Shown piece after piece: positions 1 to 64,000 of a DNA stretch of 64,000 nucleotides (the first letter of the stretch is position 1; each line of letters opens with the position of its first letter). The position numbers and the translations under genes were made by a program. The DNA lies in contig JBHPFX010000005.1 in the NCBI GenBank assembly GCA_042570925.1, positions 4,969-68,968 of the forward strand. Reading direction: 5' to 3'. Below the pieces are notes generated by a model, which saw only the letters and a list, made by a program, of their open reading frames with translations, did no database searches and was not told the origin of the DNA. This stretch comes from Patescibacteria group bacterium (GTDB lineage Bacteria; Patescibacteriota; Patescibacteriia; UBA10025).

Positions 1-1
1 A

Positions 2-1051
2 GTTCAGCCCGAAAAAAATCCAACTTTTAATTTCCAGGAGACTGATAAGGTTGTCTCGGACGCTGAGGCAGTAGGTTTTTCGCTTGTCGGTATTCTCTGG
101 CCGTATGCCGAATGGGATCAGAAAGTACATGGAATTGGAACTGAGTGCGAAGGAGCAGGACTACAGCATGCACTACCCTCAGATCGCTGTAAACCCAACG
201 ATATGGGCGCTTACGGAGATTTTGTCACTGAAATAGTCGAAAGATATGATGGTGATGGGCTCTACGATGCAGATGGACTATGCACTCCTATACGTCAGTG
301 GCAGGTTATATCAAGTCCCTCCCAACAGACAGCTATTGGGGGCGAGGGGATGTTTCGAGGAGAACCGATAGATTATTTTAATATATTACGAGTCACTTTT
401 AACGCAGTAAAAGGTTCGTGTCCGCAATGCGATGTTTTTTACGGTGCTCTCGAGGGGACGAATGAGCAGGCGTATGTTTTTTTTGAGGAAGTCCTCACAC
501 TTGGTGGTGCTGATTATTTTGACGCGGTTTCGCTTCAGACAACAAGTAGTGGAGTCGCTGAACATATTGCACGTATTCAGGAAATATTGGATTCGTATTA
601 TCATCCTAAGCCCGTGTGGGTTACAGGAATAACACCAAACACTCCACCTTCACATGAATCATCGCTTGTGCGCGGTTTTGTCGAAGCGTTATCCGGCGGA
701 GCTGAAAAAGTATTTTATCCTCAGCTTTTGAGCGATCCAAAACTTGTGCCGTCAGAGAACACATTGGCAATTATTGATTCCGAGGGAAAAAAACGACCCG
801 CATTTACAGCCCTGCAAACACTTATAAAAAAAATCGGCAAGTTCTCTCAAGCGGATAAGATATCTGAAGGACAGTTTAAATTTACCAGGGATCACGATGT
901 TCCCTTATATGTGCTATGGAAAACCGAAGAGGATTCTGCAATTCCCGACATTCTTTCCGGAGAGTTGCGTATCAGCACCCTTGATGGTAGGATGGAAGCG
1001 CGTGATATTGCTACCGTCGTACTCTCTGATGAACCCATCTTTGTAGAATAA
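2..1051 (+). CDS. Glycoside-hydrolase-like TIM-barrel protein, 5' end outside window
   Basis: The frame of ORF 203..1051 stays open back to nt 2, so the window edge truncates the gene. 'FVTEIVERYDGDG' and 'IRQWQVISSP' resemble the W-E-x-x-N-E-P strand of clan GH-A enzymes, but NE is replaced by SS, so the protein may be non-catalytic. Confidence 0.45.
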   Translation, partial: VQPEKNPTFNFQETDKVVSDAEAVGFSLVGILWPYAEWDQKVHGIGTECEGAGLQHALPSDRCKPNDMGAYGDFVTEIVERYDGDGLYDADGLCTPIRQWQVISSPSQQTAIGGEGMFRGEPIDYFNILRVTFNAVKGSCPQCDVFYGALEGTNEQAYVFFEEVLTLGGADYFDAVSLQTTSSGVAEHIARIQEILDSYYHPKPVWVTGITPNTPPSHESSLVRGFVEALSGGAEKVFYPQLLSDPKLVPSENTLAIIDSEGKKRPAFTALQTLIKKIGKFSQADKISEGQFKFTRDHDVPLYVLWKTEEDSAIPDILSGELRISTLDGRMEARDIATVVLSDEPIFVE

Positions 1052-1062
1052 CTAAAGCACCT

Positions 1063-1389
1063 ATGAACGAGGATCGATGGAAACAAATCGTTGAACGTGT
1101 CAAGGACAGCCTTGATGTTCTTGAGCATGAAACAGAGGATCTTGATCCGGGTCCGGGACGAGTTGAATTTATCTCATTCATCGGACCGCAAGGTAAAATG
1201 AAACTTGAACGAACGTCGCATCCACGCGTACTCGATAAAAAGGTAATTGGATCCAATAGGATCGGTTCATCAACAAGTGTTGAGAATATTTATTCTGATA
1301 CCGAAGAAGTAGATGAGGTACAGGCGTATAAATGGGATGATATTAAGGAAGAGTGGGAGGCAATCTCTATCGAAAAAACACTCTCTTAA
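1063..1389 (+). CDS. Hypothetical acidic protein
   Basis: 108-aa ORF starting 11 nt after the upstream stop on the same strand. No recognisable motif. Confidence 0.45.
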   Translation: MNEDRWKQIVERVKDSLDVLEHETEDLDPGPGRVEFISFIGPQGKMKLERTSHPRVLDKKVIGSNRIGSSTSVENIYSDTEEVDEVQAYKWDDIKEEWEAISIEKTLS

Positions 1390-1407
1390 CCGCTGATGTA
1401 GTGCATT

Positions 1408-1671
1408 ATGGCAATCAAGCTCAATACAGACATTGCATGTTATTTCAGATCAAAGGCTGAAAAATTGAAGCAAAAAGAGGGAGAAAAATACTATTTTCGT
1501 GCTCATGCATATTCGCAAGCTGCCAATGCAATTGATAATCTTGAAGAATCCCTTGAGGATATGTACAAGCGCTCGTGGATTGCCGGAATGCAAAAAATTG
1601 AGGGGATTGGCCCAAGGATTGCACGAGATATTGAGGGTGAATTAAAGAAGAGGGGGATTAAGAGAAAATAG
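1408..1671 (+). CDS. Stand-alone helix-hairpin-helix protein resembling the 8-kDa N-terminal domain of family X DNA polymerases
   Basis: The pattern 'AHAYSQAANAI...IEGIGPRIARDIEGELKK' parallels the pol-beta 8-kDa domain ('AYRKAASVI...LPGVGTKIAEKIDEFL'). The ORF is 87 aa and has no polymerase domain. Confidence 0.5.
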   Translation: MAIKLNTDIACYFRSKAEKLKQKEGEKYYFRAHAYSQAANAIDNLEESLEDMYKRSWIAGMQKIEGIGPRIARDIEGELKKRGIKRK

Positions 1672-1688
1672 TATCTTTCCGCACAGAC

Positions 1689-1717
1689 TTGATCGAGACC
1701 TGGATTTCCTGTAGAAT
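1689..1717 (+). promoter_or_regulatory. Sigma70-like promoter TTGATC-N17-TAGAAT
   Basis: Read directly from the sequence. It lies 24 nt upstream of the ATG at 1741. Confidence 0.45.
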
Positions 1718-1740
1718 TCAATAATAATGGTAAAACATGT

Positions 1741-2313
1741 ATGGCAGTAAGTACAACAAAAACAACGCTGTTTATCGGAGGTGTGGCTCTTTTTATACTT
1801 CTTGTCGGTGTATTACTGCTTGGTAATGGCAATTCAGAGCAAAATGAGGGTGTGGTTGCCGGTATTAGCTTTTCTGAACGAAAAGGCATATCAGAAAAAG
1901 TTGCCAGGGAGCAGGATGGTGAAGACTATTTGCCGACTACAATTCGTAAATCAGTTAATGAAGTTGATCACGAAAGTGCCCCTGTTGAAGAAGATACTGA
2001 GCCGTCATTCAGTGATTATTACACAGTCGCATATCTTGGAAGTTTTTCTGGATCACCCGAACCGCCAATCCAAACCACATTTTCTGAAGAGGATAAAATC
2101 GTATTAGTTACTCGTGCGACGGAGAATAATGATACGGACAAGATGCTCTATGCAAGAGTGTACAAGGATAATGAACTCATTTTTGATTCACCGCCAATCG
2201 AGATATTGGGCGGTGAAATTGGCCTCATCAATCCCAGTAAAAAAGGGGAGTATACCGTTCGCATGGTAGTGGATGATCAGGTTATCTATGAGCTTCCTTT
2301 CACGATAGAGTAA
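1741..2313 (+). CDS. Membrane-anchored hypothetical protein
   Basis: N-terminal TM helix 'LFIGGVALFILLVGVLLL'. A TTGATC-N17-TAGAAT promoter lies upstream. Confidence 0.55.
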   Translation: MAVSTTKTTLFIGGVALFILLVGVLLLGNGNSEQNEGVVAGISFSERKGISEKVAREQDGEDYLPTTIRKSVNEVDHESAPVEEDTEPSFSDYYTVAYLGSFSGSPEPPIQTTFSEEDKIVLVTRATENNDTDKMLYARVYKDNELIFDSPPIEILGGEIGLINPSKKGEYTVRMVVDDQVIYELPFTIE

Positions 2314-2335
2314 GAATTTACTCTCGTAATTTTTC

Positions 2336-2533
2336 ATGGAATTTTTCAGGAATATTATTGATTTCTTTATTGATCCTCAAAGCATTGGATTTGTTATCTT
2401 GATTGGTTTTGGATTGTGGATAATCATTTTTCTCATGAATAAAGGCACTGAAGTATGGAAGCGAGATGAAACGCAACAACGGACGGCTGACAAGAAGACT
2501 CAGGACTCCAATCTACCATTTAAACCATTTTAA
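2336..2533 (+). CDS. Small membrane protein
   Basis: 65-aa ORF with one TM helix 'IGFVILIGFGLWIIIFL'. Confidence 0.4.
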   Translation: MEFFRNIIDFFIDPQSIGFVILIGFGLWIIIFLMNKGTEVWKRDETQQRTADKKTQDSNLPFKPF

Positions 2534-2608
2534 TTTATTATCCGGGACAGCCTTTTATAACCTTATAGGCGCTTTTTTTATGAACAGAATTCTGATACAC
2601 TAGGTACT

Positions 2609-3808
2609 ATGAAGAAGTTTTTTGCAGTAATCCTCATCCTCTTATTCATCATTCTTACTCCGGCTGCGATGGTCGTGCATTCGTTAAGAACGGTGATATT
2701 AGATCCTGAAATCATCAAACAGGAATTGGTGGATGCGAGCGCATATGAAGCGGCAATAGATCTTACAGCGGAAGAATTGCAATCACAATCCGGCCTTTTT
2801 GACGATGCAATTCCTTTTCTGACATCAGAGGACATTACAGATGCCATTCGGGGTGTCATCAGTCCAGCCCAGCTTCAGACACAGGTAGAATCGCTGATCG
2901 ATCAATTTTTTATATGGCTGGATTCCTCTGACGACATTCGCGATATAGAATTAATCGTATCGCTCGGTGAAGTTAAAACACGAACCGAGAGCATTGTCTT
3001 GACCACTCTTGAGGCCCGATATAATGAGTTGCCGATATGTTTGCCGGATCAGTTAATAGATACTGAATTTGATAATAAAAATGTCGATGTAATTGGATGT
3101 CATCCCTCGGATGTGACATTTAATGATTTGATACAGGATATCGATATTACCAGTCTGCTTGACGAAATCCCGGATGAGATAAATATCATCGAACTTCTTT
3201 CTGAAGGAGAAGAGGTGGTCGATGAACAATTTGAAGAAGGGTCTCCGGTCTCAACATCAGTAGAGGATGTTTTTAATCAGCTCAACAATATTCGGGACAG
3301 ACTTTCACAAGCTACGCGGCTTTTACAAACGCTTCTTGTTGTCATTCTATTGATATTCCTTTTTATTGGTGCTCTTTCGACGAGATCTGTAAGAGGATTT
3401 TTTGGCTGGACTGGTTTCCCCTTGCTGATTGTTGGTCTTATTCTTATAGTACCAATGCTTGTTGCGGGTACGTATATTTCGGATACGCTTGAGAGAGAGC
3501 TCTCAAGCCCAGATACGCCAATAGCAGCTCAGACATTCATGCGAGATATGGGGGAAAGTTTTGTTGATATCTTAGCTTCTTCTGTTCGAACAAAAGGAAT
3601 CATTCTTGGTTCGTTGGGCTTCATTTTCATCATAGTGGCATTCTCGATTCCCGCATCAAAGGAGCCTAAGAAAAAAAGGTTAGCACCTCCTGAAAAGAAA
3701 AAACTTACCCTTAATGAGAAATTAGGGCGTGAGGAAATAGTTGGAGAAATACCAAATAGTGCACTAGAAGAAAAATTGAACAACGAGGACGATAATGATT
3801 CCGAGTAG
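2609..3808 (+). CDS. Polytopic membrane protein, unknown function
   Basis: N-terminal TM/signal anchor, a cluster of C-terminal TM helices and a Lys/Glu-rich tail. Its 3' end overlaps the convergent gene by 45 nt. Confidence 0.6.
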   Translation: MKKFFAVILILLFIILTPAAMVVHSLRTVILDPEIIKQELVDASAYEAAIDLTAEELQSQSGLFDDAIPFLTSEDITDAIRGVISPAQLQTQVESLIDQFFIWLDSSDDIRDIELIVSLGEVKTRTESIVLTTLEARYNELPICLPDQLIDTEFDNKNVDVIGCHPSDVTFNDLIQDIDITSLLDEIPDEINIIELLSEGEEVVDEQFEEGSPVSTSVEDVFNQLNNIRDRLSQATRLLQTLLVVILLIFLFIGALSTRSVRGFFGWTGFPLLIVGLILIVPMLVAGTYISDTLERELSSPDTPIAAQTFMRDMGESFVDILASSVRTKGIILGSLGFIFIIVAFSIPASKEPKKKRLAPPEKKKLTLNEKLGREEIVGEIPNSALEEKLNNEDDNDSE

Positions 3809-4204
3809 CCCGCCAACAACAAGCTGTGCGGGTGTATGTCCGATTCGCTCCTCTAAAGCTGGAATTCTGTCTTTAGCCTCTGCATGATAGTGTTCGATAA
3901 TGCTATTGAGAGCTTTACCCTGATTACCAAGGTGTGTTCTCAAGCCAAGAGCATCCCGAAGGATTAAAATACCAAACACGACAGAGACGGCAAATGCTGT
4001 CGATTCAAGCCCCTCGCGAAATCCCACTTCTGCGGCAAGGGCAACAACAAATGCAGCATGTGACGAAGGCATACCACCATAACTCGCCCACATGTGTTTA
4101 AAGTCAAAGTTACCCTTAATACCGTCAGTAAGTAATTTAATCGCCTGGACAAAGATTCCAGCGAATATCGGAATGATGAGTATTTCGAATGATTCAAACC
4201 ACAT
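3764..4204 (-). CDS. Divergent PAP2 family (DUF212-type) membrane phosphatase-like protein
   Basis: 'GGMPSSHAAFVVALA' and 'RDALGLR...GHTPAQ' match the acid phosphatase/vanadium-haloperoxidase-related divergent PAP2 signature. Confidence 0.75.
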   Translation of the reverse strand: MWFESFEILIIPIFAGIFVQAIKLLTDGIKGNFDFKHMWASYGGMPSSHAAFVVALAAEVGFREGLESTAFAVSVVFGILILRDALGLRTHLGNQGKALNSIIEHYHAEAKDRIPALEERIGHTPAQLVVGGLLGIIIVLVVQFFF

Positions 4205-4207
4205 ACT

Positions 4208-5029
4208 ATGCTAGATATAATTTACTCACTTTTTTTCGGGGCTATTCAAGGGATTACTGAGTTTTTCCCTATTTCGAGCTCGGGCCATCTTGTGCTGTTC
4301 CATGAAGTAGTTCCATTAACGCTTGGCGACAGTCTCGCTTTTGATGTAGCACTGCATGTTGGGACGCTTGGCGCACTTGTTCTTGTGTTTCGTAAAGAAA
4401 TAACTCTGTATAGTATAGCGTTTTTCCGCAGTTTCTCCAAATGGAATGTTCGTGAGGATGTTAATCAACGCATAAGCTGGTTCCTTGTTCTTGCCACCAT
4501 TCCTTCCATTATCGTAGGATTACTGGCAAATGATATTATTGAATCACTTTTTAGAAATACACTGCTCGTGGCAATATTGCTTATAGGAGTTGGACTCTTA
4601 TTTTTTCCTATAGAAAAACTTTCCAGAAAAAACCGTTCAATCAAGAATCTTACGTTCAAGGACGCGCTGTGGATCGGCCTTGCGCAGGTGCTGGCTTTTA
4701 TGCCGGGGGTGTCGAGGTCGGGGATTACGCTTCTTGTGGGATTTGGCCGGGATTTAACGCGTGAAGCTGCAGCCCGTTTTTCTTTTCTTCTCGCAATTCC
4801 GATTGTATTTATCGCTGGAGCAAAAAAGGTGTACGATTTAACTCAGGTGAGCATTACATCATCAGAGCTCATCTCTCTTGCAATAGGTTTCGTTGCTTCA
4901 TTGCTCGTGGGTTTTGCCGTAATCAAGTATTTTCTCCGCTTTGTACGAAATCACTCTCTCATACCGTTTGCCTGGTATAGAATTGCTCTTGGAGCTGCCG
5001 TGATTGTGCTGCTTATTCTCAATCTGTAA
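4208..5029 (+). CDS. uppP: Undecaprenyl-diphosphate phosphatase
   Basis: 'GITEFFPISSSGHL' and 'PGVSRSGITL' are the BacA/UppP signature motifs. 273 aa, polytopic. Confidence 0.9.
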   Translation: MLDIIYSLFFGAIQGITEFFPISSSGHLVLFHEVVPLTLGDSLAFDVALHVGTLGALVLVFRKEITLYSIAFFRSFSKWNVREDVNQRISWFLVLATIPSIIVGLLANDIIESLFRNTLLVAILLIGVGLLFFPIEKLSRKNRSIKNLTFKDALWIGLAQVLAFMPGVSRSGITLLVGFGRDLTREAAARFSFLLAIPIVFIAGAKKVYDLTQVSITSSELISLAIGFVASLLVGFAVIKYFLRFVRNHSLIPFAWYRIALGAAVIVLLILNL

Positions 5030-5035
5030 TTAACC

Positions 5036-5068
5036 AAAACGACCCCGCATGTTGTGAGGTCGTTTTTT
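5036..5068. terminator. Bidirectional intrinsic terminator between uppP and the convergent gene
   Basis: 'aaaacgacc...ggtcgtttttt' has A- and T-runs on either side. Confidence 0.7.
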
Positions 5069-5082
5069 AGTTATTTTTGCAA

Positions 5083-6132
5083 TTATTCCTGGGAATCCTG
5101 TGACTTCCCTCGAGGCTGAAAGAGTGTCGTTAACACAACACCGATAATGATGATTGACCACGGCCACCACAGATAGGTTCCCTCACAGATATACCGTGTG
5201 TAGACGATTAGTGCGAGAATTGTCAGTACGATTGGGAAGAGCCACCATAGTGAATGATATCGTCTTTTTAGGTATCCGTAGTACCAGATTAATATTGCCG
5301 TGTAGACAAGTACGAGAAATATTATAATCCACTTTTCCCAATTAATACATTCATCGTCACTTTGTTCAGAACTTTCTTCTGTTGAAATGATTTCTTCAGA
5401 CGATACTTCTTCAGCCGCATTGTCTTCTGCTTCGTCAACGCCATCCTCGTTAGCGGCAATCTCTTCTGTGGCTTCTCCTAAAACTTGACCTTGTGGGGCA
5501 AGGGGAGTTTCAACGGCATGTGTACCGGTGACTGAAACACCGATTGATTTTTTTATGTCGCCGATATGTGCAATGACTTCTCCAATAGCGCTCCGATCGG
5601 CAGAAAAAATACCGTCAGATGAAATTGATCCGATATCACCTGCAGTTGTCCATGCGACACGCCCAACAGAAACAGAGTTGCCATCTGCGTCGTAGCCTTT
5701 TGAAGTAAATTGTTTAGTTTCACCAAGTGAAACCTGTGTTGGCTTATCATTGGGAGTAATGTCAAGTTCAGCTAAATTACCCGGAGTGACTGTGATTCTA
5801 AATGCTTTTGTCGAATATCCGTCATTTCCATCAGTTATACCAAGTACAACCCGATAGTCTCCCGCATCCTCTGGATCCCATGTAAGCACTCCTTCCTGAC
5901 TTACGGCCATTCCAACCGGTGCGTGCGTAAGCGTATAAGTAAGTGACGCAGAGCTTATTCCGTCAGTCATGATACTGTAGGAGAATGTATCGTCAGCGGT
6001 AAGAAATGCATCAGGTGGCGTGGATACATCAAGAGGAGCTGCATAAACCGGCAGCACGCTAAAAAGCACAAGTGCTGCTCCTATGAATATTAAAACCTTG
6101 AATTGCCCCCCTAATGATGCAATTGATTTCAT
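5083..6132 (-). CDS. Secreted/membrane protein with Ig-like domains (cadherin-like putative Ig domain plus Big_2)
   Basis: Signal peptide. 'LTYTLTHAPVGMAVSQEGVLTWDPEDAGDY' resembles a He_PIG-type Ig domain. 'VSLGETKQFTSKGYDADGNSV...WTTAGDIGSISSDGIF' resembles Big_2. An acidic linker and three Trp-rich C-terminal TM helices follow. Confidence 0.7.
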   Translation of the reverse strand: MKSIASLGGQFKVLIFIGAALVLFSVLPVYAAPLDVSTPPDAFLTADDTFSYSIMTDGISSASLTYTLTHAPVGMAVSQEGVLTWDPEDAGDYRVVLGITDGNDGYSTKAFRITVTPGNLAELDITPNDKPTQVSLGETKQFTSKGYDADGNSVSVGRVAWTTAGDIGSISSDGIFSADRSAIGEVIAHIGDIKKSIGVSVTGTHAVETPLAPQGQVLGEATEEIAANEDGVDEAEDNAAEEVSSEEIISTEESSEQSDDECINWEKWIIIFLVLVYTAILIWYYGYLKRRYHSLWWLFPIVLTILALIVYTRYICEGTYLWWPWSIIIIGVVLTTLFQPRGKSQDSQE

Positions 6133-6167
6133 AATTTGTTTAAATTCCTTAATAAAAACGTTAGTTT

Positions 6168-6196
6168 ATCTTAGAGGAGATATGCTCACTGGTCAA
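6168..6196 (-). promoter_or_regulatory. Promoter TTGACC-N17-TAAGAT for the gene at 5083..6132
   Basis: Minus-strand reading of 'ggtcaa' (6191..6196) and 'atctta' (6168..6173). Confidence 0.45.
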
Positions 6197-6212
6197 GGGA
6201 CACAGTGATAAC

Positions 6213-6238
6213 AAAAAGCCCTAACAGAGGGGCTTTTT
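6213..6238 (-). terminator. Intrinsic terminator after the CAP-domain gene
   Basis: 'aaaaagccc-taacagag-gggcttttt'. Confidence 0.6.
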
Positions 6239-6255
6239 GTGTAAATATAATGTAT

Positions 6256-6264
6256 TGTGGATAA
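6256..6264 (+). other. Perfect DnaA-box 9-mer (TGTGGATAA = complement of TTATCCACA)
   Basis: Intergenic, 9 nt beyond the stop codon of the minus-strand CAP gene. Confidence 0.4.
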
Positions 6265-6272
6265 CTATCGTC

Positions 6273-7823
6273 TTAAGTGATGGAGATTACCTGAGCAATT
6301 GTCTCAAGAAAGTGAGGTTTGTAGAGCAATGCAGAGGTGGTAATGATGATAACTAAGACAGATTGAACGATAATATGAGGATGCTGAACGCGAATCTTCA
6401 CCAGGATGTTGGTAAGCAGTGCGACAACTATGAAGATAAGGAAGACACTGAAGAAGCGATTTGAAAACGTTATAAGGGATCCGGCAAATCCTTCAGTTTC
6501 TTCGCCCACCTGTTCTGCATGAACAATTACTTCAGAAGACAGGGTATCTTCTGGCTCCGATACGTGGGTCACTGGTGGAGTTTCCGGTGGTACAGTTGGT
6601 TCAGTTACGGAAATAACTTCCACTGTAAGCGGTGTCTCCTGCTCTTGTCGTTCAACTACTTCAATAGGTAGTTCGATCGTACCGCCATCGATCCAAGTGA
6701 CATTTTCAACGACTAATGCGAAATCCTCTTGGTAGGCTCCTGATGCATCTGGAGCTTGGAGCTTGAAAGTAAATCGTCCATTATCATTTGGTGCGACTCG
6801 GCTCTGATCAAGAAGGGTTGGACGATATGGCTCGATCCATGATTCGTGATAAAAGTCGCTTTCACGTCCTCCCGGGTTAGTTGTATTGAGTGCTACAAAT
6901 TGATCGCCACTGTTTGCCCATGTGGTGTTTCCTTCATTGGCAAATTCAACCCAGACGTCAAATGCATCTTCGGTTAGAATTGTATAAGACTCGTCACTTT
7001 GTGATGCAAGAGATGCTTGATATACGGCTGGTTCCGACACTACTACCACTGGAGTTGGTTCCGGTTCTGGAGTGGGGGTTGGTTCTGGTTCGGGGGTAGG
7101 TGTGGGTTCTGGTGTGGGAGTAGGTTCGGGTGTTGGCTCGGGCTCAGGGGTTGGTTCTGGTTCGGGGATCACCTCAACAATTGCCGGTGCGGTAGAATAT
7201 GGCTTACCGAAAAATTCAACAAGCACTGTTGTCTGACGACCATCGAGCTCACCGCTTAACACGGCAATACCCATTTCAGTATATTTTTCATTGAGAATGT
7301 TATCCGCATGCGATGGACTATTCATGAAGGCCGTGTGCACCGTACCCGCTTCAGTGAAATCCATAGCAAGATTTTCTCCCGCAGCGCTGTAGCTATACCC
7401 TGCTTGTTTGAGAAAATCCCACGGCTTAGTACCTGATGGACTCGTGTGGGCAAAATAATTATTTGCAATCATGTCCTGCGCTTTTAGAGCCGCAGCGTTA
7501 TTGAGCGTGCTATTAAGTGATAACGTCGCAAGTCCGTTACTTGTACGCGTGGAATTAGTCAGGCTTAAGATTTCATTTGTTGTGATAGCGGCAAATTCTG
7601 CTGTGGATGGGTATGCAAGAAATAAAAAGCCGCTCACAAACAGCTTTATCGATATAAGGACAATTGAATAGAAACGAAGTGCAGGAGCTCGAAGCGAATG
7701 TGGCTGATGGTTATTGCCTTCGTGAGGAATAAAAAAATGGTGCGCGTGCCGATGTGACCTAGCGGCATGGTAGGTAAATCGATTTGCGACTCTTTTTAGC
7801 AATGAATGTGTCTTATTACTCAT
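6273..7823 (-). CDS. CAP/SCP (YkwD-like) domain protein with PT/PE linker and NBR1-like Ig domain, TM helices at both ends
   Basis: 'NNYFAHTSPSG...GENLA...FMNSPSHADNIL' is the CAP signature. It is followed by the low-complexity linker (PEPTPEPEPTP...), then 'WVEFANEGNTTW...GRFTFKLQAPDASGAY..FALVVE', which resembles an N_BRCA1_IG-type domain. Confidence 0.8.
   Translation of the reverse strand: MSNKTHSLLKRVANRFTYHAARSHRHAHHFFIPHEGNNHQPHSLRAPALRFYSIVLISIKLFVSGFLFLAYPSTAEFAAITTNEILSLTNSTRTSNGLATLSLNSTLNNAAALKAQDMIANNYFAHTSPSGTKPWDFLKQAGYSYSAAGENLAMDFTEAGTVHTAFMNSPSHADNILNEKYTEMGIAVLSGELDGRQTTVLVEFFGKPYSTAPAIVEVIPEPEPTPEPEPTPEPTPTPEPTPTPEPEPTPTPEPEPTPVVVVSEPAVYQASLASQSDESYTILTEDAFDVWVEFANEGNTTWANSGDQFVALNTTNPGGRESDFYHESWIEPYRPTLLDQSRVAPNDNGRFTFKLQAPDASGAYQEDFALVVENVTWIDGGTIELPIEVVERQEQETPLTVEVISVTEPTVPPETPPVTHVSEPEDTLSSEVIVHAEQVGEETEGFAGSLITFSNRFFSVFLIFIVVALLTNILVKIRVQHPHIIVQSVLVIIITTSALLYKPHFLETIAQVISIT
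7050..7167 (-). repeat. Low-complexity Pro-Glu/Pro-Thr linker-coding repeat
   Basis: Degenerate 'ggttc(t/g)gg(t/a)g' units encode PEPEPTPEPEPTPEPTPTPEPTPTPEPEPTPTPEPEPTP inside the CAP-domain gene. Confidence 0.9.
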
Positions 7824-7838
7824 TGAAAAATTTAATCG

Positions 7839-8234
7839 TTAATTAATATCCAATTTATTCTTAACTTTCTTAACGACGTCCTCAATTTTCCAGTCAGCTT
7901 TTACCAGGTATTCATACACATTCTGATCAACGGCCTGCTTTGTGTCATCCCAGTCGTTCAGATTTGTTAACATAATAACTTTTGCCGTTTTTCCCCATGC
8001 ATTTTTTCGTAATTCTTCCAGCATTGTGAGGCCATCCATCACTGGCATTACAATATCCAGCAAAATCATATCGGGACGGTGACTTAATGCTTGTTCGAGG
8101 CCATCCTTGCCGTTTTTTGCCTGATATACTTTAAACCCGCTCATTTCAAATTTATCAACAAGCGCCTCCAGAAGGGGGGTTTCATCTTCGACGACTAGTA
8201 CAGTTTTTTTGTGATGTATAGATGTTATGGACAT
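7839..8234 (-). CDS. Stand-alone response-regulator receiver protein (CheY-like)
   Basis: 'VLVVEDE...DMILLDIVMPVMDG...KVIMLTN' supplies the acidic pocket, phospho-acceptor Asp and T/K motifs. There is no output domain. The gene lies 15 nt upstream of the CAP gene. Confidence 0.85.
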   Translation of the reverse strand: MSITSIHHKKTVLVVEDETPLLEALVDKFEMSGFKVYQAKNGKDGLEQALSHRPDMILLDIVMPVMDGLTMLEELRKNAWGKTAKVIMLTNLNDWDDTKQAVDQNVYEYLVKADWKIEDVVKKVKNKLDIN

Positions 8235-8308
8235 AGTGTTCTATTAATTACTGATTAGGGGCTCGTAATTTACGTGCAGTAATTATAGCAGAAAATTATT
8301 GACTTATG

Positions 8309-8337
8309 ATGATATCATGGATGACTAGATTTGTCAA
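8309..8337 (-). promoter_or_regulatory. Promoter TTGACA-N17-TATCAT for the receiver/CAP operon
   Basis: Minus-strand reading: perfect -35 at 8332..8337 and -10 at 8309..8314. Confidence 0.55.
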
Positions 8338-8392
8338 CCCCCTCAGGGACGTGTGCTATACTGAATATAGCTGATATTAACTAATATAACGT

Positions 8393-8509
8393 ATGTTTGG
8401 AGAATCAAAAAAAATCCCCACAACTACTGGTATCGCACTGCTTCTTATGGTATTTGCAGCAGTAATTGTTGTAGGTTCACTGTTTTATCGTGATTTTTTT
8501 CTCGCATAA
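8393..8509 (+). CDS. Possible 38-aa single-TM micropeptide
   Basis: Hand translation gives MFGESKKIPTTTGIALLLMVFAAVIVVGSLFYRDFFLA. The ORF ends 22 nt before the bidirectional hairpin at 8531..8567. I found no convincing promoter. Confidence 0.3.
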   Translation: MFGESKKIPTTTGIALLLMVFAAVIVVGSLFYRDFFLA

Positions 8510-8530
8510 TCACAAGTAATTAATACCAAC

Positions 8531-8567
8531 AAAAAAACCCGATCCTGTACACATGGACCGGGTTTTT
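8531..8567 (-). terminator. Intrinsic terminator after the 608-aa gene
   Basis: The stem cccg(a)tcc/ggaccggg contains a G-U pair only when read on the minus strand. It is flanked by A7 and T5. Confidence 0.75.
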
Positions 8568-9460
8568 GAAGCGTTCAACCGCTTAAATAATCTATTGTTT
8601 TCTGATTTGCCCGTAGGATATGAATCCAGCTCCCGCAACTGTAGCAATTACACTTAAGACTGCAAGAATGCCGCTTCCGCCTGTTACAGGCAGTTCAGTG
8701 GATTCACCCAGCACTACTGGAGCTTCAATCTTTTCTCCAAGGACAAGTGGAACAATGACATCGAGATCAACGTCAGCCTGAAGTTCAACGTAGTTGTCTG
8801 CACCAACGGTAACTACGTTGACGTAGTTACCGGCATCAACGTCTAAACCTACAACAACGGCAAAAGTGTATGCAACTGAATCACCTGAGGCGATGTCGCC
8901 AAGGGTGTGCCTCAATATTGCTTTGCCGTCGTCAGCTAAAGTGAAGCCTTCTGGAAGTTCGTCAATCATTCGGACATTGTATGCGGTATCAGTTCCCGTG
9001 TTAGTTACCTTTACGGTGTAGTTAAATGTCTGTCCCGGATTGACAACTGTCTCGTCGGCTACTTTTTCGATTTCAAGGATTGGACCACTTGAGACGGTAA
9101 CGTCACAGCTTGCTAATAGCGTGTCAACTTCCGCAGATTCCAGTGTCGCTGTATTTGCAATCTCAGTACCATTCATGAGCGGGGAGTCAACTTCGACAAC
9201 AAGTGATGTTACATAATTTCCCGGACCGACAATACCGAAGTTCCACATCACAGTGTTAGTGACTGCATCATATACACCAGGGTCTGAAGCAGAAACAAAC
9301 GAAGTGTTAGCTGGAATTTCATCCATCAGTACGAGACCTGAAGCATCAACCTCTTCAATTGCCCAGTTAAGCGTGTAGGTGATGTTTTCACCTGCTCCGA
9401 CTGGGTTTGGTGTGCAGAGCTTGTCGAGAGAGAGGACTGGAAGCGGTTCAATGAGCGTAC
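8531..9460 (-). repeat. Paralogous 3' module (terminator, anchor and DUF11-like repeats), copy A
   Basis: Shares the terminator and the 3' coding region with 10577..11500, at an offset of about 2046 nt. Copies 8678..8765 and 10726..10813 are a perfect run of about 88 nt. Confidence 0.85.
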
Positions 9461-10418
9461 ATTCTGCTGTACAGCCTTCACTACCGTCACACTGCTCTTC
9501 ACCGTTAACAATTCCGTCTCCACAGTAAGCGTGATTAACGAGTGTGCAGTCATTTGTACAGCTCTGGTTTTCACCGACTCCGTCAGTGCCGTCACACTCT
9601 TCTGATTCTTGGTTCACCACGCCATCACCGCAATAGGAGGTGACATAATTGCCAAAGTCATTGTTGGCAAAAATGTCAATGTAAGGAATTTCAACAACAT
9701 GTGCTCCACTAACAGGAGCTGATTGGGTCCAACCTGCTTGTAGTGTTTCGGTTAATGTTATTTTGTAACCACTATAGTACAGGAATTCATAGTAACCATC
9801 TGGCCAGTCTCCGTCACCAGTGAATACACATTCAGGCAGTACAACTTCTGTGAATGTAGTAGTAAACTGTCTGGGTAATAGTTCACTCGCCATGCAAATT
9901 TCCCAATTATTTAAAGGGAGTTCGCCAGCGTCCCATACTCCATTCATGTTTACGTCATTAAACTTATAACCAGAAATTACTGCCCAGTCCAAACCAACGT
10001 CATTATTTACTCTGTAGTTGTCGCCTTTTTTCCCAAAAGCGACTTTATATTCACCCCAGTCATCTCCAGCAACTGTGTAAGCTAGAAAGCAGAACTCTCC
10101 GCTTGAGTCTACATCATAGTTACCTGAAGCGACTTCAGTATTTGGATCACCAGAAGAATTACCTGGTTGACCAGTAATTGACCAAGCATAATTCCCGGCA
10201 TCAAAGTTAGAACCATTAATCCAAACATGCTCACCAACATTGTAGTGATTTAGGTCTTGTGCGATTGTGCCGCATCCATTCTCTGTGGTCCATATGGCAC
10301 CACTGCCAGGAGCTGCACTTGCTGGCTGTCCAAACATATGGACGCCGAAAGCGGCGAGGCTAAGTACGGTCAGTAATGCAATCGCATAGATTGCTGGCCG
10401 CATTGTTTTATTCTTCAT
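8592..10418 (-). CDS. Sortase-substrate-like surface protein (608 aa): conserved N-terminal domain, SdrD-B-like module, Cys-rich CGDG repeats, DUF11-like repeats, LPVTG anchor
   Basis: Signal peptide. 'YKFNDVNMNGVWDAGELPLNNWEI' is SdrD-B-like. 'YCGDGVVNQESEECDG' is a Cys-rich repeat. 'NPGQTFNYTVKVTNTGTDTAYNV' is DUF11-like. The C-terminus reads 'ELPVTGGSG' followed by a hydrophobic stretch and 'RKQ'. Confidence 0.85.
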   Translation of the reverse strand: MKNKTMRPAIYAIALLTVLSLAAFGVHMFGQPASAAPGSGAIWTTENGCGTIAQDLNHYNVGEHVWINGSNFDAGNYAWSITGQPGNSSGDPNTEVASGNYDVDSSGEFCFLAYTVAGDDWGEYKVAFGKKGDNYRVNNDVGLDWAVISGYKFNDVNMNGVWDAGELPLNNWEICMASELLPRQFTTTFTEVVLPECVFTGDGDWPDGYYEFLYYSGYKITLTETLQAGWTQSAPVSGAHVVEIPYIDIFANNDFGNYVTSYCGDGVVNQESEECDGTDGVGENQSCTNDCTLVNHAYCGDGIVNGEEQCDGSEGCTAECTLIEPLPVLSLDKLCTPNPVGAGENITYTLNWAIEEVDASGLVLMDEIPANTSFVSASDPGVYDAVTNTVMWNFGIVGPGNYVTSLVVEVDSPLMNGTEIANTATLESAEVDTLLASCDVTVSSGPILEIEKVADETVVNPGQTFNYTVKVTNTGTDTAYNVRMIDELPEGFTLADDGKAILRHTLGDIASGDSVAYTFAVVVGLDVDAGNYVNVVTVGADNYVELQADVDLDVIVPLVLGEKIEAPVVLGESTELPVTGGSGILAVLSVIATVAGAGFISYGQIRKQ

Positions 10419-10576
10419 ATGCGTCTTAGTTAATTATTACTTATTAAATTATCAATCCTACAAAACGTTTCCTCTGACCCATGTAGTAGGGGGGGAAGCG
10501 GTTTGGGTTTATTGCTAAGGTTCAGGCTTTAGCTTACTTATTTTCCTATCCTTTTGTCAAGTGCATGCTTCACATC

Positions 10577-10613
10577 AAAAAACCCGATCCTGTACACATG
10601 GACCGGGTTTTTT
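10577..10613 (-). terminator. Intrinsic terminator after the 1130-aa gene (duplicate of 8531..8567)
   Basis: The hairpin sequence is identical to that at 8531..8567. Confidence 0.75.
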
Positions 10614-11500
10614 AAAATCGTTCAATCGCTTATTTATCTCAATATTTTTCTGATCTGCCATCGAGTTACAGCCCCAGCACCCGTGAGCGCCGTCAGAATG
10701 CCTGCAAGAGCAAGAATATTATTTGCGCCTGTTACAGGCAGTTCAGTGGATTCACCCAGCACTACTGGAGCTTCAATCTTTTCTCCAAGGACAAGTGGAA
10801 CAATGACATCGAGGTCGACACCTGCTTGGAGTTCCACATAGTTGTCCGCACCAACGGTGACTACATTCACATAGTTCCCTGCAGTTACATCGAGACCGAC
10901 AATAACTGCAAATGTGTAAGCAACAGAGTCACCTGCGGGGATATCGCCAAAGACATGTTTTACTTTAACGGAATTGTCATCAGCCAATGTGAAACCTTCC
11001 GGCAGCGTATCAACCATCCGTACGCGATAAGCGGTGTCAGTTCCAGAGTTAGTTACCTTGACCGTGTAGTTGATCGCCTGACCCGGATTGACGGTTGTCT
11101 CGTCAACAAGTTTTTCGACAGTCAGGATTGGACCTGAAGATACAGTTACGTCGCACGTGCCAACAACTTCTACAAACTCGGTTGCATTCAGCATTGCTTC
11201 GTTGGCAATGACTGTTCCGTTTGCAAGAGGGGAGTCAACTGCTACGACCAGAGTCGTCAGATAATTACCAGGGGCTGCTGTACCGACATCCCAAGTAACA
11301 GTATTTGTTACAGCGTCATATACTCCTGGAGCTGATGCTGAAACAAATGAAGTGTCAGCTGGAATCTCATCAGTTAGTACGACATTGTCTATGCCGACAT
11401 TCTCTACTGCCCAGTTAAGGGTGTAGGTGATGTTCTCACCTGCTCCAACTGGGTTAGGTGTACAGAGTTTGTCGAGGGTGACGAGTGGTGCCAGCTCAAT
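10577..11500 (-). repeat. Paralogous 3' module, copy B
   Basis: See copy A. The shared module runs from 'LDKLCTPNPVGAGENITYTLNWA' to the LPVTG anchor. Confidence 0.85.
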
Positions 11501-14026
11501 CTGCTTAATTGTTTCCAGCGTACATGTGCCTGTACAGCCTTCGGTGCCATCGCATTCTTCTTCAGGATCAATGTTACCGTCGCCACAGTAAGGAATATAT
11601 TCAAGTTGGCATTGGTCGGTGCAGGTGTAGTGCTCTGTTATGCCGACAGTACCGTCGCATTCTTCGTTGTCGTCTAAATTGCCGTCGCCACAGTAAGGCA
11701 CGTATACTAGCGCGCAGGAATCGGTACAGGCATAGTATTCTGGTACTCCAGCAGTGCCATCACATTCTTCAGTTCTTTGGTTTATTTCATTGTCGCCGCA
11801 ATAAGGGAGGTAATCGAGCATACACTGATTGCAAGTGTAGTGGTCAGGCGTGGTAAGTCCTGGTTCGCCACATTCCTCACCCTGGTCCTGCACTCCATTA
11901 CCACACTCTGTATAGTAGTTGCCGAATTTCAGCCAGCCATAGTCAGTGCCGCCGGTGGTTATATTTACTTCCCAGCACACTGGAAATTCTTGATTAGTAT
12001 TAGGATTAGATGAACTATTAGCTACTGCTGTAGCGTCGTTAACCTGCGTTCCGGTAAAGTCAACTGGATAGCTGCCAAGCACTGGTCCGGTTTGTGTCCA
12101 AACTGTTTGTGACATTGGAATAAGTTCACAAATGTAGTACGTGCCCATTTCAAGATTATCAAACTTAAACTGACCAAGCTCACCTGTATGGCCGGTTAGC
12201 ACTTCTTTCAATTGATTCCACTGGTCATCATATAGCCGGATCAGCCAGCCATCTAATCGTGTTTCATCAAGATTCGGATTCGAATCTTTGTAGTGGACAC
12301 CATCTGCGTTTTTATCATGGTACTTGCGGCCAGTGAGTTGGCTGTACTCTATTGTACAGGTTGCAGAGCAGCCATCACCGTCAGTATTATTTCCGTCGTC
12401 GCATTCTTCCTCAGTTTCTTGTTTTGTGCCATCACCACATTGAGGTGCTTTAATAGTAATTTCCTCACAGCTAGTGGTGCAGTATGTACAGTCGTTACCC
12501 CCATACCTTACACTGCAGGCAAAGTCTGTATTTTGCGCACCGTCATCGCACTGTTCGTTATCACCGCGTTCGTTTGGTGTCTGTATTGTGCCATCACCAC
12601 ATGAAGTTTTATACCTATTAGTGCAAGTTACATTAATTACATCATCTTCCTGGATATTCAGAATTTTTATACCGTTGGTAATTGTTTCGATAGTGTGTCC
12701 GGTATCAATGGTACATCCTTCGAATACGAAGTCAGGATTTGTTTCAGCACCTACTTCTTTTACGTCAGTTGTTTTCGCTATGATGGTGTAGGTAGCTGGA
12801 GAACCTTCGTAAAAAGTTTTGTTTTCACCATTTACTCTGGCAGTAAAGTTCGTGTAGTCAACAATATCACCACCGGCTGAACCGAGTACGTTTTTATGGA
12901 CATTGATAGTTGCGTACTTTGGCTCAAGAACGAAGGCGGCATCATATCGGCATACGTCCGTTGGAATTGGATTACGGATAATCAGAGGATCAACCGGTGA
13001 TACATAACCCGCAGGCACAGTTACCATTCTTATCCGGTAATCACAATCAGGATAAGTATTTGTTAACATGACTATTCCGTCTGGGTTTTCGATTTGCTGG
13101 CCACCAAACATCGCTCCATCACACATACCAATACCACTTAATGTTCCATTTGGGCATTTATCAATACCACCGGGTGGATTTAGCAAATCAAGAAAGTCAA
13201 CTGCATAGCATGCCCCAGTTACATTGTTGTTATTACCATCCTTAGCTACTGCATACAGAGTATGCACTCCGCCGTTATCAGTCCTTTCAGTATTGGTGTA
13301 TGTGCAGGTGATATGTTGGCCTGCCTGTAGATTTACCTCAGCCTCGTGACCAATGTTAGTATTGTATTGGGTAAAGTTAGCGTCACAATCAATTGACCAG
13401 TTGTACTGATTTTCGTAATGAATCTCGCCAGTCCGGTATGTTCCGGGTGCCAGCATCGTAGTAATTTCTTGATTAAAGCCCAAGCTATAACTGTCATTAA
13501 CACGTCCATCGTGAATTATCTCACCACTTCCGTTTTTCAAATATGTTTCAAAGTCAGTATACATGGAACACACTTTGCTACCTTCTTTTCTGATGGTGAT
13601 TGCACCCATAGTATCACTAACAATATAGTTGTCGTTTTTATTTCCAAATTTTACGGAATAAACACCTTCGTCTCCACTCTGTACTGTATAGGCTTGGAAG
13701 CAAAATGATCCAGCTGCGTCAGTAGTGTAATTGCCACTAGCAACTGTTTGATTTGGATCAGATGATCCTGGTTTACCTTTGATAAACCAGCTGTATTCGG
13801 TGTTTGCCTCAAAACCGCGCCCGTTAACGTATACTACACCTCCAACGTCGTAATGGTTAACATCCTGCGATTCGTTTCCGCAGTCACCGTTGGTTGTCCA
13901 AATGGAACCGACTCCTGCTTCAGAATCAGAAGGAAGGAGTACAAAGCCTACTGCTGCAACAATAATCAGCCCAACCATGAATGTAAATAGGGGCGATTTT
14001 GTTGCCTTTATTATAGCTTTTGCCAT
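10634..14026 (-). CDS. Sortase-substrate-like surface protein (1130 aa), paralogue of 8592..10418 with expanded middle region
   Basis: Same N-terminal domain ('IWTT..CG...NHY..G...VASGNY') and a near-identical C-terminal module ending 'ELPVTGANN...RKILR'. At least seven CGDG/CGNG Cys-rich repeats. Confidence 0.85.
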   Translation of the reverse strand: MAKAIIKATKSPLFTFMVGLIIVAAVGFVLLPSDSEAGVGSIWTTNGDCGNESQDVNHYDVGGVVYVNGRGFEANTEYSWFIKGKPGSSDPNQTVASGNYTTDAAGSFCFQAYTVQSGDEGVYSVKFGNKNDNYIVSDTMGAITIRKEGSKVCSMYTDFETYLKNGSGEIIHDGRVNDSYSLGFNQEITTMLAPGTYRTGEIHYENQYNWSIDCDANFTQYNTNIGHEAEVNLQAGQHITCTYTNTERTDNGGVHTLYAVAKDGNNNNVTGACYAVDFLDLLNPPGGIDKCPNGTLSGIGMCDGAMFGGQQIENPDGIVMLTNTYPDCDYRIRMVTVPAGYVSPVDPLIIRNPIPTDVCRYDAAFVLEPKYATINVHKNVLGSAGGDIVDYTNFTARVNGENKTFYEGSPATYTIIAKTTDVKEVGAETNPDFVFEGCTIDTGHTIETITNGIKILNIQEDDVINVTCTNRYKTSCGDGTIQTPNERGDNEQCDDGAQNTDFACSVRYGGNDCTYCTTSCEEITIKAPQCGDGTKQETEEECDDGNNTDGDGCSATCTIEYSQLTGRKYHDKNADGVHYKDSNPNLDETRLDGWLIRLYDDQWNQLKEVLTGHTGELGQFKFDNLEMGTYYICELIPMSQTVWTQTGPVLGSYPVDFTGTQVNDATAVANSSSNPNTNQEFPVCWEVNITTGGTDYGWLKFGNYYTECGNGVQDQGEECGEPGLTTPDHYTCNQCMLDYLPYCGDNEINQRTEECDGTAGVPEYYACTDSCALVYVPYCGDGNLDDNEECDGTVGITEHYTCTDQCQLEYIPYCGDGNIDPEEECDGTEGCTGTCTLETIKQIELAPLVTLDKLCTPNPVGAGENITYTLNWAVENVGIDNVVLTDEIPADTSFVSASAPGVYDAVTNTVTWDVGTAAPGNYLTTLVVAVDSPLANGTVIANEAMLNATEFVEVVGTCDVTVSSGPILTVEKLVDETTVNPGQAINYTVKVTNSGTDTAYRVRMVDTLPEGFTLADDNSVKVKHVFGDIPAGDSVAYTFAVIVGLDVTAGNYVNVVTVGADNYVELQAGVDLDVIVPLVLGEKIEAPVVLGESTELPVTGANNILALAGILTALTGAGAVTRWQIRKILR

Positions 14027-14110
14027 ATGTATTATATTAGTGGTTTAAATAGTTGAGAAAGTAAGCGTAGCTAATATTTCTCATATTTTAGAAATATTGT
14101 CAAGTATTCC

Positions 14111-14144
14111 AAAAGAGCCAGGAAGGGTGCTCCTGGCTCTTTTT
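14111..14144 (-). terminator. Intrinsic terminator after the 2211-aa gene
   Basis: A 9-bp stem gagccagga/tcctggctc flanked by A4 and T5. Confidence 0.75.
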
Positions 14145-14151
14145 CAAAATC

Positions 14152-17100
14152 TTATTGAGACTGCTCTTTCCGGGTTACCCAGAGGGCTCCACCGACGAAG
14201 AGGACAACGAATATTCCGAATGAGAGGAATGCCAGTTCAGTCAATCCACCACCTTTAACTGGGAGGTCTTCTGCGGCAAGCACCTGCACTTCTCTTACCT
14301 CAAGTGGAACTGTGGTCGTTACATTATCGTGATTATCAGCCCATGTTACAGCGAGATTGTCATACGTTCCTGCCTTGATCGTTTCATCAATCACGACGTC
14401 GTATGAAATGTTTCTGCTCTCACCTGGGAGTAAGTCGCCGAGTTCCCACGTCTTGGTTACCGTACCATTTGGGAAGCTGAATCCTGCTGGGAGGAGATCC
14501 TGCAGCATGACGTTCTCTGCCTCTCCATCGCCAATGTTTTCTACAACAACGGTGTAAGTAACAGTACTGCCGGGATTTGCGAATTGTGCATCGACGGTCT
14601 TCACGATTGTGAGTATTGGAGCTTTCTCGCCGAATACGATTGGTACAATCACTTCTACAGACACGTCATCTGAAACATCAGGATAATTGTCTGAAGAGGC
14701 GACTGCGAGGTTTTCATAGAGGCCAGCGTCTACATCCTCACCAACTACGACATCGTAGGTTGTAGAAATGCTGCTGTCGATTGCGAGATCGCCGAGTGAG
14801 TAAGACTTCGTTCCTTCACCAGTGTCAGCGAAAGTGAATCCTGTTGGAAGTGTGTCAGTGAGAACGACATTGTACGCAGTGTCATTGCCTGAATTGGTGA
14901 TGATCACTGTGTAACTAATAGTCTGACCTGGATTGACCGTTGTTTCACTCACCGTCTTGACGATTGAAAGTACTGGACCTGCCTGAATAAGCACTGATGC
15001 TGATGCACTCACTGATGGATCTGTCTCGTCAGAGTCGAGCGTACCGGTGTTTGTAATGATTGTCCCGTCAGAAAGAGGGGAGTCGGAGGCTACAGTCATC
15101 GTGACCTGACCAGTGTCTCCAGGAACATGATTGCCAAGTTCCCAGGTGATCAGATTCGTTTGGGCGTCATATACACCGTTGTCACTCGCTGATACGAATG
15201 ACGAATTGTCAGGAATCGGGTCAACGAGTATAAGGTTTGTTATTGGGCTGGTTCCGCCAACGCTCCATGTCATTGTGAAGGTAACTTCATCACCAGGATT
15301 GATAACTGGTTTGTCAGCTTCCTTAACAAGGCCGATTGCAGGTTGTGATTCAACGATTGTCGTGGTTGAGTCATCGTCACATTTCTGAGTTGGTACTTCG
15401 GGAGCATCTGCGGCAACTACGAGCTCACCTTCACCACAGATTTCTGCGGTGTTATCTATTACTGTTCCGTTATAGAGTGGTGTGTTTACCTGAACGATGA
15501 AAGAAACAGTTCCATTCGCGTCAGGTGTGACAGTGTTAAGATTCCAGGTAACTACGCCTGCTGTTTCTGTACCGCCGTTATCTGCTGAGACGAATGTAGT
15601 ATTAGCAGGAAGCGGATCAGAGATTACGACGTTAGATACATCTGTGTTTCCAGTAACACTCCAGTCGAGTGTGTAGGTAAGTTCGTTTCCAGCTTGAACT
15701 GTTGCATCAGCTGTTTTGTCAATTGATACATCGAATTCGTTGAGTTGGTTCATGAAGTCTTTTCTGACGTCTGAGCCAGGAGTAATGACAATGCCTGTAT
15801 GAGCTCCAGATGCTGGGTTAATTGCTGTCCACCCGTATTTAAGTGTTTCAGCGACACCGTATGTTCCAGCAAAGAGACTGTCGAATTCGTAGTATCCATC
15901 TTCCCATTCTCCAGTTCCTGTGTATACACAGTTGACGCCAAAGTCTTGGGAGATGCTGTCTCCTAAGTCGATTGATCCGCCTGAAAGACAGATTTCCCAA
16001 TCATTAAGAGGCGCTTCGAGCTGATCCATCTTATAACCTCGGATAATACCTGGAATGTCATCATTCGTGATCGTGCAGGTCTTTGTTTCACCGACATTGA
16101 TAGTACCGGAACAATCAGCACCTAAGGTTTTGGCGTAGCCGAAGTATGAATCTTCATCAACGCTGTATGAGCCCTGGTCGAGTGTAACTGTTACACCAGG
16201 AGTTTCTGCACCAGCGAATGATGCATTTGAAACATTGGTTCCAGTTACATTCATCGTGAAGTCAGAAGCGACTGCTTGACCACCATCGTCGTTAATGACG
16301 TGTTTGATGATTGTTAATTCCGGTGCAATGTCATCGTTCGTGATCTCACAAACCTTATTCTCACCCGGTTGCAGGGTAATCTCTCCGTTTGCTGCACAGT
16401 CACCGCTCCATACCGAAGCAGCGTATCCAGGATCTTCAGTTTCAGTTGCTGTTACGAGGGTGTTTGCACTTACTGTGTTTGCTACACCGCTGGTGACAGG
16501 TGATCCATTGATGAACAGAGGGAAGTCAGAAACGACTTTCGTACCACCGTCATCATTAATTACGTGTTTAATGAGTTTAAGAGTTGGAGCCTTGTCATCA
16601 TTCGTGATCTCACAAACCTTGTTTTCACCCGGTTGCAGGGTAATCGTTCCGTTTGCTGCACAGTCACCGCTCCATACCGAAGCAGCGTATCCAGGATCTT
16701 CAGTTTCAGTTGCTGTTACGAGGGTGTTTGCACTTACTGTGTTTGCTACACCGCTGGTGACAGGTGATCCATTGATGAACAGAGGGAAGTCAGAAACGAC
16801 TTTCGTACCACCGTCATCATTAATTACGTGTTTTATCAGAGTAAGGGTTGGTGCAATGTCATCATTCGTGATCGTGCAGGTCTTTGTAACGCCGTTTTCT
16901 ACGACGACAGTGGATGTTGGTTGACCATCACAGATAACACTTGTTTGAGTATAGCCAGTTGGCGGTAAATCTTCAGATACTGTGTAGGTGCCGGTAACAA
17001 GAGAGTACTCTTTACCGGTTTCTGAACCTGCAGCAGGACTGTCGGCTACATCTACGCTATTAAGTTGTACATGGAGGGTGAAATCTGAAGCGACCGCATC

Positions 17101-20100
17101 ACCACCGTCATCATTAACAACGTCTTTAATTACTATAAGTTTTCCAGCGTCTCGAGTATTTTCTACATAACAAACATAAGGGGTGCAGGTATCCTGAGAA
17201 CCAATATTCAACTTAATCTGACCATTGTCCAAATAACAAGCTCCCCATGCGTTAGTTAATGAATACAAATTGTCATAGACTGAAGATTCATTAACGTCAT
17301 ACGGACCTGTGTGAGTAGGAAGGGTTACGTAATCGCCATCATGATATACGCCGGGGATACCGTTAATAGTAAAGTCCCAATCAGCATCTGTAGAAGGGCC
17401 TCCGCCAACAATGACTTTATCAAAAGTCACTCGGACAGTGTCCCGTACATTCGTAAATGTACACACGATATGCTGATTAGCGTACGTGGACTCGATATTG
17501 AATGAGGTGCCAAAGCCGCTTCCAATTTCTGTTTGCCCGTCATAACAAATCCATGAAGAAGTAAAGTCGTTTGAAGAATATACTGAAGTATCTTCAGTTA
17601 CTGCGTATGTAACATTGGTTAACAATGCTCTTTGTTCACCGCCAAGGATTCCTGATTCGCTGTCCAGACTCCATGACCAGTCACCTGGATTATATATCGG
17701 AGCTTGGTCAGGCAGTTCAACAAACTTATTCACAACGATCGTTCCAATATTTCGGTAGTTTATAAATGTCAGTTCATCAGAACCGTTACTTCCTACTTCA
17801 ACCATGGCTCCATTTGTTTCATCTGCATCGTTGTCGCCAAGGATTGTGTAGAGTGTGTAGTCCGGGTCAAGATCTTCTGAGAAGGTGTACTGACCTGGAT
17901 TGACCGTAAGCACCAGCTCGTTATTCTCAGAGAATGAGTAGGTAGTGCCATTAAGTGTGAACGTATGGTTGTCTGATACATCCTGCCCAAGATAATCCAT
18001 TACATCCTTATAGACAGTAATGGTTGCTTTCTTCTGTTTGTTAACGACATCAACCGTTTCTGATCCGCCGCTTGGTACGGTAACTTGAGACGGAGTAATT
18101 GAAACGAGATCATAATCTGGGTCAGGAGTTTCTGTTACCGTGTATGTTCCCGGCCAGACATTGAATGTTGCGTTGTTGCCTTCTGCAATTGCATCGGAGC
18201 TGTTGTAACCGTAATCACCGGTGACATTTGCTTCAAACTGATGCGTGTCAACAACCGGACCGCCGTCAGGATTTAGTACATCCTTAGTTACGGTAATGGT
18301 TGCTTCATGCTGTTTGTTAACAATATATACATGAGTTGTTTGATCTTTGGTTACTGTAGTATTACCACCATTAGTGATAGACACTAATGTATAGTCAGGA
18401 TCGATCAGTTCCTCTGTTATTACATAATTTCCGGTCGGTAAGTTATCATAGGTAACTGTCGTACTCTCAGTGATAGTTTCATTATTTGCACCATCGAGTT
18501 TCACTGTGAAACTTTGATTGTCCGTAACATCTGTAAATCCATCCGGAGCTACAACATCCTTGTGAACGACGATTGTTCCAATGTCGCGAACGTTAGTAAA
18601 CGTACATGTGATTGTGTAGTCACCCATGATCTCAAGGTCCGAAATAGTATCCCCGGAACCGCTGGCAACAACCTGTAATCCAGGACCGCCGCCGACAGTA
18701 CATTCGTAACCACCTGCAGTGTAACCAGCAGGGGACACTTCAGAGACATCATAGAATCCGGTCGGAATATTAAAGAAGTATACTTGTCCATCAGCACCGG
18801 TCGTATCGTCAGCAGTGTATTCGGTTCCAGAAACATGTACTGGTACATCCAATGGGGCACCAGATTCATCAACTTTGTTGACTATTAAGTCACCGGCTTG
18901 TCGAGTGTTATGGAAGTTACACTCTGATTGCTGAGATGAATTCACAACAACATTATTACATGTTGTTGAAACCTGCCAGTAATCAGGATTTGTACTTTCT
19001 GTAACTGTGTAGGAATTAGCAGATAAGTCGTTGAAGATGACGAAATCTTCGCCAGAGTTTGGTGTAAGTGTTCCAATACCATTGATGGTGAAACTCCACT
19101 CATCAGGAGTGGCAGTTCCGCTGTCAACATACTTGGTCACTTTAAGAGATCCATTGCACTCTGTTTCATAGTGACTGGAAACGATGTTTGAATCTATGCC
19201 ATCAGGAATTTCATTTGAATAAATGGTGCCGTAGTTTGTGATGTCTACATCTGCACATGGTTCAAGCGGGTCAACCATTACTTTGAAAGTGACAGTACCG
19301 GTTTCGCCAGGGCTGACAACATGACCATTCCAGCTTAAGAGCGAGCCGTTGAATCCATCAGGATTGGCTGTTCCGAATTTACTATACTCATATCCAAAGT
19401 GAATTCCTTCTCCATCAGTGTCACTAGCAACTGATTGCGTGTTGCTGCCGCTGACATACGTAGTGCCGGCAGGAATGTAGTCATCAATTCGTGCGCCGCC
19501 ACCGGTACAAACTGCCGTACCGTTATTTCCATAATGGAGCGTGTAGTGTATTCCCTGACCGCTGTCATTGGTAAAGGGGTCAGCAATTTTTTCAATCCAG
19601 AGATTACAGAATGGTACGTCTATGTAATCGCCGTAGACATTAGAAGCGGTAAAGTCTCCCTGAACAGGCCATTCGATGTATGGTTCTATGGTGACATCAA
19701 AAGTTTCAGAAACTGTAGCACCGGCATTGATAGTCTGTTGGGGCCAGGAGACAATTTCTGTTCCTGAGTTATATGAGCCAGAGTTAGAAATATTGAATGG
19801 GTCATTTGTGTACTCAACAATATCGCTGACATCGTCTTCGAAAATGAAACCCGGTGAAAAGATATTTCCAGCATTTGTTACTGAAAGAGTATAGCGCAGG
19901 GTGTCACCCGGTTTGACCGGCATTGAGACGGTGGTATATCCGGGGTTGGTTACATTTTCAACTGATTTATTTTTAATTAGTTCAACAAAAAATCCTTCTG
20001 AAGCCATCCAGTCTTTCTGAAGCGGATTGGTGTTTGAAGCTGAGGTGCTCGCGAATAGGGAGCTGTATGAACTGAAAGGAATTTCAGTTTTAGGAACTGC

Positions 20101-20787
20101 CAAGTCAAGCCAGAATTGAGTTCCAGTTGGAACAACTCGTGTATAGAAATTACTGTTATTATTTGCTTCAGCCTGCCACTCAGAAACTGTCGGATTATAA
20201 GTGAATAGACCTGGGTCATTTGGATAAACACCAAGGACACCCATGTACGTTGAGCCATTACCGCCATAAGCGTCTGATCCATTCATATCAACTACGTAGT
20301 CACTTGTTCCGTTACCATCTACATCAACGAGAACATCCCAGTGATAGCTGTTGTATAACGAACCTGCTTTTTGCTGAGGATTATCCCGCAGGCGAATTCT
20401 AAAATAAAGATAGTCAGTATCCTGCCCAGATTGGAGAGTTGGTTCGGATCCTGGGTTTTCACATGGCGGACCTTCAACTGCATTTGAGGCGAGGTCAACA
20501 TTTTGAGGGGTGACATTTGTTCCACCGTTAGAATCGTCGTTAATACCACAAACGCCGTCTTCCCAGTCAGTAACCACGTGGCCGTTTATTTCATAAGCGG
20601 TCCAGGCAATGGTCTTGCCGTCAAATACTGAGGGAGCAGCTGCTTCAGCCGCAGGAGGCTGAATAAAAATACCCACCATCGACATATTGAAGATAAAGGT
20701 GAGCATGGTAACAACATGAAGACTTTTTAGCATACGCTGTCTCCATGTTTTCTTCGGAAGTAAGTTGATTTTCATAGTATTTTTCAC
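14152..20787 (-). CDS. Giant surface protein (2211 aa) with many prealbumin/Cna-B-like and DUF11-like repeats and an LPVKG-type anchor
   Basis: Signal peptide. Repeated 'T(I/V)TV.K.V...DG' beta-sandwich modules, tandem 88-aa repeats, and four DUF11-like repeats. The C-terminus reads 'DLPVKGGG' followed by a TM helix and 'RKEQSQ'. Confidence 0.85.
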   Translation of the reverse strand: MKNTMKINLLPKKTWRQRMLKSLHVVTMLTFIFNMSMVGIFIQPPAAEAAAPSVFDGKTIAWTAYEINGHVVTDWEDGVCGINDDSNGGTNVTPQNVDLASNAVEGPPCENPGSEPTLQSGQDTDYLYFRIRLRDNPQQKAGSLYNSYHWDVLVDVDGNGTSDYVVDMNGSDAYGGNGSTYMGVLGVYPNDPGLFTYNPTVSEWQAEANNNSNFYTRVVPTGTQFWLDLAVPKTEIPFSSYSSLFASTSASNTNPLQKDWMASEGFFVELIKNKSVENVTNPGYTTVSMPVKPGDTLRYTLSVTNAGNIFSPGFIFEDDVSDIVEYTNDPFNISNSGSYNSGTEIVSWPQQTINAGATVSETFDVTIEPYIEWPVQGDFTASNVYGDYIDVPFCNLWIEKIADPFTNDSGQGIHYTLHYGNNGTAVCTGGGARIDDYIPAGTTYVSGSNTQSVASDTDGEGIHFGYEYSKFGTANPDGFNGSLLSWNGHVVSPGETGTVTFKVMVDPLEPCADVDITNYGTIYSNEIPDGIDSNIVSSHYETECNGSLKVTKYVDSGTATPDEWSFTINGIGTLTPNSGEDFVIFNDLSANSYTVTESTNPDYWQVSTTCNNVVVNSSQQSECNFHNTRQAGDLIVNKVDESGAPLDVPVHVSGTEYTADDTTGADGQVYFFNIPTGFYDVSEVSPAGYTAGGYECTVGGGPGLQVVASGSGDTISDLEIMGDYTITCTFTNVRDIGTIVVHKDVVAPDGFTDVTDNQSFTVKLDGANNETITESTTVTYDNLPTGNYVITEELIDPDYTLVSITNGGNTTVTKDQTTHVYIVNKQHEATITVTKDVLNPDGGPVVDTHQFEANVTGDYGYNSSDAIAEGNNATFNVWPGTYTVTETPDPDYDLVSITPSQVTVPSGGSETVDVVNKQKKATITVYKDVMDYLGQDVSDNHTFTLNGTTYSFSENNELVLTVNPGQYTFSEDLDPDYTLYTILGDNDADETNGAMVEVGSNGSDELTFINYRNIGTIVVNKFVELPDQAPIYNPGDWSWSLDSESGILGGEQRALLTNVTYAVTEDTSVYSSNDFTSSWICYDGQTEIGSGFGTSFNIESTYANQHIVCTFTNVRDTVRVTFDKVIVGGGPSTDADWDFTINGIPGVYHDGDYVTLPTHTGPYDVNESSVYDNLYSLTNAWGACYLDNGQIKLNIGSQDTCTPYVCYVENTRDAGKLIVIKDVVNDDGGDAVASDFTLHVQLNSVDVADSPAAGSETGKEYSLVTGTYTVSEDLPPTGYTQTSVICDGQPTSTVVVENGVTKTCTITNDDIAPTLTLIKHVINDDGGTKVVSDFPLFINGSPVTSGVANTVSANTLVTATETEDPGYAASVWSGDCAANGTITLQPGENKVCEITNDDKAPTLKLIKHVINDDGGTKVVSDFPLFINGSPVTSGVANTVSANTLVTATETEDPGYAASVWSGDCAANGEITLQPGENKVCEITNDDIAPELTIIKHVINDDGGQAVASDFTMNVTGTNVSNASFAGAETPGVTVTLDQGSYSVDEDSYFGYAKTLGADCSGTINVGETKTCTITNDDIPGIIRGYKMDQLEAPLNDWEICLSGGSIDLGDSISQDFGVNCVYTGTGEWEDGYYEFDSLFAGTYGVAETLKYGWTAINPASGAHTGIVITPGSDVRKDFMNQLNEFDVSIDKTADATVQAGNELTYTLDWSVTGNTDVSNVVISDPLPANTTFVSADNGGTETAGVVTWNLNTVTPDANGTVSFIVQVNTPLYNGTVIDNTAEICGEGELVVAADAPEVPTQKCDDDSTTTIVESQPAIGLVKEADKPVINPGDEVTFTMTWSVGGTSPITNLILVDPIPDNSSFVSASDNGVYDAQTNLITWELGNHVPGDTGQVTMTVASDSPLSDGTIITNTGTLDSDETDPSVSASASVLIQAGPVLSIVKTVSETTVNPGQTISYTVIITNSGNDTAYNVVLTDTLPTGFTFADTGEGTKSYSLGDLAIDSSISTTYDVVVGEDVDAGLYENLAVASSDNYPDVSDDVSVEVIVPIVFGEKAPILTIVKTVDAQFANPGSTVTYTVVVENIGDGEAENVMLQDLLPAGFSFPNGTVTKTWELGDLLPGESRNISYDVVIDETIKAGTYDNLAVTWADNHDNVTTTVPLEVREVQVLAAEDLPVKGGGLTELAFLSFGIFVVLFVGGALWVTRKEQSQ
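16331..16858 (-). repeat. Two near-identical in-frame tandem 264-bp (88-aa) repeats inside the 2211-aa gene, followed by diverged copies
   Basis: 'tcatc(g/a)ttcgtgatctcacaaacctt' recurs at 16331 and 16595. The two copies differ at only a handful of positions. Both encode 'APTL(T/K)LIKHVINDDGGTKVVSDFPLFINGSPVTSG...'. Confidence 0.9.
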
Positions 20788-20847
20788 TTAGTTAGTTGTC
20801 TAAGTTATTAATTAATAAATTGATTAAATTAATTGATAAAGCTAATT

Positions 20848-20875
20848 ATGATACCTGATGACACCATTTTGTCAA
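20848..20875 (-). promoter_or_regulatory. Promoter TTGACA-N16-TATCAT proximal to the 2211-aa gene
   Basis: Perfect -35 at 20870..20875 and -10 at 20848..20853, about 60 nt upstream of the start codon. Confidence 0.55.
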
Positions 20876-20899
20876 GGGGTAGTGTCTTTGGCTTCGTTT

Positions 20900-21250
20900 G
20901 AGACGAGATCCTTCGCCCCTCCGACGAGTTAGACTCGTCTTCGTTGGCTCAGGATTATTTCTTCTAGGCGGAATCTCTGCGCCCATGAGGGCTTGAAATT
21001 CCGAGAAGAAATAAAAAAGCCAGCAGAAAGTTATAAACTAAACTTGTAAAGTGATCAGCGCGCTACGTCAATTAATCAATAATAGATGTAGTACTTCCTT
21101 ACTTGGTGCTGATTTTCGTCGATTTTATAACTTTTTGTTGGCTTTCAAAACGTTCCTCCGTCGTTTTGTATAATGTGCGTTGTTCCCCCTAGTCAAATGA
21201 GCAATTATTACAATAGATTTGTTTTAGATATTCAAGTGAACGATTTTTGT
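20900..21250. other. Structured non-coding segment (candidate ncRNA, long leader or MITE-like element)
   Basis: A 20-nt inverted repeat at 21016..21035 / 21126..21145, a nested hairpin 'ttatttcttct..cggaat..attccg.agaagaaataa', and the hairpin 'gacgag-ttaga-ctcgtc'. No credible ORF. Confidence 0.3.
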
Positions 21251-21262
21251 CTTAGTTGATAG

Positions 21263-21291
21263 ATATTACAGATAGTTGGTCTGTTTGTCAA
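21263..21291 (-). promoter_or_regulatory. Orphan promoter TTGACA-N17-TAATAT, about 470 nt upstream of the 2211-aa gene
   Basis: Perfect -35 at 21286..21291 and -10 at 21263..21268. The 14-mer 'ttgtcaagtgcatg' also occurs at 10553..10566. Confidence 0.5.
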
Positions 21292-21341
21292 GTGCATGAC
21301 CCGCATCGCTTTTTTCCCCATTTATTGGATATTTGGGCTGT

Positions 21342-21350
21342 TGTGGATAA
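21342..21350 (+). other. Perfect DnaA-box 9-mer
   Basis: Intergenic, 12 nt beyond the stop codon of the last pilus-operon gene. Confidence 0.4.
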
Positions 21351-21361
21351 CTTAGACAATA

Positions 21362-23143
21362 CTACTTTTCTACCCAAGTACCAAAGGCAACCCCTACATC
21401 ACCCCCTCCACCCGATGGAATAGTGAATGCTGAAAGGTTCGGATCATAGGTGATGGTACTGCCTTCTTCCAGCCTGACATAGTATCCCGAGGTTCCGTTG
21501 AGATTACTGCCATTATAGAGACGTACCATGCCGTTTTTTGCATAGAAAATGACCGCATCGGAGTTATTCGACGCATTTATCGCCGGACTTCCTGGATCAA
21601 TGGAGTAATTTGTTGAAAGAAGGAGTAAATAGCTTAATGGATCCCCAGAACCGGTAATGGCTGTATTGTTATTAATATCAATTTTTCCATCAGCTACAAT
21701 GACACTCGATCCTTGTCCGAAGCTTGGATCGAGGGATACGGCGGCTCCGGGATTAGTAAAAGTAACATCGCCTGTTATCCAAAGAGCGCCAGATACTATT
21801 AGGTGCGCAGATCCATCTAGTATTAAATTTCCATTTATCTTTTTGGGGCCGAGGGTTATCACACCTGAAATATGTAAATCTCCTACATGTTCACCGCCGA
21901 GTGCTGCGTCTGATTTCCAGTCATTAATGTGAACATCTTGTATTGGAAAAGGTTTTGGATCCGGATCAGCACTTCCTGGAAAAGAATTACCCAGCACGGT
22001 TGAGTCACCGCTGATATTTTGATAATACGCATCACCAGCGATTTCAGATTTTAATACATCGTGTGCATGAAGATCTTCTGTCACTTCGATCTGCCGTGCA
22101 AAAGTATCACCCGTTCCAAAAGAAAGTTTAAAAGAAAAATCTCCATTGAGAGGGTTCCAAGTTCCTACTTGCATATCTTCAGATCGTTTTGCCTCACCGT
22201 CAGGATAGTTTGTTCCGTCACTGTTAAAGCCAAGCTCAAGATGTTTTGCGGCATCGAAAGTTGGTGAATCGAGTACAATCCAATACGTGACTCCACCGGT
22301 GAGGAGGGGACCGATATCAAATTCTGTCTCCATCCATTCAAAGCTGGCAGGAAAGTCATTCTTACTTATTATTTTATCAACGAGCGTAACAGTACTTGGT
22401 GATCCTGCACCGTCATCCTCTGCGATTTTAAGATTAACGTCGCCAGGAAGCGTTCCATTGCGCATAATATAAAGTTCAATCTTTTTTATCGGTGAATCGG
22501 CGGGTGCAAGAAAGCTTTGTGCTACATCTGTATGAGTATTTGCATGTGCGACAAATTGATTGTCCGGAAAATCTTCCTGGGATGGTCCTGATGTAAGTGG
22601 AATGCCGCGAGCAACCCACACTGTGCCATTTGCTTTGGCCGAAATGGCCGCTCCCGTACCTCCAAATAAATTACCATTTGAATAAATATCTCCAATCACC
22701 TCACTGTTATTAAGTATTTCGATTCCTCCCTGTCCTGACTGAACCGCATAATCGAAACCACCTGAAAAGGATGAAGTATTGGCTATGATTTGAAGTGTTC
22801 GAATTTTATTAGTTGTGTCTGTGGCTTGAGAAGTTATGATTCTCTGATAGGGGTTAACAGGATTTGATGAAACCGTGACATCAATTGCAACTCCCTCGAG
22901 TGACATTGAAAATGGCTGAGGTACCGGATTACTTGTTAAACGATATAATGCTTCATTAATACCTGATTCAGCTGCGAAAAATGTTTTCTCAGTTGAAATT
23001 TCAGAACTTCCCATGTGTAATTCATCAAGTGCAAGAACACTCACGCTCGTCATGATAATCAGTGCAAAGGTGGAAATGCCGAGTATGAGAATAACTGCTG
23101 CCGCACCTCGTGTATTTTTCTGTAAAGATATCTGGGTGTTCAT
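21362..23143 (-). CDS. Large PilX/GspK-like minor pilin with beta-helix C-terminal region (candidate pilus-tip protein)
   Basis: The N-terminus 'NTRG|AAAVILILGISTFALII' is a prepilin-like hydrophobic segment lacking Glu+5, as in GspK/PilX. The C-terminus has repetitive 'G.L.I.G...V.G.L.I.GDV' beta-helix-like strands. It is the last gene of the pilus operon. Confidence 0.6.
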   Translation of the reverse strand: MNTQISLQKNTRGAAAVILILGISTFALIIMTSVSVLALDELHMGSSEISTEKTFFAAESGINEALYRLTSNPVPQPFSMSLEGVAIDVTVSSNPVNPYQRIITSQATDTTNKIRTLQIIANTSSFSGGFDYAVQSGQGGIEILNNSEVIGDIYSNGNLFGGTGAAISAKANGTVWVARGIPLTSGPSQEDFPDNQFVAHANTHTDVAQSFLAPADSPIKKIELYIMRNGTLPGDVNLKIAEDDGAGSPSTVTLVDKIISKNDFPASFEWMETEFDIGPLLTGGVTYWIVLDSPTFDAAKHLELGFNSDGTNYPDGEAKRSEDMQVGTWNPLNGDFSFKLSFGTGDTFARQIEVTEDLHAHDVLKSEIAGDAYYQNISGDSTVLGNSFPGSADPDPKPFPIQDVHINDWKSDAALGGEHVGDLHISGVITLGPKKINGNLILDGSAHLIVSGALWITGDVTFTNPGAAVSLDPSFGQGSSVIVADGKIDINNNTAITGSGDPLSYLLLLSTNYSIDPGSPAINASNNSDAVIFYAKNGMVRLYNGSNLNGTSGYYVRLEEGSTITYDPNLSAFTIPSGGGGDVGVAFGTWVEK

Positions 23144-23146
23144 ATA

Positions 23147-23668
23147 TTAATAAATGAGTCGGCGGGGGATGGTGGTTGAAGTAAGAGAAATTGAATCACT
23201 TGCCGAAGGATCTGTGATCCCGATTTTTTGCTGAACGGTGAGTGCGACCGTTATAGCATTTCCATCTTTCTCAAACCGTAGGGATGTTACACCGACAGAA
23301 TCGGTAGAGAGGTCAACGGGGCCAGAGCCGTCATCATATACCGCACGTTCGTTATTCCAGAGAAACGTTGAGGTTCCCGAGCTTGTTATCAGTGAGAGCT
23401 TCCCGTGGTCATTATCCAATATTGATTGAGCGATATCGATATCTGTTGCACTGCGTATTTCTTGTGTTATTCTTGAGATCATAAATCGCGCATTCTGTTG
23501 GACTTCTTTCGATATTTTTGACTGGACGGCGTTTTTTGTTACGTCCGTCATAAAGCTTGTGAAAACGAGGGCAGCAATAGTAACAATGCTTAAATAGATA
23601 ATAAGCTCGATGGCAGTGAACCCACTCGTATTATTGCTAAGCTTGTGTTGCCTATGTGGCTGAATCAT
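23147..23668 (-). CDS. Prepilin-type minor pilin (PilW/GspJ-like)
   Basis: 'SG|FTAIELIIYLSIVTIAAL' is a class III signal with Glu+5. The gene overlaps the upstream gene by 4 nt. Confidence 0.7.
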   Translation of the reverse strand: MIQPHRQHKLSNNTSGFTAIELIIYLSIVTIAALVFTSFMTDVTKNAVQSKISKEVQQNARFMISRITQEIRSATDIDIAQSILDNDHGKLSLITSSGTSTFLWNNERAVYDDGSGPVDLSTDSVGVTSLRFEKDGNAITVALTVQQKIGITDPSASDSISLTSTTIPRRLIY

Positions 23669-24276
23669 AGATTTTCCCAGGCTGTCAGAATGGTTGATAA
23701 GCTTACTTCTTTTGCATTTCCTCGTTCAGTCCATGAGACGGTTACTGTTGTTTTCTTTGTATTTGGATCAACAGTGCCTCCGGATTCGACTATGTTTCCG
23801 TCAACATCACGTTGAAGGTTAACGATTGTTATATCACGAGAAAAAATAGGATCAGTGGAAATTATTTCACTGCCTGCTGCAAGCTGCCAGCCAAATCCTC
23901 CGGAAACAATATGAAGCGGGCTGTTTGAGACTAAACCATGACGATATTGAGTCCAGCAACTCGTATACGCGCTTGGCAGTGTGCACACCTGGGCATCGTT
24001 GCTTTTTGTGCAGGTATTTCCCGTACATATGTCCTGACCGCCGCTTGAAGTGCATTCGCAGGCGAACTCCTGATTTTTTATCTCCGTAACAATTTCAAGT
24101 GATTGACGAGCGTATCCCAGTGCTTTTTCTCTCAATTCACTTGTTACATCATTATTGTGAACGGAAGCCAGAACACCACCGATGCTCACCACCAAAATTC
24201 CTCCCATACTTAACGCGATAAGCACTTCAACGACACTTACCCCCTTATTATTCCGGATGAGTTTTTTCATATGCAT
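23665..24276 (-). CDS. Prepilin-type minor pilin (PilV/GspI-like)
   Basis: 'KG|VSVVEVLIALSMGGILVV' carries Glu+5. The gene abuts the upstream gene. Confidence 0.65.
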   Translation of the reverse strand: MHMKKLIRNNKGVSVVEVLIALSMGGILVVSIGGVLASVHNNDVTSELREKALGYARQSLEIVTEIKNQEFACECTSSGGQDICTGNTCTKSNDAQVCTLPSAYTSCWTQYRHGLVSNSPLHIVSGGFGWQLAAGSEIISTDPIFSRDITIVNLQRDVDGNIVESGGTVDPNTKKTTVTVSWTERGNAKEVSLSTILTAWENL

Positions 24277-24720
24277 TTATTGGAGCGCGATTTTACCAAT
24301 TGCATCGATAGTGATTGTCTTTTCTCGTCCACCGGGAAATCCAACCTTTACTATCACATCGGAATCAGTCGTACCGAGCAGTCTGTCAAACACTATATGT
24401 GAATTTACTCCTTGAAGAATTTCAATGCCATTGTAAAGAGAAAAAGGTGTGGTATAAGTCGGTGCAGACCAGTCGTCACCGTATATCGTGTATTGCTCCG
24501 CTTCGAAAAAGATACCGTGAGGCGTGCCATCTTGTGCTGAGAGAGATCTATTTTGCGCAGTACGAAGCATGCTGACAATTTCATTTGCATAATTATTCAG
24601 CACGATATTCTTTCTTACCGTTTGATACGATGGAATGCCAATAGCAGCCAATATCGTTATGATTCCTATTACGGCCATAAGCTCAATCGAGGTAAATCCT
24701 TTTTGATGAAAAAGTTTCAT
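24277..24720 (-). CDS. Prepilin-type pilin (FimU/GspH-like)
   Basis: 'KG|FTSIELMAVIGIITILAAIGIPSY' is the canonical N-terminal cleavage/methylation motif. Confidence 0.75.
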   Translation of the reverse strand: MKLFHQKGFTSIELMAVIGIITILAAIGIPSYQTVRKNIVLNNYANEIVSMLRTAQNRSLSAQDGTPHGIFFEAEQYTIYGDDWSAPTYTTPFSLYNGIEILQGVNSHIVFDRLLGTTDSDVIVKVGFPGGREKTITIDAIGKIALQ

Positions 24721-24727
24721 GAATTAT

Positions 24728-25936
24728 TTATATAGTTTCTGAAAATTTCCAGATAGGCGTCAATACGGCGATAGCAACGAAACCAACGGTAAAGCCAATA
24801 AGCAAGAGAAGAGTCGGCTCAATAATAGAAGCAAGATTCTTAATTGTTGCGGAAACTGATTTTTCATAAAAAATTGCCAGCCGGGTCAGCATATGATCGA
24901 GTTTTCCGGTTCGTTCGCCTACTTCAATCATTCGACTCGTTATTGAAGGATATAGTTTTGGATATCCTTTCAACACATCTGCAAGGGGAATTCCTTTTTG
25001 GATAAAAATGATTCCAGATCGCTGAGATTCTTGATACAAGCTGTTATTTGAAACACCCGCAGTGAGATCTAGCGCTTCATTAAGCATGACACCGCTTTTA
25101 AGTAACGAGCTTAATGCTCGAGTAAAGCGCGCCAAGTTAAATTCCATGAGAATCTTTTTGAGTTGAGGGATTTTAAGAAGAAATGTATCCCATTTCTTTT
25201 TTCCTTTAGGACTTTTAGTCCATCGAACGATTACATATATAAGGATTCCAAGTACTGGAATGAGGGCAAGCCCCCATTGTAGAAGAAAGTTGCTTAAGCC
25301 AATAAGCACTTTGGTGGCGAAAGGTAATTCGACTTCATATTGGATTAGAACGCTTGTTACTTGCGGAACAACAAAGGTCATCATGAGGGTGACCATACCG
25401 ACAAGGGCCGCGATGATAATTATTGGGTACACCATGGCCCCTCGCGCCTGAGTTAAAAGATCATAGTCTTTCTCTTGTTGTTCAAGCAGGTAGGAGAGTG
25501 CGTCATCTAATTTTCCGCTATTTTCACCAACCTTAATAAGGTTTATAAAGAAGGAAGAAAAATATTTTGGATGCTGCCCAAGTGCGCTATGAAATGATTG
25601 TCCTTTTTGAACTCTCTTATAGATATCTGTCAGTATTTCTCTGAATTTCTGATTTGTTGTTTGTTCGGAAGTTATTTTAACTGCCTGATCCATTGCCATT
25701 CCCGATTCCAGCATCGTATAAAGGTGCCTGGTGAAGAAGATCTTATCCAGCCGACTTACTCCTTCAAACATATGATTGAGGCGGGAGTAGCGTGAATGTT
25801 TTACTAATTTAATATTTACAAGCAAAAAGCCCTCGCTCTCGAGTTTTTCGGTGGCTTTTTTTACATTAGAAGCTTCAATTTTGCCGTTAACGTACGAATC
25901 TGTTTTGTCTAATGCGTTGTAAATAAATTCCGCCAT
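24728..25936 (-). CDS. pilC: Type IV pilus/T2SS platform protein
   Basis: 402 aa with two T2SSF-type repeats ('FTRHLYTMLESGM', 'FTRALSSLLKSGV') and three TM segments. Confidence 0.9.
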   Translation of the reverse strand: MAEFIYNALDKTDSYVNGKIEASNVKKATEKLESEGFLLVNIKLVKHSRYSRLNHMFEGVSRLDKIFFTRHLYTMLESGMAMDQAVKITSEQTTNQKFREILTDIYKRVQKGQSFHSALGQHPKYFSSFFINLIKVGENSGKLDDALSYLLEQQEKDYDLLTQARGAMVYPIIIIAALVGMVTLMMTFVVPQVTSVLIQYEVELPFATKVLIGLSNFLLQWGLALIPVLGILIYVIVRWTKSPKGKKKWDTFLLKIPQLKKILMEFNLARFTRALSSLLKSGVMLNEALDLTAGVSNNSLYQESQRSGIIFIQKGIPLADVLKGYPKLYPSITSRMIEVGERTGKLDHMLTRLAIFYEKSVSATIKNLASIIEPTLLLLIGFTVGFVAIAVLTPIWKFSETI

Positions 25937-25937
25937 A

Positions 25938-27686
25938 TTATTCCTTTGTGACTCTCATTACTTCTGCAAAAGTTGTCTGGCCATTGAAAACTTTTAGTAT
26001 GCCATCTTCATTTATAGTAAGTGTTCCGCGTTTCTGTGCCAGACGTTGAATATTCTCGGATACAGGATTTTTCATTATTTCACTTGAAATATCTGGATCG
26101 ATACTCATAACCTCATAGATACCAATTCTTCCTCTAAAGCCTGTGCCGTTGCATTTATCACATCCTCTTCCATATGAGTACGTTCCATCAATGTGCGAGG
26201 CATTTTTAGAAACGAGATTGAGTTTTCTGAATTTCTTAAAAATTTCAGGAAAATTAAATATTGATTCATATAAAGAAGTTGCTTTCTCTGATGATCGAAA
26301 AACTGATTTGCAGTGAGTACAGATTTTACGAACAAGACGCTGGCCAATTATAAGATTGGTAACTGATGTGGCAAGGAAAGGCTGGATGCCCATTTCAATG
26401 AGGCGCTGAATTGCAAGAAAAGCGGAATTAGTATGCAAGGTGGAAAGTACTAAGTGTCCGGTCATGGCGGAGTTAAGAGCCATATCAGCTGTTTCAGTGT
26501 CACGGATTTCTCCGACCATTAAAATATTTGGATCTTGTCGAAGTAGCGACCTGAGACCTGAGGCAAAAGTCAGTCCCGCAATAGGGTTAATTTGCATTTG
26601 GTTAACACCTTCGAGTCCGTATTCAATAGGATCCTCGATGGTACTTATGTTTACGTGATCTTTGTTCAACATCCGAAGCAACGAATACAGTGTTGTTGTT
26701 TTTCCGGAACCAGTTGGACCGGTAACAAGAATCATTCCGTGGGGCTTTTCAATCTCTTTCTTTACAATTTTCAGATCACGTTGATTAAAACCAAGTCCAG
26801 CCAAACTGAATTGCTGCTCGCGGGTATCAAGAAGTCTTAAGACTGCCTTACTGCCGTTGAGCGTAGGGATGATTGAAATTCTGACGGCAATTTCATTTTG
26901 ATTAAATCTAAATGTGAAACGACCATCTTGAGGTGCCCGATGTTCGTCAATTTTTAACCTGCCCATAATCTTAAGTCGAGTCACCAAGGGTGGCAGGATT
27001 TCTTTTGGAAGTTCAACTATTTTACTCAGCAGGCCATCAACTCGAAATCGAATATGAATGACATGTGAGTTTGGCTCAAAATGTATATCTGAAGCTTTTT
27101 GTGCAATTGCTCTTTCGATTATCGTATTTACAATTCTTATGATTGGGACAAACTGAGCCATCTTTTCAGCAGTGTCATGGACCGCCAAAGCTTTTTCAGT
27201 GCTGTCTTTTATAATTTGAGAAAATTCTGTAGAGATCTCGCTATGATAATGTTTGAGCGCATGGGAGATGTCAGTAGGAGTCGTAATAAAAATTTTTGGC
27301 GACATCCCTGTTTTCTTTTTTATAAACTCAATAATTTGATGATTATCAGGATTAGTCACGGCAACGTAAATATCATTTTTAATTTTCTTGAAAATAACAA
27401 CGGAATGTTGTTCAGCAACTTCTTTTGGTATCAACTTAATTACGTAGGGGGCAATCATTCTCCGCCTAAGTTTAATCGCAGGTAAAGCAAAAATATCAGA
27501 AAAAGCCGGCAGAAGCTTATCGTGATGACTTGCATGCTGGTCTGCTAGAACTTCTATTATATGTCGATCGTCTTTTTTTGCTTCTCTCGCAGCTTGCTTA
27601 AATGCATCCTTAGAAACGACATTATCTTTGTTGACGCGTTTCCAAAGCTGATCGTTTTTTGAATCGCTTGAAAGTATACTGATCAT
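25938..27686 (-). CDS. pilB: Type IV pilus assembly ATPase
   Basis: T2SSE_N-like N-terminus, Walker A 'GPTGSGKTTT', Asp/His boxes, and a tetracysteine motif 'CTHC...CDKC'. Confidence 0.9.
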   Translation of the reverse strand: MISILSSDSKNDQLWKRVNKDNVVSKDAFKQAAREAKKDDRHIIEVLADQHASHHDKLLPAFSDIFALPAIKLRRRMIAPYVIKLIPKEVAEQHSVVIFKKIKNDIYVAVTNPDNHQIIEFIKKKTGMSPKIFITTPTDISHALKHYHSEISTEFSQIIKDSTEKALAVHDTAEKMAQFVPIIRIVNTIIERAIAQKASDIHFEPNSHVIHIRFRVDGLLSKIVELPKEILPPLVTRLKIMGRLKIDEHRAPQDGRFTFRFNQNEIAVRISIIPTLNGSKAVLRLLDTREQQFSLAGLGFNQRDLKIVKKEIEKPHGMILVTGPTGSGKTTTLYSLLRMLNKDHVNISTIEDPIEYGLEGVNQMQINPIAGLTFASGLRSLLRQDPNILMVGEIRDTETADMALNSAMTGHLVLSTLHTNSAFLAIQRLIEMGIQPFLATSVTNLIIGQRLVRKICTHCKSVFRSSEKATSLYESIFNFPEIFKKFRKLNLVSKNASHIDGTYSYGRGCDKCNGTGFRGRIGIYEVMSIDPDISSEIMKNPVSENIQRLAQKRGTLTINEDGILKVFNGQTTFAEVMRVTKE

Positions 27687-27914
27687 GAAAAGGAAGTATT
27701 AATAAATTCAAAGTCTCTTCTTGCCTACTCTATACATAACCACAAAATCACTCATTTCAGTAGTTATAGTGGTTCCACATTATACACAGAAGAGGTGCCA
27801 GGTGATTGGTCATTAAGACAGATCAATAGACATATTGTCAAGGGAATACAGCACTATTGCGAAATTGCCGAACAATATGAGAAAAGAGTGCATATATTTG
27901 GACTGGAGATAAAC

Positions 27915-27923
27915 TGTGGATAA
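27915..27923 (+). other. Perfect DnaA-box 9-mer in the pilB/pcm divergent spacer
   Basis: TTATACACA (27780..27788), which fits TTATNCACA, lies in the same 335-bp spacer in the opposite orientation. Confidence 0.4.
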
Positions 27924-28021
27924 CAAAAAGTCCTAATAAGTCCTGGTATTTGAGCACAGCAGGTATTTTACGGATTCATTAATCATGTGTAGGTTGGTTG
28001 TGGTATACTTGGTGATATATT

Positions 28022-28663
28022 ATGGACGAGATGGATGCACTTATAGACCAACTCATTCGAGAAGGGTATCTCAAGACACCCCGAATCGTTGAAGCATTCA
28101 GAAGAATAAAAAGAAAAGATTTTGTACTTCCAGAAATGAAAAACGAGTCGGCTGTAAACGCTCCTTTGCCGATTGGAAAAGGCCAAACAATTTCACAGCC
28201 GTTAACCGTAGCGTTTATGCTTGAACTTCTACAGCCCCAGAAAGATGATGTTGTCCTAGACATTGGATCGGGCTCTGGATGGCAAACTGCCATACTTGCT
28301 CATATCGTTGGTAAGAAAGGATCGGTCACGGCAATTGAAAGAATTCAATCTCTATCGGATTTTGGGAAAAAAAATGTAGAAAAATATTGTTTTACAAATA
28401 CTCAGTTTGTTTGCGGAGACGGAACACGGGGCTATCCACAAAACGCTCCTTTTGATAAAATAATTGTTGCTGCCGGAGCTCAAGAAATTCCGGACTCGCT
28501 TCTTAAACAGTTACGTATCGGCGGCAGGTTAGTCATCCCGGTAGGATTGTATGAGCAAGAAATTGTCATGCAGGAAAAAGTATTGAAGAATTCGATAAAA
28601 GAAAAAAGATTTCCGGGCTTTCAGTTTGTGCCACTTATCGCGGGCGAGATAAAAAAAGATTAA
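28022..28663 (+). CDS. pcm: Protein-L-isoaspartate O-methyltransferase
   Basis: 'GQTISQPLTVAFMLELL' and 'VLDIGSGSGWQTAILA' are PCMT signatures. Confidence 0.9.
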   Translation: MDEMDALIDQLIREGYLKTPRIVEAFRRIKRKDFVLPEMKNESAVNAPLPIGKGQTISQPLTVAFMLELLQPQKDDVVLDIGSGSGWQTAILAHIVGKKGSVTAIERIQSLSDFGKKNVEKYCFTNTQFVCGDGTRGYPQNAPFDKIIVAAGAQEIPDSLLKQLRIGGRLVIPVGLYEQEIVMQEKVLKNSIKEKRFPGFQFVPLIAGEIKKD

Positions 28664-28672
28664 ACAATTCAT

Positions 28673-29749
28673 ATGAAAGCAGTGCTACTTGCTGGAGGAG
28701 GGGGAACGCGTCTATGGCCGCTCTCACGATCCAGCTCTCCAAAACAATTAAAAGCATTTGTCGGACGCCAAACGCTCCTACAAAAGACGTTTACTCGAAT
28801 AAAAAAAATTGTCTCACAGCGCAACATCATGATTGCTGCGAATGTTCGTGATGTACAAACAATTTGTCGACAGCTTCCTTCATTTCCAAAGAAGCAGTTA
28901 TCACTTGAGCCGGTAAAGCGTGACACAGCAGCAGCAATTGGGTTGGCGGCACTTCGTATTGCCCATACAAATCCTAAAGAGATAATCTTCATGGTGAATG
29001 CTGATCATGTAATCATGGATGAGCAGGCGTATATTAAAACAATTCGTCTTGCCGAAGATGTTGTACGACAGCATCCCGACTATTCGGTTCTTGTCGGTCT
29101 TGAGCCTACATACCCAGAGACAGGCTATGGGTATATCAAGCTAAAAAAACTTCATCGGAAGATAGGGAAGAAAAAGATTTTTTACGCTGAACGCTTTATT
29201 GAGAAACCAACCATTGCAAAAGCGAAAAAATACATCAAAAGATGGAACTATCTCTGGAATCCGGCAATGTTTGTATGGCGCGTGGATCATCTTTTATCCT
29301 TATATAAAAAACATCTTCCCAGGCATTATCGGATTCTCATGAAAATCAAAAAATCGATTGGTACTAAGAAGGAAGATGCGACAGTTAAGAAACTTTTTTC
29401 TCAGATGCCGCCAATTTCGATAGATTTCGGCATTATGGAAAAACTGACAAAGATGCTTGTCATTCCCGCGTCGCTCGGCTGGGCTGATATCGGACATTGG
29501 CGGACTGTTCAGGAAATGCTTGAGAGTGGTTATGACGGAAACACGGTACGTGGTCATCACGTCGGGCTTGATACAAGCGACAGCTTAATATTTAACATGA
29601 CAGACCAGCTTGTCGCGACTGCAGGTGTAAAAAATGTTATAGTAATAAACACGGATGACGCAGTGCTCGTATGTGATCGGGAACATGCGCAAGATGTAAA
29701 AAAGATTGTCGAAATGATCAAAAAACGAAAATGGCTCAAATACCTGTAA
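28673..29749 (+). CDS. Mannose-1-phosphate guanylyltransferase-like nucleotidyltransferase
   Basis: 'AVLLAGGGGTRLWPLSRSSSPKQ' and 'GYGYI', plus 'FIEKP' and 'WNPAMFVW'. Confidence 0.85.
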   Translation: MKAVLLAGGGGTRLWPLSRSSSPKQLKAFVGRQTLLQKTFTRIKKIVSQRNIMIAANVRDVQTICRQLPSFPKKQLSLEPVKRDTAAAIGLAALRIAHTNPKEIIFMVNADHVIMDEQAYIKTIRLAEDVVRQHPDYSVLVGLEPTYPETGYGYIKLKKLHRKIGKKKIFYAERFIEKPTIAKAKKYIKRWNYLWNPAMFVWRVDHLLSLYKKHLPRHYRILMKIKKSIGTKKEDATVKKLFSQMPPISIDFGIMEKLTKMLVIPASLGWADIGHWRTVQEMLESGYDGNTVRGHHVGLDTSDSLIFNMTDQLVATAGVKNVIVINTDDAVLVCDREHAQDVKKIVEMIKKRKWLKYL

Positions 29750-30801
29750 ATAATTATCAGGCAGGACCACAAAAACGAATAGGAATATATATCGTATGGG
29801 CAGTAGTCCTTGTAGTGATTGTTGCGGTAGTTATTATTGTTGCGTTTTGGCAGCAGGTAACTTCGCCTCATTCATCAGATACGACTACACAGCTTTTTAC
29901 CATTGAAAAAGGGGAAGCAGTAAATGAGATTTCACTGAATTTACTGGAACTGGATCTTATTAGTAGTACGTGGAATTTTGAAACCTATGTCTATCTCGAT
30001 GGATCAGAAACAAGTTTTATTGCGGGTACATACAGTTTAAATCCATCATTTTCAATTCGAGAAATTGTACAGGTGCTAACACGTGGTGAGGTATCAAACG
30101 AGGATCAAATTACCATTATTGAAGGATGGACATCTCAGGATATTGCCATCTATCTTGAGGAAGAAGGGGTAGTGAGCTCAGATGATTTCCTGATAGTTGT
30201 GGATGTTGCGGATACCGCGTCGATTATAACTGATAAAACCTATTCATTTCTTGACGACAAACCAGCCACTGCAGGACTTGAGGGATTTCTTTTTCCTGAT
30301 ACTTATCGAATTTACTCGAATTCAGACTCGATTGATATCATCGAACGTATGCTTGATAACTTTGATGCTAAAGTGTCAGACGATACCATCGAAGGGTTTG
30401 AGGAACAGGGATTATCAGTTTTTGAAGCCGTGACTCTCGCGAGTATTGTAGAAAAAGAAGTACGCACCACAGAAGATAAAAAAATTGCTGCTGGTATTTT
30501 TCTCACTCGGATTGAAAATGGTATTGCGCTTCAGTCCGATGCGACAGTCAATTATGTCACAGGAAAAAATGCACTCCAGCCGACCTCAGAAGACCTGGAA
30601 GCTGATTCACTTTATAATACATATCAGTATGCCGGACTACCGCCAGGTCCTATCGCAAATCCCTCGGTTTCATCTCTCGAGGCGGTAGCGGATCCCACCG
30701 ATACTGACTATCTCTACTTTCTTACAAAGCCGGATGGGACAACGGTATTTAGCAAGACGTACGACGAGCATTTATCAAATAAAAGGAAATATTTACAATG
30801 A
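29731..30801 (+). CDS. mltG: Endolytic murein transglycosylase (YceG family)
   Basis: N-terminal TM helix, 'EGFLFPDTY', 'ASIVEKE', 'LPPGPIANPS', 'YLYFL..PDGTTVFSKTYDEH'. Confidence 0.85.
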   Translation: MAQIPVNNYQAGPQKRIGIYIVWAVVLVVIVAVVIIVAFWQQVTSPHSSDTTTQLFTIEKGEAVNEISLNLLELDLISSTWNFETYVYLDGSETSFIAGTYSLNPSFSIREIVQVLTRGEVSNEDQITIIEGWTSQDIAIYLEEEGVVSSDDFLIVVDVADTASIITDKTYSFLDDKPATAGLEGFLFPDTYRIYSNSDSIDIIERMLDNFDAKVSDDTIEGFEEQGLSVFEAVTLASIVEKEVRTTEDKKIAAGIFLTRIENGIALQSDATVNYVTGKNALQPTSEDLEADSLYNTYQYAGLPPGPIANPSVSSLEAVADPTDTDYLYFLTKPDGTTVFSKTYDEHLSNKRKYLQ

Positions 30802-31487
30802 GTAACCGGAAGACCATAGTCTTGTCACTTGGCGGTTCGATCATCATTCCTGAAAGAATAAATGTTTCGTATGTAAGGAGATTTAAAGCTAAGATTCTTG
30901 ATTTAACCAAAAAAGGATACCGATTCGTTATCGTAACAGGCGGGGGAGACGTATGCAGGGAATATCAAAAAGCCTCCAGACGAGTACATCCGAATATCAT
31001 CCCCGCTGATCTTGATTGGCTTGGCATTGCTGCAACGAAATTAAATGCAGAATTTATCCGAACCGTATTTGGAACGCACGCGTATCATGAAGTGATTCAA
31101 AATCCCACAAAGCGTGCGGTTACTGACAAAAAAATTATTGTTGGTGCCGGATGGAAGCCGGGATATTCTTCTGATAAAGACAGTGTCATGCTCGCACAGA
31201 CGTATGGGGCGAAAACGCTGGTCAATTTAAGTAATATCAAGTATGTCTATACGGCAGATCCCAAAAAAGTGAAAAGCGCCAAGCCGATAAAAGATATGAG
31301 CTGGGATGACTTACTAAATTTAACCGGTCGAAAATGGAAACCAGGTGCCCATGTACCGTTTGATCCTGAAGCTTCGAAATTGGCAAAACAGCTGGGACTC
31401 CGCGTAGTGGTATGTCTCGGGACAGACTTAACAAACTTTCAAGCTATCATCGAGGGAAGAAAGTTTATCGGGACGCTAATTGAATAG
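30798..31487 (+). CDS. pyrH: UMP kinase, short archaeal-like type
   Basis: Amino-acid-kinase fold with 'IVLSLGGSII' and 'VIVTGGG'. 229 aa. ATGA overlap with mltG. Confidence 0.8.
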   Translation: MSNRKTIVLSLGGSIIIPERINVSYVRRFKAKILDLTKKGYRFVIVTGGGDVCREYQKASRRVHPNIIPADLDWLGIAATKLNAEFIRTVFGTHAYHEVIQNPTKRAVTDKKIIVGAGWKPGYSSDKDSVMLAQTYGAKTLVNLSNIKYVYTADPKKVKSAKPIKDMSWDDLLNLTGRKWKPGAHVPFDPEASKLAKQLGLRVVVCLGTDLTNFQAIIEGRKFIGTLIE

Positions 31488-32195
31488 TTTGAAGGAGAAA
31501 ATTGATTTGAGCACCGTTTTAACTTCTGCGTCAAGCAGCACTTCGTGACCTGACTCGCTCAGCCAGATCATGTCTTTTTTCTTTGATGGGATTGTTGAAT
31601 AGATATGAAGCGCGCCTGATGGGTTGGCAACCAAGTCTTTTTTTGAATGAATGATCCTCACAGGCTGGTGGATTTTTTCAAGTACCGAATCAAAATGCTG
31701 TGTTCGCAGCCAGTACTGCTTGAAGGCAGATGTTGGAAACCATAAATATCCTTTATCATGTTTTGCGTACTTATGAGAACTGAATTTTGCCGTACTTGGA
31801 TTTGGAAATCTATTAACGAACCTGCTGATCGTATTTGTATATTTCGCAAGCTTAAGCTTGAAATGCAGGGCAGGGGAAAGCAGTACAAGTCCTGCAACTT
31901 TTTCTGGATACTTCTCAGCCAATTCAAGAGCAAGCAATGTGCCCATTGATAGTGCGATAATAACAACACGATCATTTGTTTGTAATAAATACTTCAATCC
32001 CATTTCAGCATCCTGTTGCCAATGATCCCACGTTTTATCAGTTAAATCCTTTGGATTCGAACCGTGCCCGGCGAGGATGGGGTAATGCCAGGGGATTTTT
32101 CTCTTGTCTAATTCGGGTATGACTGCCTCAAGACTTGATCTATGTGAGGTAAAGCCGTGCAAGAGAAGGCAACTTGTTTTTGATTTCTTAGTCAT
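31476..32195 (-). CDS. Alpha/beta hydrolase (carboxylesterase/lysophospholipase-like)
   Basis: 'CLLLHGFTS', nucleophile elbow 'ALSMGT', and C-terminal 'SGHEV'. The gene converges on pyrH with a 12-nt overlap. Confidence 0.75.
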   Translation of the reverse strand: MTKKSKTSCLLLHGFTSHRSSLEAVIPELDKRKIPWHYPILAGHGSNPKDLTDKTWDHWQQDAEMGLKYLLQTNDRVVIIALSMGTLLALELAEKYPEKVAGLVLLSPALHFKLKLAKYTNTISRFVNRFPNPSTAKFSSHKYAKHDKGYLWFPTSAFKQYWLRTQHFDSVLEKIHQPVRIIHSKKDLVANPSGALHIYSTIPSKKKDMIWLSESGHEVLLDAEVKTVLKSIFSFKLFN

Positions 32196-32307
32196 ATCAC
32201 AAGTATTACATATTTATTAAAAAAAGTAAGTATACCGTTGCTTTTTATTAATGAATGCTGTAGAGTCTATAAATAAAAGTGAACATTTTTTAAGGAGGCA
32301 ATATCAA

Positions 32308-32640
32308 ATGTCACACTCCAGTTATCATGTTTTTCATTCGGATGGGAAGCTTTGCGCCATGCTTACAATTCCAGTTCCTTCCCAAACCGTTGATCCGAAA
32401 CAAGAGTTGGTAATAGGTACGTTTCCGGATGCTCGAGAAGGAGATACTGTTGTCAGTGGCGAAGTCGGTTTAGCGCTGGCAAGAATATTCACTCAGAACG
32501 ACACCGAGTTCCTGGTTGTGTCGGGTGGTGCACACGACGGGGAGATATTCATTTTTCCCAAAATGTACGGTAATCTCGTCGGCAAGCGGATCAATGTTGT
32601 TGTGCGGGGTGGTGAGCTTGCTTTCGAACCGATCATATAG
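32308..32640 (+). CDS. Hypothetical protein
   Basis: I chose the internal ATG at 32308 because AAGGAGG lies 8 nt upstream. No motif recognised. Confidence 0.45.
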   Translation: MSHSSYHVFHSDGKLCAMLTIPVPSQTVDPKQELVIGTFPDAREGDTVVSGEVGLALARIFTQNDTEFLVVSGGAHDGEIFIFPKMYGNLVGKRINVVVRGGELAFEPII

Positions 32641-32690
32641 CCCTAAGGCCGAAAGAGACAGATACCACGTCTCGAGTAGGCCTTTTTCAT

Positions 32691-32732
32691 ATAATAAAAC
32701 CGCTCCCTCGAGTATAACTCGATGAGAGCGGT
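32691..32732 (-). terminator. Intrinsic terminator after gap
   Basis: The stem accgctc/gagcggt encloses an inner hairpin. A U-run follows on the minus strand. Confidence 0.6.
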
Positions 32733-32757
32733 CTGAGACAGAGCGACGAGCGTGAGT

Positions 32758-33762
32758 TTACGCCGCCATTTTTCTCAAGACATCGATGAGGCGGCAGACA
32801 TAGGCCCACTCATTGTCGTACCAGGATCCGACGTAGAAAAGCTTCGGACCCCATTTGTGCGTCAGTGTGGTGTCGAAGATGCTGCTTTCCGGTCTGCCGA
32901 TCACGTCAGAGCTGACGATCGGATCATCATTGATCGCCAGGAAGCCGGTCATGGAACCCGCGGCATCTGCCCGTAGGGCCTCATGAAGTGCGTCGACATT
33001 GGGATCGGCATCCAACTGAAGTATCAATTCAAGAAGTGAAGCGTCCGAGACGGGCGTCCTCATTGCGATACCTGACAGAAGACCATCCAACTCTGGCAGG
33101 ACTAAGCCGATTGCACTTGCTGCTCCTGTCGAAGCGGGAATGATATTCTGTGCTGCATTGCGGGCACGGCGTGCATCTTTGTGCGCTGCGTCGGTCAGAT
33201 TCTGATCACCTGTATATGCGTGGATCGTCGACGCGAAGCCATGTCGAATGACGAAATGTGCATGGATTGACTTGGCAACCGGTGCCAGACAGTTGGTCGT
33301 GCATGTTCCGTTGGAAACGATTGTCATGTCGGATGTCAGAACTGAGTCATTGACACCCATGACAATCGTTGCATCGACGTCTCCGGGTGTCTTTCCCGAT
33401 ACGGTGAGGAGCACCTTCTGTGCGCCGGCTGACAGATGTCCCGAAATTGAATTACGGTCCCTGAAAATGCCGGTACTCTCGAGGACGAATTCGGCTCCGA
33501 GTGAAGACCACGGCAAATTGGTCGGATCAGGTTCCTGTATCATCGGACAGCGATGTCCATCAACGACCAGTTCGCCCGAATCATGTTGCACGGTGTTTGT
33601 GAGAACGCCATGTACGGTATCGTACTTCAGAAGGTGGGCCAACACAGGTGCATTGTCGAGATCGTTGACACCCACGATTTCGATATCGGGGTACCCCATT
33701 GTCGCTCGGTAGAATAGTCTACCTATCCTGCCGAATCCGTTGATACCTACCTTAATGCTCAT
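32758..33762 (-). CDS. gap: Glyceraldehyde-3-phosphate dehydrogenase
   Basis: 'INGFGRIGR' and active site 'SNGTCTTNCLAP', plus 'WYDNEW'. AGGAGG lies upstream. The gene is visibly more GC-rich than its neighbours. Confidence 0.95.
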   Translation of the reverse strand: MSIKVGINGFGRIGRLFYRATMGYPDIEIVGVNDLDNAPVLAHLLKYDTVHGVLTNTVQHDSGELVVDGHRCPMIQEPDPTNLPWSSLGAEFVLESTGIFRDRNSISGHLSAGAQKVLLTVSGKTPGDVDATIVMGVNDSVLTSDMTIVSNGTCTTNCLAPVAKSIHAHFVIRHGFASTIHAYTGDQNLTDAAHKDARRARNAAQNIIPASTGAASAIGLVLPELDGLLSGIAMRTPVSDASLLELILQLDADPNVDALHEALRADAAGSMTGFLAINDDPIVSSDVIGRPESSIFDTTLTHKWGPKLFYVGSWYDNEWAYVCRLIDVLRKMAA

Positions 33763-33986
33763 CGTTCCTTACCTCCTGCTTTTGTGTCTAGAAATGCTTC
33801 TAGACGATGAAGAGTGCTTTGTTGGTTTTCAGCAAATTAAGTAACTGTAGTTTATTACGTATTGATTTGCAAGTTAATAATACTACTGGCTACGATATGT
33901 TGATCTTATTTGGAGGACTGATATACTACGTTTTGAAAACTGTTTGTTCATTTTATCTGAAACTCTCTAAACGCGAGGAGGTTGTC

Positions 33987-34313
33987 ATGGGCTTATTTGG
34001 TTCTGACATCGAAATGACCATCGAGCATGGTCAATCACCCGATGAGGTGATCCGACGGCTTACAGCCGATCTTGAAGCACGGCTTCAAACAGCGTACCCC
34101 GATGGGGGAATTGGCAACCTTACCCAGAGTTGGTCTGGCGGGCGAGGGAGTTTCAGTTGTACTGCTGGCGGGCATTCTCTTTCAGGAGAAATGACGGTCG
34201 GCGCATCATCGCTCTATATAAAGGTCGAATTACCCGCCTTTGCAGGACTGGCCATCGATACCGATGGCCTTAAAAGCTCGGTCTCAAAACAAATACGAGA
34301 CCTACTCAAATAA
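33987..34313 (+). CDS. Small protein resembling the putative polyhydroxyalkanoate-system protein family (PHA_gran_rgn-like)
   Basis: The start was moved to the ATG preceded by GAGGAGG. 'GRGSFSCTAGGHSLSGEMTVGASSLYIKVELP' fits my memory of that roughly 100-aa family. The assignment is weak. Confidence 0.45.
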   Translation: MGLFGSDIEMTIEHGQSPDEVIRRLTADLEARLQTAYPDGGIGNLTQSWSGGRGSFSCTAGGHSLSGEMTVGASSLYIKVELPAFAGLAIDTDGLKSSVSKQIRDLLK

Positions 34314-34386
34314 CAAACATTCATGACCTGTTTCTGGGCCTCGGCGAAAGCTCGAGGCCCTCTTCCAATACGTTTTGAGACTCTGC

Positions 34387-34414
34387 TTGACACTTTTTTC
34401 CTATCATATATACT
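34387..34414 (+). promoter_or_regulatory. rplJL promoter TTGACA-N16-TATACT
   Basis: Read directly from the sequence. It precedes a leader of about 150 nt. Confidence 0.6.
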
Positions 34415-34571
34415 GACATTCACAATCAACATCTTCCGCAGACCGTAGGTGTTCTGAGCGAAAGCGAAGAGCTTAAACTCCCATAATAAGGAAACCTGCG
34501 CAGGATCGAGCCTCTAGATAGAGGTGCGCGTCGTGTACAAAAAACTGCGGAAGTAACCCGCAGATTTTTTT
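34415..34571 (+). promoter_or_regulatory. Candidate L10 (rplJ) leader with terminator-like hairpin abutting the start codon
   Basis: Long structured 5' UTR. The hairpin 'ctgcgg-aagtaac-ccgcag' plus T7 (34545..34571) ends at the ATG. This is consistent with L10/L12 autoregulatory leaders. Confidence 0.45.
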
Positions 34572-35096
34572 ATGCCAAAAACGAAAGCTCAGAAGGAAGT
34601 AACACTACAAAAACTCGAGAAAGATCTCAAGGAAGTCTTGAGTGTCATTTTCGTCCGTCAGGACGGTTTGACGGCAAGCGAAGAGGTGGCATTACGGAAA
34701 TCTCTTCGTGAAGAAAAAGTGGAATACGGTATTGTGAAAAAAACGCTTTTAACTAAAGCGCTTGCTTCACAAGGTTTTAAGGGAGATGTAGTTAAGTCTT
34801 TTACTGGAACAATAGCTGCAGCATATGGAAAAGAAGACGAGGTTGCACCGGCAAAGATTCTTAATACTTTCAGCAAGGAACATAAGGTAGTCAAGTTTCT
34901 CGGAGGAATTGTGAGTGGATCGTTCATGAGTGCTGAAGAAACTACAGCATTCGCACAACTCCCTAGTAAGAAAGAGCTTCTTGGACAGCTGGTATCTGTT
35001 GTTGCTGGACCACTGCGAGGATTGGTCAACGTAGTACAGGGTAATCTAAAGAATCTTATTTTTGCACTCAAGGCTATAGAGGAACAAAAGAAATAA
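34572..35096 (+). CDS. rplJ: 50S ribosomal protein L10
   Basis: Position immediately upstream of rplL. The L10-like N-terminus 'KAQKEVTLQKLEKDLKE' and its length fit. Confidence 0.9.
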   Translation: MPKTKAQKEVTLQKLEKDLKEVLSVIFVRQDGLTASEEVALRKSLREEKVEYGIVKKTLLTKALASQGFKGDVVKSFTGTIAAAYGKEDEVAPAKILNTFSKEHKVVKFLGGIVSGSFMSAEETTAFAQLPSKKELLGQLVSVVAGPLRGLVNVVQGNLKNLIFALKAIEEQKK

Positions 35097-35134
35097 TTTA
35101 TTAATAAATCGTTAATACCATTTACAAAAAACAT

Positions 35135-35575
35135 ATGGCAGACGAAGAAAAAAAGGAAGAAGGAGCTAAGACGGACGACAAGCCTGTTGAGGTTCCGGAG
35201 AAGTTTAAGAGCCTGGTAAGTGAAGTTGAGAAGCTTACTGCGCTTGAACTGTCAGAGCTTGTAAAAGTTCTGGAAGACAAATTTGGCGTTTCTGCTCAGG
35301 CACCCATGATGGTTGCGGGCGGAGCTGCAGCAGGTGCAGCCGGCGATGCGGGCGCTGAAGAGAAATCAAGTTTTGATGTTGAGCTGACATCAGCCGGTGG
35401 AACTAAAATTGCCGTCATCAAGGTGGTCCGTGAAGCAACACAAAAGGGACTGAAGGAAGCTAAAGACATGGTTGATGCCGCACCGAAGGTTATTAAAGAA
35501 GGAGCTGGTAAAGAAGAGGCTGAAGAACTCAAGAAGAAGCTCGAAGAGGCTGGAGCAACAGTTACACTGAAATAA
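35135..35575 (+). CDS. rplL: 50S ribosomal protein L7/L12, with an extended acidic/Lys-rich N-terminus
   Basis: '[17 protein letters not shown]', an Ala/Gly hinge, and '[22 protein letters not shown]...[20 protein letters not shown]'. Confidence 0.95.
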
Positions 35576-35593
35576 TTCCTGTATACGTATTTT

Positions 35594-35626
35594 AAAAACT
35601 CCCTCTGTTAATCAGAGGGAGTTTTT
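35594..35626. terminator. Bidirectional terminator after rplL and the convergent 750-aa gene
   Basis: A 10-bp stem actccctctg/cagagggagt flanked by A5 and T5. Confidence 0.8.
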
Positions 35627-35646
35627 GTATGTAGGTAAGAATTTCT

Positions 35647-37899
35647 TTAATTAAGTGGGAAGGAATACACTTTTGATCCGGTCAATATATACACCGTATT
35701 CCTGGATTCATCAATGGCAAAGTCTGTCATATTCGTAAACGGGTCCGACATATATTGATCAATAAATGAACCTTCCTTAGAGAAGACAATGATGCGTTGG
35801 CCAGAGGCGTCAAGAATATAGAGTCGTTCAGAATTTAGGTCGGTCCAAATCTTTGTTCCACTTGTAAGTGCTGGATCGACTGATCCAAGTGCAAAAACAT
35901 CTTGTCCGCCCTTCGACATTTTAATTACTTCCCCAGTGCTTGAAAGGACATATATTTCTCCATCTACTGCAAGTGACCGGCCATTTTGCAGGTTTACACC
36001 ATCTTGGGTAACCCATGTTCCGGGGCTTGCATACCGTGATCCACCTCGAACGGCACGCCAAATTTGGTTATTGGCAATATCAAGCATGTACAATCTTCCT
36101 TCATAATGAAATATGTCAACGACATTGATTTCCTGCTCAGAAAACGCGAGAGGGATATCCGCCAAAGCTTTTGCACTAAGCGTGTATTCGTTAAGCGAGT
36201 TTGCGGTGTTAAGAAATAATAGCGTATTAGTGGTAGGGGATGTTGCGTATTGAAAAGCATTATCGATCACCGCAGTGGCAAAAAGCGTCGTATCGCCTGA
36301 TTCGGTGTCGATGGAGTATGTGCTGTTATCTTGTGGAGAGAACGCATAAATAAAGTCTCCAATAAGTTCTATCCCGCCAATCGTCATTCCTGGAGCAGAT
36401 TGAGAAAGATCAGCAAGGAGCGTGGGATTATCTATGCGAGTTATTCGACGCGCTTCCTCTCGGAGCAGGCCGAGCTTTGATGAAAAGGAATTTATTTGCT
36501 CCTGCTGTTCATCCGATTTAGTTGGCAGATCATTTAATAAAGTTTCAGCTTGAATGAGTGCATCTGTCGCACCAGAGTAGTTATCGTATGAAAAAGCATT
36601 TTCAGCATCAAACAGCAGATTCTCAATTGTGGTCACTGTTTCATCATAATTTATTTCTTTAGTCTCCTTCATGTCGGCAAGACCCCTGGAGACAACGCTT
36701 TGGGTAAAAATAAATATAATAATAGCTGCAAGTCCGAGGATAATCTTTCCCTGACGCGGCAGCCTCTTAATCCATACAATAAACCTAGAAGGAGCGTTCC
36801 CGATGGTATGCGGCGTGGATGCAATTTTCTGACGATTTTCTTTATTGGCAAAAAGTGAAATGATACCAGCAATCAGTGAAAAAATAAAACCAGCTATCGC
36901 TCGTATCACTTTCCATATGCGAGAAATGAACCCAGGTTTTTCAGAAGTTATTTTCGTACTGTATGGCTCGCCATAATCTTTCGTTTGCTCCATCATTTGA
37001 ACACGTCTGCGTGATCTTCGAAGTACTTTTGTATTGATAAAACGACTAAATCGACCGGTAGTTTCACCAAACCGTTTTTTAGCATTCGCCATGATTGATG
37101 GTGAGAGTAATTCACTGGTTTGCTGCTCCTGAGTAATCATTTTATCCATTGAAGATTGTGTGGCGGAATGCTGCGGTCGAGTTATGGTGAGCGGCATATC
37201 AGAGAATGCTGCAGCCTTAGCAGCTTGTTTTGCAGGTTGTATGATTATTGCGCCAAATGCAGCGTTATTCACATTCTCTGAAAGAATGTTTTCGATATTT
37301 CCCACAGCATCATGGATGGGTTGCTCGGCTATCAATCTCCGAAGTTTCTCTTGAGAGAAATAATCCATAAGAGAGGTTGTGGTAAGCAGCATGCTTTCGC
37401 CAGTCTGAACCCGTCCGCTGACGACATTTGAAAAAATCTTGAGTGCTCCGCTCGTCTCTCTTGCGGAAGGATTTGATGCAAGAATGTCAATGATTCGCTG
37501 CTGTTGAATAAGGAAGACGTGTACTTTTCCGTATTCAGAAAAATACACATGCTCTCCATGAATAACGCATGCAACGATATTTAGGTGTTCGTGCCAATTC
37601 GTTGCATAATCGGCAACGAGATCTGAGATTTTTTGGTTTGTCTGACCGAGAGCATTTTCAAGAGCGACCTCTGGATGCAACTCTTCTGACGAATAGTAAA
37701 CTGTTTGAAGTTCCTTTTGAATCGCGTGAATAATATCCCGATTAATTGGCTCCTGTGATTCTAGTTCTGCGAGCAACACTAACTTACCCAACGTTGTTTC
37801 TTCAACCGGTGTTGGGTGTGACACGAACACATGGACCGTTGATCTGCTCTGATCCGGATCGTAGATGAGAAGTTGCTCAATCTGTGTAATTGGATTCAT
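35647..37899 (-). CDS. Large membrane protein: cytoplasmic N-terminal domain (possibly PP2C-like fold), two TM helices, C-terminal beta-propeller-like region
   Basis: TM helices 'AIAGFIFSLIAGIISLF' and 'IILGLAAIIIFIF'. The C-terminus shows repeated 'Y.LD.....I..F' strands. The domain assignments are tentative. Confidence 0.55.
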   Translation of the reverse strand: MNPITQIEQLLIYDPDQSRSTVHVFVSHPTPVEETTLGKLVLLAELESQEPINRDIIHAIQKELQTVYYSSEELHPEVALENALGQTNQKISDLVADYATNWHEHLNIVACVIHGEHVYFSEYGKVHVFLIQQQRIIDILASNPSARETSGALKIFSNVVSGRVQTGESMLLTTTSLMDYFSQEKLRRLIAEQPIHDAVGNIENILSENVNNAAFGAIIIQPAKQAAKAAAFSDMPLTITRPQHSATQSSMDKMITQEQQTSELLSPSIMANAKKRFGETTGRFSRFINTKVLRRSRRRVQMMEQTKDYGEPYSTKITSEKPGFISRIWKVIRAIAGFIFSLIAGIISLFANKENRQKIASTPHTIGNAPSRFIVWIKRLPRQGKIILGLAAIIIFIFTQSVVSRGLADMKETKEINYDETVTTIENLLFDAENAFSYDNYSGATDALIQAETLLNDLPTKSDEQQEQINSFSSKLGLLREEARRITRIDNPTLLADLSQSAPGMTIGGIELIGDFIYAFSPQDNSTYSIDTESGDTTLFATAVIDNAFQYATSPTTNTLLFLNTANSLNEYTLSAKALADIPLAFSEQEINVVDIFHYEGRLYMLDIANNQIWRAVRGGSRYASPGTWVTQDGVNLQNGRSLAVDGEIYVLSSTGEVIKMSKGGQDVFALGSVDPALTSGTKIWTDLNSERLYILDASGQRIIVFSKEGSFIDQYMSDPFTNMTDFAIDESRNTVYILTGSKVYSFPLN

Positions 37900-37997
37900 T
37901 ATTGTGTATCAGATAGACAAATCTGGGATGCTGCGCTTGATGTCTGAACATTCCCATAGTATACTAAAAGCACGTATCATACAAGAATCTAGAACTT

Positions 37998-38561
37998 ATG
38001 CTTGAACAACTATTTGGTTCACGAACGCGAGTAAAACTTTTAAGACTTTTTCTCACAAATCCAGAGAAGCGCTATTTTGTCAGGGAGCTCACTAGAAAAA
38101 TTGGCGAACGAATAAATTCCGTTCGTCGTGAACTTGAGCATCTGGTAAGTATTGAGCTTCTTGAAAGTGAGATTGATAAGCAGAAGAAGTACTATCGGGT
38201 GAATAACGAACACATTCTCTTTCCAGAGCTCAAGGGATTAATCGTAAAATCCCAGCTTACACTAGAAAAAGATCTTGCACGAAATCTCCGTTCAATCGGA
38301 AAAATATCACTTCTCATACTCACTGGCATCTTTACCGGCATAGGAGATGTTCAAACTGATTTACTCATCGTTGGAAAAGTAAATCGCAGAAGTCTCTCAA
38401 GATTGATGAACAAGTTTCGAAAAAATTTCGATCACTCGATCAGATACACGGTCATGAGCAGAAAAGAATTTGAATACCGCAACAGTCTGACAGATCGTTT
38501 TTTGTTTGACATTCTTGAAAATAAGCACGTAGTGGTAATTGATAAGCTGCGTAAGAAGTAG
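37998..38561 (+). CDS. Winged-helix (ArsR-like) DNA-binding protein with uncharacterised C-terminal domain
   Basis: 'RTRVKLLRLFLTNPEKRYFVRELTRKIGERINSVRRELEHLVSIELL' is a typical wHTH. Confidence 0.6.
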   Translation: MLEQLFGSRTRVKLLRLFLTNPEKRYFVRELTRKIGERINSVRRELEHLVSIELLESEIDKQKKYYRVNNEHILFPELKGLIVKSQLTLEKDLARNLRSIGKISLLILTGIFTGIGDVQTDLLIVGKVNRRSLSRLMNKFRKNFDHSIRYTVMSRKEFEYRNSLTDRFLFDILENKHVVVIDKLRKK

Positions 38562-38568
38562 TCAAAGG

Positions 38569-38988
38569 ATGTATCTCTATATTGATACAAGATCATTTGA
38601 GGCTATACGGTTTCGTGCGGTAGATTCAGCAGGAAATATGATAAAAGAAAAAATTTTTCAGTTGCCTTATAACTCTCGAGGCAAGCTTTTAAAATCAATT
38701 GAATCACTTATCATTACTACTCACAAAAAGATAAGTGATATTAAAGGAATAATGATTGAAAAGGGGCCTGGTGCGTTTTCAGCACTCCGTATGGGAATAG
38801 TAACGGCAAATAGTCTGAGTTACGCACTATCAATTTCTGCAATAGGGGTACAGAGTTCTAAAGATAACCTGCAAAAAGTTATAGTACGATCAATTAATCA
38901 ACTGCGCACGATGAAACAACCCAAACTTGTCGTTCCGGTATACGGAAGTGAGCCGAATATCACCAAACCACGAAAATTTACTATCTAG
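38569..38988 (+). CDS. tsaB: TsaB (YeaZ)-like tRNA t6A protein, short form
   Basis: 'YLYIDT' start and 'GPGAFSALRMGIVTANSLSYAL', which is the GPGSFTGLRIG motif. I chose the ATG at 38569. Confidence 0.6.
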   Translation: MYLYIDTRSFEAIRFRAVDSAGNMIKEKIFQLPYNSRGKLLKSIESLIITTHKKISDIKGIMIEKGPGAFSALRMGIVTANSLSYALSISAIGVQSSKDNLQKVIVRSINQLRTMKQPKLVVPVYGSEPNITKPRKFTI

Positions 38989-40132
38989 CGATACCGAGCC
39001 CGTAACGAGATTGAAGAGATTGAAAAGACCTCCTGATACCTTTGAGCCTGGTAAACGTATGAGAGAATGATATGAGATTCTCTCTTTTTGTATGTTTAAT
39101 ATTTAGTGCGTGAACACAAACGGATCGAATGGGCAGACCGAAGTAGTGCATATCTAAGAGGAGTCTGTGCGCGCGATCCACAATCTCTTTTTGAGATAAT
39201 AGGGGGGTAGTAAATGTTTTCTGATGTTGTAGAGATTTACCATCATGTAAGATAAGACGAACGGCGACAGTTTTCGCTTGTCGCTGTGAAGACTCAATAA
39301 TTGAACCGACAAGCAATGAAAGTTTTCTTACAGAATCATGGACGGTTACGTACTCATTATCATCGGATAATTTTTTTGTTCTAGAAATTGATCGTTGAGC
39401 ATGGGGGATATCAACGTCACGAGAGTCAAGACCGTTTGCGAGACGTACGTATGTCATACCGGCTTTTCCAAATAGCTCACTGCTTATTTCAGGAGATAGT
39501 TGAGCAAGATCACCAATAGTTTTTATACCAATCTCGTGGAGGACATTACACGTTCGGGATCCAATCCCGGGAACCATCTGCACATCAATGGGCTGAAGAA
39601 ATGAAGCTTCTTTGCCCCATGGCACCACCACTAATCCATTTGGCTTTTTTATTCGAGCGGCAACTTGCGCGGCGATTTTATTCGACGCCACTCCAATGCT
39701 TGAAGTGAGCTCGAGTTCTTTGAGTATCGCCTCCTTAATTTTTTGAGCTGCATATTCGGGTGAGATCCATAGATATTCATATCCAGTGAGATCGATAAAA
39801 GCTTCATCAAGACTTACCGCTTCAACTTTTTCAGAAAAACGGTGAAGAATTTTATAAAACTCACGGGAGAAATCTTCAATTCTTTTTACATCTCCCGAGA
39901 TGACTGATGCTTGGGGAGCTTTTTGCATTGCATGAGCCAGGGGCATACTTGGCTGTATTCCCAAGACACGCGCTTGTTGATTGGAGCTAGCGACAACATT
40001 CTTATGAGCATGGCTGGCAACAATAACCGGAGTGCCCCGCAAAGACGGTCGCATAACTTCTTCAACTGATGCAATAAATCGATCAAGACTTACATATAGA
40101 ATTGTTCGTATAGGGGAGTGACGCTTTTTCAT
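38981..40132 (-). CDS. dinB: DNA polymerase IV (Y-family)
   Basis: 'ILYVSLDRFIASVEE', 'SLDEAFIDLTG', 'IGVASNKIAAQVA', 'PIDVQMVPGIG'. Confidence 0.9.
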   Translation of the reverse strand: MKKRHSPIRTILYVSLDRFIASVEEVMRPSLRGTPVIVASHAHKNVVASSNQQARVLGIQPSMPLAHAMQKAPQASVISGDVKRIEDFSREFYKILHRFSEKVEAVSLDEAFIDLTGYEYLWISPEYAAQKIKEAILKELELTSSIGVASNKIAAQVAARIKKPNGLVVVPWGKEASFLQPIDVQMVPGIGSRTCNVLHEIGIKTIGDLAQLSPEISSELFGKAGMTYVRLANGLDSRDVDIPHAQRSISRTKKLSDDNEYVTVHDSVRKLSLLVGSIIESSQRQAKTVAVRLILHDGKSLQHQKTFTTPLLSQKEIVDRAHRLLLDMHYFGLPIRSVCVHALNIKHTKRENLISFSHTFTRLKGIRRSFQSLQSRYGLGIAR

Positions 40133-40143
40133 ACGTGTTTATT

Positions 40144-40172
40144 TATATACCGAATAATAACCGAAGATTGAA
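40144..40172 (-). promoter_or_regulatory. dinB promoter TTCAAT-N17-TATATA with operator in the spacer
   Basis: The -10 lies only about 11 nt from the ATG, giving a near-leaderless mRNA. The spacer is c-TTCGG-TTATTA-TTCGG. Confidence 0.5.
40150..40165 (-). promoter_or_regulatory. Candidate LexA operator (direct repeat TTCGG-N6-TTCGG), dinB copy
   Basis: The 20-mer TACCGAATAA(T)AACCGAAG is shared with the lexA promoter with one mismatch. Confidence 0.5.
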
Positions 40173-40176
40173 AGTA

Positions 40177-40204
40177 CAAATAAAGAAGGCGATATAAAGC
40201 CTTC
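40177..40204 (-). terminator. Terminator between lexA and dinB
   Basis: The stem gaaggc/gccttc is followed by a U-rich run on the minus strand. Confidence 0.5.
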
Positions 40205-40211
40205 CTAAATG

Positions 40212-40835
40212 CTATTTCTTATATTTTCTCAATATACCAATTACTTTACCCTGTATGACGACATTTTTAACCATACGAGATTTGTATTTTGAATTGGCGG
40301 GCTTGAGTCGAATGAGATTCTTTTGCTTATAAAATTTCTTCAACGTTGCTGATCCGTCATCAAGTAATGCTACAACCATATCACCATCTCGTGCAAAATC
40401 AGTTTTCTCGACAATAATCAAATCACCATCAGCGATCATGCTTTCTACCATTGAATCTCCTTTTACCTTCAGTAGATAGGCATTTTTATTTCCTATTAAC
40501 TCCTTGGGTATTGGTATATGTTCATCAACTGTTTCAATTGCTTCTATGGGTTCACCAGCTGTAATCGTGCCAACCAATGGTAAAAGTATAGAAGCAGCGG
40601 TTGCAGTAGCTTCAACATCTTCTTGTACTATAGAAATACCTCGCGCTGCACTGGCGTCCCGCTTAATAAAACCCCGTTTTTCGAGAAACTGAATATGCTC
40701 ATGGACCGTAGCCAATGAGGAAAGGTTAAACTTCTTCGCAATTTCTGTAAGGGTGGGCGCGTACCCATTATCTTTTATGTAATCTTTGAGAAAGGCGAGT
40801 ATCTTTTGTTTTTGTTTTGGGAGTACAGGGGCCAT
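40212..40835 (-). CDS. lexA: LexA repressor
   Basis: wHTH 'PTLTEIAKKFNLSSLATVHEHIQFLEKRGFI', Ala-Gly cleavage site 'ITAGEP', and Ser/Lys dyad 'KGDSM' ... 'ATLKKF'. Confidence 0.95.
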   Translation of the reverse strand: MAPVLPKQKQKILAFLKDYIKDNGYAPTLTEIAKKFNLSSLATVHEHIQFLEKRGFIKRDASAARGISIVQEDVEATATAASILLPLVGTITAGEPIEAIETVDEHIPIPKELIGNKNAYLLKVKGDSMVESMIADGDLIIVEKTDFARDGDMVVALLDDGSATLKKFYKQKNLIRLKPANSKYKSRMVKNVVIQGKVIGILRKYKK

Positions 40836-40930
40836 ATGTTGGTTTGTTAGCTTATAGATTATAGCTTATAGCTAGTGGTGTAGATTCCCGTTGTTGGTAA
40901 TCATACGCTATACGCTATCAGCTATTAACC

Positions 40931-40959
40931 AGACTACCGAATAAAAACCGAAGTGTCAA
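40931..40959 (-). promoter_or_regulatory. lexA distal promoter TTGACA-N17-TAGTCT with operator in the spacer
   Basis: Perfect -35 at 40954..40959. The spacer is c-TTCGG-TTTTTA-TTCGG. Confidence 0.45.
40937..40952 (-). promoter_or_regulatory. Candidate LexA operator (direct repeat TTCGG-N6-TTCGG), lexA copy
   Basis: See the dinB copy. I found this arrangement only at these two places in the window. Confidence 0.5.
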
Positions 40960-40969
40960 GACCCCCCCT

Positions 40970-40978
40970 TGTGGATAA
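40970..40978 (+). other. Perfect DnaA-box 9-mer
   Basis: It lies between the hairpin after the gene at 41016..41825 and the lexA -35 box. Confidence 0.4.
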
Positions 40979-41015
40979 GTTAGAGGCGGGTAATCCATCA
41001 GGATTATCCCGCCTT

Positions 41016-41825
41016 TCATTCACTTTGTTCTATTTCATATCTCAGCTCTTCGATTCTCCTCTCCCAAAGCTCGATGTCCAAATGATGCCACTCCTTACAT
41101 GCAAATGGTTTACTTGAGAGGAGAGCAGATTGCGAGCCTCCTAGACTCGCGAAAGAATCACCGGTATTCCAAGCGCTTTGGCCATGTCTGAACGATATCT
41201 CTGCCGCACGATACCAGTATTTAACCCACGACATGTGAAGGAAGTACAAGTGAATCGAATCAGCGAACTGTTCATAACGCAGGACTCCATCAAGATAGTG
41301 AAGGTCTTTTTTTGCCGTTGCCAAGAATTCAGGCATCACGGCGGCGCTTTCTAGTGCGGCGGTTAAACAAAGGAATCTGATTACAATGTTCACCGGTTGC
41401 TGATCGACTGCATCAGTGATTCTCTGAAATGCTTTGCGTACTTCGTCGTACGGAGATGCAGCAAGTCCAATCTTGCTCCAACCGAATTTCCAGCCACTCG
41501 AGATTTTGTTACGATCTCTCAAATGCAGCAGCTCCTGCGATCCACGATACGCCTCAACAAGATTTTGTCCGTCACAGTTCGGTTCGCACTTCTTGAAGTA
41601 CTTCTTCGCTTTCTTTGTCATGTCTTCGTCGTGATTCGAGAAAGAGATGTTATGGGCAAGGATGCCCATGAGGAAATAGTCCGATGAGCCGGACTGCTCG
41701 AGCGAATCGAGCACGTTCCGCGCATCATCGTGAAAAAGAAAATACGCAGAAGGTTCACAGGCGTAAGCACCTTGGGATGCAATCGTGATTAACACGATTG
41801 CGAGAATCATCAATCGCGTCTTCAC
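41016..41825 (-). CDS. Secreted hypothetical protein (GC-richer, SD-led, GTG start)
   Basis: Signal peptide 'MKTRLMILAIVLITIASQGAYA'. AAGGAGG lies 6 nt before the GTG start. Confidence 0.6.
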   Translation of the reverse strand: MKTRLMILAIVLITIASQGAYACEPSAYFLFHDDARNVLDSLEQSGSSDYFLMGILAHNISFSNHDEDMTKKAKKYFKKCEPNCDGQNLVEAYRGSQELLHLRDRNKISSGWKFGWSKIGLAASPYDEVRKAFQRITDAVDQQPVNIVIRFLCLTAALESAAVMPEFLATAKKDLHYLDGVLRYEQFADSIHLYFLHMSWVKYWYRAAEISFRHGQSAWNTGDSFASLGGSQSALLSSKPFACKEWHHLDIELWERRIEELRYEIEQSE

Positions 41826-42021
41826 GGAGTGCCTCCTTGGATTCTAAAATGAGCAATGAGTAATTAAGGAATCATATCAAAATTTTTTAATTTGTTCAAG
41901 TAGGGACTGGATTCCGTTCATTTATGATACATTATGTTCTATTGACAAAAAGGTTTTCTCTGCATAAAGTTGGTAGATAAAAATAATAAAAGACAAAAAC
42001 AAAGAACGGGGGACAGAAACA

Positions 42022-42303
42022 ATGCTCTTTCTCGTCGATAGTTCAGGCAAACGGATAGGAACAGATCGCTTTACTCAAATCCCACAAGCGATCACGGCAC
42101 TCAGTAAACATTTGGCAAGTCCGGCAGATGGTGAACCGTCTTCGGACAGTGGAATCTTTTTTTTGATTCCAGAAGAGAGATTTACTGACGATCTTCAAGC
42201 TGATGGCCTTCTGCAAATTGCAGAAGCAGTGCTTACCCTCGAAAAGGGAGAAGGTGATACAGCTACAATGGGCATTTCGTATCCGAGTGATCAGGAGGAG
42301 TAA
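42022..42303 (+). CDS. Hypothetical protein
   Basis: A GGGGG-type SD lies 8 nt upstream. I prefer the plus strand over the overlapping minus ORFs because a plus-strand terminator follows at 42509..42535. Confidence 0.4.
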   Translation: MLFLVDSSGKRIGTDRFTQIPQAITALSKHLASPADGEPSSDSGIFFLIPEERFTDDLQADGLLQIAEAVLTLEKGEGDTATMGISYPSDQEE

Positions 42304-42317
42304 TACGGGAGGGAATT

Positions 42318-42479
42318 GTGGACGGGATTCCGAAAGGCTGGTCAGGCGTGGTGACTGACGATGATATTCTGTTCGCCAGCGCGCGCAATGCAGGTCCCGA
42401 AGAACCTGAACGAGAAATTGACTCAGGCGGGGGAGGTTCTTCACCAGAGTCAACGCTTGACTGTATGATCTTTCCATAA
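42318..42479 (+). CDS. Possible 53-aa protein (GTG start)
   Basis: Hand-translated ORF with GGGAGGG 4 nt upstream of the GTG. It ends 30 nt before the terminator hairpin. Confidence 0.3.
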   Translation: MDGIPKGWSGVVTDDDILFASARNAGPEEPEREIDSGGGGSSPESTLDCMIFP

Positions 42480-42508
42480 GTCGAGCATCTCAATCAACAT
42501 TGAAAGCA

Positions 42509-42535
42509 AAGCCGCGGAGCGATCTGCGGCTTTTT
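42509..42535 (+). terminator. Intrinsic terminator
   Basis: 'aagccgc-ggagcgatct-gcggctt' followed by T5. Confidence 0.65.
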
Positions 42536-42592
42536 GTTAAATCCCGAGTTAACCGAGGGATTCCATCATTTTAAAATGATATTGACCAAATT

Positions 42593-42697
42593 GTGGAAAA
42601 TGTGGTGTGGTTGACGTTTCCTCATTTGTGGTGTAAAATGGAATGGAAGGGTAGAAAGTGGATAAATGTGGGGATAAGTCATACGGAAAGTGGATAA
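42593..42697 (+). promoter_or_regulatory. Array of GTGG-core direct repeats (candidate MraZ boxes)
   Basis: GTGG occurs at 42593, 42602, 42607 and 42628. 'aaaGTGGATAA' occurs at 42658 and 42690, and 'GTGGGGATAA' at 42668. Confidence 0.5.
42611..42639 (+). promoter_or_regulatory. mraZ/dcw promoter TTGACG-N17-TAAAAT
   Basis: Read directly from the sequence, about 105 nt upstream of mraZ. Confidence 0.55.
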
Positions 42698-42745
42698 GCA
42701 AATATGCCCTAAAGTACTTAATTACAAAAGAAAGCGTTACATTTC

Positions 42746-43177
42746 ATGTTTATAGGTGAATATCATCATTCATTAGATGCAAAAGGCCGTTTAGCCGTGC
42801 CAAAGAAGTTTCGAAGCTCATTACAAAAGGGAGCTGTCGTAACACGAGGACTGGATAACTGCCTTTTTGTGTATACCGCAAGCGAATGGAAACAACTCGC
42901 GGATAAAATTGCCAAGCTCCCGATTGCAAAAGCAAATACCCGGGCATTTGCACGTATGATGCTGGCTGGAGCTATGCCGCTTGAGATTGACCGGCAGGGA
43001 AGAGTGATGCTGCCTGATTACTTACGAAAATACGCTTCATTAAAGAAGCAGATTATTGTTACCGGATTATATAACCGGCTTGAACTCTGGGACAAGGTGA
43101 AATGGGAGCGATATCGCACCGGAACTGAAACAAAGAGCACTGATATCGCTGAAGCACTTGGTGACCTTGGTGTATAA
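42746..43177 (+). CDS. mraZ: Transcriptional regulator MraZ
   Basis: 'MFIGEYHHSLDAKGRLAVPKKFR' and a second SpoVT/AbrB-like half 'EIDRQGRVMLP'. Confidence 0.95.
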   Translation: MFIGEYHHSLDAKGRLAVPKKFRSSLQKGAVVTRGLDNCLFVYTASEWKQLADKIAKLPIAKANTRAFARMMLAGAMPLEIDRQGRVMLPDYLRKYASLKKQIIVTGLYNRLELWDKVKWERYRTGTETKSTDIAEALGDLGV

Positions 43178-43230
43178 CCTTTGAAGAGTCTTGTCCTTCA
43201 ACTAGTTCAGGATCTTCGACTCTCAAGCGT

Positions 43231-44202
43231 ATGGAGTACCTTCACAAACCCGTTCTTCTCAAAGAAGCTCTTACCTTTTTGCATCTTGCCGAAGGTAATA
43301 ATGCCATTGACTGCACACTGGGAGAAGGTGGACACTCAATGGAGATTTTGAAAGTCATCGCCTCGACACACGGGGCTGGCAAGCTTCTCGCAATTGATCT
43401 TAATGCAGATACTATTGAGCGAGCACGAGAGAGACTTGCAGATTATGCTGATCACGTAGTATTTGAAAAAGACTCATTTGCACACCTCAGTGATATTGTT
43501 TCGCGCAATGAGTCATTCAAGCAGGTACATGGGATTCTCATAGATTTTGGACTTTCAACATACGAGTTGAAAGAAGGGGGGCAAGGTTTCTCATTTGAGA
43601 AGGACGAACCATTAGATATGCGTCTAGACCGGTCGCAGGACCAAACAGCCGCTGACGTTGTTAACCAGTGGCCGGAAGACAAACTCATCTGGATTTTTCA
43701 GGAGTACAGTCAAGAGAATTTTTCAAAATACATTGCTGCGGAAATTTGCCGAGTCAGACGGCAAAGCAAAATATTACATTCGCGGCAGCTTACGGAGATT
43801 GTGCTCCTGGCGATCCGGACCAAACTTGGTTCGAAGAAAAAAGTTCCCTGGGTCGGGGGACGGCATCCAGCAACAAAAGTTTTTCAAGCGTTACGCATAG
43901 CGGTGAATAACGAGCTGGAAAATGTGAAGAACGTTCTTCCCCAAGCACTCGATACACTGCGTATCGGTGGACGACTCGTCGTTATCTCATTTCATTCTTT
44001 AGAAGATAGAATAGTAAAAAACTATTTTCGCCAGGAATCACGTGATTGCCTCTGTCCTCCTGAACGACCGACGTGCACCTGCAACCACACCAAGCGTGTA
44101 CGCCTCCTGACGAAAAAAGTTATCACACCATCAGACGAAGAAAAAAAACTAAACCCCGCTTCGCGGAGCGCTAAGCTCCGGGCGGTAGAAAAAATAACAT
44201 GA
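43231..44202 (+). CDS. rsmH: 16S rRNA (cytosine1402-N4)-methyltransferase
   Basis: 'HKPVLLKE', 'DCTLGEGGHS', 'DFGLST', 'ISFHSLEDRIVK', 'SRSAKLR'. Confidence 0.95.
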   Translation: MEYLHKPVLLKEALTFLHLAEGNNAIDCTLGEGGHSMEILKVIASTHGAGKLLAIDLNADTIERARERLADYADHVVFEKDSFAHLSDIVSRNESFKQVHGILIDFGLSTYELKEGGQGFSFEKDEPLDMRLDRSQDQTAADVVNQWPEDKLIWIFQEYSQENFSKYIAAEICRVRRQSKILHSRQLTEIVLLAIRTKLGSKKKVPWVGGRHPATKVFQALRIAVNNELENVKNVLPQALDTLRIGGRLVVISFHSLEDRIVKNYFRQESRDCLCPPERPTCTCNHTKRVRLLTKKVITPSDEEKKLNPASRSAKLRAVEKIT

Positions 44203-44582
44203 AAACATATACGCCACGCCGATCTCGAAATTTCCGCCGTTCAAGATTCTTTAATCGGCAGAGTACACCAAAGAAACCCATGAAGCTTGGGTCCATTGAG
44301 CTCGACGCTTTGATGCTGAATGGAATTGTATTAGCAATGATAATCTTTGTTGGGTTATCATATTTACTTGTTATCAACCAGACATCCGTGGGCGGCTTTG
44401 AAATAAAAGAGCTTGAACGAGCCAATGAGGCTACCAAGCAGGAAAATCGTCAGCTTGAGCTTACCCGTGCTGAACTTCACTCTCTGGTAGCTATCGAAGA
44501 GGCAAGCAAAGAGCTCAACATGGTTGCCGTGACTGACTTTGAATATCTCCCTTCAGTTGGCAGTATTGTAGCCGTCAAGTAA
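44199..44582 (+). CDS. ftsL: FtsL-like cell-division protein
   Basis: ATGA overlap with rsmH. Basic N-terminus, one TM helix, and a coiled coil 'EIKELERANEATKQENRQLELTRAEL'. Confidence 0.65.
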   Translation: MKTYTPRRSRNFRRSRFFNRQSTPKKPMKLGSIELDALMLNGIVLAMIIFVGLSYLLVINQTSVGGFEIKELERANEATKQENRQLELTRAELHSLVAIEEASKELNMVAVTDFEYLPSVGSIVAVK

Positions 44583-44681
44583 GACATTCGACAATATATT
44601 CGTGAAAAAAAAGAGACCTCTAACAACGCGAGCATAAGAACACTTGAGCGAGAGGTCTTTTTCGTTTAAAATAGCATAATT

Positions 44682-46424
44682 ATGCGCCGTTATTCACATT
44701 CAAGGAAAGAAAAGCACCCGTCACTCGAACGCATAGGCGTTTTACGGATTCTGCTTATGATATTCAGTCTTGCGATCATTGCACGCTTAGCTCACGTACA
44801 GCTTTTTCAAAATGAATTCTATACGGCGTTGGCTGAAGGACAACACACGCTCTTTGAGCAATTACAGCCCACGAGAGGAGAAATTTATGTTCGTGAAGAT
44901 GGGGAACTGTATCCTCTGGCAGCAAACAAAGATTATTACGAAGTATACGCAGTACCATCTAATATTCATGAACCGGAAGAAACCGCAAAGGCATTACAAG
45001 AACATTTAGAGCTGGAAGATGAAGAAATTCTTCCACGGCTTTCAAAAAAAGGTGACCTGTATGAACCAGTCGCTACACAGGTAGAAGAAGAAGTGGTGAA
45101 TAAACTTCGTGAGATGGAACTTGAAGGAATTGGTTTTCGAAGAGAAGTGCACAGATATTATCCCGAAAAAAATATCGGAAGCCATCTCATTGGTTTTGTC
45201 GGATTTCAAGATGACAAGCGTGTTGGTCAGTACGGATTGGAAGGGTATTGGAATGAGGATTTAGCCGGTACACAAGGATTCCTTGAAGCGGACCGGGATG
45301 CAAGTGGCAGGTGGATTACTGTTGGATCAAAAACATTGGAAGATAAAAAGGATGGAGATAGCCTGGTACTCACCATTGATCGCACTATTCAATACAAAGC
45401 TTGTGCGGAGCTTAATGCGGCTGTTGAGAAACATGGTGCGTCAAGCGGCTCACTCGTCATTATGGAACCATCCACGGGAAAAATTCTTGCTATGTGCGGA
45501 TCGCCTGATTATGATCCAAATACATACAATGAAGTAGAGGACATCAACGTGTACCTGAATCCTTCAACATATTATCTTTATGAACCCGGGTCGGTATTTA
45601 AACCGTTAACGATGGCGGCGGCACTCAATGAAGGAAAAGTAACACCGAATTCAACTTATGAAGATACTGGCAGTGTGGAAATCGGAAAATACACGATTAG
45701 AAATTCCGATGGGAAGGCACATGGCATCAATACCATGACTCAGGTGTTGGAAAAATCGCTCAATACCGGCGCAATATTCGCTGCACGTCAAATCGGTCCA
45801 GAAAAGTTTGAAGAATATGTGAAACGATTTGGATTTGGAGAACTGACGGGTGTTCAGGTGGACAGTGAGTTAAACGGTGATATATCAACCCTTGCGAGGC
45901 ACAGCGAAATTTTTATGGCTACGGCATCGTTTGGGCAGGGAATTACGGTAAATCCAATTCAATTAGTTGCCGCATTTGGCGCGATTGCGAATGACGGTAT
46001 TCTTATGAAGCCATATGTGATAGATGAAGTAATTAAATCTGACGGGACATCGATCATGGCTGAGCCCGAAGCTGTTCGTGAAGTCATTACACCGGAAACG
46101 GCTGCTAAGTTATCTGCGATGCTTGCTAATGTTGTACAAAATGGTCACGGTCAGCGGGCAGGTGTTGATGGTTATTTCGTAGCTGGGAAAACAGGAACTG
46201 CGCAGATTCCATTGGAAGGAGCTGTAGGATACGATCCAAATCAAACGATTGGCTCGTTTATCGGTTTTGCGCCTGTGGATGACCCGAAGTTTGTCATGCT
46301 GGCAAAGATTGATCGTCCGCAGGACGTTCAATTTGCAGAAAGTTCCGCTGCTCCGCTCTTTGGTAGAGTAGCAGCATTTTTGTTACCATATATGGGTGTT
46401 GCACCAACAGATACTTCACCATGA
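44682..46424 (+). CDS. ftsI: Penicillin-binding protein 2/3-type transpeptidase
   Basis: TM anchor, PBP dimer domain, and the SxxK 'GSVFKP', SxN 'KSLNTG' and KTG 'GKTGTA' motifs. Confidence 0.9.
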   Translation: MRRYSHSRKEKHPSLERIGVLRILLMIFSLAIIARLAHVQLFQNEFYTALAEGQHTLFEQLQPTRGEIYVREDGELYPLAANKDYYEVYAVPSNIHEPEETAKALQEHLELEDEEILPRLSKKGDLYEPVATQVEEEVVNKLREMELEGIGFRREVHRYYPEKNIGSHLIGFVGFQDDKRVGQYGLEGYWNEDLAGTQGFLEADRDASGRWITVGSKTLEDKKDGDSLVLTIDRTIQYKACAELNAAVEKHGASSGSLVIMEPSTGKILAMCGSPDYDPNTYNEVEDINVYLNPSTYYLYEPGSVFKPLTMAAALNEGKVTPNSTYEDTGSVEIGKYTIRNSDGKAHGINTMTQVLEKSLNTGAIFAARQIGPEKFEEYVKRFGFGELTGVQVDSELNGDISTLARHSEIFMATASFGQGITVNPIQLVAAFGAIANDGILMKPYVIDEVIKSDGTSIMAEPEAVREVITPETAAKLSAMLANVVQNGHGQRAGVDGYFVAGKTGTAQIPLEGAVGYDPNQTIGSFIGFAPVDDPKFVMLAKIDRPQDVQFAESSAAPLFGRVAAFLLPYMGVAPTDTSP

Positions 46425-46455
46425 TCACTACTAAATAAGCAACAGTCAATATTTA

Positions 46456-47073
46456 ATGACAGATAAATATATGGCTCAAGAAATGAACAATGTAATAACC
46501 TCAAAACCGAGGAGCAAATGGAAAATATTAAGACGAGTGATCTGGATTGTTGCTTTATTGGTATTTGCCCTTGTAATTGAATTAATAGGACCGATTGTCC
46601 TCAAGGTTGGTGATAAGTACGATATGGATCCTGTAGAAGTAATTAACGTTGATTCTTGGAGTCGCTACCCTATAGGCTCTTTTTGGGATGGTTTTTTAAA
46701 GGATCGTATTGACAAGAGCCAGTCCGAATATGAAGACCTTATTTGCGACTTTTCAATATATGGATTCCCTTTTCATTCTCATTACGGAGGTTATTCAAGA
46801 AATGTATGTGAAAAATATCCTGAGGCTCACGAATGTGGAGGGATTTTTATGATGTGGACGGACACTCAATTTTGCAGCGATTTCACTCATTATAGGTGGT
46901 TTGCAGGAATAATAAACATATTAGTTTTCTTTACACTTTTTATGAGTATTGACTGGCTGGCGAGAAAAAGAAGAAAGCGAATGTACTATTTTCTGATTCC
47001 AGTGGTAATTATAGTGTTGTACCTTATTACATTGATATTTACCGGTGGAGGTGCAATTTCTATCGGCTTATAA
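46456..47073 (+). CDS. Membrane protein of unknown function inserted in the dcw cluster
   Basis: Three TM helices and a Cys/His/aromatic-rich extracytoplasmic loop. It occupies the slot where murE usually sits. Confidence 0.55.
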   Translation: MTDKYMAQEMNNVITSKPRSKWKILRRVIWIVALLVFALVIELIGPIVLKVGDKYDMDPVEVINVDSWSRYPIGSFWDGFLKDRIDKSQSEYEDLICDFSIYGFPFHSHYGGYSRNVCEKYPEAHECGGIFMMWTDTQFCSDFTHYRWFAGIINILVFFTLFMSIDWLARKRRKRMYYFLIPVVIIVLYLITLIFTGGGAISIGL

Positions 47074-48399
47074 TTGACCGGTAAAATATTAACTAAAATG
47101 ATAATCCTAAAAAAAATCCTTGAATGGAAGTTACAGATAGTTACTCGGCTTATTATCAAAAAATATCAGCCGAAGATTGTTGGTGTTACTGGCAGTGTTG
47201 GCAAGACGTCAACGAAGGAGGCAATTTACACGGTACTGAAGTCCAAGTTTCGAACTGGTAAAAACTTAAAAAACTACAACAATGAAATTGGTGTCCCGTT
47301 GGCAATTCTCGGCGAAGAGACAGGGGGAAAGAATCCGTTCATCTGGTTTGGTATTTTTTGGAGAGCCTTCTTGAAAATTCTTTTCAGAGATGATTCATAT
47401 CCGGAAATCCTCGCTGTTGAAATGGGAGCGGATAAAGCGGGGGATATTGGATATCTCACCAAACTGGCTCCTTGCACAGTCGGCGTGGTTACCGCAGTAA
47501 GCGGTGTGCACATGGAATTCTTTAAATCATTTGAACGAGTTGTTTCAGAAAAAAGAAAAATTATCAGTCATCTTCCCAAAGATGGATACGCAATTCTCAA
47601 TACAGATGACCCAGAGGTGATAAAAATGAAAGAGAAAACAAAAGCGAAAGTGCTGACATACGGTTTTTCTGAGCAGGCTGATATCAGAGGTATCGATCCT
47701 CAGGTAAGTCATGGCCCGCCTGACACGCCCAAGCGACCCATAAGTATCCAAGGTATCAGTTTTAAAGTTGCGTATGACGGCAGTACCGTGCCGATGTTTC
47801 TTCCGTCAGTTCTCGGAAGACACCAGGTACTCGGAGGACTTGCCGCTGTAGCAGTCGGCGTAGCATTTTCTCTCAATCTTCATGATATAGCGACTGCGTT
47901 AAAAGAATTTGTCTCGCCGCCGGGGAGAATGAACTTACTTCCGGGTATCAAATACACAAGTCTCATTGACGACAGCTATAATTCATCTCCAAAAGCAGCT
48001 ATCGCAGCACTGGATACTTTGAAATTAATTGACAATGGTGGAAAAAAGATCGCAGCGCTCGGTGATATGGCCGAGCTTGGCAGTGAAAGCGATACGGGCC
48101 ACGAAGAAGTCGGTAAGCATGCAGCAATTTCTGATCTGGATATCCTCGTGACTGTCGGTGAAAAAGCAAAAGTTATCGCACAATCAGCAAGAGAATCTGG
48201 AATGTCTGCTGACAGGGTTGTCTCATACGATCATGCGGAACAGGCTGGCAGATATATTCAAAAAATCATTGATACGGGCGACGTGGTCTTGATCAAGGGA
48301 TCGCAAGTTGCTCGTATGGAAAAAGTGACAAAAGAGCTAATGACAGAGCCTCTTCGAGCGAAAGACCTCCTGGTGCGACAAGGGGCTGAGTGGCAATAA
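47074..48399 (+). CDS. murF: UDP-N-acetylmuramoyl-tripeptide--D-alanyl-D-alanine ligase
   Basis: 'IVGVTGSVGKTSTKE', 'DDSYNSSP' and 'LGDMAELG'. The start is either TTG at 47074 or ATG at 47098. Confidence 0.9.
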   Translation: MTGKILTKMIILKKILEWKLQIVTRLIIKKYQPKIVGVTGSVGKTSTKEAIYTVLKSKFRTGKNLKNYNNEIGVPLAILGEETGGKNPFIWFGIFWRAFLKILFRDDSYPEILAVEMGADKAGDIGYLTKLAPCTVGVVTAVSGVHMEFFKSFERVVSEKRKIISHLPKDGYAILNTDDPEVIKMKEKTKAKVLTYGFSEQADIRGIDPQVSHGPPDTPKRPISIQGISFKVAYDGSTVPMFLPSVLGRHQVLGGLAAVAVGVAFSLNLHDIATALKEFVSPPGRMNLLPGIKYTSLIDDSYNSSPKAAIAALDTLKLIDNGGKKIAALGDMAELGSESDTGHEEVGKHAAISDLDILVTVGEKAKVIAQSARESGMSADRVVSYDHAEQAGRYIQKIIDTGDVVLIKGSQVARMEKVTKELMTEPLRAKDLLVRQGAEWQ

Positions 48400-48479
48400 A
48401 GTTGAATCGTAACCTGAATCACTTGTTGATTATTGAGGTTTTGATATTATTATATCGCTGAGCATTAATATACACACAT

Positions 48480-48935
48480 ATGAAAGCAATTGGCATTATT
48501 ATCGCAATACTGATTATCGGCGTTGTCGCTTGGCTTGTTATTGGGAATTCTAATGAAGAAGCGACAAATACAAATACGACAACAAATACGACTGCGAATA
48601 CGACAACAAACAGCGCCTCGAATGTGAATATATTTTACACTGATCCAACGGGTGAAAGTATGAGAGTATATACTGATTCATCAGGTTTTGATCCAGAGAC
48701 AGCTCGTATTGGAATTGGAGATGCGGTTTCTTGGTATAACAAAGATGAGGTGCAACATTATATTGCACCTGACGACCATCCGGATCATGTAAAATATTCA
48801 GGAATATGGGATGATGATGGGTCCGGTAATATTGCTCCGGCTGAGGTGTACTCTGTGATATTCTTTGAAGCGGGAACGTATGAATATCACGATCACTTGA
48901 ATCCAGATCTGACAGGAACAGTGGTTGTAGAATAA
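48480..48935 (+). CDS. Membrane-anchored cupredoxin-like protein lacking the Cys ligand
   Basis: TM anchor and an Asn/Thr low-complexity linker. The C-terminus 'GDAVSWYNKDEVQHY...GTYEYHDHLNPDLTGTVVVE' follows the cupredoxin strand pattern, but His replaces the usual Cys in 'Y.C..H'. Confidence 0.55.
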   Translation: MKAIGIIIAILIIGVVAWLVIGNSNEEATNTNTTTNTTANTTTNSASNVNIFYTDPTGESMRVYTDSSGFDPETARIGIGDAVSWYNKDEVQHYIAPDDHPDHVKYSGIWDDDGSGNIAPAEVYSVIFFEAGTYEYHDHLNPDLTGTVVVE

Positions 48936-48946
48936 ATATCTATACT

Positions 48947-48977
48947 AAAAGGCGGTTCGGAAACGAACTGCTTTTTT
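48947..48977 (+). terminator. Intrinsic terminator after the cupredoxin-like gene
   Basis: 'gcggttcg-gaaa-cgaactgc' followed by T6. Confidence 0.7.
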
Positions 48978-48991
48978 ATACCAAGGGTTGA

Positions 48992-49015
48992 CCCAGCCCT
49001 TCGCGAAGGGCTGGG
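48992..49015. promoter_or_regulatory. Perfect 24-nt palindrome flanked by GGGTTGAC direct repeats
   Basis: The palindrome 'cccagcccttcgcgaagggctggg' is bracketed by 'gggttgac' at 48985 and 49013. The right-hand copy forms the -35 of the next promoter. Confidence 0.4.
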
Positions 49016-49043
49016 TTGACAAATCTTCTATTTATGCTAGTAT
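49016..49043 (+). promoter_or_regulatory. Promoter TTGACA-N16-TAGTAT
   Basis: Read directly from the sequence, upstream of the CDS at 49088. Confidence 0.45.
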
Positions 49044-49087
49044 CCGTAGTTAATTGGTTGCACTTTTTCATCTTCAGGGAGGATTCA

Positions 49088-49438
49088 ATGGAAACACTGA
49101 GAGCAGTATTGGTATGGATGGGCGAACCAGAAACTATGGCCGTTTGCTGGTTTCTGCTTTGCATTCCTGTTGCCGGCGTGGCGGCGATGCTTCATCGGCC
49201 AAGATTACCTGATTGGTTCCAGGCGGCGGTGACGTTTGTCGCATTCGGAATTGCATTTTATGTCGGCAGTATCATCCCGGCATTCGTGGTTCCAAGTTTC
49301 ACTGGTGAGACAGTCATCGCTGGCTATATCTCCGGTGGTTTCTTCGGCGGCGGTGGCATCCTGATGTTGCTCATTGGCGGACTGGCTATTGTTGCCAGAA
49401 ACCTTCGTAGCGGCGCTCATGCACTATCCGTTTCATAG
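49088..49438 (+). CDS. Small polytopic membrane protein
   Basis: I chose the ATG at 49088 because GGGAGG lies 6 nt upstream. Three or four TM helices and a Gly-rich 'GGFFGGGG'. Confidence 0.5.
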   Translation: METLRAVLVWMGEPETMAVCWFLLCIPVAGVAAMLHRPRLPDWFQAAVTFVAFGIAFYVGSIIPAFVVPSFTGETVIAGYISGGFFGGGGILMLLIGGLAIVARNLRSGAHALSVS

Positions 49439-49913
49439 AACGCGACCACTCCGAGCTCAACTCTTTGAAAATCGAGAGAAGATAACTGTGCGATCGATGT
49501 AATCTGTCCCACTAATAAACAATAGGCAGAACATTACATCGCCAAGTCGTTTTCTCTGGTACGCAATGCCGGATGGTGTCAGTGAGCACCGTTTGGCGAG
49601 CCGCCTTGTATCCGACTCTTTACGAGTTGGACCGGGGCGGTTTTTTTATTGAAAGGAAAGATTTCACTAAAGCGAGGTACTTTTTGGTCCCAAAAAGTAC
49701 CCAAAAAGTCCTGGGGTTTCTATTCGCTTGGTTGTTGAATTTAGATATTTATCTAGGATGGGCTCAGAGAAACCCCAGACCCCAAATCTAGGATTGTTTA
49801 AGAGAACTGAAATCATAAGGAGAGGTTTTTTTATTGGGACAAAGCTTTACATTTATTCATTATTACTGTATCTTGAGATGAAAATAAAAAGCACCTCAAA
49901 AAGGGACTTGAGC

Positions 49914-50168
49914 ATGGCAGAGACATTCTGGGGAAGAAAAGGTTCGTCTAATAGAAGGGGATCGGAATTACCCCCACCGGTACCGCAAGCGTGTACGGAT
50001 CCTCGATGGGGTAAATTCTTACCTAATTATCTAATAGGTCGTTTACCAGGTCCGACACACAAAGTGGTTGATGGACATATTAAAAAATGTCCTTCATGCC
50101 AGGGAGAGGTAGAAGCATATCGGAAACCCCCAGCAAAAAAACGTTCACGAAAAAATGAAAGACGATAG
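49914..50168 (+). CDS. Mini-protein with zf-HC2 (anti-sigma ZAS-type) motif, copy 1
   Basis: 'C-x27-H-IKK-C-PS-C' gives the H-x3-C-x2-C motif. It shares 'PPxVPQxCTxPRWGKFL' with copy 2. No TM segment. I chose the ATG at 49914 rather than the long ORF start at 49728. Confidence 0.5.
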   Translation: MAETFWGRKGSSNRRGSELPPPVPQACTDPRWGKFLPNYLIGRLPGPTHKVVDGHIKKCPSCQGEVEAYRKPPAKKRSRKNERR

Positions 50169-50202
50169 GAGCGTCAAGATAGAAGCAAAAAGGGAGGGCT
50201 AA

Positions 50203-50397
50203 TTGACGCCACGGCAAGAACCAAGAAGAGCACCACCGTCAGTTCCTCAAGAATGCACGAATCCGCGGTGGGGGAAGTTCCTTGATCGATTCCTTGTAAC
50301 GAAGGATCTGCCGCCATCGACAGCGCGCCGCGTCCAGAACCATCTCGATGTATGCGCCAAATGTCATGCAGAAGCGGAAGCGTTCTGGGTGAACTAA
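50203..50397 (+). CDS. Mini-protein with zf-HC2 (anti-sigma ZAS-type) motif, copy 2
   Basis: TTG start with GGGAGGG upstream. The motif is 'HLDVCAKC'. It is a paralogue of copy 1. Confidence 0.55.
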   Translation: MTPRQEPRRAPPSVPQECTNPRWGKFLDRFLVTKDLPPSTARRVQNHLDVCAKCHAEAEAFWVN

Positions 50398-50419
50398 CGC
50401 TCGAATGCAAGTCATGCCA

Positions 50420-50455
50420 GTGGAGCTGCGGATAATTATCCAAAGCTCCACTTTT
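50420..50455 (+). terminator. Terminator after ZAS-like copy 2
   Basis: The stem gtggagc/gctccac encloses the palindrome ggataattatcc and is followed by T4. Confidence 0.55.
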
Positions 50456-50461
50456 CATATC

Positions 50462-50501
50462 TAAATAAATAAGGAACCCCGCGCCGTTGAACGGAGCGGG
50501 G
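50462..50501 (-). terminator. Terminator after yjbQ
   Basis: The stems ccccgc/gcgggg and ccgtt/aacgg are followed by a U-rich tail on the minus strand. Confidence 0.55.
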
Positions 50502-50525
50502 TGTCTATCGTAGAGCAATGAACTC

Positions 50526-51017
50526 TTACGATCTGAAGTGGCCATCGAGTCGGATCAGTATGGTACGTTTGCGGGGATTGTCAGGTTGCCAATCGCATTC
50601 GGCCAAGATAACTCTTTGCCATCTGCCACGGGTGATTTTTCCGTTAGCAAACATGAGATCAATGCTCAGGGGCAAGAGAAGGCGTTTGCCGTGCGAATGA
50701 CCGTTTTGGCATTCACCTATGCACATATTGGCAACCCGTCTTGTGAAATCGTCGTGGACGTACACACCAGTCAACGGGGCGAATTTGTCCAATCGCGCGG
50801 CAAGATCACGTAACAGGCACTTTTCATATTCCTGGACGATGATCGCCGCAGTCGTATGCAGAGTCTGAATACGGACATCACCATCGATAAATCCCGCTTT
50901 TCGGATAGCTTGTTGCACCCTGTGGGTGATAGCTATCCACTTCATACCATATGCAGTTGTAATACCCCGATCTGCTGAATCGATGACTACCTTAATTACG
51001 GCAGTCGTTCGTGTCAT
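50526..51017 (-). CDS. yjbQ: YjbQ/UPF0047 family protein (secondary thiamine-phosphate synthase-like)
   Basis: 'IQTLHTTAAIIVQEYE' and 'NGHSHGKRLLL' ... 'GKITRGRWQRVILAECD'. The start was set at the ATG preceded by GGAGG. Confidence 0.8.
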   Translation of the reverse strand: MTRTTAVIKVVIDSADRGITTAYGMKWIAITHRVQQAIRKAGFIDGDVRIQTLHTTAAIIVQEYEKCLLRDLAARLDKFAPLTGVYVHDDFTRRVANMCIGECQNGHSHGKRLLLPLSIDLMFANGKITRGRWQRVILAECDWQPDNPRKRTILIRLDGHFRS

Positions 51018-51110
51018 GTCAGGCCTCCAATGCACTGTTTGTTTTCTACCGTGCCCATTATAATCCTGTATGTGTAGATATGTCAAAAGTTAATTTGCTG
51101 GGTTCGCGCT

Positions 51111-51134
51111 CGGTGGGTGGTTTTTTGTATTGAC
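51111..51134 (+). repeat. Direct repeat 'cggtgggtggtttttt(gt)attgac', left copy
   Basis: It matches 52310..52331 apart from a 2-nt indel. The two copies flank the SLT gene. Confidence 0.7.
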
Positions 51135-51202
51135 GACGAACTCTGATTTTGATACTGTTTTGTAACGTATAAACAAAAATCGAAACCCTAGAGGAGGACA
51201 CC

Positions 51203-52267
51203 TTGAAACGGCTCATTACCATAGTCATTTGCGGAGTTGTTTTTTATGGCTGCGCATCGCATAAGGTATGCAACGAATCCCTTACGGACCAGATGTATAT
51301 TCACCAGCAGGTCCAACGTGAATTAGACTCGCTCGAAGCATTTACCCGGGATACATTGGCGGTATTATCAGAACGGCTGACTACGACGGACAGCCTTGCT
51401 CGGGAAAACGCTTTTCGATTCCGCGAGTATCGTCGCAACCTTGCTACGTACGCGATTCCTGACACTGTGTATTTCTGCGGGCAGAGCTTTATCTTCGACA
51501 ACTCGGATAAAAGGGAGCGGCTCGAAAAAGAGTTTCTTCTGCTCGTGAGTAATCAGGCACAGCTTCTTCTGTATTTTCGGAGGAGTGAAGAGTTTTTTCC
51601 TATCATTGAGAGAAAGCTCAACGAAGCGGGAATGCCTGACGATCTCAAGTACGTGGCGGTGATCGAATCCGCGCTGAAGACAAGAGCCATGTCATATGCT
51701 GGAGCAAGCGGCCCATGGCAATTTCGTGCCGGCACTGCCAGAGAGCAGGGGATTAAGTCCACTGGTCAGGTGGACATGCGCAGAGACATCGAAATGTCTA
51801 CTCAGGCCGCGATCGACAAGTTCAATGACCTTATCGAGCAATTCGGTGACTGGGCACTTGCGCTCGCAGCGTACAACATGGGCGAAAACGGATTGGTGCG
51901 AAGGATGAAAGAGCAGGGAGTCACAGATTACTTTGATCTGTGGCTACCACAGGAGACAGAAGCGTATTTGTTTCGGGCGATCGTGGTCAAGCTCATATTC
52001 GAGAATCCCGGACACTACGGAATCTTGCTCGATCAACGGACATACTGGGAAAGAGTCCAGAAGGACACGATCACGGTCACATTCCGGTCGGGACTCAATG
52101 TCAAGCGCGTCGCTGACTGGTGCGAATCGACATTCCGCGAAATCAAGCTTCTCAATCCAGAAGTAACGAAGGATGCGTGGGGGAGCGGAACGTTTACGAT
52201 CAAGCTTCCCTTTGGCACCCGCCAGCTATTCGAACAGGGACTCGCAGATCTGAAAAGAAAGAAATAA
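51203..52267 (+). CDS. Lipoprotein lytic transglycosylase (SLT domain, MltD-like)
   Basis: GAGGAGGA followed by a TTG start. Lipobox 'VFYGC'. The catalytic region 'VAVIESALK', 'SGPWQF' and 'ALAAYNMGENG'. Confidence 0.8.
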   Translation: MKRLITIVICGVVFYGCASHKVCNESLTDQMYIHQQVQRELDSLEAFTRDTLAVLSERLTTTDSLARENAFRFREYRRNLATYAIPDTVYFCGQSFIFDNSDKRERLEKEFLLLVSNQAQLLLYFRRSEEFFPIIERKLNEAGMPDDLKYVAVIESALKTRAMSYAGASGPWQFRAGTAREQGIKSTGQVDMRRDIEMSTQAAIDKFNDLIEQFGDWALALAAYNMGENGLVRRMKEQGVTDYFDLWLPQETEAYLFRAIVVKLIFENPGHYGILLDQRTYWERVQKDTITVTFRSGLNVKRVADWCESTFREIKLLNPEVTKDAWGSGTFTIKLPFGTRQLFEQGLADLKRKK

Positions 52268-52289
52268 CTTGCACAAAAGGAAGCCAACA

Positions 52290-52325
52290 ACCCACCGGGT
52301 TATCCGATCCGGTGGGTGGTTTTTT
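52290..52325 (+). terminator. Intrinsic terminator after the SLT gene
   Basis: A 9-bp stem acccaccgg/ccggtgggt followed by T6. Confidence 0.75.
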
Positions 52326-52331
52326 ATTGAC
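52310..52331 (+). repeat. Direct repeat 'cggtgggtggttttttattgac', right copy
   Basis: It forms the 3' half of the SLT-gene terminator and runs into the next -35 box. Confidence 0.7.
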
Positions 52332-52356
52332 AGGAGGGGGAGGAGGGGAGTAAAAT
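52327..52356 (+). promoter_or_regulatory. Promoter TTGACA-N18-TAAAAT for the 52416.. operon
   Basis: It sits immediately after the terminator T-run. The spacer is purine-rich. Confidence 0.45.
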
Positions 52357-52415
52357 TATAGCGCCGTCCCAATATATAGCGACGGCTGTGAATAGCCTGT
52401 TGATAACAAATAGAT

Positions 52416-53432
52416 ATGTCAAAAAAGAGAAGCAAAATAGGGCTAATCTTTTGTGGAGGTTCTGGGATCAAAGCATCCACAGGTAAGATTCTTGAGGTAA
52501 AAGAAAAGGAAGATATCCAATATTGGCTTAAAGAACTCCCAGAAATTGGTATTATTGGAGATATTGAGCCGTATTTTGTTTTTGGGGATGATGCATCAGA
52601 AGTAACTCCGGAAATATGGAAGAAACTAGTAAGAGCTGTTAAAGAAATATATGAAGATGTTGACGGGATAGTAATCACTCATGGGATTGATACAATAATC
52701 TACACCGGTTCGATGCTGTCGTTCATGCTTCAGAATCTTGGAAAGCCAGTAGTGATTACCAGCTCGCCGCTTTTTAAAGAAATGAAATCTCCCGCAGAGC
52801 TCGAGGGACTTATTTATGATTACCGTAATCTGGGTGTGCGCGCAAATCTCATTAATGCATTTCAAGTTGCCACAATGGATATTGCCGAAGTAGTTATTAT
52901 GCAGGGTAACCGAGTGCTTCGTGCCAACCAGACAATCAATAGTGTTTCACCATCGATTAATGTATTTCAGGAATATGCAGAAGGACTGCTTGGGAAAATA
53001 GATTTTGGTATTAAGCTATTTGATCACGTAAAAAAAAGATCAAAAGGAAGGCTGAAAGTCGATAAAAAAATTCATGATGAAGTTTCAACGTTCAGACTTG
53101 ATCCAACATCACAAGGTGAGCAGCTTGGTAATCTTATTGCGAAAGATAATCAAGCATTGCTTATTCGATCGTATAGTACAAATCTCTTTCCGAACTCCTT
53201 CAAGCCATATTTACACCTTGCTACTGAAAAGGGAATTCCGATAGTAGCTTACTCTCTTCATGCTCCCGAGAAAAAGAAAGAGAGGAAGGAATACATTGTG
53301 GTGAATAATATGACGTATGAGGCAACGCTGACCAAATATCTTTGGGCGCTCGGAAAATCAAATAAACCGGATAAGATTCGTGAGTTATTGTATAGAAATA
53401 TTTCCGGGGAAATAAGGGAAACAAATATATGA
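52416..53432 (+). CDS. L-asparaginase type I (AnsA/GatD-family) homologue with substituted catalytic residues
   Basis: The protein is collinear with AnsA as I recall it: 'VITHGIDTIIYTGSMLSFMLQNLGKPVVITSS' and 'MTYEATLTKYLWAL'. However, TGGTIG is 'CGGSGI', HGTDT is 'HGIDT', and the Lys after 'RxNxT' is absent. Confidence 0.7.
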   Translation: MSKKRSKIGLIFCGGSGIKASTGKILEVKEKEDIQYWLKELPEIGIIGDIEPYFVFGDDASEVTPEIWKKLVRAVKEIYEDVDGIVITHGIDTIIYTGSMLSFMLQNLGKPVVITSSPLFKEMKSPAELEGLIYDYRNLGVRANLINAFQVATMDIAEVVIMQGNRVLRANQTINSVSPSINVFQEYAEGLLGKIDFGIKLFDHVKKRSKGRLKVDKKIHDEVSTFRLDPTSQGEQLGNLIAKDNQALLIRSYSTNLFPNSFKPYLHLATEKGIPIVAYSLHAPEKKKERKEYIVVNNMTYEATLTKYLWALGKSNKPDKIRELLYRNISGEIRETNI

Positions 53433-54016
53433 GAGTATTTGTCCACTCGACCCTTAATCATAAAGAGTCATTAAAACAATCATATCGACGAATTGTTGAG
53501 TTGTTACAGGAAGCCGGCGTTACCGTGATTTCTAATCATGATAAAGAAGGAAGGGCGGATATTACAAAGACAGAAATTGAGCGAATGAGTGATTCAGGTG
53601 AGAATCTCATTGATAAAATGGATGGTATTATCATAGAAGCATCCATTTCTGACGCAGAAATAGGGTATTTGCTTGCGTATGCAATTGCACAGAAAAAGCC
53701 TGTTTTATACCTATATCAGAAGAATTCAGGAGCAAAAAAGGTCATTTCGTATTTTACGGGAGAAAAAGTGCCGGAGACCGTTTTTATGAAGTCGTATGAG
53801 CTGGATGATCTTCAAGATATAATACTTCAATTCTTGGAAAGGATCGAAACAGGGGAGAATCGAGATATCCCATCCATTAAATTTACCCTTCGTATCACCC
53901 CGAAGATTGAGAGATATTTAACTCGTAAGGCCAAGCAGACGAAGACGAGTAAGGCGGATTTCTTAAGGGAGAAGATTATTAAGAAGTATATGGAGGGGGA
54001 GACTAATAAGGAATAA
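53429..54016 (+). CDS. Nucleoside 2-deoxyribosyltransferase-like (SLOG-type Rossmann) domain fused to a C-terminal ribbon-helix-helix
   Basis: 'DGIIIEASISDAEIGYLLAYAIAQKKPVLYLY' parallels the NDT motif 'D.G...E.GyAyA.GKPV'. The C-terminus 'IKFTLRITPKIERYLTRKAKQTKTSKADFLREKII' has an RHH pattern. ATGA overlap with the upstream gene. Confidence 0.5.
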   Translation: MRVFVHSTLNHKESLKQSYRRIVELLQEAGVTVISNHDKEGRADITKTEIERMSDSGENLIDKMDGIIIEASISDAEIGYLLAYAIAQKKPVLYLYQKNSGAKKVISYFTGEKVPETVFMKSYELDDLQDIILQFLERIETGENRDIPSIKFTLRITPKIERYLTRKAKQTKTSKADFLREKIIKKYMEGETNKE

Positions 54017-54020
54017 ATAT

Positions 54021-55418
54021 ATGGAAATCGTTAAATGTTTAGATATATTAGCTGCAATTGTATACATCACTTTAACAATTTTAGTTATTAAAAAAAGGAA
54101 ACCAACTAGAGCATATAGGCGATATATAGGTTTTATTATTTCGGGAGCATTATGGGTAATCATTGGAGTTTTCGAAAGTTCAAATTTACGTTTTAATCCA
54201 GAGAGTAATTTACTTATCTCAAAGATTGATTTTGCATTAGCTTCATTAATCTCCTACTTTATTGCGCTTTTTGCATTGCATTTCCCACGAGAAAATATCA
54301 AATTAACAAAAAAGTTTGAGATTCTGCTTTTTATTCCAATTTTAATCGCGATATTCCTTTCTGTGTCAGGTAAAATATTTGGTTATAATGAGGGTGAGCT
54401 AATTTATTCGTTTACCCCGTATTTTATTTATTTCACAATCATTTTCATTTACTTTATTCCATTAGCATTATTTGTTTTTATAAAGAAATTTCGGAGTTCG
54501 GAGGGAATTATAAAGATACAGCTCCAATATATTATTTTGGGGTACCTAATTTCGATTGCCGCCGGCCTGTTGTTAAGTGCGTTTTTTGCCATTAATACAC
54601 GAGGAACTTTCTATTTTGGGATAGCTTATATTATCACTTTGGCTTTTGCATTTGGAAGTACTTACGCAATGATTCGGTATAGATTTCTTGATATAAGACT
54701 AGCTTTACAGAAGGGTGTCGTACAACTTTTAACTTTTGGTATCCTATTCGGAATATATACATATGTTATTTTGCTATTTCAACAAAGTGTGAGAAGTAAT
54801 GTAGATATTTCTAGTAAAACAACTTTACTAATCGCTGTGTTAATAATTGTAATAACAATCGAACCTCTTCGAAGATTAATCTATCGAAAAGTTGATAAAT
54901 TATTCTCAAGCAAAGAAAATGAAAATCTAAGGGTTCTTGAAAGAGTTCGACTAGCTTCTAATTCCACATCCCAGTTTGGCGAGATGGTAGAGAGAGTAAT
55001 TACGGAGATTAAAGCAGTGTTTGGAAGAGATGTTTCTTTATTTTTTGAAAATGAGAGAAAACAAGGATTTATACAATTATCCGGTAATCAGAAAATTGAT
55101 TCCAGTGATCCAATTTACTTATATCTAAAATTGGGGAGAGTTCTTGTTGCAGAGGAACTACCCTATCGAATAGAAGAAGGGGATGATTCTTTACAGCCTA
55201 TATTGGAAAACATGAAGAGCAACAAATTATCCCTCATTATGCCCATAGGGTCAGGAGATGATCTCTTGGGCGCATTTGTTTTTACAAATAGAGAAAAAGC
55301 TAAAACTTTTTCAAGTGACGAAATTCAGCTTATTAAGAAATTTAGTGATCAGATCACAATTCCATTCGCAAATGCACTTGCCTATAAGCACGCGGTTGAG
55401 AGGATAACAAGTAAGTAA
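54021..55418 (+). CDS. Polytopic sensor-like membrane protein (HisKA_7TM-like module plus GAF-like domain), no kinase domain; paralogue 1
   Basis: About 9 hydrophobic helices. The hallmark 'YAMIRYRFLDIRLALQKG' is shared with the kinase at 59236. The C-terminal roughly 150 aa are GAF-like. The protein ends without an output domain. Confidence 0.65.
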   Translation: MEIVKCLDILAAIVYITLTILVIKKRKPTRAYRRYIGFIISGALWVIIGVFESSNLRFNPESNLLISKIDFALASLISYFIALFALHFPRENIKLTKKFEILLFIPILIAIFLSVSGKIFGYNEGELIYSFTPYFIYFTIIFIYFIPLALFVFIKKFRSSEGIIKIQLQYIILGYLISIAAGLLLSAFFAINTRGTFYFGIAYIITLAFAFGSTYAMIRYRFLDIRLALQKGVVQLLTFGILFGIYTYVILLFQQSVRSNVDISSKTTLLIAVLIIVITIEPLRRLIYRKVDKLFSSKENENLRVLERVRLASNSTSQFGEMVERVITEIKAVFGRDVSLFFENERKQGFIQLSGNQKIDSSDPIYLYLKLGRVLVAEELPYRIEEGDDSLQPILENMKSNKLSLIMPIGSGDDLLGAFVFTNREKAKTFSSDEIQLIKKFSDQITIPFANALAYKHAVERITSK

Positions 55419-55425
55419 AGATAAT

Positions 55426-56820
55426 ATGCAAATTCTATTGACTATAGCGGCAGTTATCAACACAATTCTTGCGCTCGTAGTATTGCTAAAAGCAAAGAAC
55501 AAAATTCAGCGCGTATTTTCATATCTTGTATTTCTTATTGTCATATGGATAGTAGTAAACTATATCTATTTTTTGCATCCAGAGTACCCATTTGTAAATC
55601 TTAGTTACACAATAGGAGCGTTTCTTATTTGGATGATATTTTACTGGATTTACCTATTTAGTAAGGTGCGTCTTTCGATATGGGTGCACATAAGCGCTGG
55701 ACTTCTTTCAGTTATTAGTGCGATTGTTACGTTACTTCCGGACCGATTTCTTTCCTTCCACCTTGATATTTCAAGATTCGGAGTTGGAATTTCAAAAGGG
55801 GACTTATATCCTGTGTTTGCCGTTTTCTCAACTGCAATTTTTGTCGCAGCGCTAGTATTACTTGTTCTCGCGTACAAGCGGTCTACAGGGATTGAGCGTT
55901 TGCAGTCGCGCTATGTATTGTTTGGGTTTGGAGCTCCAATTATGATAGTGATTATTGTTGACTTTATATTACCGTTTGTAGGTTTGTTGTGGATCGTAAA
56001 TCTAGATAGCATGACTTCGTTTATTTTTGCCGGATTTATCGCATATGCTATTAATCGGTATCGATTTTTTGATATTAAAATAATACTACGCAAAGGTGTT
56101 ATTCAATTGTTTACTTATGCTATTCTTTTTGCGATTTATGCCTACATAGTTATCATCTTGCAAAGATTAGTGATATTAGAGAAGGGTTTAAGCGATCAAA
56201 CAACGCTTATTCTGGCGGTGCTTACTATCGGTCTTACTGCTGAGCCGTTAAGAAGACTTATCTATAGCTGGATTGAAAAACTATTTATTGGAAGGAAAAA
56301 GAATGAGAATGAATCGCTGAAACGGCTCGAAATCATATCCCGATCGAATGCACAGTACGAAGAAATTCTTCAAGAAACATTCCAAGAAATGCAAAAAGCC
56401 GTTGATGGTTATGATGTAATTCTCTATAGACGCGATGACAGGGCAAATACATATATAAGTTTATTGAGCCAGGAAGAGTCTCTCACGCTAAATGAAGCTG
56501 TCATAAACTTTATGCAGAGGAGGATGGAATTTCTTGTTGCCGATGAAATCCCATATCAGTTATATCGATTTAGCAATGACGAGCAAATGTTATTAAAATC
56601 TTCTCACAGGTTATTAGAAGACAGAAAGATAAAGGCAATACTGCCGTTTGGGATAGAGGGAAATTTAATAGCATTCGCATTTCTCAAAGCAAAATCAAAG
56701 CGAGATGTGCTATTTAGAGAACAAATCGGGTACTTAAAGAAAATTCATGGGGTTGCGAATAATGCTTTGGTGCAGGCGGATATGTATAAGAGGGCTCTTG
56801 AAAGAGCCATTACAAGTTAA
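55426..56820 (+). CDS. Polytopic sensor-like membrane protein (HisKA_7TM-like module plus GAF-like domain), no kinase domain; paralogue 2
   Basis: Same architecture as paralogue 1, with 'YAINRYRFFDIKIILRKG'. It starts 7 nt after paralogue 1. Confidence 0.65.
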   Translation: MQILLTIAAVINTILALVVLLKAKNKIQRVFSYLVFLIVIWIVVNYIYFLHPEYPFVNLSYTIGAFLIWMIFYWIYLFSKVRLSIWVHISAGLLSVISAIVTLLPDRFLSFHLDISRFGVGISKGDLYPVFAVFSTAIFVAALVLLVLAYKRSTGIERLQSRYVLFGFGAPIMIVIIVDFILPFVGLLWIVNLDSMTSFIFAGFIAYAINRYRFFDIKIILRKGVIQLFTYAILFAIYAYIVIILQRLVILEKGLSDQTTLILAVLTIGLTAEPLRRLIYSWIEKLFIGRKKNENESLKRLEIISRSNAQYEEILQETFQEMQKAVDGYDVILYRRDDRANTYISLLSQEESLTLNEAVINFMQRRMEFLVADEIPYQLYRFSNDEQMLLKSSHRLLEDRKIKAILPFGIEGNLIAFAFLKAKSKRDVLFREQIGYLKKIHGVANNALVQADMYKRALERAITS

Positions 56821-57277
56821 TCGAGATTCAGAGATACCAACACCAGTTAATTGCACTGATGAGCGAGATTAAAATCTTGTTTTTTGATATAATTACTTCA
56901 ACAAGGAACGATTCTAGATAGAAAACGACGGCGCATAAGAAAGCTTTTTTTCTCTTAATGTGTTTCCCCCCGCTAAGTTAATCGGTGGATTCGTCTTAGC
57001 CATCGCTACAAAGCGCTGTCGGAAAAAATAGTGTATAAGTATGTCAAAAACCCAAAACAGCTCATTCTAACTTGATCCCTTGATATTATTGGGATCTCCG
57101 AGAGGAGGTGTGTAGGCAGGTACCTGGCAGTACCAACCTGTTTGGGAAAATTTTTCGTGGGCTTTTTCTCAAACTAGGTAAGTCTGAACATTGTCAACTG
57201 ACACTGAACGACTCTGACAGATGATCGTAGAGGTATCAATCCGTAACCAACGGCCAAAGCAAGAAAGGTTGAGAATC

Positions 57278-57638
57278 ATGAAATGGATGAAACAAGTGGG
57301 CATTGCGCTCGCAATTATGGCATGCTTTGCTGCCGCAGTCCTGGTGGTGGGGTGTGGGGAACATTCTGTGGAGCCAACGAGAACTTCAGAGAGCCAGCTG
57401 TCTCATCTCCAGCTCGTTGAGGGCGAGAATATTCCGCTGGCTTACGAGAGATGGGTACACACTGAAAGAAGTTAAGGGCCCGGGAGGATTTGAAAGTAGA
57501 ATATATATAGTGGCTGAAAAGTATATCTACAGCATCATTTATGGCACACCTGATGAAAATATGATTCATGCAGTCCCTGAAGATTTTGAAGTTGAAGTCT
57601 TGGAAATACTTGATACTTGGGAGTTTACTTCTCCATAA
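57278..57638 (+). pseudogene. Small lipoprotein gene split by a frameshift
   Basis: Frame A (ATG 57278) encodes a signal peptide and lipobox 'LVVGCGE' and stops at 57473..57475. Frame B is open across that stop and continues to 57638 ('DGYTLKEVKGPGG...'). The segment is GC-richer than its flanks. Confidence 0.4.
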
Positions 57639-57714
57639 GCAAAGTAAGTGAGTTGTGAGGTTTAATGCTGAATAGCCGGCCTTAATTAGGAAATAGTAAA
57701 TCGATTACTTTAAG

Positions 57715-57741
57715 AAGCTTGCGCTTAATGCAGGCTTTTTT
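57715..57741 (+). terminator. Intrinsic terminator after the frameshifted lipoprotein gene
   Basis: 'aagcttgc-gcttaat-gcaggctt' followed by a T-run. Confidence 0.6.
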
Positions 57742-57794
57742 GTTTATAGAAAAAAGTTGACAAAAAGTGAATAAATTGGGAAATGCAGGGTGAC

Positions 57795-57823
57795 TTGAAA
57801 ATAGTTCGGATTTATGGTATGGT
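57795..57823 (+). promoter_or_regulatory. Promoter TTGAAA-N17-TATGGT (with TGn extension) for the acyltransferase-methyltransferase-kinase operon
   Basis: Read directly from the sequence. It lies about 46 nt upstream of the ATG at 57870 and after the terminator at 57715..57741. Confidence 0.5.
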
Positions 57824-57869
57824 AAGGTCGACTAAAATAAATTAACAAGCTAAATCAAACTACATATAA

Positions 57870-58535
57870 ATGAATTGGCTTAGAAAGAAGGCAATTGATA
57901 TATATTTATTCATAAATTTGAGGCGACCTTTTAAAAAGTATCGCATAGTGAAGGCAGAATCTGACGATATGATAAAAAAAGTATATAAACTTCGATATGA
58001 GATTTATTGCAATGAAGTTAAGCTATTAAATGGGGAGGAATGTAATGATAGAGTAGAGAGCGATGAATTTGATATTCATTCGATACACCTTGCTGTTCTT
58101 GATAGAAAGAATGAAGTTGTAGGAACAGTCAGATTAATAAAAAACTCTATCTTAGGTTTACCAACAATTAACGAATTTAAATTATCTGAAAGACTGGAAA
58201 AAGTTAACAAAGAAAAAACACTCGAAATATCTCGATTTATGGTAAAAAAGAATTTTCGAAAAACAATGCTGATGGTTGATATGTGCAAGGCAGTTTATCA
58301 GTATACAAAACAAAACGATTATCATTACATGCTAGGTTGTGCAGAGAAGTGGTTCATAATATCAATGAATCAATTATTTGGACCACTCAACGTTATTGGT
58401 GATCCAAAGTTTTGTTTTAATGCAATGAATCATCCTTTTATATTAGGGGTCGAGGAGGCTGAAAGAAATAATCGTAAGATAAGTAAAGTTCTTCACAAGT
58501 ACTTTAGTGAATCGTCTGGTAATATTGAGATCTAA
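57870..58535 (+). CDS. LuxI/FeeM-like N-acyl transferase (autoinducer-synthase / N-acyl amino acid synthase fold, GNAT-related)
   Basis: 'VYKLRYEIYCNEV', 'ESDEFD' (E-x-D-x-x-D), 'HSIHL', 'GTVRLI' and 'LEISRFMV' line up with the conserved core of acyl-HSL synthases and of PF13444-type N-acyl amino acid / OlsB-like synthases. Confidence 0.65.
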   Translation: MNWLRKKAIDIYLFINLRRPFKKYRIVKAESDDMIKKVYKLRYEIYCNEVKLLNGEECNDRVESDEFDIHSIHLAVLDRKNEVVGTVRLIKNSILGLPTINEFKLSERLEKVNKEKTLEISRFMVKKNFRKTMLMVDMCKAVYQYTKQNDYHYMLGCAEKWFIISMNQLFGPLNVIGDPKFCFNAMNHPFILGVEEAERNNRKISKVLHKYFSESSGNIEI

Positions 58536-58540
58536 TAAAT

Positions 58541-59239
58541 ATGAACTTCTGGTCTAAGTATCATGAGGTGTATGACAAATTTCTTTCCATTTCACCAACT
58601 TATCAACTGTTAGCTTCACAAGTAATTAAAGCAGCCAGTATTAAAAAAAATGACAAAGTTCTTGATGCTGGTTGTGGGACCGGCTATATAACGAAAAAAG
58701 TGGCTGAAACCACTCCAAATGTAACTAGTGTTGATAATTCCAGTGCAGCTTTGGATTTTGTTCGGCGAACAGTTCCTGTTGCAAAAGTTTTTAAACAAGA
58801 TCTATCTAAGCAACTTAATCTTGAAAGTGATTATTTCGATTGCGTAATTTGCGTAAACGCCCTATACACTCTCAATAAAGGTGTTCTAGATAATACATTT
58901 AGAGAATTCTCGCGCATATTAAAGAATGGAGGCTTATTAATTATTACTGATCCAGGAGTTGGCTTCAGTAATATGAAGATATTTTATTCTGATATGAAGA
59001 TAATTTTTAATCAAACAGGTTTTCGACATTTACTAGGAATTCTTAGAATGAATTTAGTATTATATCTCAAATTGATGATTTATAATATAATCATTGATCT
59101 AAAAGATGCTCAGGGTAAATATACCTTTTTTACGGAGAATAAATATATAGAGCTCTTAAATAAAAATAATTTTAGTATACTTTTAATGAAGAAATCTTAT
59201 TCTGATCAGAATATTTTTGCAATAGCAAAAAATAAATGA
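58541..59239 (+). CDS. Class I SAM-dependent methyltransferase
   Basis: Motif I '[12 protein letters not shown]', 'VICVNALY' and '[12 protein letters not shown]'. It starts 5 nt after the acyltransferase. Confidence 0.85.
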
Positions 59240-62070
59240 GTATCAATTTTTATACATACCTGCCCACGTTATTAATTTCTCTTTTCTTAGTATTTTTAAT
59301 ATTAAAGAGAAGTCATACCAACTTTAGAAATATAATTTTTGCTTTTTTAGTTTCTAGTATTTCGGTTTGGACAGCGACTCTGCTAGTAACTGATACAACT
59401 GAAAGTCCAAAAATTGCTCTTATATTTGGAAGAATGGCGATAATTGGTCCCGCATTTATTCCATTTTTGTTATTACTTTTTAGTCAAAACTTTCCTAGCA
59501 TATCAAGAAAGAAATTCCGAACTTACCTATTATATTTCATTCCTGTTGTTATTCTGCTTGTTTTGGTGCCAACTAAATTTAATATTGAGAGCGTAATTAT
59601 TCATAGTTGGGGTGCCGAAACTATTCCAGGTGTAGCATACTATTTCTTTGATTTGTACTTTCTGATCTATACTTTTTTTGCATTAAAGAGTTTATTTATA
59701 TCCTTTAAACGTGGATCGGGATTAATAAGAGAACAGGCCAAGTACCTGTTTATAGGTATTCTAATATCTGCATTAATTAGTATTCTTACGAATGCAATTC
59801 TGCCTCTAATAGGAGTTATTAGTCTAAGTGTGATTGGCCCGCCGTCAGCACTATTGTTTATAGGTTTTACTGCCTATGCAATTACAAAGCATCGCCTTCT
59901 CGATATCCGGCTCATCATTCTCCGAACGATCACCTATTCTCTCCTTGTAATAATTATTTCATCATCAGTTGTCGGACTAGCTATTTATCTTCCGCAGCAG
60001 CTTGAAGCGTCTTTGATCACGAAGTCTTTGATCGCCATCGGTATTTCGATATTCATAGTGTTAATTGTTACTCCATTAAGAGGATGGATCGCTAATGCTA
60101 CCGACAAACTACTGTATAAGAAGCGCATAGATTATTTAAGGGTTCAGTCGGATCTTACAAACATCATCAACCGCGAAATTGATCTGGATAAGCTCGTCAC
60201 ACAAACGGAGAAGGAGCTCACGGATAAACTTAAGATAAATAAAGTAGCTATCTATGTGGCGGCTACCTCCCGTGGAGACTTTTTTATCCGGGGAGAACAG
60301 GAACACATCAGAAGATTTATTAAGCGTTCCAGCAGCCTTTTTACCTATCTGGCAAAATCAAAACAGGTAATTGTACTTGAAGGCCTCGAAAGAAAAATAG
60401 AGGATACATCTTTAGAAAACGAAAGAAGATCTCTTGAACAGTCAAAAGAGGAGCTGGATTCGCTTGATGCGTCGATAGTGGCGCCAGTATTCATAGAAGA
60501 AAACATTAATGCCGTGTTGGTACTGGGCAGGAAGCTCTCCGGAGACCCGTTCGGCGACGAGGACATCAATCTTCTGGAGCTCTTGGGGCCGCAGCTTGCG
60601 TCGGCTATCGTGAAATCCCAGCTGTACGATGAGATAAAACAGTTTACCGTCAAACTGCAGAAGGAAATTGATATTGCCACCCATGATCTTCAGACAACAA
60701 ACGAGCAAATGCAGGAGCGAAACCGTTTTCTTTCAGCAATACAGACTGTGACAACACTAATTACCGGAACCCTTGATCTCCAGAAAGTCACACAGGATAT
60801 TGCTGATTCAATTGCTACTGAGATGAATTATCTCGGTGGCGTGGTGCTTTTCCTGGGAAAAGACCGGCGTAAAGTGTTTCCTGAGGCCATGACGCAGAAA
60901 GGCATGACGAAGAAAGTTCTAAAATTACTTCCCAAACCTATTTCAGAGTATTGGGGTCGGTACGATAAGGACGATACGCTCACTATTCGGGCAATTAGGT
61001 CGGGAGCTGAAGAAGTGGGTGATCGGTTGTGTGAATTTGTTTCGCCGCCTGTTCCAAAGGAAATATGTGAAACTATTCAGCGCGAAATCGGCATCAAGGG
61101 GGTAATCGCAGTTCCTATCAGATCTGAGAATGAATATGTAGGTGCAATCGTGTATGTGCTTGATAAGAAGACAAAAAATCTTAAACGCGTTGATTTCCAG
61201 ATGATGCGGGCCCTGGCAAATCAGACGGGTATCATGTATAAGAATATCGAACTGTATCGTCAGCTTCAGGAAACAAATAAGAAAATTGAAGAAGCAAACA
61301 AACACTTGCAGCAGCTCGATCAGGCAAAATCAGAATTTGTTTCCATCGCGTCTCACCAGCTCCGTACCCCAATGACAGGCATCAAGGGGTATCTCTCAAT
61401 GATGGTAGGGGGTGACTTTGGAAAGATTAAAAAAGAACAGAAAGAAATCCTGCAAAATCTTTTGAATGAATCAAATAGGATGATCCGTTTGATCGGGGTA
61501 TTTCTCAATGTGTCAAAAATTGAATCAGGCAAACTGCAGCTTAAGAAATCTACCGGACGAATTGAAAACATAATTGAAAAAGCTATAGAGGTGTTATCAC
61601 GGCAGGCGGAGAGCAAAAAACTAAAACTCAAGTTTGAAAAGCCAAAGAAAATGCTTCCCGAAGTGATGATGGATAAAGATAAAATTGGCGATGTCGTAAT
61701 GAATCTTATCGATAACGCAATCAAATATACTGACAAAGGAAAGATAACCATCAGTGCCAAGCTTGAGGGTGACATGCTTCATACGTGGGTTGTCGATTCG
61801 GGGATAGGTATTGAACCGCATGAGGCGAAGGAACTTTTTAATAAATTCGTTCGGGGGTACGGTATTGCTCAAATTAATCCTGACGGATCAGGGCTCGGGC
61901 TGTATGTTGCCAGGCGTCTTACCGAAGCGCACGGCGGAAAGATATGGGTAGAAAGTGACGGTAAGGGAAAGGGGAGCAGGTTCCAATTTACATTACCGCT
62001 TAATCCGTCAAAGGATACTGATAAAGCTTTTGAGGAGGAAAAGCTCAAGTACGTACGAGAAAATAGATAG
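59236..62070 (+). CDS. Sensor histidine kinase: polytopic HisKA_7TM-like module, two GAF-like domains, HisKA and HATPase_c
   Basis: '[17 protein letters not shown]', H-box '[14 protein letters not shown]', N-box '[10 protein letters not shown]', and G-boxes 'DSGIGI' and 'GSGLGLYV'. ATGA overlap with the methyltransferase. No receiver domain. Confidence 0.9.
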
Positions 62071-62261
62071 TTATCACAACATAAATGATTCCCCCACACG
62101 GCAGGTCGCGTGGGGGAATTGAAGTGCAGCCGTAGGTTTGGCTGTGGCACTCCCGCTCGCCGGAGCAGAAATATGCTTTTGCGTTGTTAGTAGTGGTGTA
62201 AGTATGAGCGTGAGTTTGTTTGATATAAGTATACACCCGCCTCACATGGCCGTGAAGACCG

Positions 62262-62338
62262 CTGTAATTGGAAAAAGAAACAACTATCGTGGGCCGATAG
62301 TTGTTTCTTTAGCGAAGAGGCATTATTTGCCCATCGCA
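62262..62338 (-). ncRNA. Candidate small RNA of about 70 nt
   Basis: A minus-strand TTGACA-N16-TACCAT promoter (62345..62372) is followed by a 14-16-bp perfect stem (62276..62289 / 62295..62308) and a U-run on the minus strand only. Confidence 0.3.
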
Positions 62339-62382
62339 TAAAATATGGTACTATATCCCTGATACTTGTCAAGAGGAATCCT

Positions 62383-62982
62383 ATGAAACACACAGGCAAA
62401 CATACAAAGAAAAAAGCAGGAAAACCTGCACAAACCCACAAAGAAAAAAAACACACAAAGCCCCAGGATTTTAGGCAGTTTCGAATTATCGCACTCATTA
62501 TTTTAGTGTTGATAGTGGGATATGCGGTGTATAATTACTCAACCCAAGAGGAGGAGACTGACAATATTCGTTACACGACTGTCCCGCACCGGACGATTTT
62601 TGATACATCATCGTGGGATGCGTATGAGAATGAAATTTATGGGTTCACGTTTAAAATTCCTGCTGAATGGGAGGGATATATGGAAACACGGGCAACGCAG
62701 TTGGTTGAAAAGGATGGCGAATCCACATGGAGCTATAACTTTTTTCACTATGAGTATCCAAAAAAGCTTACCGAAGATGTCACGGATGAGACTGGAATCG
62801 CTTTTTTTGAGATTGGTGTTTTTAGTCCAACAAACTGGGATAAGGTAAAAAGTGAGTGGACGTTATTAGGATCAGAAAATAATGTATTTTTTGGCGGTCG
62901 GACAAGCAATGAAGATTTTTCTACAGGGCTCACCGATCGGTTTGCTGAAATCGAAGGAATCTTCCAGTCATTTGAGTTATAG
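62383..62982 (+). CDS. Membrane-anchored hypothetical protein with Lys/His-rich N-terminus
   Basis: 'KHTKKKAGKPAQTHKEKKHTKP' followed by TM helix 'IIALIILVLIVGYAVY'. A terminator lies at 63013..63037. Confidence 0.6.
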   Translation: MKHTGKHTKKKAGKPAQTHKEKKHTKPQDFRQFRIIALIILVLIVGYAVYNYSTQEEETDNIRYTTVPHRTIFDTSSWDAYENEIYGFTFKIPAEWEGYMETRATQLVEKDGESTWSYNFFHYEYPKKLTEDVTDETGIAFFEIGVFSPTNWDKVKSEWTLLGSENNVFFGGRTSNEDFSTGLTDRFAEIEGIFQSFEL

Positions 62983-63012
62983 GTACATACACGAACAATG
63001 TCGGTATGACAG

Positions 63013-63037
63013 CTCCGAAATCAGATCGGGGTTTTTT
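63013..63037 (+). terminator. Intrinsic terminator after the gene at 62383..62982
   Basis: 'ctccga-aatcaga-tcgggg' followed by T6. Confidence 0.6.
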
Positions 63038-63069
63038 CTTAATGGTATTTGTTATACAATACAGGTAGT

Positions 63070-63615
63070 ATGCTGAGACTGAATAAAGATCAGATGACAA
63101 GACCGGGACGCCGCTTTGTGGCGGGTTTTGTGGACCATTTTCCGATTATGTTCCTAATACTAAACTATTTCATTGCCTGGGTGATTCATCTAATTACCGA
63201 TACTCCTATCAAGTTTGAATCCCTGCCTGCAGCTGACATCCCAGGCGCTTTACCCGTTGTCTGGTGGTTTATTGGATTCTGGGCGATTGCCAGCCTTTCT
63301 GTGTATCCGATTATGGTGATAACGAATGTAATTCTCCTGAGATACACACGGGCAAGCATCGGGAAGCATTTATTAGCTTTAACTGTCGTTCGCAAAGACG
63401 AAGTGGAAATGAATTTTAAACAAGTGCTGCTCCGAGAAGTAGTCGGGAAATTCCTTGCAGCAATTCCACTTGGTTTCGGGTTTTTGGGAATTCTATTTGA
63501 TGAACATCGTCAGACACTGTATGACAAGATGGTGCATACATACGTATTTCCAAGGGAATATATGAAGCCTTCGGGAAGCCCGACCAGAGTTCATGGTGAA
63601 AATATCGTTGGCTGA
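63070..63615 (+). CDS. RDD family membrane protein
   Basis: 'RRFVAGFVDHFPIMF' and C-terminal 'RQTLYDKMVHTYV' are RDD-domain hallmarks. The alternative TTG start is at 63049. Confidence 0.7.
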   Translation: MLRLNKDQMTRPGRRFVAGFVDHFPIMFLILNYFIAWVIHLITDTPIKFESLPAADIPGALPVVWWFIGFWAIASLSVYPIMVITNVILLRYTRASIGKHLLALTVVRKDEVEMNFKQVLLREVVGKFLAAIPLGFGFLGILFDEHRQTLYDKMVHTYVFPREYMKPSGSPTRVHGENIVG

Positions 63616-63646
63616 AAGCCCTTGAGGAAGTTAGAAGCTCCAGAGT

Positions 63647-63674
63647 TTGAAAATTGAGTAAAAAGTGGTATACT
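63647..63674 (+). promoter_or_regulatory. Promoter TTGAAA-N16-TATACT (TGn-extended)
   Basis: Read directly from the sequence, upstream of the CDS at 63714. Confidence 0.5.
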
Positions 63675-63713
63675 GAAGGGAGAAATAAGTCTCCTTTGTT
63701 ATAATATACACTT

Positions 63714-64000
63714 ATGAGCACGAATATTATATGGGTCATCGCCGCTTTCTTTTTTGTGGCGTTTGTTGTTGTTCTCGTCCTTCTTGTTCGCGGACGTAAA
63801 CACGATATTGATATTTCAGTAGGTGAAAAGCTTGGGATTATCCCGGAGCCGGGTAGCCGTCCTAAATTGCAGATCAAGTGCACGTTTACGAATAAAAAGG
63901 GTAGCCCAATCATTGAAAAGATACAGCTGGTGCTCAATAGTGATTCTCAGCTGGTTGCTCATCAGTTTATTCAGGACTTTGGCAGCGCCTATGTAGGAGC
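63714..64000 (+). CDS. Membrane-anchored hypothetical protein, 3' end outside window
   Basis: Hand translation gives MSTNIIWVIAAFFFVAFVVVLVLLVRGRKHD..., open to the window end. A TTGAAA-N16-TATACT promoter lies upstream. This call displaces the antisense ORF 63416..63937. Confidence 0.5.
   Translation, partial: MSTNIIWVIAAFFFVAFVVVLVLLVRGRKHDIDISVGEKLGIIPEPGSRPKLQIKCTFTNKKGSPIIEKIQLVLNSDSQLVAHQFIQDFGSAYVG

Follow-up and report, generated by a model that had tools for sequence, protein, structure and literature searches.

Probable direct-repeat LexA operators in the lexA and dinB promoters of an uncultured Patescibacteria genome

Two Promoter Elements With a Shared Direct Repeat

Two copies of a direct-repeat element lie in the promoters of lexA and dinB in the window, by which is meant the whole 64-kb stretch of DNA that was analyzed, and both are very probably Patescibacteria-specific LexA operators (SOS boxes) that repress these two genes. 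The principal features, in window coordinates, are as follows.

40212..40835, minus strand: lexA, 207 aa, wHTH and S24 self-cleaving domain (Pfam LexA_DNA_bind and Peptidase_S24)
38981..40132, minus strand: dinB, 383-aa Y-family (Pol IV-like) translesion polymerase (Pfam IMS, IMS_C, IMS_HHH_1)
40937..40952 (extended repeat 40935-40953), minus strand: probable LexA box 1, TTCGGTTTTTATTCGG, lexA promoter spacer; pattern match, position-weight matrix (PWM) 30.4 bits (lexA side), orthologous position invariant
40150..40165 (extended repeat 40148-40166), minus strand: probable LexA box 2, TTCGGTTATTATTCGG, dinB promoter spacer; pattern match, PWM 27.0 bits (dinB side), invariant block in orthologues

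In a pattern search, CCGAANNNNNNCCGAA (CCGAA-N6-CCGAA) has exactly two matches in the 64 kb, at 40150-40165 and 40937-40952, compared with a mean of 0.11 matches in the shuffled window, and none of 100 shuffles reaches two. The extended 19-mers (40148-40166 and 40935-40953) share 95% identity, with a difference at one position. The coordinates and the one-base difference given in a preliminary description of this DNA were therefore correct, and the uniqueness that it had judged by eye also stands, as a PWM built from 142 boxes of relatives finds no third site in the window; the next hit scores 15.3 bits and lies inside ORF 58541-59239, with a shuffle maximum of 16.7. When TTCGGT-N5-TTCGGT is searched with up to two mismatches, a single extra match appears (41567-41583, within ORF 41016-41825), five being expected by chance. 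The box is thus carried by only two of roughly 57 window genes.

The LexA encoded here is accession MFC1687428.1 by exact-sequence look-up and derives from an uncultured MAG; its nearest named relatives belong to Candidatus Kerfeldbacteria. The Ala93-Gly94 cleavage site and the Ser/Lys dyad (Ser128 and Lys166) are invariant in 18 orthologs. The closest solved LexA structure is PDB entry 3k2z, which we take to be Thermotoga maritima LexA. Crude signature regexes for recA, uvrA, uvrB, ruvB, recN, dnaA, and others found none of these genes in the 64-kb window, which is a weak negative.

Promoters Around the Boxes

On the minus strand, the lexA promoter consists of TTGACA (40959-40954), a 17-nt spacer made up of C and TTCGGTTTTTATTCGG (40953-40937), and TAGTCT (40936-40931). 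The dinB promoter consists of TTCAAT (40172-40167), a 17-nt spacer made up of C and TTCGGTTATTATTCGG (40166-40150), and TATATA (40149-40144). The placement of the element in the 17-nt spacer between -35 and -10, as first described, holds for both boxes.

40954..40959, minus strand: lexA -35, TTGACA; read from sequence, consensus tTgAc directly 5' of the box in relatives
40931..40936, minus strand: lexA -10-like TAGTCT; 3/6 match, TATACT in relatives
40167..40172, minus strand: dinB -35-like TTCAAT, weak; 3/6 match, TTTAC-type hexamers in relatives
40144..40149, minus strand: dinB -10, TATATA; read from sequence, ATG 11 nt downstream
40183..40206, minus strand: terminator-like hairpin AGGAAGGC...GCCTTCTT with T-rich tail, lying after lexA and ahead of the dinB promoter; terminator scan

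At its threshold, a generic sigma-70 scan called neither of the box promoters because TTCAAT and TAGTCT match only 3/6 positions, so that these promoters are assigned on the strength of the cross-species consensus. The scan calls another candidate immediately after the lexA box, TTAATA-17-TATGAT (40928-40900); were this the true lexA promoter, its -35 would have the box on its upstream side. The hairpin at 40183-40206 suggests that lexA and dinB are two separate transcription units. Since the dinB start codon follows the -10 by 11 nt, the dinB mRNA would be leaderless or nearly so, its leader probably comprising a few nucleotides at most. In several relatives, the dinB start codon lies 8-15 nt past the box. 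The lexA leader of about 95 nt (40840-40925, minus strand) contains 7-nt tandem repeats, namely two copies of TAGCGTA and the series TAGCTAT-AAGCTAT-AATCTAT-AAGCTAA. These period-7 repeats were rejected as a conserved element, as the threshold was reached in only 7 of 80 leaders (the window and 79 relatives).

Conservation of the Box in Relatives

The comparative set comprised 80 lexA loci (614 kb) from species-representative Patescibacteria genomes, with LexA proteins 52-80% identical to that of the window. TTCGG-N6-TTCGG occurs 142 times in these loci vs 0.8 expected, whereas the TTCGG pairs counted at each other spacer (2-5 and 7-11) number 1-7. Of the 80 loci, 79 have a box upstream of lexA that is oriented as lexA is, and the remaining locus (L037) begins inside lexA. 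A second box stands just after lexA in 37 loci, ahead of Y-family polymerase genes that encode full-length DinB or shortened Y-family derivatives, and in 20 loci an oppositely oriented box faces a divergent gene. The consensus of the box is cTTCGGTTTTT(C/A)TTCGGt, with two TTCGG half-sites that point the same way at a distance of 11 bp, and the consensus context tTgAcc-TTCGGTTTTT(C/A)TTCGG-tTAt corresponds to -35, box, and -10. Both hexamers match at four or more of six positions at 58 of the 142 boxes, compared with 1.7% of random positions.

An enumeration of dyads that presupposed no motif ranked TTCG-N7-TTCG first, in 47 of 79 lexA upstream regions vs 0 of 75 controls. Palindromic dyads were not enriched upstream of lexA, the best reaching 6/79, and the canonical Gram-positive palindrome CGAAC-N4-GTTCG has no match with up to two mismatches in 40133-41015. 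These results bear on three points raised with the preliminary description. The motif was expected in the lexA and dinB promoters of close relatives and is found there; a canonical palindrome that LexA would bind instead is seen in neither promoter; and the motif is not scattered, as the sites in relatives concentrate around lexA and are strongly enriched for -35/-10 context. The direct-repeat box is thus remarkably stable across 80 species in which LexA has diverged to about 52% identity.

A metagenome-wide scan for TTCGGTTTTTMTTCGG returned at least 120 loci. Among the matches listed, most are chance occurrences in coding regions of unrelated high-GC organisms, and about eight have promoter context, before LexA or small lexA-adjacent genes.

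A Previously Listed LexA Ortholog

At the species level, the window's closest relative is represented by locus L001, whose LexA is KKW01361.1 of Parcubacteria group bacterium GW2011_GWA2_48_9 by exact-sequence look-up. It is 80% identical to the window LexA over 206 aa, with a nearly identical DNA-binding domain; in the recognition-helix stretch SSLATVHEH(I/L)QFLEKRGFIKRD, I vs L is the sole difference between the two proteins. The genome encoding KKW01361.1 carries cTTCGGTTTTTCTTCGG in its lexA and dinB promoters, at the same promoter position as the window boxes. Its lexA promoter reads TTGACA-c-TTCGGTTTTTCTTCGG-c-TATACT, and its dinB promoter reads c-TTCGGTTTTTCTTCGG-TATGAA.

KKW01361.1 is listed among reference experimentally-validated LexA proteins in Supplementary Table S2 of a 2021 NAR paper, which gives PMID 28618189 as the source. 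The source study (Sanchez-Osuna, Barbe & Erill 2017, Environ Microbiol 19:3465) is cited among cases of direct-repeat LexA motifs. From the promoters of this same organism, we infer that the published motif is TTCGG-N6-TTCGG. As the LexA ortholog is listed as validated and L001 has the same promoter boxes, the direct-repeat LexA system is, going by this listing and citation, already published; its recovery here is a rediscovery, and the window boxes are orthologous instances. To the extent that the 2017 motif is represented by these sources, there is no known difference between it and the window boxes, the window being another, uncharacterized MAG. A literature search for the motif string with LexA returned only primer sequences.

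The LexA Operator Reading and Its Alternatives

A LexA operator with 11-bp periodic half-sites, as proposed in the preliminary description, is supported by the conservation across 80 species, the spacer specificity, and the listed ortholog. The word "candidate" used there is too modest with regard to function, and the novelty of the element was overrated.

The two TTCGG half-sites, spaced by about one helical turn, would be displayed on the same face of the DNA. Because the box fills the -35/-10 spacer, bound LexA would block RNA polymerase at the lexA and dinB promoters, and LexA would thereby repress its own gene and the translesion polymerase. Upon DNA damage, RecA-stimulated self-cleavage of LexA at the Ala-Gly site by the Ser/Lys dyad would release both promoters. 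A two-fold symmetric LexA dimer would have to read a head-to-tail repeat, presumably by way of a flexible linker between its DNA-binding and dimerization domains.

It is improbable that the repeat is instead the operator of another transcription factor that controls lexA and dinB in this lineage. Such a factor is conceivable in that the binding protein is assigned here by sequence context, and the conserved 9-mer TTATCCACA nearby gives lexA promoters more than one candidate protein-binding site. However, a box at the lexA promoter in 79 of 80 loci is the classic signature of autoregulation, and the box also precedes Y-family polymerase genes. Repeat, dyad, and alignment comparisons found no other motif common to the lexA and dinB promoters, and the orthologous LexA is listed as validated, with a source paper that is cited for a direct-repeat motif.

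Still less probable is that the shared 19-mer is no repressor site and reflects either a promoter cassette that was recently duplicated or an element intrinsic to promoters, such as a spacer preferred by the housekeeping or an alternative sigma factor. The orientation of the box is always fixed, and it always lies between -35-like and -10-like hexamers, as would be expected of a promoter element. The duplicated cassette was rejected because the identity stops at the box: the flanking hexamers of the two promoters differ (TTGACA vs TTCAAT, and TAGTCT vs TATATA). When orthologous lexA and dinB promoters are aligned, the box forms an invariant block from which the flanks diverge, and across the 80 species it is near-invariant whereas the -35 and -10 hexamers vary, which argues against a promoter element. 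Nor is it a general promoter feature, given its presence at so few of the window genes, and two half-sites with an 11-bp spacing stand too near each other to act as the -35 and -10 of an alternative sigma factor. Chance similarity of two AT-rich intergenic regions, for which one could cite only that the window contains few sites, can be practically dismissed in view of the shuffles, the excess in relatives, and the strict spacer specificity.

Under the LexA operator reading, the window would hold a minimal SOS unit of lexA and dinB with its two operators labelled in an uncultured Patescibacteria genome, which adds little beyond annotation. That a regulatory site was inferred from raw sequence makes it a good positive control for the first reading of this DNA.

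Comparison With Other LexA Boxes

The direct repeat GTTC-N7-GTTC is quoted for the LexA of Alphaproteobacteria. The Alphaproteobacteria/Acidobacterium box is likewise non-palindromic with an 11-bp period, and its TTC core is in the same register. The half-site here differs from it, being (C/A)TTCGG(T) and not GTTC: among the 142 boxes, the base preceding TTC is C in 67, T in 39, A in 23, and G in only 13, and the GG after TTC is invariant. In Balneolaeota, an independently evolved direct-repeat LexA motif, TTACACATATTTTWTACATA, controls lexA and translesion polymerases. The element described here would likewise be a direct-repeat LexA operator, but the half-site sequences are unrelated and the phylum is different.

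The Gram-positive (Cheo) box, with the consensus CGAAC-N4-GTTCG, has inverted half-sites separated by 4 bp, unlike the box described here; the window promoters contain no such site, and no palindromic dyad is enriched in relatives. We assume a resemblance between its half-site GTTCG and the cTTCGG found here, and the recognition helix SSLATVHEH presumably resembles that of Gram-positive (B. subtilis) LexA.

A Conserved 9-mer at lexA Promoters

The dyad search of lexA upstream regions also brought up TTATCCACA, which we take to be identical to the DnaA-box consensus. Its copies in the window are listed below.

40970..40978, minus strand: TTATCCACA, beginning 26 nt ahead of the lexA box; second conserved lexA-promoter element
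2415-2423, 6256-6264, 21342-21350, and 27915-27923, minus strand: other TTATCCACA copies

In the 80 loci, TTATCCACA has 81 copies vs roughly seven expected, most of which, in one orientation or the other, begin 20-26 nt ahead of the box. In 65 of the 80 loci, a copy and a box are no more than 200 bp apart, and the density there is 64-fold higher than in the rest of the loci. The 9-mer accompanies boxes on the lexA side (43 of 85) and at divergent genes (12 of 20), compared with 0 of 37 on the dinB side, and it is present in six of eight independent metagenome contigs with genuine boxes among the matches listed. The window contains five perfect copies vs 0.75 expected, all on the minus strand and all between ORFs according to the ORF map.

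It is possible, though rather doubtful, that lexA promoters are composite, combining the LexA direct repeat with TTATCCACA, such that replication-initiator status and damage would be integrated if DnaA binds the 9-mer. A literature search for "DnaA box" together with "lexA promoter" found no description of such an arrangement. Alternatively, TTATCCACA could be a MraZ-type site or the site of another global regulator, since degenerate copies cluster ahead of mraZ, and pilus and surface-protein genes are preceded by perfect ones.

Two of the other window copies precede genes for a T2SSE/PilB-like ATPase and a He_PIG Ig-domain protein, and by coordinates another is upstream of the giant surface-protein ORF 14152-20787. 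The stretch 42592-42697, read on the minus strand, contains four copies of the 9-mer with one mismatch each (TTATCCACT, TTATCCCCA, TTATCCACT, and TTTTCCACA) in one orientation. This cluster is situated just upstream of mraZ (42746-43177, plus strand), with GTGG cores at helically phased distances of about 10, 22, and 65 bp. It could be an operator for MraZ built from GTGG-type direct repeats, or else a group of DnaA boxes. In five relatives (L066, L067, L070, L072, and L076), two tandem LexA boxes 38-39 bp apart (~3910 and ~3949) lie upstream of lexA, and TTATCCACA is positioned exactly between them.

Further Layouts in Relatives

Along with the 9-mer at lexA promoters, the antisense LexA-box promoters and truncated polymerase genes of relatives may merit a separate look. 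The loci concerned, together with those of a small membrane protein, are as follows.

L006:3130-4000; also L008, L013, L015, L017, L018, L023, L027, L042, L044, L049, and L059: antisense layout
L009:923-1666, L033:4705-5211, L021:4700-5314, and similar: shortened Y-family genes with a box
L043, L047, L048, L052-L056, L058, and L060-L062; metagenome L083 and L144: ~111-aa protein

In 12 species, a lexA-oriented box is found upstream of lexA at a distance of 850-1040 bp. Between this distant box and lexA there is a single substantial gene, which encodes a conserved, membrane-protease-like HExxH membrane protein of ~265 aa on the opposite strand, and a LexA-controlled transcript from the box promoter would therefore run antisense through the HExxH gene.

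In many relatives, the box that follows lexA precedes genes for proteins of ~250 aa with only the IMS N-terminal part or of ~170-205 aa with only the thumb (IMS_HHH_1). These shortened Y-family genes may be polymerase genes that are split or in decay, or may encode new small SOS proteins.

In about 12 species, a predicted membrane protein of ~111 aa (MATSLLQLTLAITPA...PWEKEKRPSERAE) is encoded between the box and lexA. It has no significant Pfam match, and its position suggests that its gene is apparently the first of a LexA-controlled operon.

Divergent boxes face the gene for a conserved 82-aa protein (MEVQKVNEPIRVFVDF...) at L014:2405-2650(-), L021:2577-2822(-), and L131. The gene faced in L035 encodes a dTDP-4-dehydrorhamnose 3,5-epimerase, whose N-terminus is nearly identical to that of the L045 product, and the one in L077 encodes RuvB. 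Judging from these boxes, the genes for the 82-aa protein, the epimerase, and RuvB are candidate additional members of the regulon.
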